A stretch of DNA of 25,752 nt from a virus (lineage: Duplodnaviria; Caudoviricetes). The stretch is from positions 1 through 25,752 of IMG/VR virus record IMGVR_UViG_3300037461_000219; one strand, written 5' to 3'. Of this stretch, positions 1 through 25,752 are shown piece after piece (the stretch's first letter is position 1; each line of letters starts with the position of its first letter). Below the pieces are notes generated by a model, which was not told the DNA's origin, ran no database searches, and was given only the letters and a program-made list of their open reading frames with translations. A program made the translations under genes and the position numbers.

Positions 1-176
1 AGTCCGACGTCAAACCTCAAAAGCAGATCAGACCCTTCAAGAAAAGCTCGGTCAAGTGTTCCGTCAGGGGCAATAAGAACTTTATCTACAGGCTTTAAAA
101 AGCCCCTCATTGGTGACTGTGCGCTGGTTGCAACACTAATTATTACTAATGTTGCAATAATTAGGAATCTTTTCAT
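1..176 (-). CDS. Secreted protein, partial (runs off the left edge)
   Basis: Manually translated: MKRFLIIATLVIISVATSAQSPMRGFLKPVDK... N-terminal signal peptide with SA|Q cleavage typical of Bacteroidota. ATG overlaps the TGA of 173..547 (ATGA). Confidence 0.7.
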   Translation of the reverse strand, partial: MKRFLIIATLVIISVATSAQSPMRGFLKPVDKVLIAPDGTLDRAFLEGSDLLLRFDVG

Positions 177-547
177 ATTAACCTCCTCTGTTTTGAAACT
201 TCAGGTGTGAACAGTGTACTACCGAGATAAGTCAATGTAACTGATCCGGCAACTTTCAGCAATACAATCCAGTCAATCACACCCCCGGCAACTATCTGGC
301 CGACGTATGTAACCAACCCCGTACCGATTGCAATGATCCCGGCAGAAACAATATTTTTCCAGTTAAGCGCACCCGAAGGGCTGTCACTCTGGAGTGAGGT
401 AAAGGCATTTTTACCCGTGTAAACAAGGGCAGTGCCAATGAGTACTACAGTCATCGTACCCCACTCGACGGGCGACTGACTGAAATATGTCACCACGATT
501 GCCATGAGTGACATAAATAAACCTTTCATGAACTGTTGAACTGTCAT
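173..547 (-). CDS. Four-TM membrane protein, putative holin
   Basis: 124 aa, hydrophobic, with two internally similar halves (VVTY...EW...ALVYTGKNAFT and LVTY...DW...TLTYLGSTLFT) and a basic C-terminus. Lies downstream of the structural genes. Confidence 0.55.
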   Translation of the reverse strand: MTVQQFMKGLFMSLMAIVVTYFSQSPVEWGTMTVVLIGTALVYTGKNAFTSLQSDSPSGALNWKNIVSAGIIAIGTGLVTYVGQIVAGGVIDWIVLLKVAGSVTLTYLGSTLFTPEVSKQRRLI

Positions 548-581
548 AATGATATTTTTTGTTAAACTTTAAAAAGTCAGT

Positions 582-589
582 CAAATATA
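582..589 (-). promoter_or_regulatory. Bacteroidota sigma-A -7 element (TATATTTG)
   Basis: Matches TAnnTTTG, intergenic, ~35 nt upstream of the ATG at 547. Confidence 0.55.
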
Positions 590-591
590 TG

Positions 592-1380
592 TTATAAAAT
601 TATCTTTTGCAATATTGCGTTGATTTTGTCATCTGAAACAAACCTATCAAAATATAACCCTTCATCCCGTCCATCCACTTCGTCACCTGATTTGTCAGCC
701 TGCCATGAGCCATGAGAGGAGTTGTGAATGATAAGCTCCTGCCCCTGTCCGATAACCCTGTCAAGAAGAAAATCCGGCCCCTCAATCGTAGGTATCTGAT
801 CAAAGTCAGCAGACGGCAAATAGAGTTTAATCGCATTAAACCACTCCCGCCATGTCATGCCCGGCTTAAGAAGTTTATAGGCATAGTAAGAAAAAGCACC
901 TACATATTGAGAACCTATTTTACAGTCGGTGGCAGTTTGATGCTCAGATGCTGCGGAGATAGCAATCCATTTCATAAGCTCTGCACGAGCAACCTTGCGC
1001 ACTGGTCCTGAAGGTTCTGTTACCGCAGGACCGATAAACCGGTTTTTAATGTACCGAGGATTTATAAAGTCCCGTGTTGCCGTGCCTGAATAACAGCTAT
1101 CCATTATCATCACTACGGTTGCGCCGGGAGGCAGTAAAGCGATTGACTGTTCAAGGGCTGTGAGATAATTGGCTTCGGTAACATCGTAATCCAGGTATCG
1201 GTGAATAGTCAGGCCCGGAATCGCTTTCCCGAAAGCCCCTATCATGTTATTGCTGTCGTTAACACATCCCCTTAAATCGTTCCCGCCCCCGTAAAGATTA
1301 CGCCCAAAGGTCATAAAACGATGTTCCACGTACCCGGTTATCGGTTGTATCGGATATTTTTTTTTGAAGCACATGGTCAT
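592..1380 (-). CDS. Caspase-family (peptidase C14/metacaspase) protein with rearranged motif order
   Basis: Motifs LRGCVND, IMDSCYSGT (catalytic Cys), SAASEHQTATD, GAFSY, QIPTIEG and HNSSHGSWQADKSGDEVDGRDEG (catalytic His block). Start 1380 preferred over 1443 because of the ATGA overlap with 1377..1556. Confidence 0.85.
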   Translation of the reverse strand: MTMCFKKKYPIQPITGYVEHRFMTFGRNLYGGGNDLRGCVNDSNNMIGAFGKAIPGLTIHRYLDYDVTEANYLTALEQSIALLPPGATVVMIMDSCYSGTATRDFINPRYIKNRFIGPAVTEPSGPVRKVARAELMKWIAISAASEHQTATDCKIGSQYVGAFSYYAYKLLKPGMTWREWFNAIKLYLPSADFDQIPTIEGPDFLLDRVIGQGQELIIHNSSHGSWQADKSGDEVDGRDEGLYFDRFVSDDKINAILQKIIL

Positions 1381-1556
1381 AGTTTTGAGAATAAGACAAT
1401 AATAGCAATGATGCATCCGAAGCACATCAAAGTCAACAGGCACATCCAGAATTCAATCCTGCGGAATCGTTTAACCACCCATTTTATCAGTCCGGTAGCC
1501 ATTTCAGCGTGATCGCAATCAATCTCCTGACGCATCTTCTTTAATTTTTGTTCCAT
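1377..1556 (-). CDS. Small membrane protein (59 aa, C-terminal TM helix)
   Basis: Manually translated: MEQKLKKMRQEIDCDHAEMATGLIKWVVKRFRRIEFWMCLLTLMCFGCIIAIIVLFSKL. Stop overlaps the next ATG. Confidence 0.6.
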   Translation of the reverse strand: MEQKLKKMRQEIDCDHAEMATGLIKWVVKRFRRIEFWMCLLTLMCFGCIIAIIVLFSKL

Positions 1557-1656
1557 GACTAAAAATATCAGACAGTTTGTTACGTTTCATCCATCGCCAT
1601 ATTTTTATCAGCGATACAATGTTGACTTTAAACGTTATCTTAGAGAAATCAATCAT
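1519..1656 (-). CDS. Small hypothetical protein (45 aa)
   Basis: Manually translated: MIDFSKITFKVNIVSLIKIWRWMKRNKLSDIFSHGTKIKEDASGD. ATGA overlap with 1653..2033. Confidence 0.4.
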   Translation of the reverse strand: MIDFSKITFKVNIVSLIKIWRWMKRNKLSDIFSHGTKIKEDASGD

Positions 1657-2033
1657 AACCTTATTTTTACACCTATCTCAAATCCCTTTCCTGTGGCAGT
1701 GTAAATTACCGGAGGCTTTTTAAATATCTTCAAAGCTGCATAACTTAACCCTGCACCGATTACTCCACCTATCGCAGTCGCCCCGACATCTTTAACATCA
1801 AATCGTCCGTAGTCGATTTTATCCCACAGCTCCTTTCCTATTCCCGCAGTCACGGCCGTAGCCACTCCGAATAACGCCGCTTTCTCAGGCTTCCAATTCA
1901 TTGAGTTTCCGGCAAAAGTCCCCCATGTACCTATAACCATACCTGCTCCGGCATGGTACTTTTTGTCAACATCAATCTGGGCCTGCAAACTTACAGTTAT
2001 CAGAAGTGCTATTATTGTGAGTTTCGTTTTCAT
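1653..2033 (-). CDS. Exported/membrane protein, YfiM/DUF2279-like
   Basis: Signal peptide (LQA|Q), DKKYH motif, glycine-rich helices, GIGKELWD and DVGATAIGG motifs. Confidence 0.6.
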   Translation of the reverse strand: MKTKLTIIALLITVSLQAQIDVDKKYHAGAGMVIGTWGTFAGNSMNWKPEKAALFGVATAVTAGIGKELWDKIDYGRFDVKDVGATAIGGVIGAGLSYAALKIFKKPPVIYTATGKGFEIGVKIRL

Positions 2034-2059
2034 TTTCTTGTTGTATGACAGCTGCGGAA

Positions 2060-2176
2060 CTATGTGAGAGGGTATGAGTGCTGCGCTGCAATCCTTTTAA
2101 GGTCATAGAAAAAGAGAGCGTACATCGCTGGTTTACAATGCACGGGCTTTTTTTCGCTGATCTTCTTTTTTGCCAT
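2060..2176 (-). CDS. 38-aa ORF, possibly a gene remnant
   Basis: Manually translated: MAKKKISEKKPVHCKPAMYALFFYDLKRIAAQHSYPLT. Fills the gap between two genes. Confidence 0.3.
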   Translation of the reverse strand: MAKKKISEKKPVHCKPAMYALFFYDLKRIAAQHSYPLT

Positions 2177-2189
2177 CACCTATTCGCTA

Positions 2190-4208
2190 CTACACTAATT
2201 CCCCACCATCAGTTATTGACCAACTATTTGGAGCACCCGTTAATATCGCTCTGGCAGCTTTGCCACCGCCTGCATCCGAATACTTTGCAGTACCGAAATT
2301 GGGGGCAAGACCCGAATTGACTATTTGTGCCGCCCATGCTATAAGAGTAGCATCATAATTTGTTGTACCTGTTGAGTTAATGTTCGTTAGTCCAGCAATC
2401 TGTGTCATAGTCGTAACCGCCCCAATATTAAATCCCGCCAATGATTGCTTAAATGCGGAGCAAGTTCTTATCATATAGGTCATATTCGTAACCTTTGCCG
2501 TGTTGAAATTTAGCGGTTGATTAAATACCACACATTTATTTAGCATATACTGCATATCTGTAACCTCAGCGGTAGTAAAATTGAGCTCTTGGTTAAAGGC
2601 ATTGCACTCGTAAAACATATATGCCATAGTTGTTACCTTCGCCGTATCAAATGGCACCGGCTTATTAAATACAAAACAATTAGCAAACATATATGCCATA
2701 GTTGTTACCTTCGCCGTATCAAAATTGACTGCGCCATTAAATAATGAGCAATTATGAAACATTTCAGACATCGTGGTTACTGCTGAAGTGTCTGGGGTAT
2801 CGGTATAATTACCCGTCAGATTGGCACAGCCATAAAATGCCTTATTCATCTGTCTCCAGACACCAGATCCCCATTGTTCAACGGTAAGTATCTTTAACTT
2901 GTCTGCCGCATTAGCGAAAAATATCTGAGGGAATGTTCCCCATACACACACTTTTTTTACTCCCGTTGTTGCGTACTCATGTGCAATTTGCGTCACCGTT
3001 GTTAACGTACCCCCTATAAATGTCTCGGCTATACCATCTCCCCAATCAATAATGCAATCATAACCCGTTGAATAAGTTGGTATGTTTATTGTTTTGGTTG
3101 CCGACCCCGCATTTTCTGTTTCCCATGTAGTTATAAATGCTTCGGATAGATATTCATTTATTTTTAATGCAAGACCATCGGCAACCTGTACCCGCCCCGA
3201 TGCGTCAAAATGTAATGCATTAGTATGAACACCATCAGTTTTAGGATAGCCCTCATCTCTATCAAGCATAATTGCCTCATAACTACAATCAACTCTTGCG
3301 TTATAAACACCATTGGCAAACGTATCGGCAAGTCCCTTTTGAAGTTTATGGATAGCCTCCAAATACATATCTTGCGAATAAAGGCTCTCATCATAATCGT
3401 GATCCCAACCAGCACCGCTGTTCTCTGTCGTTGTTGGTAATGATACGATAATTTTTAAAGTATTATTATAAGCAATAAAACCATCTATTAGTGTTTTAGC
3501 ATCGTCAAGTATTGTCGTTAATTCCGCATCGGAAAAACCATCACCCGATAATTGGCAATGAGTGAATACATCATTTAGCCCTAATCTTATATCAATGAAG
3601 TTAGGGACTGCAATTGAATTGTCGGTGAAGTATGCGGCAATATCAAGAACCCCATCTTTAAAAAAGGGGCTCGGATATCCAGGCGCATCCGTGTTACGGG
3701 CAAACATTTTATACTGATAACCAGCATACCCTTCGTGTTTTCTTGTTGTTCCTTGAGTACCTAAATGAGTAATGGTACAGCTATCTAAAATAGTTTCAAG
3801 TTCAGTCCCTATTTCCTCACCATAAATTGTGCTATCGCCTATCCTTAATATACTAAAATTAGCAGCATATTTGGGATATACAGTTAAGGCTATTGTTTTA
3901 TCTTCGATAGTATAACTTCCATTTTTAAACACAGCCCTTAATGAATGATCCCCAATGTCTCCCGCATCAGGGGTGATGACAAGATTATTCCCAATCTGAG
4001 TACCAATGTCGCAAGTGTAAGTAACAACAAGCGGATTACCAATAGGTACATTGATAAGAGCATCACCGTATATAGTGACCTCCTGCCCGACCATTAAACT
4101 TACCCCAGCAGCCGGTAAAGCAAAGTAAGCATTTCGTGTCGCCCAGTAAGAACTCCAGTCAACGCCTCCCCCGCGGAACATCGGGCTTATGCCTAATCCA
4201 ATTTTCAT
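2190..4208 (-). CDS. Putative virion appendage protein: SGNH/GDSL hydrolase plus DUF285/BspA-like repeats
   Basis: SGNH blocks IGDS, HEGYAG, LGLND, NALHF. IDWGDG (PKD-like) and VEQWG precede 24-aa repeats such as FDTAKVTTMAYMFxxCxxFN. Confidence 0.8.
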   Translation of the reverse strand: MKIGLGISPMFRGGGVDWSSYWATRNAYFALPAAGVSLMVGQEVTIYGDALINVPIGNPLVVTYTCDIGTQIGNNLVITPDAGDIGDHSLRAVFKNGSYTIEDKTIALTVYPKYAANFSILRIGDSTIYGEEIGTELETILDSCTITHLGTQGTTRKHEGYAGYQYKMFARNTDAPGYPSPFFKDGVLDIAAYFTDNSIAVPNFIDIRLGLNDVFTHCQLSGDGFSDAELTTILDDAKTLIDGFIAYNNTLKIIVSLPTTTENSGAGWDHDYDESLYSQDMYLEAIHKLQKGLADTFANGVYNARVDCSYEAIMLDRDEGYPKTDGVHTNALHFDASGRVQVADGLALKINEYLSEAFITTWETENAGSATKTINIPTYSTGYDCIIDWGDGIAETFIGGTLTTVTQIAHEYATTGVKKVCVWGTFPQIFFANAADKLKILTVEQWGSGVWRQMNKAFYGCANLTGNYTDTPDTSAVTTMSEMFHNCSLFNGAVNFDTAKVTTMAYMFANCFVFNKPVPFDTAKVTTMAYMFYECNAFNQELNFTTAEVTDMQYMLNKCVVFNQPLNFNTAKVTNMTYMIRTCSAFKQSLAGFNIGAVTTMTQIAGLTNINSTGTTNYDATLIAWAAQIVNSGLAPNFGTAKYSDAGGGKAARAILTGAPNSWSITDGGELV
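2613..2723. repeat. Two identical 39-nt direct repeats, 72-nt spacing (coding repeat)
   Basis: aaacatatatgccatagttgttaccttcgccgtatcaaa at 2613-2651 and 2685-2723. Encodes FDTAKVTTMAYMF twice. Confidence 0.9.
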
Positions 4209-4211
4209 AGC

Positions 4212-4361
4212 TTATCCATTATCTGCGGTTATAATTGTACTATCAGCGGTCACTACTGTCGAATCTGCCGTAACTCCCCCCTCCGGCTCCGGCGACGGAA
4301 GCGGTGCGCTTGCCCGTGCTGCAATCTGAAGGGCTGATTTCGTTATCGGTGCGGAGATCAT
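4212..4361 (-). CDS. Small protein with TADST repeats (49 aa), probable structural protein
   Basis: MISAPITK...VTADSTVVTADSTIITADNG. Start 4361 overlaps the TGA of 4358..4948. Confidence 0.55.
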   Translation of the reverse strand: MISAPITKSALQIAARASAPLPSPEPEGGVTADSTVVTADSTIITADNG

Positions 4362-4948
4362 AACGACGTGTAAAATACCCAAAACGAACCCTTGCCCGGG
4401 GTGAACTTGCTCAGCGGACAATCAGGAATAATCATCTTATCGCTGTTGATAGCTGCGGTAACATTAGCTACACTTGTCACAGCCGTACCCGCTAAGTCGC
4501 CTGTTGCATTTGCCCCTGAAGAGGCTCCCGTGAAATCAGTTCCGGCAACTGTTGAAGTGAAGATCAGCACTGCGCCGTCAGAAGTCAGAACCGACCCCGC
4601 AGCGAGATAGGCAGCAGCCGAAGCGGTTACGAAAGCCGCAGCCGTTGCAGTCAAGCCCCCGGCGTTCCATGTACAGGTTTGAGTAACCCCGTCAACAATG
4701 ATTGAACATGTCCCAGAAGTACCCGTTAAAGTAATCCGGTCAACACGTTTTACGCTCATGTACGACCGACCGGTGATGACCTTATCCTGGTACTCGCCTT
4801 TGAGATACTGCGATTCAGTCATGTTAATTATCCGGCTGTCGTCTTCGTTTGAGATAATAGCGTAGATTTTACCCAGTCGAGCAGTAAACTCTGAAGTCCC
4901 TGTAACGAGATCACATCCTATGCCACCTGCAATTTTCTGTAAGTCCAT
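4358..4948 (-). CDS. Putative structural protein carrying a ~100-aa Thr/Ala-rich domain shared with the major capsid protein
   Basis: 196 aa. Residues ~66-165 align by eye with capsid residues ~196-292. Confidence 0.65.
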   Translation of the reverse strand: MDLQKIAGGIGCDLVTGTSEFTARLGKIYAIISNEDDSRIINMTESQYLKGEYQDKVITGRSYMSVKRVDRITLTGTSGTCSIIVDGVTQTCTWNAGGLTATAAAFVTASAAAYLAAGSVLTSDGAVLIFTSTVAGTDFTGASSGANATGDLAGTAVTSVANVTAAINSDKMIIPDCPLSKFTPGKGSFWVFYTSL

Positions 4949-4953
4949 TTTAT

Positions 4954-5460
4954 TTAATCGTTTGGTTCTCTATCGTAAAAATTATAAGCCTCGTTTTTCT
5001 TCATCACTATTCCTCCGTGAAGTCCTACACGTTCACTTGCATTTAATCCCCGTGCATACAGAGGATAAAGCGAATAGTTATCTTCGAGGTATTCATTTAA
5101 AGCCTTGACCTTATCTTCTGCAAAAATCAAAGCCTGATCTCTTATAGCTGCAAATCCTTCATCTGTCAAAGGAGTTGCATTATTGATCTGCAAAGTATTG
5201 GTACCTAAATCGCTTATCTCTGTGCGAAGTTCAGGCAATAGAACATATTTTGCATAATAGTAAAGTACGGGCTTAATATAAGCAAGCAAAGCAGCGTAAC
5301 TCGCAGGAGCAGCCACTACAGCATCGTAAAAATCTGATCCAAGAATAGGTTTCAGATACTTATGCTGCACCATTTCCAGTAGATCAGTTGATACCCTGGA
5401 TTCCGAAATTGTCCGGGTAAAAGCAGCCGTGAGAAATTCCGACTTAGTAACCAGTGCCAT
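4954..5460 (-). CDS. Head-tail adaptor (DUF6712-like)
   Basis: Directly after the portal. Motifs QHKYLKPILGSDFY, YIKPVLYYYA and YLEDN..YPLY are typical of Bacteroidota phage adaptors. Confidence 0.7.
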   Translation of the reverse strand: MALVTKSEFLTAAFTRTISESRVSTDLLEMVQHKYLKPILGSDFYDAVVAAPASYAALLAYIKPVLYYYAKYVLLPELRTEISDLGTNTLQINNATPLTDEGFAAIRDQALIFAEDKVKALNEYLEDNYSLYPLYARGLNASERVGLHGGIVMKKNEAYNFYDREPND

Positions 5461-6667
5461 AACCTTGAGGTATTATAAGTTTCTGCTGCTGTTCATCATT
5501 AGGGTCAAAATCCTGACCTCTCTTTTGTCTCACCTCCCAGATATACATATAACTGTCATCATCGACCGGAGGGGTGTTTATAAACGAAAGCTCAAATTCC
5601 CTGTTCTGCTGTTCACGGTAAACTTTTTGAATAGCCGAAGTAAACGCCCGTTGTTCTCCTCTTATGATAGTTTTTTGTGCAACGTTGTACTCATTCAGTA
5701 TCCTATGTGTATCAAATCCGGTATTATCGGGCAGTGAAGCCAGCGACCGAAACCAGCCGTGAGCTATTAATATGTCAGTTAGTGACTGAGCGTGGAGTTG
5801 TTCCCAGCTCCCTTCGTCCTTCTGTTCAGTCTTAATAAACTGTGTCGTATCGGCCTTTTCACCTTCCTGCGCCCGTGATTTTGTCAGGACCATCAGTTTA
5901 GCCTGATTGCCTTCACCGGTGTGTTCTTTCTCAATGTAATCAATTACCTCTTTGCCTTCGGTTGCATCCTTAACAGGGACAATCAAAAAACCGCTGGTAT
6001 GGAAAGCATTTTTCAGTCGTGCGAGGTTCCACTTGTTAGTCTTGAGGTCTATTAGTACGCTATCTTTGCCACATATCCAACCCGGCACACCGTAGTAGTA
6101 AAACTCAGGTTCGTAATCCTTGATATGCAAAAGACTACGCATGACCTTCACACCGTATTCATTTACTGCCGCAGTGAAGTTAGGATAAAGTGACATTTTG
6201 ATCATATCAGGATCAGCACTGCCTTTATAAGCTGACCAATCGGGGTGAATAAATGCCTCACCCTCTTCACGTGATAATCTTACTTTCGTATAATCGATAT
6301 GATTAAACCAAAGAAAAGATTTTGGCCCGTCAGTAATGATCTCAAGGTACCCGTTCCCTCCCATTGCCCGGTCAAGAAAGAACTTAGCGGCAACATCATC
6401 CAGTCGTTCACCCTCGAAGTTGATGCTCTTTATTTCTTCTTCAATCTTTTTGTCATCAGTTGTCAGTCCGTCACCAAGAAAATAATGACATTTACTGTTA
6501 ATCACTCCCCGGTGAACAGGCGAAGAACGAGAAAATAGAGCCGTAGCCTGAGGAAAAAGATTGTCACTGCCAAAAGGAACAAACGGCGCAAGTTTAATAT
6601 CATAGTTAATCTTTACGGGTTTGATCTCGTAATCAGGAACGTAATTTATGATTGTGCCTCTTTTCAT
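5444..6667 (-). CDS. Portal protein
   Basis: 407 aa. PFGSDNLFP, SPVHRGVINSK, GGNGYLEII, YYYGVPGW, NAFHTSG, TGEGNQAK and ILIAHG resemble Bacteroidota phage portals. Confidence 0.85.
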   Translation of the reverse strand: MKRGTIINYVPDYEIKPVKINYDIKLAPFVPFGSDNLFPQATALFSRSSPVHRGVINSKCHYFLGDGLTTDDKKIEEEIKSINFEGERLDDVAAKFFLDRAMGGNGYLEIITDGPKSFLWFNHIDYTKVRLSREEGEAFIHPDWSAYKGSADPDMIKMSLYPNFTAAVNEYGVKVMRSLLHIKDYEPEFYYYGVPGWICGKDSVLIDLKTNKWNLARLKNAFHTSGFLIVPVKDATEGKEVIDYIEKEHTGEGNQAKLMVLTKSRAQEGEKADTTQFIKTEQKDEGSWEQLHAQSLTDILIAHGWFRSLASLPDNTGFDTHRILNEYNVAQKTIIRGEQRAFTSAIQKVYREQQNREFELSFINTPPVDDDSYMYIWEVRQKRGQDFDPNDEQQQKLIIPQGYGTGY

Positions 6668-6692
6668 AAAAAAAGGCCGGGCAGTCCCGGCC
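6668..6692 (-). terminator. Intrinsic terminator immediately before the portal ATG
   Basis: Minus strand GGCCGGG-ACTG-CCCGGCC followed by T7, then ATG. Confidence 0.8.
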
Positions 6693-6699
6693 CCTTTCT

Positions 6700-6849
6700 T
6701 TACTCTTTTGAACCTTTGTCGAAGTACTCAGGGTAAATTTCCCTGATCTTTTTCAGTTGCTCTTTCGTGGCCTCCGATAATTTTACAGTTATCGACCTCC
6801 GCCCCTGAGTGTATGTAACTACACTGTCGAGGAACTCCTTCTTTATCAT
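6700..6849 (-). CDS. Small hypothetical protein (49 aa)
   Basis: Manually translated: MIKKEFLDSVVTYTQGRRSITVKLSEATKEQLKKIREIYPEYFDKGSKE. ATGA overlap upstream, terminator right after the stop. Confidence 0.7.
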   Translation of the reverse strand: MIKKEFLDSVVTYTQGRRSITVKLSEATKEQLKKIREIYPEYFDKGSKE

Positions 6850-7403
6850 GCGTTCCAGTCGATTATCGTTGAAGTACCGGCGTTAATAGCCCCGTTCAGA
6901 GTGGTGTCAAACGGAATTGAAATTCCACTCCCTTCGCATCCAAGAGTAGGAGTAATAAGCTGTCCCGCTTCATCTGAAGGTGATGTTCCGGTCGATCTCG
7001 GAGCTGCCGTCAGACGAAGCGGACGGTTTTTGCCATCAACTGTATTGTAGCCTACCAGCCAGTTCTGACCGTTGCCATCGGTGACAATAGCCAGAAACCC
7101 GCAAGGAGAGCCATCCATGAGAGACTGAATGAGTGTTGCGGAGGTCTTTGTAGGTTTTGCAATCTTAAACTCAAGTGCCTGAGTTACTTTAACATTGCTT
7201 TTGCCTACAGCCTCAACGTTCTCATCCCATTTGATTGAATCCTGCTCAACATCTATCTCCTTAAAGGGAGTAGTGCCGGTTATGGCACTGATCTCCCCTG
7301 AAGTGACGGTTATGGCAGTGGCGTTAGCTACTTCGGCAATAAATACCGCAGAGGCTCCGCTTGTGTTCTTGGCGCACGTATGCGCATATTTTACTAAGGC
7401 CAT
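6846..7403 (-). CDS. Putative major tail (tube) protein
   Basis: 185 aa, beta-rich, follows the capsid gene. CAKNTSG and AIVTDGNGQNWLVG motifs are typical of this protein class in Bacteroidota phages. Confidence 0.6.
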   Translation of the reverse strand: MALVKYAHTCAKNTSGASAVFIAEVANATAITVTSGEISAITGTTPFKEIDVEQDSIKWDENVEAVGKSNVKVTQALEFKIAKPTKTSATLIQSLMDGSPCGFLAIVTDGNGQNWLVGYNTVDGKNRPLRLTAAPRSTGTSPSDEAGQLITPTLGCEGSGISIPFDTTLNGAINAGTSTIIDWNA

Positions 7404-7415
7404 ATCCGTTAGTTA

Positions 7416-8765
7416 TTAATATGCTACACAAAGCAGTTTGTTGTGTGCGTACTGAACGCCCATGATCAGTTTCGCTCTCCAGCGGTTCATCTCCAGGTCC
7501 TTGTTGAACCAGAAGTCGTAAGAGTTGAACTCATTGGCTCCGTCGATACCCAGGATCAGGTTGTCATAAGCAGAGTAGATCACACGGTGAGGATAAGCCC
7601 AGAGTTCGGTCGAGACGTGAGCGAAATCAGCGTCAAGATGATAGTCCCATCCGATATTGATAACCGGGATACCCCTGAAGGTAAGAATCTCCTGGGTACC
7701 GTTCACGATGTTCTGATAGCCTGCTGTAGTCCAGCCCGTGCTTTCAAGATAAGCGATCAGGTTTTCATAAACGAGGTCACCAACATAGAATGCTTTCATG
7801 TTCTTCGGAATCTGCTTCAGTTCCTTCGGTGCGCCTGTCCACAGTGAAGTAAGAATTGTATGAGCTTCACCGGCTGAAAGGGCAGAAGGAGCAGTGTTTG
7901 CAGTCGTAGCAGCGACGGTAGCCATCCAGGTACCTGAGACACTGGTTACGGTTATTGTCTGCATCGGACGACCAACAACGGTAGCGGTAACAATCAGTGT
8001 AGACGTTCCCGAAAGAGCATAACCACGAGCAGCAAGAGCAGTGCTGTACGCTGTCCTGAAGTTATCAAAAGTGGTTGTAGCATTGGTGTCACGGGTTGCA
8101 AGATAATTAACACCGTCAATGTTGATGTTCGCGGTACCGGCTGCGTCAACTGACTGAGTAAGGGTCTGCACCTGGGCCACTGCACCATCGGTCACTGCAA
8201 TTCTTTTAATCTGAGTTGCAGAAGGAGAAGTTGCGGCATTGTTCATGATAAGTTTCCAGAATCCATCATACATATTGTATGCGGTATCAGCAACGCCGTT
8301 CTGAACACTTGATGTAACACCTTCTTTCACGGTGTCTGCAAGCCAAGCCTGACGGTACACATCAGAAGCCAAGCCCATCATGAACATCTCAGTAAGAACT
8401 TTCTGAAGCATTGCTGCTTTGTCGCTCACCGAAAGATCATTCCAGTTGCCTTTTGCAAGAAGCTGACCGAAAACGGTGTTATAAAACACAGTTGCATCGG
8501 TTTCCTGTTCGGCCTTGAGTTTGTAAACCTCAAGTGTACGCTGCGTGTAAGTAGCTCCGGTAGAGCCTGAGAATCCCACTGCTGCGGCTTTGAGCATCTT
8601 CGCAACGGGGTTGAAGTAGTTCAGGAGCTGTTTGTCCTGTACGTTCGGCATGACACGGATACCCTCAGTTTCAAGGGGCGATTTGCCGACAAACATGGGC
8701 TTGATAAGGTAATCAAACGTTTCCTTGCCTGCCCAGCTAACGGAAGTTGTAATAAAGTTTGCCAT
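7416..8765 (-). CDS. Major capsid protein with inserted domain
   Basis: 449 aa, directly after the ClpP protease/scaffold. YDGFWKLI, FRGIPVI, NLILGID and RAKLIMGVQY motifs. Confidence 0.85.
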   Translation of the reverse strand: MANFITTSVSWAGKETFDYLIKPMFVGKSPLETEGIRVMPNVQDKQLLNYFNPVAKMLKAAAVGFSGSTGATYTQRTLEVYKLKAEQETDATVFYNTVFGQLLAKGNWNDLSVSDKAAMLQKVLTEMFMMGLASDVYRQAWLADTVKEGVTSSVQNGVADTAYNMYDGFWKLIMNNAATSPSATQIKRIAVTDGAVAQVQTLTQSVDAAGTANINIDGVNYLATRDTNATTTFDNFRTAYSTALAARGYALSGTSTLIVTATVVGRPMQTITVTSVSGTWMATVAATTANTAPSALSAGEAHTILTSLWTGAPKELKQIPKNMKAFYVGDLVYENLIAYLESTGWTTAGYQNIVNGTQEILTFRGIPVINIGWDYHLDADFAHVSTELWAYPHRVIYSAYDNLILGIDGANEFNSYDFWFNKDLEMNRWRAKLIMGVQYAHNKLLCVAY

Positions 8766-8769
8766 TTAT

Positions 8770-9852
8770 TTACTTTTTGGGATTGTTAAGTGGTTTCCCT
8801 AACAGGAAATTACCGTCGAGAGCTTTGATCTCTTCAGCGAAGGGGACACTTACATTTTCAATGTCATCATCCTCGCCTCCGGCTTTTCCTTTGGGCTTTG
8901 TACTCTGAGATGTTGCTTTTGCCAGTGCTGTCCGGGCTTCGGCCAGTTCAGCGGTCAGGCGTTCAACATCAGAGTTGCGGGCCGTGAGTTCTTCCCGCAG
9001 TGCCGTGACAACTGCCTCCGGCTGTGCTTCTGCTGCTGCCTCCTGCACGTCCTCGACGGCCTCAACAACTGCTTCTGCTGTCTCACTTGTAACTTCGGCT
9101 GCGGCCTCAGTCACTGGTTCTGCTGCTGCGTCCTCGACCTCGGCAGCCACATCGCCACCCTCGGCAGCAACGGTTTCGTTTTCTTCTCCTTTCAGAAAAT
9201 CAACGATCTTTTCAAAGAAATTCTTGTCTTTCATATATTTATCCTGAATTTGCGGTAACTTAAACTTTTCAAATGCTTCAATATCTCCACGAGCCAGCGC
9301 AACGGCTTTTGAAGGCTCAATTATTTCATCAATCAGCCCGGCTTCCTTTGCTTCTTCGGCATCAATCCACTTGCCGTAACCGTTGTTTTCATCCATCAAT
9401 GACCGGACCTTTGCTTCGTCTGCACCTCTTTTGATGTAGATATCCGTTAACCGGGCATCAACTTTCTTCAGGTCATCAACTGCGGCCTCAATGTCATTGA
9501 CATTTCCCATTGCAATATTCGAAGCATGATGAATAAGGTAAAGTGCATTGGATGACATCTGCCGTTTTGTGCCGCTTTGCGCAATAAGAGTTGCAGCAGA
9601 AGCAGTAAGACTAAATACACGAGTAATGATCTCACCTTTAAACATAGAAAGTGCATCATGAATCATGAGCCCGTCTGAAACATAACCGCCAAGGCTATTG
9701 ATGTTTATCGTTATTTTCTTGACTTTTGAGTTGACCAGGTCGGCCAACTGCTTTCTGACAGCAGGCCACGTTGCCGAATCGTCCCAGCCAATCGTGCCGG
9801 AAATTTCAATCTCGGCTTCGCTTTCGCTTTTGTTCGTTATCGTAAATTGCAT
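8770..9852 (-). CDS. clpP: ClpP-type (S14) prohead protease with acidic Ala/Glu-rich and coiled-coil scaffold C-terminus
   Basis: ISGTIGW, INSLGGYV, TASAATLI (Ser), YLIHHAS (His), WIDAEEAKEAGLID. Confidence 0.92.
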   Translation of the reverse strand: MQFTITNKSESEAEIEISGTIGWDDSATWPAVRKQLADLVNSKVKKITININSLGGYVSDGLMIHDALSMFKGEIITRVFSLTASAATLIAQSGTKRQMSSNALYLIHHASNIAMGNVNDIEAAVDDLKKVDARLTDIYIKRGADEAKVRSLMDENNGYGKWIDAEEAKEAGLIDEIIEPSKAVALARGDIEAFEKFKLPQIQDKYMKDKNFFEKIVDFLKGEENETVAAEGGDVAAEVEDAAAEPVTEAAAEVTSETAEAVVEAVEDVQEAAAEAQPEAVVTALREELTARNSDVERLTAELAEARTALAKATSQSTKPKGKAGGEDDDIENVSVPFAEEIKALDGNFLLGKPLNNPKK

Positions 9853-9869
9853 AACTCTGACCTTTTCGC

Positions 9870-9877
9870 CAAAATTA
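9870..9877 (-). promoter_or_regulatory. -7 promoter element (TAATTTTG) of the clpP-capsid operon
   Basis: TAnnTTTG 17 nt upstream of the clpP ATG and downstream of a terminator. Confidence 0.65.
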
Positions 9878-9916
9878 CGCCCGTTGTATTAAATAATCAG
9901 ATAAATATTTTACATG

Positions 9917-9940
9917 AAAAAAGCCCGGATTTCTCCGAGC
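9917..9940 (-). terminator. Intrinsic terminator closing the RAMP/array cassette
   Basis: Minus strand GCTCGGA-GAAA-TCCGGGC (one G-U pair, GNRA loop) followed by T6. Confidence 0.85.
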
Positions 9941-9950
9941 TTCTTCCTTT

Positions 9951-10229
9951 AACTTACCATACCGCGCCAAAACTCACCTAGCCCAACCCCGCCATGCCGT
10001 ACCCCGTCTCTCCATACCTTAACTGCCTCACCTTACCATACCTGACCGCACCAAACCTAAACCTACCCCAACTGGCCAAACCAAACCGTATCACACCCCA
10101 CCTTACCTGCCATGCCAAGCCTCATCATACCACGCCCAACCAAGCCGTACCAGACCCCACCTTACCGCAACTGCCTTAACATACCAAACCATAACTAACC
10201 CCTCCAATCCAACCCTCTCCGCACCTGCC
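9951..10229 (-). ncRNA. Putative guide-RNA array of alternating GGY/NN motifs, four units (VIPR-like RNA)
   Basis: Strict 5-nt period: all 49 spacer triplets begin with G and 35 are GGY. The 52 variable dinucleotides fall in units headed by GGCAG(G/T)T at 10223-10229, 10169-10175, 10105-10111 and 10021-10027. Starts 4 nt after a stop codon and ends before a terminator. Confidence 0.85.
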
Positions 10230-10233
10230 GGTT

Positions 10234-10686
10234 TTATATCGCATCAATAGCCTGATTGATATGTTCGAGAACCTTGTTAAACTGTTTGTAAAGTTTCAGC
10301 TTGTTTTTCAGGGTATTCAGTTGTTGAATGATCCCGGCCTTAATGTACTCAATGTTATCATAGGTGAAGGTATCAATACTCTGATACCCCTCCTTTCGGC
10401 TTATCACTTCATACACATCAACCTCGCGGGCCTCACCGTCAGAGATAACCGACACCTGAATATTGTTCAGAAGGCTCCGGGCTTGTTGTATTCTCCATAA
10501 CTGCCCCGCCCGTGTGTCATCCCACTCAAAGAATTTATGAAGGACAGACCCTTCATCCTCTGCCGCCTTAACGACAAGATCAGGAGTGATAGAACCATAC
10601 AAATTCTGTATGCGTGTCAATTCCGCAACGGCATCTTCAGGATTAATCCCCTTTGCCAGTCCTTTCATTTTCCAATTGTAGCTCAT
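10234..10686 (-). CDS. Accessory protein of the RAMP/array cassette (150 aa, helical, unknown function)
   Basis: Start 10686 overlaps the RAMP stop (TAATG). Motif ITPDLVVKAA..EGSVLHKFFEWDD..AGQLWRIQQARSLL. Confidence 0.8.
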   Translation of the reverse strand: MSYNWKMKGLAKGINPEDAVAELTRIQNLYGSITPDLVVKAAEDEGSVLHKFFEWDDTRAGQLWRIQQARSLLNNIQVSVISDGEAREVDVYEVISRKEGYQSIDTFTYDNIEYIKAGIIQQLNTLKNKLKLYKQFNKVLEHINQAIDAI

Positions 10687-11279
10687 TATTTTTCCTCCGC
10701 TAATTTGAAACGACCATAATTGAACTTTGTTTTTTCGGGCCTCATTTCGCCAATGCCGCACCCATAACCAGCAGCCTTAACGAGCTGGTAAATCTGATCC
10801 AGGCTGACAACTCCGGAGTTAAACTCCACAGTAAGAATAGCAGACCACTCAGGATATTCCGGCCTGTAACGTATGTCAGCAGAGCCCATACCAACCCGTA
10901 CCATGTCGGTACGCATACGGCAATCACCGAAAATTCTGACAAGCTGTGTTTCTTCGCAGTCAGCCTTAATAAAAAACGATGTTTGCGTGTCTTTCATAAC
11001 CATGCCAATCATCTTTGCGCCCCGAATTAGCGCGGCCTTGAAGCCAGCAGCAGGGAAGCCGTCCCATCCTTCGGGCGACTTGTGTTTTGCCTGTTCATAG
11101 TCTTCTTCCGGCACTCGAATGTCGTGCTTTTTGTTCTTCGCCTTACCGGCCTGTTTGTCGGCCATCTCTCTTTTTACCTTCTCGCTCCACTTGTGAACAA
11201 TAAGAGGAGAAACACCACTAATCGGAATCTGAACCTCACGGATTGCAAACTCCATCACTTCAACTTTACTCGTACTCAT
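10686..11279 (-). CDS. Cas7/RAMP-like RNA-binding protein (Vipr-like)
   Basis: RAMP-style motif order: first strand ISGVSPLIVH, FPAAGFKAALIRGA (cf. Csm3/Cas7 IPGSSLKGALR), RYRPEYPEWSAILTVEF, and a C-terminal Gly-rich loop AGYGCGIGEMRP...YGRF. Adjacent to the repeat array. Confidence 0.78.
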   Translation of the reverse strand: MSTSKVEVMEFAIREVQIPISGVSPLIVHKWSEKVKREMADKQAGKAKNKKHDIRVPEEDYEQAKHKSPEGWDGFPAAGFKAALIRGAKMIGMVMKDTQTSFFIKADCEETQLVRIFGDCRMRTDMVRVGMGSADIRYRPEYPEWSAILTVEFNSGVVSLDQIYQLVKAAGYGCGIGEMRPEKTKFNYGRFKLAEEK

Positions 11280-11299
11280 AATAATTTGTTTTAATTTTA

Positions 11300-11374
11300 A
11301 AGGCCCCGATTGTACGAGAATCGGAGCCTTCAGGTTATAACCTTAAATTTCTTTTTGCATTCTCGTACAATGCA
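11300..11374 (-). promoter_or_regulatory. Structured 5' leader: two hairpins with complementary 7-nt loops and a 12-bp palindrome
   Basis: Hairpin at 11356-11374 (loop GTACGAG on the transcript), hairpin at 11300-11330 (loop CTCGTAC), and AGGTTATAACCT at 11332-11343. Confidence 0.7.
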
Positions 11375-11377
11375 CCT

Positions 11378-11385
11378 CAAAGATA
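11378..11385 (-). promoter_or_regulatory. -7 promoter element (TATCTTTG) of the RAMP cassette
   Basis: TAnnTTTG immediately upstream of the first leader hairpin. Confidence 0.7.
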
Positions 11386-11399
11386 ATCCAATATTTTAA

Positions 11400-11645
11400 T
11401 TAAACAACTTTTTTACACAAATATTTTTTCACTGTATCCGGCGAAACGCAAAACTCATCAGCAATGCGATCCTTTGTATGGTCTTTCATGCCTCTTTCCG
11501 GCTGTGCCTTTTCGTATTCGGCAACAATCAGAAACCTCCGGGCAGAATGCTCTGTAATCAATCCAACGGAAAATAGTTGAAAAATGACCTCCTTTGGAGC
11601 AACATCTTTCATCCGTTCGGCAGTCTCTTTTTTAATGTCAATCAT
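11400..11645 (-). CDS. Small HTH-containing protein
   Basis: C-terminal KDRIADEFCVSPDTVKKYL is helix-turn-helix-like. ATGA overlap with the tape measure gene. Confidence 0.65.
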   Translation of the reverse strand: MIDIKKETAERMKDVAPKEVIFQLFSVGLITEHSARRFLIVAEYEKAQPERGMKDHTKDRIADEFCVSPDTVKKYLCKKVV

Positions 11646-13798
11646 AACGACCCGCTTTTTGTGATTATATCCAATCTCTTTTGAGCCTCATTAAGTTCAG
11701 GTAGAACAAGCTGCACACGTTTATCGTTTATCCCTGCTATCAGACGATCAACAAAAGCACCCATGTCACCACCGTAACCGGCAGATGGAGTGATACCGCC
11801 GACGATACCGCCGTCAGCAAATCCAGGCACCCCGGCACGCTTCAGCGAGGCCGAACCAAGAGCTAACTGCTGTCGCTGGTTAAGGATTACCTCGCCTTGT
11901 TTTGCAATAATTAAAGTATCATCTCCCCGGCTGTCAGGTCTGATTCTTGCACCTCCGACAATACGACCGCCGGAAGCGAACTTCTGAGCCTTAATAATTC
12001 CTATCTGTATCGCACTCTGAACCGCTAAAGCCGCAGCCGCAACCCATCCGGCAGGAGTAAATCCGTATTCAACAAATGTTTTTGTGATTCCAAGTGCGGC
12101 ATTAATGAACGCTTGTTTTATGTCATTTTTCTGTTGTTCACGGGCGTATTTCTTTTTAATCTCTGCCCGTTGCTGTTCGGTTAAGTTCTCATTGTCAAGT
12201 TCAGCCTGCATCTCTGCATTGAGCCTGTCACGCTTGTTGGCAAAGATACTCTGTGCAGCCATGTCAATCCCATTCAGGGCAGCTACGGCTATGTCTTTCT
12301 TCTTCTGCTGGCTTTCTGCCTCATCATCCTCATCCGCCTTCCGGTATTCGGCCATCCGTGCATTACGTTCTTCCTGTTGTTTAATAAACGCCTCACGGGA
12401 CTTTGCCATACCCGTCTCCCATTCTTCATCAGAGAATAAAGGTTCAGATATTGCCTCGGTTATTGCATTAGGGTCAAAAGTATATTCTATATCCTTTAAA
12501 GCACGAGCAAAAACGAAACTATATTTTTCAATCTCTTCCCGCAGCTTAGCGTACTCTTCTGCTTTTTTCTGAACTACCTTAATTTCCTTTTCGCCTACAG
12601 TATTACTTTGACTTAGTAATGTCCCGTATTGTGTATAAATTCTTTTATTTTCCGTAAACCATGAATATTCCGCCTCTTTTTTCTTCTCGTATAATGAAAG
12701 AAATATATCCTTTTCTTTGTCGGTTAGCTTATCGTAATCTCTTACCGCTTCAGCATAAGCCTTTGCCCCATCCCCGAGCGCCAGCCTACGCTGCCTTGCG
12801 TTTTCGTAAGCATCAACAAGACTATTACTTGCCGCCTTATCCATCTCTCTTGTTAGGTCAAGATACTGACGGCCTATTGCCATTAAATCCTGAGTGGCTT
12901 CATCCTGTCGAATGAATGCATCGAGCTGCTCCTGCGTTAATTGTGATAGTCCTGATATTTTTTTTGCATATGCATCAAACTCTTCATTAGCAAGTGCCTG
13001 TTTTTTTACTCCCTGTTCCTTCGCAAGTCTTAAATATTCCTCTGCGGCTGCCGCTCTTTTTTGATATGCTTCTGCTGACTTATCAGATTCATCTTTCATT
13101 ATCATCTCAAGGTCTGCCATTCTTACCTTAAGGTCAGCTTCTTCAATTTTGAATGCTCTATTTTTATCTTCAAGTGCATCCATTACAAGTACAAACTCCT
13201 TCCCCGCATTAATAGCAGAACGCATATTACCAAGAAAAGAACTCCAGTCCCCGGTGGCCATGCTTTTAAAGAAATTATCTACACCTCCTTTAGCCGCTGC
13301 TATTGTGGCCTCAAGTGCAGTACCCGAACTATCTGCACTGTTCATTATGTCAGTAAATAGTTTTATCGCTCCACGGGCTGCCGCAAAACCAGCGATCAAT
13401 CCAGTCATTGCGGTTTCTATCTTCTTGAACGACGCCGTGAACCCTCTCTCATACTCACCGACAAGCGTAGTACTTCCGCTCATTGCCCGGTCATAATTGC
13501 GAATAGCAACGGAATTTTCATTAATCTTTGCAATCACTTTCTCACGTGCGGCGATTTCCTGCTGCGTAACACCCCGCATGTTATTGGCCTGTTGCCTCAG
13601 TAGTGCAGTGTCAGCCCTTAACTTGGCAATACTCCCAGCCTCGGCATTGATAGCTTTTGCAGCTAAGGTGCTTTCTTGTTTCAATAACCTTTTTGACTGA
13701 GCCAGCTTATCAGTCTCGGTTGTCAGAAACTCAAGGTCCTGTTTTGCTTCTCCGAAGCCCTGTACCTCAATCCGGAGTATCGTAGTTTTGTCAGCCAT
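11642..13798 (-). CDS. Tail tape measure protein
   Basis: 718 aa, helical, Ala/Glu/Lys-rich. VGEY motif, hydrophobic AAAALAV segment, KFASGG, GEVILN and PGFADGG C-terminal motifs. Confidence 0.85.
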   Translation of the reverse strand: MADKTTILRIEVQGFGEAKQDLEFLTTETDKLAQSKRLLKQESTLAAKAINAEAGSIAKLRADTALLRQQANNMRGVTQQEIAAREKVIAKINENSVAIRNYDRAMSGSTTLVGEYERGFTASFKKIETAMTGLIAGFAAARGAIKLFTDIMNSADSSGTALEATIAAAKGGVDNFFKSMATGDWSSFLGNMRSAINAGKEFVLVMDALEDKNRAFKIEEADLKVRMADLEMIMKDESDKSAEAYQKRAAAAEEYLRLAKEQGVKKQALANEEFDAYAKKISGLSQLTQEQLDAFIRQDEATQDLMAIGRQYLDLTREMDKAASNSLVDAYENARQRRLALGDGAKAYAEAVRDYDKLTDKEKDIFLSLYEKKKEAEYSWFTENKRIYTQYGTLLSQSNTVGEKEIKVVQKKAEEYAKLREEIEKYSFVFARALKDIEYTFDPNAITEAISEPLFSDEEWETGMAKSREAFIKQQEERNARMAEYRKADEDDEAESQQKKKDIAVAALNGIDMAAQSIFANKRDRLNAEMQAELDNENLTEQQRAEIKKKYAREQQKNDIKQAFINAALGITKTFVEYGFTPAGWVAAAALAVQSAIQIGIIKAQKFASGGRIVGGARIRPDSRGDDTLIIAKQGEVILNQRQQLALGSASLKRAGVPGFADGGIVGGITPSAGYGGDMGAFVDRLIAGINDKRVQLVLPELNEAQKRLDIITKSGSL

Positions 13799-15822
13799 TA
13801 GTGCTTAATTATAAGTTCAAGGCGCATTTTCACGCCGTTAAATTCTATTTTATTAAGATAGCCGTAAAGATACTCACCATTTACCGCAATTTTATACATC
13901 GCACGGAAACCTTCTGAATTTATATCGTTAACAACAGTTATAAATTGTTGCACAAGCGATATATCAGATTTACCCTCAATAGTTAGTAGTTTTCCCCTGT
14001 CAATAAGATGAAATGTTTTTTGAAAGTTAGTCGAATACAACGCCGCCATATCTATTGTAGTAGCCTTCGGCCATGTGCTGCGTGATCCGCCGTCGAGATA
14101 CCATGTACTACCCGAAGTAAGCCCCACCCAGCGAAGCAACCGAGGGACAAATCCCGTAGTCCGATAAGCAGGAGTATAATCATATTCAGTTACAGTATCT
14201 TCTTTGCCAAAAATTCTAAGAACAGAAGCAACGGCTGGTGTAAGAAAATAACAATAATCTGCCACAGTGTAACCAAATAGGTTATTTTCATAGTCCTCTA
14301 TCCCTTTTTCGGCATATTCACTACTTAATGTTATCTGTTTCACGTATGGTTCTGAATGCGTTTTGAGATAAATCTCTATTGCATTATCGCCCGTGTCTTT
14401 TTTCAGCCGTAAGTTAAGGACAGACTTGTAGTTATTGGCAATGTTTTCTGTTTTTACCTCACTCAGATCAACATTCAATATCTCACGCTCATTATCAGTA
14501 TATGTATCATCACCATTTTCAATATACACAACTTGGTTCATTAGGTCAGGCATAAATTTAAGATTATATGCCTGTTTTATTGCTTTGACAAAATCTATGC
14601 ATGTTACATCGGGGAGCATTGATGCAACGTCCACTGTTTTGCCTATGCCCATATAAAGGCACCGCTGATCCCATACAAGCGTGAGTTGTGAATCAGTAGT
14701 AAGAAATAATGTAACTGTTTGATTTGACCCAGATGTCTCAGTTAAATTCATCTGAGCATCAACCTGAAAATAAGCATATTCTCCAACTTCAAAATGAGCA
14801 AATACATTCTCAAAAGTAAACTCCCCTAAAGTCAATATATCCGCCCCCGTGTAATCACTCCACGCTTTCTGGCCCAATAACGTAGGAGTTATACCGTCAG
14901 TCTTATAAAGTAATATTGTGATATTTTGGCTGTTAATGGTAAGCTGTGATTTATTAGTTGCCGACCAGTTAGTTTTTATATAGAGCTTAAAATTATAAGT
15001 ACCATCCTCGTTAATTGTATAACTGTTGGTCCCCAGTATCCATGCCGACGCTTCATCGGTGATTTCATTTTGCAATGATACCGGATTGAAGCTAAACGAC
15101 ACATCAGCCGTATCATCATGTACTATTGTATCACTGTCATTATTATCACTTGTGGAGTTTACTTTTACATCCAGGTCTTTACCGTCAATAAAATCTTTGC
15201 TTGCCTTTGTTTCATTGGCAAGGATATAGTCCTCGGCTGCATCTGTAAGCCATCCGCCGGATATGGTCCACGGTGCAAAAATCGCCTCAAGAATATCAAC
15301 AATCCTAAACATCGGAAGAAAATCATTTGCAGACCAATCTGCCGTCGCCCCGTATTGTTGACTGAACAGCTGAGCAAATAATATCATCGGGTATCTGTAG
15401 AAATTTCCGGCCCCGGTCCATGATGCAACAATATTAGTGCTATTGTACACATGGTTATATGAGGAAAGATCAACATCTCTTAGCTTCGTATCACTAAAAT
15501 GATCCGTCCATCCGGTGCCCTGTATTATTATATCAGCAGAAATACCAACGATATGGCTAATCACCTTAACCTTCCCCTTGAGAATGAGAAGGCCGTTAAC
15601 AAAAACGTATCCCGTGTCAGTGATCTCTGAAAAACAATTTATCTCGTTATTATACTGAAGTAGCTTACGATTAGCTGCAGTGAGAGGAAGAGATATTTCA
15701 TAAGACGATGCTGTACGTCCCTCGGTAATATCACGTAGGTCTCCCCCGGAGAATATAACATTAACGTCTCCGGAGAAATCACACTTCTCAGTTCCTATAT
15801 ATATCTCAGAAGCCATAATCAA
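13798..15822 (-). CDS. Tail tip/baseplate hub-like structural protein
   Basis: 674 aa. SYEISLPLTAAN, YRYPMI, LPDVTCIDFVKAIKQAYNL and PRLL motifs resemble Bacteroidota siphophage tail proteins. Start may be 15816. Confidence 0.65.
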   Translation of the reverse strand: MIMASEIYIGTEKCDFSGDVNVIFSGGDLRDITEGRTASSYEISLPLTAANRKLLQYNNEINCFSEITDTGYVFVNGLLILKGKVKVISHIVGISADIIIQGTGWTDHFSDTKLRDVDLSSYNHVYNSTNIVASWTGAGNFYRYPMILFAQLFSQQYGATADWSANDFLPMFRIVDILEAIFAPWTISGGWLTDAAEDYILANETKASKDFIDGKDLDVKVNSTSDNNDSDTIVHDDTADVSFSFNPVSLQNEITDEASAWILGTNSYTINEDGTYNFKLYIKTNWSATNKSQLTINSQNITILLYKTDGITPTLLGQKAWSDYTGADILTLGEFTFENVFAHFEVGEYAYFQVDAQMNLTETSGSNQTVTLFLTTDSQLTLVWDQRCLYMGIGKTVDVASMLPDVTCIDFVKAIKQAYNLKFMPDLMNQVVYIENGDDTYTDNEREILNVDLSEVKTENIANNYKSVLNLRLKKDTGDNAIEIYLKTHSEPYVKQITLSSEYAEKGIEDYENNLFGYTVADYCYFLTPAVASVLRIFGKEDTVTEYDYTPAYRTTGFVPRLLRWVGLTSGSTWYLDGGSRSTWPKATTIDMAALYSTNFQKTFHLIDRGKLLTIEGKSDISLVQQFITVVNDINSEGFRAMYKIAVNGEYLYGYLNKIEFNGVKMRLELIIKH

Positions 15823-17251
15823 ACTCTATCTCTACTTCGTTTGTGAATAGTTCCTCGCTTGTCGACTTACCTCCCTCGCTTACAACCGTTACATCAACTG
15901 GCTCCGTAGTCTCACCCATTAAAAGCTTAACATCAGTCGCCGCAAAGATCATCGCAAAGTAATCAGTAAAATACATATCTGCAAACGATGTCTCAAGTAA
16001 GTAACTCGAGGCCATACGCTGAGAGATCAATTTTCTGATTCCGTACTGATCTGTGTAGTAGTTGCGGTCACTTTTCAAACTCTGTACTGCCCCGCCGTTG
16101 TAAGCCAGATACTCAGTTCCTCCCGTTAATCCGATAAATTCAAGTATCGCCCGATAAGAGTTACATTTTGAATCCACGCTAACCGTCAACACTGAACTAA
16201 TCGTTGCGGCCCCGTCATCGTCCTGAATATACAGTTTCAAAGAGCTGGCAACGGCGGCCATCAATTCACCTGTATTTAAAATTACAACTCCCCAGCCTTC
16301 GGCACACGTTCCGGTTCCGCCGGTCACATAAGAGGCTGAATCCTTTGATAAAAACAACTCCAGTGATACATATTCTGTAAAGAATGTAACAAAATACTCA
16401 CTCGGGGACGACGTGAAGAACATACAGGCCCCGTCTCTAAGGGTCATATTAGCGAAGTAGCTCGCCGTCGAAGATAAAACATAAGACGAAAAAGCAGTAT
16501 TTACAAACCTCGACGACGGAACGTAACGATAAGCCTGAGTTGTTGAAGTCGCTGAAGTAGTAGTTACTCCTGAACTGTCCTCATAAACCTCTGTAAACAC
16601 GACAAAATAAGGCACCAACATGCCTCCAATATTGGTGCGGTCAGTAGTTATCTTCACCAGAAAGAAGTCGCCCCCAAAGTTCTGCGAAGCCTGTCCCCCG
16701 ACGCAAAGCCTGAGTGATCCCGTTGTCGTCGGCATGATTATCACGCCCCGGTTATTTGCGATTGTCGCCCAGTTTGCCCCTCCGGTGTCCAATTTAAATT
16801 GAGGTGCATTTGTGCCAGTTGTAGCAAACCCCGTAGAGTAAGCCAAGTAAAGTTCACCAGGTACCATTGCGACGGTGTTACTCTGAGCAGCAGCAGCGAC
16901 GGTGCTGATAGCCGAAGAAATAGTATTACCGGAAGTGGTGAGGGTTGTAAACGTCCCGGTCCCTGCTGAAAAGCTCGTTATAAGGTTTGAACCCACCGAG
17001 CCAAGTTGCCAATTAGCCCCGGTGTTCCTCGGTAACTTCAACCCGTAGTTTAACGACCTCAGAATATCGCCAAAATCAAAATCGCTCAGTCCTTTCGGTT
17101 TCTCAATGACAGCCTTAACAACGCCCTCATGATAGACCTCTGCCCGGATACGAAGATTGTTATAACTTGAAGATACGGTTTTATCAGTCGTTACCGTGAA
17201 CCGGCCATGACCGTCAATGTTACCCGGGTTACTGCTTATTGTTATTGCCAT
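15806..17251 (-). CDS. Tail structural protein (distal-tail-like)
   Basis: Ser/Thr-rich, beta-rich. Start MAITISSNP (17251) preferred over 17314. C-terminal FIGLTGGTEY motif. Confidence 0.6.
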   Translation of the reverse strand: MAITISSNPGNIDGHGRFTVTTDKTVSSSYNNLRIRAEVYHEGVVKAVIEKPKGLSDFDFGDILRSLNYGLKLPRNTGANWQLGSVGSNLITSFSAGTGTFTTLTTSGNTISSAISTVAAAAQSNTVAMVPGELYLAYSTGFATTGTNAPQFKLDTGGANWATIANNRGVIIMPTTTGSLRLCVGGQASQNFGGDFFLVKITTDRTNIGGMLVPYFVVFTEVYEDSSGVTTTSATSTTQAYRYVPSSRFVNTAFSSYVLSSTASYFANMTLRDGACMFFTSSPSEYFVTFFTEYVSLELFLSKDSASYVTGGTGTCAEGWGVVILNTGELMAAVASSLKLYIQDDDGAATISSVLTVSVDSKCNSYRAILEFIGLTGGTEYLAYNGGAVQSLKSDRNYYTDQYGIRKLISQRMASSYLLETSFADMYFTDYFAMIFAATDVKLLMGETTEPVDVTVVSEGGKSTSEELFTNEVEIEFDYGF

Positions 17252-17795
17252 CGTTAAATTCTTTTGCCATTGTAGATAAACTCTTTGAAACATAAGTTTC
17301 GGCCAAATCAGCAAAGAGGGGTTCTAAGTTTAATTCATCTGAAGCCTTATCTGCCCACTTTGTCCCCTGCCCTGAAGTCCTTAGCGGCATACCTTTTTTT
17401 CTTTGTTCAGTAGCTATTGCAAATGCAACGCTTTTCTGCTGGCGTGGATCACTGATATTCATCCTCAGTTGAACATATCTCATCAGGCCTGTGATATAAG
17501 CCGACCTGCCCGCACCACTCCCCCGTGTATAAGGTATCCGATTTGCTTTTACCCCAAAGTTCAAATAAGTGCCGTACTTTTCAGCCATGAAGTTTATCGC
17601 AAAACCACCGCTATAAGCATCGGCCTCACTTTCAATATCCCTAATTAAAGCCCCGGTTAACGTGTGTCCCTCGTCAGTGAATGACTTTAATAGCACTTTT
17701 TTTACCTCTTCCTCAATCCGATCCATAAAAGCAGAAACCTCCGCAGCAGATAACCGGGGAGTAAAGAATGATAATATTTGTTCTTCGCCGTTCAT
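17229..17795 (-). CDS. HK97 gp10-like neck/tail-completion protein
   Basis: TGALIRDI, YGTYLNFGV and AFAIA...KKG motifs. Confidence 0.6.
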   Translation of the reverse strand: MNGEEQILSFFTPRLSAAEVSAFMDRIEEEVKKVLLKSFTDEGHTLTGALIRDIESEADAYSGGFAINFMAEKYGTYLNFGVKANRIPYTRGSGAGRSAYITGLMRYVQLRMNISDPRQQKSVAFAIATEQRKKGMPLRTSGQGTKWADKASDELNLEPLFADLAETYVSKSLSTMAKEFNDGNNNKQ

Positions 17796-18241
17796 TTCGG
17801 GATATCAGCGTTACAGTATAGTTCCATCTCAACATCAAACGATACCCCTATTTCAGCATCGACCGTTAATCCGTACTCATATAACTCATTCGGCATGTCA
17901 TCCAAGTTTGTCAGCTTAATGTACTGATTCGCCCCCAGAAGTGTAAGATAGGCCCGGAAGTCATCACGGATGCCGTCCCAAATCTGCTGCTTAGTCTGAG
18001 TTTCTGTAGAAGCATCACGGTCAAAGTAATCCATGACATAGGCCCTCAAGGTGACTTTTTCCTTTGGTGTTGAAGAACGCTGCCAGTTCATCCGGGACTT
18101 AAAGGTATTCAAATCCCAAAACACATACGGGTAATCCTTATCCCTTTCGGTGTTGACAATGTGATTGCGGTCAAAATATACCTTCTCAATCCCCGTCGCA
18201 GGGACCGTCTCCAGTTGTATTTTCAGATACTCTAACTTCAT
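17792..18241 (-). CDS. Putative tail terminator/completion protein
   Basis: 149 aa, acidic, YPYVF motif, next to the gp10-like gene. Confidence 0.5.
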   Translation of the reverse strand: MKLEYLKIQLETVPATGIEKVYFDRNHIVNTERDKDYPYVFWDLNTFKSRMNWQRSSTPKEKVTLRAYVMDYFDRDASTETQTKQQIWDGIRDDFRAYLTLLGANQYIKLTNLDDMPNELYEYGLTVDAEIGVSFDVEMELYCNADIPK

Positions 18242-18347
18242 AATACTTTATTCGTTTTCGTATGTACTCCCGTCCGCTCTCATTCAGTTCTGATCCGCAG
18301 AGGTTATCCAGGATAGCTTTTAACTCATGGATAATCAGCTCATTCAT
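18186..18347 (-). CDS. Small hypothetical protein (53 aa)
   Basis: Manually translated: MNELIIHELKAILDNLCGSELNESGREYIRKRIKYYE... ATGA overlap upstream, fills the gap. Confidence 0.4.
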   Translation of the reverse strand: MNELIIHELKAILDNLCGSELNESGREYIRKRIKYYEVRVSENTTGDGPCDGD

Positions 18348-18605
18348 TTCATCAGTGCATTTCTGAACGCCTCCTGAGAGCGGAGAAAAGCCAGTGTATT
18401 AAAAAACTCCCACATATTTGTATCCTCCACATCTTTTACCCTTCCGATTATTCCTGTTAAAGCCACCTCATAAATCAGTCCACGTACTCCGAAGTTCATG
18501 ATGCCGCTGCTTCTGGCTGCTTTTGCGCTTGCTCCAGAAGCCCCCTTAAAGATGATAGGGTATCGTTTCCTAATCGCTGCATAAGCCTCATGATGCAAAA
18601 AAAAA
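18344..18605 (-). CDS. -1 frame extension of the tail assembly chaperone (GT-like C-terminus)
   Basis: Open in the -1 frame from the T9 run at 18597-18605: FFLHHEAYAAIRKRYPIIF...FGVRGLIYEVA...WEFFNTLAF. Confidence 0.65.
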
Positions 18606-19254
18606 CCTCCCACACGGCTGACATTGGCAACTCCTTGAACTGCTCAATCCTACTCAAAACAAGTTCATCGCTGTGCTCTTCTCCTTTTTTTCGAAGGTAA
18701 ACAGCACACAACTGAGCCAGTCCGTCAATGCCCTTTTCAGCTACATCATGCAATGCTATCTCAATATCAGCAGCCTCGGCAAAGGTAACGATCCTTTCGT
18801 AAGCCAGCGGAGTTTTTTGTCCTCCATATTCAAGGCTTTCGGGCAAGTAAAAGGTTTCGCCCTTGAATGTAAACGCCGTCGCTCCTATTGGCTCAAAGTA
18901 ATCGACCTTTTCACGCTTATCCAACGGAACCTGAGAAATTGCACTCATTGACAGGTACCACAGATAGTCATTGAAAAGCTGCTCACGGACTGACCACTCA
19001 ATTCTTTCAATTACCTTTTGCGGGATGTCGCTTAAAAGCGCTATGACTTTGCCGTAATAAACAGGATAGTCTTTGACAATATTTCGGTAAGTGTCTTTTA
19101 CTACTTCGTCGCTGCCAGTCATCAATAGCTCCCATCGTTTACGCAATTTAGCGGGTACAGGAATAGTAGCCAGTGCCAGATAATCAGACAAAGTTATGTC
19201 ACTCCACTCGTTTTTCAGGGAGTAACCCGTGCCCTCGACAGTGACACGAACCAT
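18496..19254 (-). CDS. Putative tail assembly chaperone (G-like)
   Basis: 252 aa. WSDITLSDY, LCAVYLR and FKELPMSAVWEVFF, with the slippery run at the FF codons. Confidence 0.65.
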   Translation of the reverse strand: MVRVTVEGTGYSLKNEWSDITLSDYLALATIPVPAKLRKRWELLMTGSDEVVKDTYRNIVKDYPVYYGKVIALLSDIPQKVIERIEWSVREQLFNDYLWYLSMSAISQVPLDKREKVDYFEPIGATAFTFKGETFYLPESLEYGGQKTPLAYERIVTFAEAADIEIALHDVAEKGIDGLAQLCAVYLRKKGEEHSDELVLSRIEQFKELPMSAVWEVFFCIMRLMQRLGNDTLSSLRGLLEQAQKQPEAAAS

Positions 19255-19517
19255 TACTGGGCTCTTGGGGGTGCGGTAAAGAGTTTAAAGCTCAAGGCCA
19301 TCGCCTTCAACTTTGTAACCAGCCCGTCAAGCTGCAAAGCATTCTCACGTTCAATAACGTTCTCACGCACCAGGCGCAGATTGCGCTCTTTCTCTATTGC
19401 TAATTGCAGCCCTTCGAGAAGGCTAACCACATCAGCATTGCGAAGCCTGGTTGATTTCTTTACAGGCTTTTCTTTTACCTCTTCTGAGGCTTCATTAAGG
19501 ATGTTTTTCTTGGCCAT
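19254..19517 (-). CDS. Hypothetical protein (coiled-coil)
   Basis: 87 aa, tightly packed in the operon. Confidence 0.6.
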   Translation of the reverse strand: MAKKNILNEASEEVKEKPVKKSTRLRNADVVSLLEGLQLAIEKERNLRLVRENVIERENALQLDGLVTKLKAMALSFKLFTAPPRAQ

Positions 19518-19791
19518 TGAATGTATTTATTGAATTAGACTTAGAATCTACAGCATAGGGAATCCCCTGCCGCAGTGATCTCTCTTTTATGTATGTCATA
19601 GTGTTATCGTCAACCTTGAATGCAAACGGCATCAGGCACATGATTTCAAACTCTGCATCCGATAGCGTTTCAAGTGCTTTTTTTGTGAGAATCGTTATGC
19701 CGTCCTCCTGTATCATTACCTTTTCGCCCAATGACTTCCTAACCTCAGTCACAGGCTTCGGACTTATGTACATTACGTTCTTGTTTCTCAT
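19495..19791 (-). CDS. Hypothetical protein
   Basis: 98 aa, AT-rich upstream region, follows terL. Confidence 0.6.
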   Translation of the reverse strand: MRNKNVMYISPKPVTEVRKSLGEKVMIQEDGITILTKKALETLSDAEFEIMCLMPFAFKVDDNTMTYIKERSLRQGIPYAVDSKSNSINTFNGQEKHP

Positions 19792-19836
19792 GTCTCAAAA
19801 GTATAATGTTTATTTTTAATTGTTCATATAAATTTT

Positions 19837-21162
19837 TTATCCTATTGACCGAAAGCCGACAACCGAAGTGCCTTCATTTATTCCGAGCTCAAAATACATC
19901 CTCATGATAAAAATGTCTAACCAGTCAGGCGAGCGTCCTAATACCTCCTTGATCTTTTCCTTCGGGAGTATCCTTAACTTGCCGTCCTTGTCACTTTCGT
20001 AAGTCTTTAACATCCCTAACTCCTGCCGTATCATTTCAATCTCGTTATCTGGCAAATCGCATTCGATATAAATGTACTTTACAAGTTCAGCTAGCTTATA
20101 TCCACACTGACACTTCAGATTAAAGTACATTTTATTTGTCGGCGAAGATCCATTTTTAAAACCCTTACACCTTAATTCGTCAACCACACCACCACCAACG
20201 CCGTCCTCATCAACAAGTATATTTGATGATCCGACCTTGTGTTTAGTTTTCAAGGCATTGATAGCATCTTTTATTATCAGTGTTGATGATATGGCAAATG
20301 TGATGTACTCAATTAATCTCATCCCGTCCCATACGGTTATAATCGCACGGTCAGACCCGAAACGGGCAATATCAGCAACAATCCGCTTTTCTCCTTTCAG
20401 GGCAAAGTCATTTGTAAACAAGTTACTGATCTTCTCAAAGTCAATCAATACAGTAGGATCATCATCGTATTCCCACTCCCCAAACATCAATCGTTGCTTC
20501 TCCTTCTCAGGCAGTCGCCCCAGTGCATTCAAATAATCAGCCGTCAGGTATGCGTTATCAGTCGGCAACGCTCGGACAAACTTCCGGTAATCAGGTATTG
20601 AACCGTTTTTTTGTGGAAGGTAAAAGTTAGTATAAGCATATCCCTTATTAGGGTTACAGGTCATTAGTATCTTTCGCTTAAGGTCATAATCAGAGTTTTT
20701 CCACCTTCCAACAGCAGCAGCCAGGTTAATGATTGCCATGCTATCTATCTGCCCTATCTCTTCAAACCACCCACGAGTAAACTGAAGCGACCCAAATCGC
20801 TGGTATTCAGGATCAGAAGGCAATCTTTTGCAGTCAATGAAATAAACCTTTGAGCCGTTGTAAAGTGAAAAATAGTTATGCTGTCCGTTGTATGTAACGT
20901 AATCAGGGAACGACAACCCCATTTTATTAAACACCTCAACAATGGAAGGATAAGTATATTTTACGAGGTCATTCAAATCTCGACGAGCGATGAAATAAGA
21001 AGTTTCAGGATAAATCAGGGCATCCCCAAAAATCAAAAAGCAGCCCAGATAGCTCTTGCCGCCGCCTTTTGCCCCTCCAAATAAAAGCTCTTCTGTAATA
21101 CTGTCAAGCCAGTGTTCTGCCGCTATAATCTGTTTTTCCTGTAGCTCAACTGTAGGAGTCAT
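19837..21162 (-). CDS. terL: Terminase large subunit
   Basis: Walker A GGAKGGGKS, Walker B GWFEE, TCNP coupling motif, nuclease motifs ADIARFGSD, VDEDGVGGG and SPDWLD. Confidence 0.95.
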   Translation of the reverse strand: MTPTVELQEKQIIAAEHWLDSITEELLFGGAKGGGKSYLGCFLIFGDALIYPETSYFIARRDLNDLVKYTYPSIVEVFNKMGLSFPDYVTYNGQHNYFSLYNGSKVYFIDCKRLPSDPEYQRFGSLQFTRGWFEEIGQIDSMAIINLAAAVGRWKNSDYDLKRKILMTCNPNKGYAYTNFYLPQKNGSIPDYRKFVRALPTDNAYLTADYLNALGRLPEKEKQRLMFGEWEYDDDPTVLIDFEKISNLFTNDFALKGEKRIVADIARFGSDRAIITVWDGMRLIEYITFAISSTLIIKDAINALKTKHKVGSSNILVDEDGVGGGVVDELRCKGFKNGSSPTNKMYFNLKCQCGYKLAELVKYIYIECDLPDNEIEMIRQELGMLKTYESDKDGKLRILPKEKIKEVLGRSPDWLDIFIMRMYFELGINEGTSVVGFRSIG

Positions 21163-21578
21163 TTTTTGCTTACGGTTATTCCCGTTATTGGCTCTACAAT
21201 CTTAACCCGCTGCTCGTTCTCGGTCTTATCTTTCCAACCATGATCATTTGTTAAAACAAACTTAGTCATAGTAGCATTTAGCACGTCTGCCGTGCCTAAT
21301 CTTTTCAGCTTTATTTCCTGTATTTTCCTCGCCCGCTCAATAAGCTTCGAAAACGAGGTAAATTTTTCTGACAAATAAGAAATTAATTGAGGGTATAAAT
21401 CTTTCTGAATGATAAGAAAATCTTCGAAGAAGATATTACCATCTTTTTCTTTTTGCCAGTCGATAAGATCCCTGCCTAATTGCAAAGCAACGTCCTCAGT
21501 CCATTTTTCGTCAGGCTGATAGTCAGCACTAAACTGTCGTCCTTCTTCCGGTTTTATTTTTCCTTTACCCCCTGGCAT
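21159..21578 (-). CDS. terS: Terminase small subunit
   Basis: Directly upstream of terL (ATGA overlap). KFVLTNDHGWKDKTE motif. Confidence 0.75.
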   Translation of the reverse strand: MPGGKGKIKPEEGRQFSADYQPDEKWTEDVALQLGRDLIDWQKEKDGNIFFEDFLIIQKDLYPQLISYLSEKFTSFSKLIERARKIQEIKLKRLGTADVLNATMTKFVLTNDHGWKDKTENEQRVKIVEPITGITVSKK

Positions 21579-21579
21579 C

Positions 21580-21792
21580 TCAGTTCATCCCTATTGACTT
21601 CCAAAACACTCTTTTCATTCGCCTCTTCTGAAGATTCTTAAACCCTCTTTCGGCATTGATTTCATCAAGTAAGTTTACCAGGGCTTCTGATTTGGTTCCG
21701 CCTTCAGCATAATAAGTGCCGTAAATAGCAATATAGCCACTATCGTTCATCGTTAACCGAGCTTTGTTTACTATCTCTTTTACCCGTATCAC
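21580..21792 (-). CDS. Hypothetical protein
   Basis: 70 aa. YAEGGTKSEALVNL is weakly reminiscent of the HicB-like partial RNase H fold. Confidence 0.5.
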   Translation of the reverse strand: MIRVKEIVNKARLTMNDSGYIAIYGTYYAEGGTKSEALVNLLDEINAERGFKNLQKRRMKRVFWKSIGMN

Positions 21793-21809
21793 AACTCTTT
21801 GTCATCTCG

Positions 21810-21817
21810 CAAATATA
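21810..21817 (-). promoter_or_regulatory. -7 promoter element (TATATTTG) for the packaging/tail operon
   Basis: TAnnTTTG, intergenic, downstream of a terminator. Confidence 0.65.
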
Positions 21818-21837
21818 TAAAATTAATTGACAAAAAC

Positions 21838-21863
21838 AAAAAAAGCCTCATTTTATTGAGGCT
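21838..21863 (-). terminator. Intrinsic terminator
   Basis: Minus strand AGCCTCA-ATAAAA-TGAGGCT followed by a T-run. Confidence 0.75.
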
Positions 21864-21912
21864 CGATTGGCCGTAGTGGGTATCTAATTAGTATTGGCTC
21901 ATTTTCACATTT

Positions 21913-21920
21913 CAAAGATA
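21913..21920 (-). promoter_or_regulatory. -7 promoter element (TATCTTTG)
   Basis: TAnnTTTG, intergenic, ~50 nt upstream of the terminator hairpin. Confidence 0.5.
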
Positions 21921-21978
21921 CAACTATTTTCTGAATAAACAATTAAAAGTTTTGCGGTATCACAATCGTGTCCCCCGG

Positions 21979-22383
21979 CTATTTAATACGTTCTAATATT
22001 TTGTCAATATTATCATCATTACTGCCTAATCTGTGACTAAGGCTTAATTGTCCTAATTCTAAAATTTCCTGTAATTCAAGTATGGAATGCTGCCCAATAT
22101 TTATACATCTTCTTAACCCTTCGTAACTTACAATCTGAACAAACGTATTTAATGGTATATTGGTTACATCTATAGGTTCACCCCTTCTATCCCTATTTTC
22201 AGGAACATATTTCTTAAGTGCATTTATAAGCCTTATGCTTGGTTTTATCTCTACCAATGTTTTGTTTCTTATAGGATAGATTATGTCCTTGTCTCGCTCC
22301 CATAAATCTATCTTTCGCCTCATTTCTGTGTGATATTCTTCTACTTTATATAAGGCAGCTTCGTATTCTTCTTTTGTAATCAT
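21979..22383 (-). CDS. Protein with RNA polymerase alpha-CTD-like domain
   Basis: LVEIKPSIRLINALKK...LRRCINIGQHSILELQEILELGQLSL parallels the RpoA-CTD pattern L.LSVR..NCLK...LL...NLG.KSL.EI...L...GLSL. Confidence 0.65.
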   Translation of the reverse strand: MITKEEYEAALYKVEEYHTEMRRKIDLWERDKDIIYPIRNKTLVEIKPSIRLINALKKYVPENRDRRGEPIDVTNIPLNTFVQIVSYEGLRRCINIGQHSILELQEILELGQLSLSHRLGSNDDNIDKILERIK

Positions 22384-22392
22384 CTTATTTTT

Positions 22393-22965
22393 TTATTTTA
22401 TTATCAAAGTATCTCCCGGCTGCACAAAAGTATGTACCCTCTCGCCCGGAAGCCCAAAGGCAAGTCCCGGAGCTGTCCATGTCAACATCACATAGTTGAA
22501 ATACTGATTGCTTGGAATTATTGAATCAGGTATCCCCGCTGCAGCCCAATCAAAATTAGCATCAAACCACATCTCTTCATAGGCCAGCATACGGTCAGCG
22601 ACGTTGTAAAGTGTGGAGATTTTACCGAACGCATCGGTTATCAGTGTCGTGTCCCATCTAACAAGCGTAGGGCCAATTGTGTCAATTAGTTCAACCGAGA
22701 ATAAAACGTCGGTATGGTTCTGAAAATTGTCAATCGCTCTTATGAGTACAGTGTTGTATCTTTGAGTTAACCATGAACCAGGAGTGGGAGTTTGTTCTAC
22801 GGTGTCAATTCCACAATTATCAGTGAAGGTCATCCGCAGTCGGTAGTCAGGCAGAGCAGCACCGCATTCATCGTTTACGTACAGCGATTGAGACGGTATC
22901 TGTGACATTACGCAAGTGCATGATGTCATTATCGCAGCAAATAGAATAAGAATCAGTTTTTTCAT
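22393..22965 (-). CDS. Putative lipoprotein with HYR/Ig-like domain
   Basis: MKKLILILFAAIMTSC lipobox. LPDY, TDNCG, QTPTPGS, AIDNFQN and DTIGP motifs. Confidence 0.7.
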   Translation of the reverse strand: MKKLILILFAAIMTSCTCVMSQIPSQSLYVNDECGAALPDYRLRMTFTDNCGIDTVEQTPTPGSWLTQRYNTVLIRAIDNFQNHTDVLFSVELIDTIGPTLVRWDTTLITDAFGKISTLYNVADRMLAYEEMWFDANFDWAAAGIPDSIIPSNQYFNYVMLTWTAPGLAFGLPGERVHTFVQPGDTLIIK

Positions 22966-22969
22966 ACTC

Positions 22970-22977
22970 CAAAGTTA
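22970..22977 (-). promoter_or_regulatory. -7 promoter element (TAACTTTG), near-leaderless
   Basis: Only 4 nt between the motif and the ATG at 22965. Confidence 0.5.
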
Positions 22978-22984
22978 TTAATTT

Positions 22985-23080
22985 TTACGCAAATAGCAAA
23001 ATCGCTAACAGGATTCCTCCGATTAATACTGCGGCTGCACAAAGGCTGCCGATTAAGTTGTCACGTGTTTCTGCTTTCAT
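22985..23080 (-). CDS. 31-aa single-TM peptide
   Basis: Manually translated: MKAETRDNLIGSLCAAAVLIGGILLAILLFA. ATGA overlap upstream. Confidence 0.55.
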   Translation of the reverse strand: MKAETRDNLIGSLCAAAVLIGGILLAILLFA

Positions 23081-23301
23081 TTTTCACTTTCGTTTAGTTC
23101 TGTTGACGACCCTGTCCATACCCTCATAGGTGGTGTACAATTACACTCCATTGAGTAGGGGCTATGAACTTTGCCGCACCTCGGGCAAACCCATCCCTGC
23201 ATGGGGATGGCAGGCTGTAGGTTTTTTTGATTACATTCGCCGCAAACTAAGTAATAGTCTGCTGTTGTAAGCTCTCTTCCGCAAAGAATACATTTACTCA
23301 T
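23077..23301 (-). CDS. Small Zn-finger protein
   Basis: CILC, CGEC, GWVCPRCG and CNC. Confidence 0.7.
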   Translation of the reverse strand: MSKCILCGRELTTADYYLVCGECNQKNLQPAIPMQGWVCPRCGKVHSPYSMECNCTPPMRVWTGSSTELNESEK

Positions 23302-23477
23302 TTCTCTTCTCCTTTCAATTCTCGTTTTACTCCGTTGATGAATCCATATATTTCATGGTCACACCATCCGTCAAGTCTTACAATAAGTGCCACTAAGGTT
23401 CTGATTAGCGTCCAAGGCGTATGCAATATAGCTAACACGTAGAAAACAATGCGATAAATAAGATCAGGCAGCTTCAT
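23298..23477 (-). CDS. Small hydrophobic protein
   Basis: Start MKLPDLIY (23477) overlaps the upstream TGA. Confidence 0.55.
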   Translation of the reverse strand: MKLPDLIYRIVFYVLAILHTPWTLIRTLVALIVRLDGWCDHEIYGFINGVKRELKGEEK

Positions 23478-23812
23478 CCCTCTCCTCCCTCCGTTAAGTT
23501 GTTCGGTTTTTCCGAACTGGTCATGCGGTTGCGAAACCACTCAACCATCTTTAATATCGCACTTCTTGTCATAGCTATCTCTGTTGTTGTGTAATTATCT
23601 ATTTCAACATCAGTATAGCAGTCAAAATGATTATTGAAATACTGCAACGCCTCTTCCTCGCTCGGCATCTTAGCCTTGAACTCGGCAAGTGCTTTGTCGT
23701 GTTCGCTGATGAGGGCGGTGAGGTCGGAAAAAAGACATTTTCTTGTTTTTCTCCATTCGGAGAACCCATATTTATTTAGTATATCCCAAAGTTTTTTTTC
23801 CCTATTAGTCAT
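23474..23812 (-). CDS. Hypothetical protein
   Basis: 112 aa, overlaps neighbours in the operon. Confidence 0.65.
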   Translation of the reverse strand: MTNREKKLWDILNKYGFSEWRKTRKCLFSDLTALISEHDKALAEFKAKMPSEEEALQYFNNHFDCYTDVEIDNYTTTEIAMTRSAILKMVEWFRNRMTSSEKPNNLTEGGEG

Positions 23813-24023
23813 TTCTACCCCTTTTATGATTATCGCTTATAATGACATTCTCAATATCTTTTACAACCTCAAAGTCTTTCTCCCCCTTGAGATTCCTTGC
23901 GAGTTCGGGTTCATGCTTTTCAATGCATGGCATACACATCCATCCAGCATCTTCTGCTCCTATTGCGTTAGTTCGGTGCAGCATTTTATCAAAACAACTC
24001 ACACCACATTTGATACATTTCAT
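23805..24023 (-). CDS. Small Zn-finger protein
   Basis: CIKCG and WMCMPC. Confidence 0.65.
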   Translation of the reverse strand: MKCIKCGVSCFDKMLHRTNAIGAEDAGWMCMPCIEKHEPELARNLKGEKDFEVVKDIENVIISDNHKRGRND

Positions 24024-24472
24024 TTCTCTTTGCTTTTAAGGTATTCATTATATTCTCCTTGCCAATCATCACAAGCAATATCACAGCTACTACTGATATT
24101 TGTACATGGATTCCCAACAAGCCCTGCCGCCATATTAAGAAGAGATTCTACTTTTTTCATCCTCTCGCTCACCATCTTCTCTGCTGTCCGCTGGGCGTGG
24201 AGGGTGGCAAACCTTTTCATTGCACGAAACATAAACCCACCACTTTCTTTTACAAGATCATTCCATTTTTCGTCTGACAATGGAACATCGCCACGTTTTA
24301 CTGCTTCTTCGGCAAAGCACTCTCTAAATATCTCCTCTGCACCCTCGGCGGGAGGGAGGGGATGTTCGGCAAGGTATAAGTCCGCTGCCTTTTCGGGGGA
24401 TATGATTTCGCCCGTCCCCCACTTGCGTCTCGTAAGCCACTTGTCGTAGGCTATTAATTCTTCTCTTTTCAT
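24020..24472 (-). CDS. Hypothetical protein
   Basis: 150 aa, ATGA overlap downstream. Confidence 0.65.
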   Translation of the reverse strand: MKREELIAYDKWLTRRKWGTGEIISPEKAADLYLAEHPLPPAEGAEEIFRECFAEEAVKRGDVPLSDEKWNDLVKESGGFMFRAMKRFATLHAQRTAEKMVSERMKKVESLLNMAAGLVGNPCTNISSSCDIACDDWQGEYNEYLKSKEK

Positions 24473-24558
24473 CTCTCGGTGTTTTTATTTTCTATCCCTG
24501 GTTTTATATGTTAACCTTTAGTGTACATACAACATAGTTAGCATCCACTCCGCAGCCG

Positions 24559-24777
24559 CTAACCATCGGTGTTTTTGATTGCGGCTAATTCTTTTAAATC
24601 GTCAAGTTTTACAATAATGGTATTTGCATATTCCTGCTTACCCCACATGATTGATATTGGATATGGGTCAACAAAACAGGTTGCAATAGAATTGTAAACC
24701 TTCTTAATTTTTACATCTTGTCCTGACGGCATATGTATATGAGTTGCATCTATCATAACTCGGTATTTTCTGCACAT
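24559..24777 (-). CDS. Hypothetical protein
   Basis: 72-aa ORF in strand context. Start uncertain. Confidence 0.45.
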   Translation of the reverse strand: MCRKYRVMIDATHIHMPSGQDVKIKKVYNSIATCFVDPYPISIMWGKQEYANTIIVKLDDLKELAAIKNTDG

Positions 24778-25154
24778 TCCTTACAAAGGATAATAGCTGA
24801 CCCACGACTTATTTCAGCCTCGCAATACATACACCTTATTTCCTCGTCAAAAAGATTAAAATATAACCTTTTCTGTTCAGCCAAAGCCTCCCTCAGTTCA
24901 TCCCTCTGCCGCAGTAGCTCGGAAGGAACGGAACGGAGGTTCCACTTTTCCGTTGCAGTGTAATCACACCACTGATGCGACCTGACAATAGCCCCCGTTC
25001 TTTGCTCGGTATGACAGACAGTACATTTGATGTGCACGCTCCTCTTTTTCGTATAATCATTGCCTATGAATATCTTTTCGGCTTTACCGCCGCAAAAGGG
25101 GCACGGCAGTAATTCTCCCTTTGTTATTTTCAGGTCTTTCATCGCTTTGGTCAT
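24753..25154 (-). CDS. Lar-family restriction-alleviation-like protein
   Basis: LLPCPFCGG...CTVC...ATEKWNLR, plus a coiled coil and a second CxxC pair. Confidence 0.75.
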   Translation of the reverse strand: MTKAMKDLKITKGELLPCPFCGGKAEKIFIGNDYTKKRSVHIKCTVCHTEQRTGAIVRSHQWCDYTATEKWNLRSVPSELLRQRDELREALAEQKRLYFNLFDEEIRCMYCEAEISRGSAIILCKECAENTEL

Positions 25155-25160
25155 TGGTTA

Positions 25161-25409
25161 TTATTCAATCCAGTTCTCGTTCATAAAATCATCAACATCA
25201 CTTTCTCTCGGTGTGCCAAATACATAGTCACGCATACCCGTTGTTAGATAGTGGTCATATCTTATCAGTTCTCCACGTATCACGCTGCGGAGGTCGGCAC
25301 GGAGTTCCTCAGTACGGTCCTCCATCTTCCATCCTTCTTCGGCGTAGGGCCATCCCCACTTCTCGACTAACTTTTCCGCCGTCATCTCCGGCTTTGTTTC
25401 TTTTGACAT
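25161..25409 (-). CDS. Hypothetical protein
   Basis: 82 aa, in operon. Confidence 0.6.
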   Translation of the reverse strand: MSKETKPEMTAEKLVEKWGWPYAEEGWKMEDRTEELRADLRSVIRGELIRYDHYLTTGMRDYVFGTPRESDVDDFMNENWIE

Positions 25410-25411
25410 AG

Positions 25412-25681
25412 CTATCTGAATCTCGCATTAAATACCTGTTCGCACGCATGAATCAAATGCTGTGCTTTGTCTTCTTTATGCAGGGATTTTTCACTCTTTA
25501 ATCTGTCAGTGATGTAGCTCCTGGTTGATTCATTCACGGGACAGGTACCAACAAAATGGTAAAAGTCCCACAGGTCAGAATACTTTCTTCGTGAAACACA
25601 CTTCCGGTTTATCTCTGATTGCTGCACCCATAAAATATAGGCCGCAATTCCAATGACTAAAAGAATGAGTAGGATTTTCAT
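25412..25681 (-). CDS. Hypothetical protein with N-terminal membrane anchor
   Basis: MKILLILLVIGIAAYILWV. Confidence 0.6.
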   Translation of the reverse strand: MKILLILLVIGIAAYILWVQQSEINRKCVSRRKYSDLWDFYHFVGTCPVNESTRSYITDRLKSEKSLHKEDKAQHLIHACEQVFNARFR

Positions 25682-25683
25682 GA

Positions 25684-25752
25684 TTATAGTTTTTTAAAGG
25701 TTATCACCCAGACGAAAGGATTGTTCCCCCATGATCCTTTGCCATTGATGGA
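25684..25752 (-). CDS. 3' end of a conserved phage (ASCH/PUA-like) protein, partial
   Basis: Manually translated: SINGKGSWGNNPFVWVITFKKL*, the common SW..NP.VWV..F C-terminus. Confidence 0.7.
   Translation of the reverse strand, partial: SINGKGSWGNNPFVWVITFKKL

Follow-up and report, generated by a model that had tools for sequence, protein, structure and literature searches.

Locus organization and cassette insertion

The window, i.e., the whole stretch of DNA analyzed here (25,752 nt of the Caudoviricetes record IMGVR_UViG_3300037461_000219), has its main genes all encoded on the minus strand. A ClpP-type head maturation protease of 360 aa (clpP, 8770..9852 (-)) was recognized by both Pfam (CLP_protease, 1.8e-29) and PHROG (head maturation protease, 4e-45), and is the first gene of a head module that continues with a probable capsid gene of 449 aa and the portal gene. 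Between clpP and an 81-aa gene (11645-11400 (-)) lies a cassette (9906..11408 (-)) comprising, in order, a vipr gene, a partner gene, a 5-nt periodic array of four staggered GGY/NN units, and a terminator.

The cassette was absent from some relatives. Contigs from the public runs X6 and X10 displayed a joint from 9905 to 11409 that skips 1503 nt, in agreement with the cassette-less relative L001, in which the 81-aa gene runs straight into clpP; the 1.5-kb cassette is thus a polymorphic insertion. A more distant relative harbored a different AT-rich stretch of 540 nt at the clpP-upstream junction (L002:9458-10000), which makes an insertion hotspot possible at this site.

A motif at 9870..9877 (-), also found in L001, resembles a Bacteroidota-type -7 promoter element and is presumably that of the head operon, and a second promoter-like -7 motif is present at 11378..11385 (-), upstream of vipr and within the cassette. 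A sigma-70 scan gave no site at clpP and an Rfam search gave no match. The two genomes matched by the vipr product were both Bacteroidota MAG contigs, from which a Bacteroidota host is inferred. Elsewhere in the window, 72-nt tandem repeats (2469-2780) within the gene of a DUF285 protein (2190-4208) possibly form a variable region.

Vipr and its partner protein

VIPR systems, first reported in 2026, combine a Vipr protein, a vap gene and GGY/NN vrRNAs with 9-16 pentamers per guide, including staggered arrays (Fig. S18 in 10.64898/2026.04.26.720920). Vipr polymerizes on the RNA with one protomer per pentamer, and the NN dinucleotides pair with a target of which every third base is skipped (10.64898/2026.04.26.720920; 10.64898/2026.04.26.720927). 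VIPR represses the transcription of competing elements, and no self matches of at least 80% were reported (10.64898/2026.04.26.720920).

The first gene of the cassette (10686..11279 (-)) encodes a RAMP/Cas7-like RNA-binding protein of 197 aa whose sole significant PDB sequence match was the SUSP1 Vipr 36pp (E-value 4.5e-4 with the single sequence, 2e-7 with a profile). The top Foldseek matches of its AF2 model (pLDDT 77.5) were Csm RAMP chains (best E-value 5.2e-4). The vap-like partner gene (10234..10686 (-), 150 aa from its ATG, phrog_15946, unknown function) was located downstream of vipr throughout L005-L027, cut loci aside, and relatives among viral contigs were alike in both partner gene and staggered arrays. 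Pfam assigned neither cassette protein to a family, PHROG placed them in families of unknown function only, and their Atlas clusters were unnamed; neither protein displayed a nuclease family (GIY-YIG, HNH) by Pfam or PHROG, and no CRISPR-like repeats were found at the locus. Judged from its sequence, the assembly of 197-aa gene, partner and array is a VIPR system: it encompasses a RAMP-fold Vipr, an accessory gene without a CRISPR array, GGY/NN pentamers, a wobble skip and staggered units.

Guide array and terminator

The array was parsed into four units of 10, 12, 16 and 14 pentamers, of which 4, 10, 13 and 10, respectively, were canonical GGY: the degenerate U1 (10176..10225 (-)), U2 (10112..10171 (-)), U3 (10028..10107 (-)) and U4 (9954..10023 (-)), the last of which spells clpP codons 16-27. 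Each unit was preceded by GGCA, and the G that follows opens the next pentamer, giving a 1-nt overlap as in staggered VIPR arrays; these GGCA|G junctions (10229, 10175, 10111 and 10027) were likewise present in related loci. A terminator-like hairpin closes the array (9916..9947 (-); -20.8 kcal/mol, z -4.7, none of 200 shuffles equally stable), and the arrays of L006, L007, L008 and L010 end with the same hairpin.

Parts of guides were shared among loci. In runs X2 and X6, the six 3' units of U3 recurred behind different 5' parts. A run of dinucleotides within U2 (10112-10171) was common to guides at L006:2233, L010:3799 and L016:1880, and the L010 guide joined parts of two L006-type guides; from this common module and joined guide, guides appear to recombine as modules. 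Neither a significant self match in the window nor a convincing target in the related loci examined was found for U1-U3.

More cassette versions appeared at the clpP-upstream site. The dominant X2 allele (record 10, depth 86) was 164 nt long versus 103 in the region of the last guide (window:9926-10030), probably owing to an extra or replaced unit, and X1, X6 and X11 displayed a different hairpin at 9922-9926. Related cassettes in two groups of loci (L006:2096-2468, L007, L008 and L010; L016, L017 and L019) also end upstream of an apparent head module, there made of two small genes followed by a scaffold-like gene; the guides of these loci showed no match above chance to their neighbor genes.

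Match of U4 to the adjoining clpP gene

Read with one base skipped between dinucleotides, U4 matched its own clpP over codons 16-29 (EISGTIGWDDSATW, 9767..9807 (-)) at 20/28 nt and 8/14 dinucleotides, five of them consecutive, exactly as the initial annotation had read off the sequence. The one-base skip was the best in the masked window (20/28, against 17, 19 and 18 for skips of 0, 2 and 3), and two of the mismatches have the right geometry for the G-U wobbles that had been suggested. The presumed -7 motif of the head operon (9877-9870) lies 63-103 nt upstream of this near-target, close to the 60-100 nt first proposed.

The score alone had been called moderate, and our estimate came near to that one: scores of at least 20 were reached by 100/2000 dinucleotide-order shuffles and 67/2000 base shuffles, and with four guides tested the self score of U4 is not significant alone. 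Codon phase, put forward as extra support, did not provide it. As many as 659/1500 shuffled guides were also best in the sense phase, and dinucleotides of the clade track codon positions 1-2 in general (rho of 0.89, versus at most 0.27 in the five other phases, over 50 internal guides among the 72 unique guides of the clade), so that phase is not independent evidence. When the low-entropy first and last dinucleotides were trimmed, a post hoc choice, the self score was 19/24, a value reached by 9/1500 shuffles. Self scored 19/24 too when the last two units of U4 were left out, or 21/24 counting wobbles.

Among the guide rows tested against their own neighbors, U4 had the lowest p (0.017). Related loci contributed 99 further guide rows, some of them from part-parsed arrays; five had p<0.06 for a self-neighbor match, which is what chance predicts, and no general rule placing guides beside their targets was found in this clade.

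Searches for the target of U4 were made with the whole guide and with parts of it. The full 14-dinucleotide pattern gave no exact match in viral contigs; 11-unit patterns gave none in metagenomes and genomes, and no genome (0/401) held U4 within three mismatches. The first ten units had four matches in metagenomes, none of them in ClpP. The first eight were found at 16 loci in viral contigs, including the homologous site of one distant ClpP (L034, 19/28), which was not counted as support because the pattern had been chosen for that motif. The middle eight matched 38 loci in IMG/VR, none of them ClpP, and 26/38 belonged to one unrelated gene family, out of phase and at 22-25/28; with these unrelated copies used as a chance ceiling, database-wide chance exceeds the self score. 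A search of viral contigs for further arrays whose guides resemble U4 or the INSLGG version found none.

It could accordingly be asked whether the clpP match is fortuitous, the actual target of U4 lying elsewhere, for instance in a phage portal gene (GWYDFAIK) or in one resembling a methyltransferase (GTIGWYDF). The 3-5% of shuffles that reach 20/28 are compatible with such a coincidence, as are the last eight units, whose exact, in-phase matches to two portal-like genes (L050 and L052, 18/28) made up 2/9 of the loci found, and L071, which matched the middle eight. The portal-like and methyltransferase-like sites nevertheless total only 18-19/28, the two best ClpP scores belong to the closest kin, and clpP is also spelled by two independent sister guides, one of them in the register of U4 (see below). 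We hold a chance match to be highly improbable, and it is the sister guides that largely refute it.

ClpP alleles of close relatives

Among 221 ClpP proteins scored against U4, for which scores are protein-level ceilings, only P0181 (22) and P0003 (21) can exceed the 20/28 of self, and both fall within the 90% cluster of the window ClpP. P0181 is 93% identical to the window ClpP and harbored NIDGTIGW at residues 16-23, which fits the first eight dinucleotides of U4 exactly, against two mismatched codons in self. Both self mismatches would be fixed by chance with a probability of about 0.026, and the full first-eight motif was found only in P0181. The ceiling of this allele (22/28, 79%) is below the published 80% cut, and amounts to up to 21/24 without the tail of U4. 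Against the natural-target threshold of at least 80% of NN positions, the best allele thus stands at a protein ceiling of 22/28, and the sister fragments described below at 6/6 units at the protein level.

Across 17 close relatives, the protease domain varied most at residues 15-35 (identity of 0.61-0.74, versus 0.84-1.0 at residues 50-203), and this variable N-terminus may be a loose loop. The clpP of L001, the sole cassette-less relative scored at the DNA level, reached 14/28, below self. A ClpP search of short fragments yielded one protein and no better allele.

Sister versions of the last guide

Public runs were compared as contigs, those labelled as RNA being probably DNA. X6 record 21 aligned to 9983-10057 (U3-U4) with nine differences and then continued with six pentamers in register, which decode to D/E, D/E, G, A, T and W/C. 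This is the sequence of residues 24-29 in the allele P0002/P0175/P0178/P0179, present in 4/221 proteins (chance of at most 3e-6). X2 record 12 aligned to 9893-9963 (the clpP upstream region, the hairpin and the last two pentamers of U4) with eight differences, and its six upstream pentamers decode to I/M, K/N, S, L, G and G, i.e., INSLGG, the catalytic-serine motif at ClpP residues 51-56, present in 56/221 proteins (for any ClpP hexamer, a chance of at most 0.0016). In the window, the corresponding codons (9685..9702 (-)) match this X2 version of the last guide at 10/12 and differ at the Ser codon, whose class is TC in the guide versus AG in the window. Both sister guides are 30-letter contig ends decoded by hand, each from a single contig (depth 5.6 and 31) and unphased with clpP, and 5/7 array-like fragments failed to decode to ClpP. 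As X2 record 12 keeps the last two pentamers of U4, these two units are suggested to be a tail, probably one common to the last guides.

The U4 stretch also appeared, without listed differences, on a contig of a second study (X6 record 18). X6 thus holds the U4 of the window along with its self clpP allele (record 14), and X2 holds the window allele (record 6). Nothing from run X12 aligned to the locus, and this run carries no weight.

The initial annotation had taken the true target to be the clpP of a competitor. A better-matching allele (P0181, at most 22/28) and sister guides that spell clpP speak for this view and point to clpP as the genuine target family, and no allele fits 14/14. The same data bear on the idea that U4 is a decayed or recombined relic of a clpP-targeting guide with no effective target left. 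No allele exceeded 22/28 among the 221 ClpP proteins, the 3' half of U4 (Y, F/L, I/M, K/N) fits no close allele, and guides of the clade are mosaics of common modules, all of which would be expected of a relic. Decay is harder to reconcile with the second-study contig carrying the U4 stretch without listed differences, and with the first eight units still fitting a living allele exactly in a thin sampling of alleles. On balance, we consider a relic unlikely.

Proposed mode of action

U4 likely directs Vipr to silence the clpP gene, and the head operon, of co-infecting close relatives, and the allele of the window itself probably binds too poorly to be affected. Transcription of the array would be followed by cleavage at the GGCA|G junctions. 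Vipr loaded with U4 would then bind the clpP of a relative by gapped pairing, about 60-100 nt below the presumed promoter motif of the head operon, blocking transcription of clpP and probably of the head genes behind it. Such a target would be encountered in co-infection or superinfection, and the self clpP would be spared through five mismatches in 24.

Some binding of U4 to the self clpP may nonetheless occur, given its 19/24 (21/24 with wobbles). A partial binding just below the promoter could dampen expression of the head genes, in which case U4 would be autoregulatory. This would agree with the score of self and its position 63-103 nt below the promoter-like motif, and with the co-occurrence in X6 of the window's U4 and the self allele (records 18 and 14). 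It agrees less well with the better fit of a kin allele than of self to U4, and with the Ser codon class of the X2 sister guide, which differs from that of the window allele also found in X2 (record 6; unphased). The published search without self matches of at least 80% (10.64898/2026.04.26.720920) argues against it as well, as do published self scores below rival scores in a later report (10.64898/2026.10.15.759431). Autoregulation seems to us more doubtful still than a relic, and silencing of relatives is retained as the preferred reading.

Comparison with known systems

The locus shares with published VIPR a Vipr homolog, a downstream accessory gene, 10-16 GGY/NN pentamers, 1-nt-overlap junctions, the wobble-aligned skip, its location in a phage and the anti-competitor reading. 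The skip-one rule aligned to the wobble base, correctly deduced in the initial annotation, is already the published VIPR code (10.64898/2026.04.26.720920) and hence not new; since the VIPR papers establish the 1-nt skip, the wobble alignment and the repression of competitors, the mechanism it had proposed was already known. Published VIPR systems target satellites, the regulators of resident prophages, viral sequences and other VIPR loci (10.64898/2026.04.26.720920), whereas the target proposed here is an allele of the adjoining essential gene in near-identical phages, and units of the window lack the individual pseudoknot tail. Guides against alleles of an adjoining essential gene were not described in the available text of the VIPR papers (including 10.64898/2026.10.21.760802), target tables aside. 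At this locus an already described system takes on a new arrangement, in which a guide is linked to the mismatched allele of its own target.

The solo and VIPR-targeting vrRNAs from SUSP1-family phages are alike in that guides are directed at relatives, with self matches lower than rival matches, and in their wobble-aligned targets at conserved, catalytic codons (10.64898/2026.10.15.759431). Their targets are vipr genes, vrRNAs, a satellite recombinase and REP decoys, whereas the window harbors a complete system facing a linked head gene; the available text of this report makes no mention of clp, protease, allele or superinfection. Guides at L005:4281, L008:6803 and L008:7016 had their best matches in or beside vap of other VIPR loci (19/24 in L017-L020 and 21/28 at L027:850), and are possibly anti-VIPR guides. 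Class 1 CRISPR RAMPs (Csm3/Cas7) have a similar effector fold, but the window lacks CRISPR repeats and cas genes and its guide is non-contiguous.

The free-standing homing endonucleases of T4 (SegF/gene 56, SegG/gene 32 and MobE/nrdB; marker exclusion) offer another parallel, as an intergenic insertion attacks a relative's copy of a conserved neighbor gene; there a protein nuclease itself selects and cuts the DNA, and repair then spreads the element (PMC2988022), whereas recognition in the window is by RNA. With neither cassette protein showing a nuclease family, exclusion by the window cassette would take place by silencing. Tentatively, and with the odds rather against it, the cassette might be an RNA-guided selfish element settled at the head-operon promoter, silencing where homing endonucleases cut. 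It would travel with the clpP allele that its last guide misses and swap that guide to track rivals, so that both win mixed infections, driving diversification of the ClpP N-terminus.

The locus provides a natural, allele-resolved series of guides and targets, with the last guide in three versions, no fewer than six clpP alleles in close kin, and phages that either carry or lack the cassette. It allows a direct measure of the tolerance of VIPR to mismatches and G-U pairs (mismatch, wobble and seed are not mentioned in the available text of the structure paper, 10.64898/2026.04.26.720927), and lets one ask how guides are newly written and whether near-identical phages exclude one another through VIPR. 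Vipr and partner each matched 33 phage records from identical genera: in these 33 cultured records of Mycobacterium and Gordonia phages (H1-H30), a "hypothetical" Vipr homolog with 38-42% identity lies beside a partner homolog, making these phages tractable models for this branch of VIPR.
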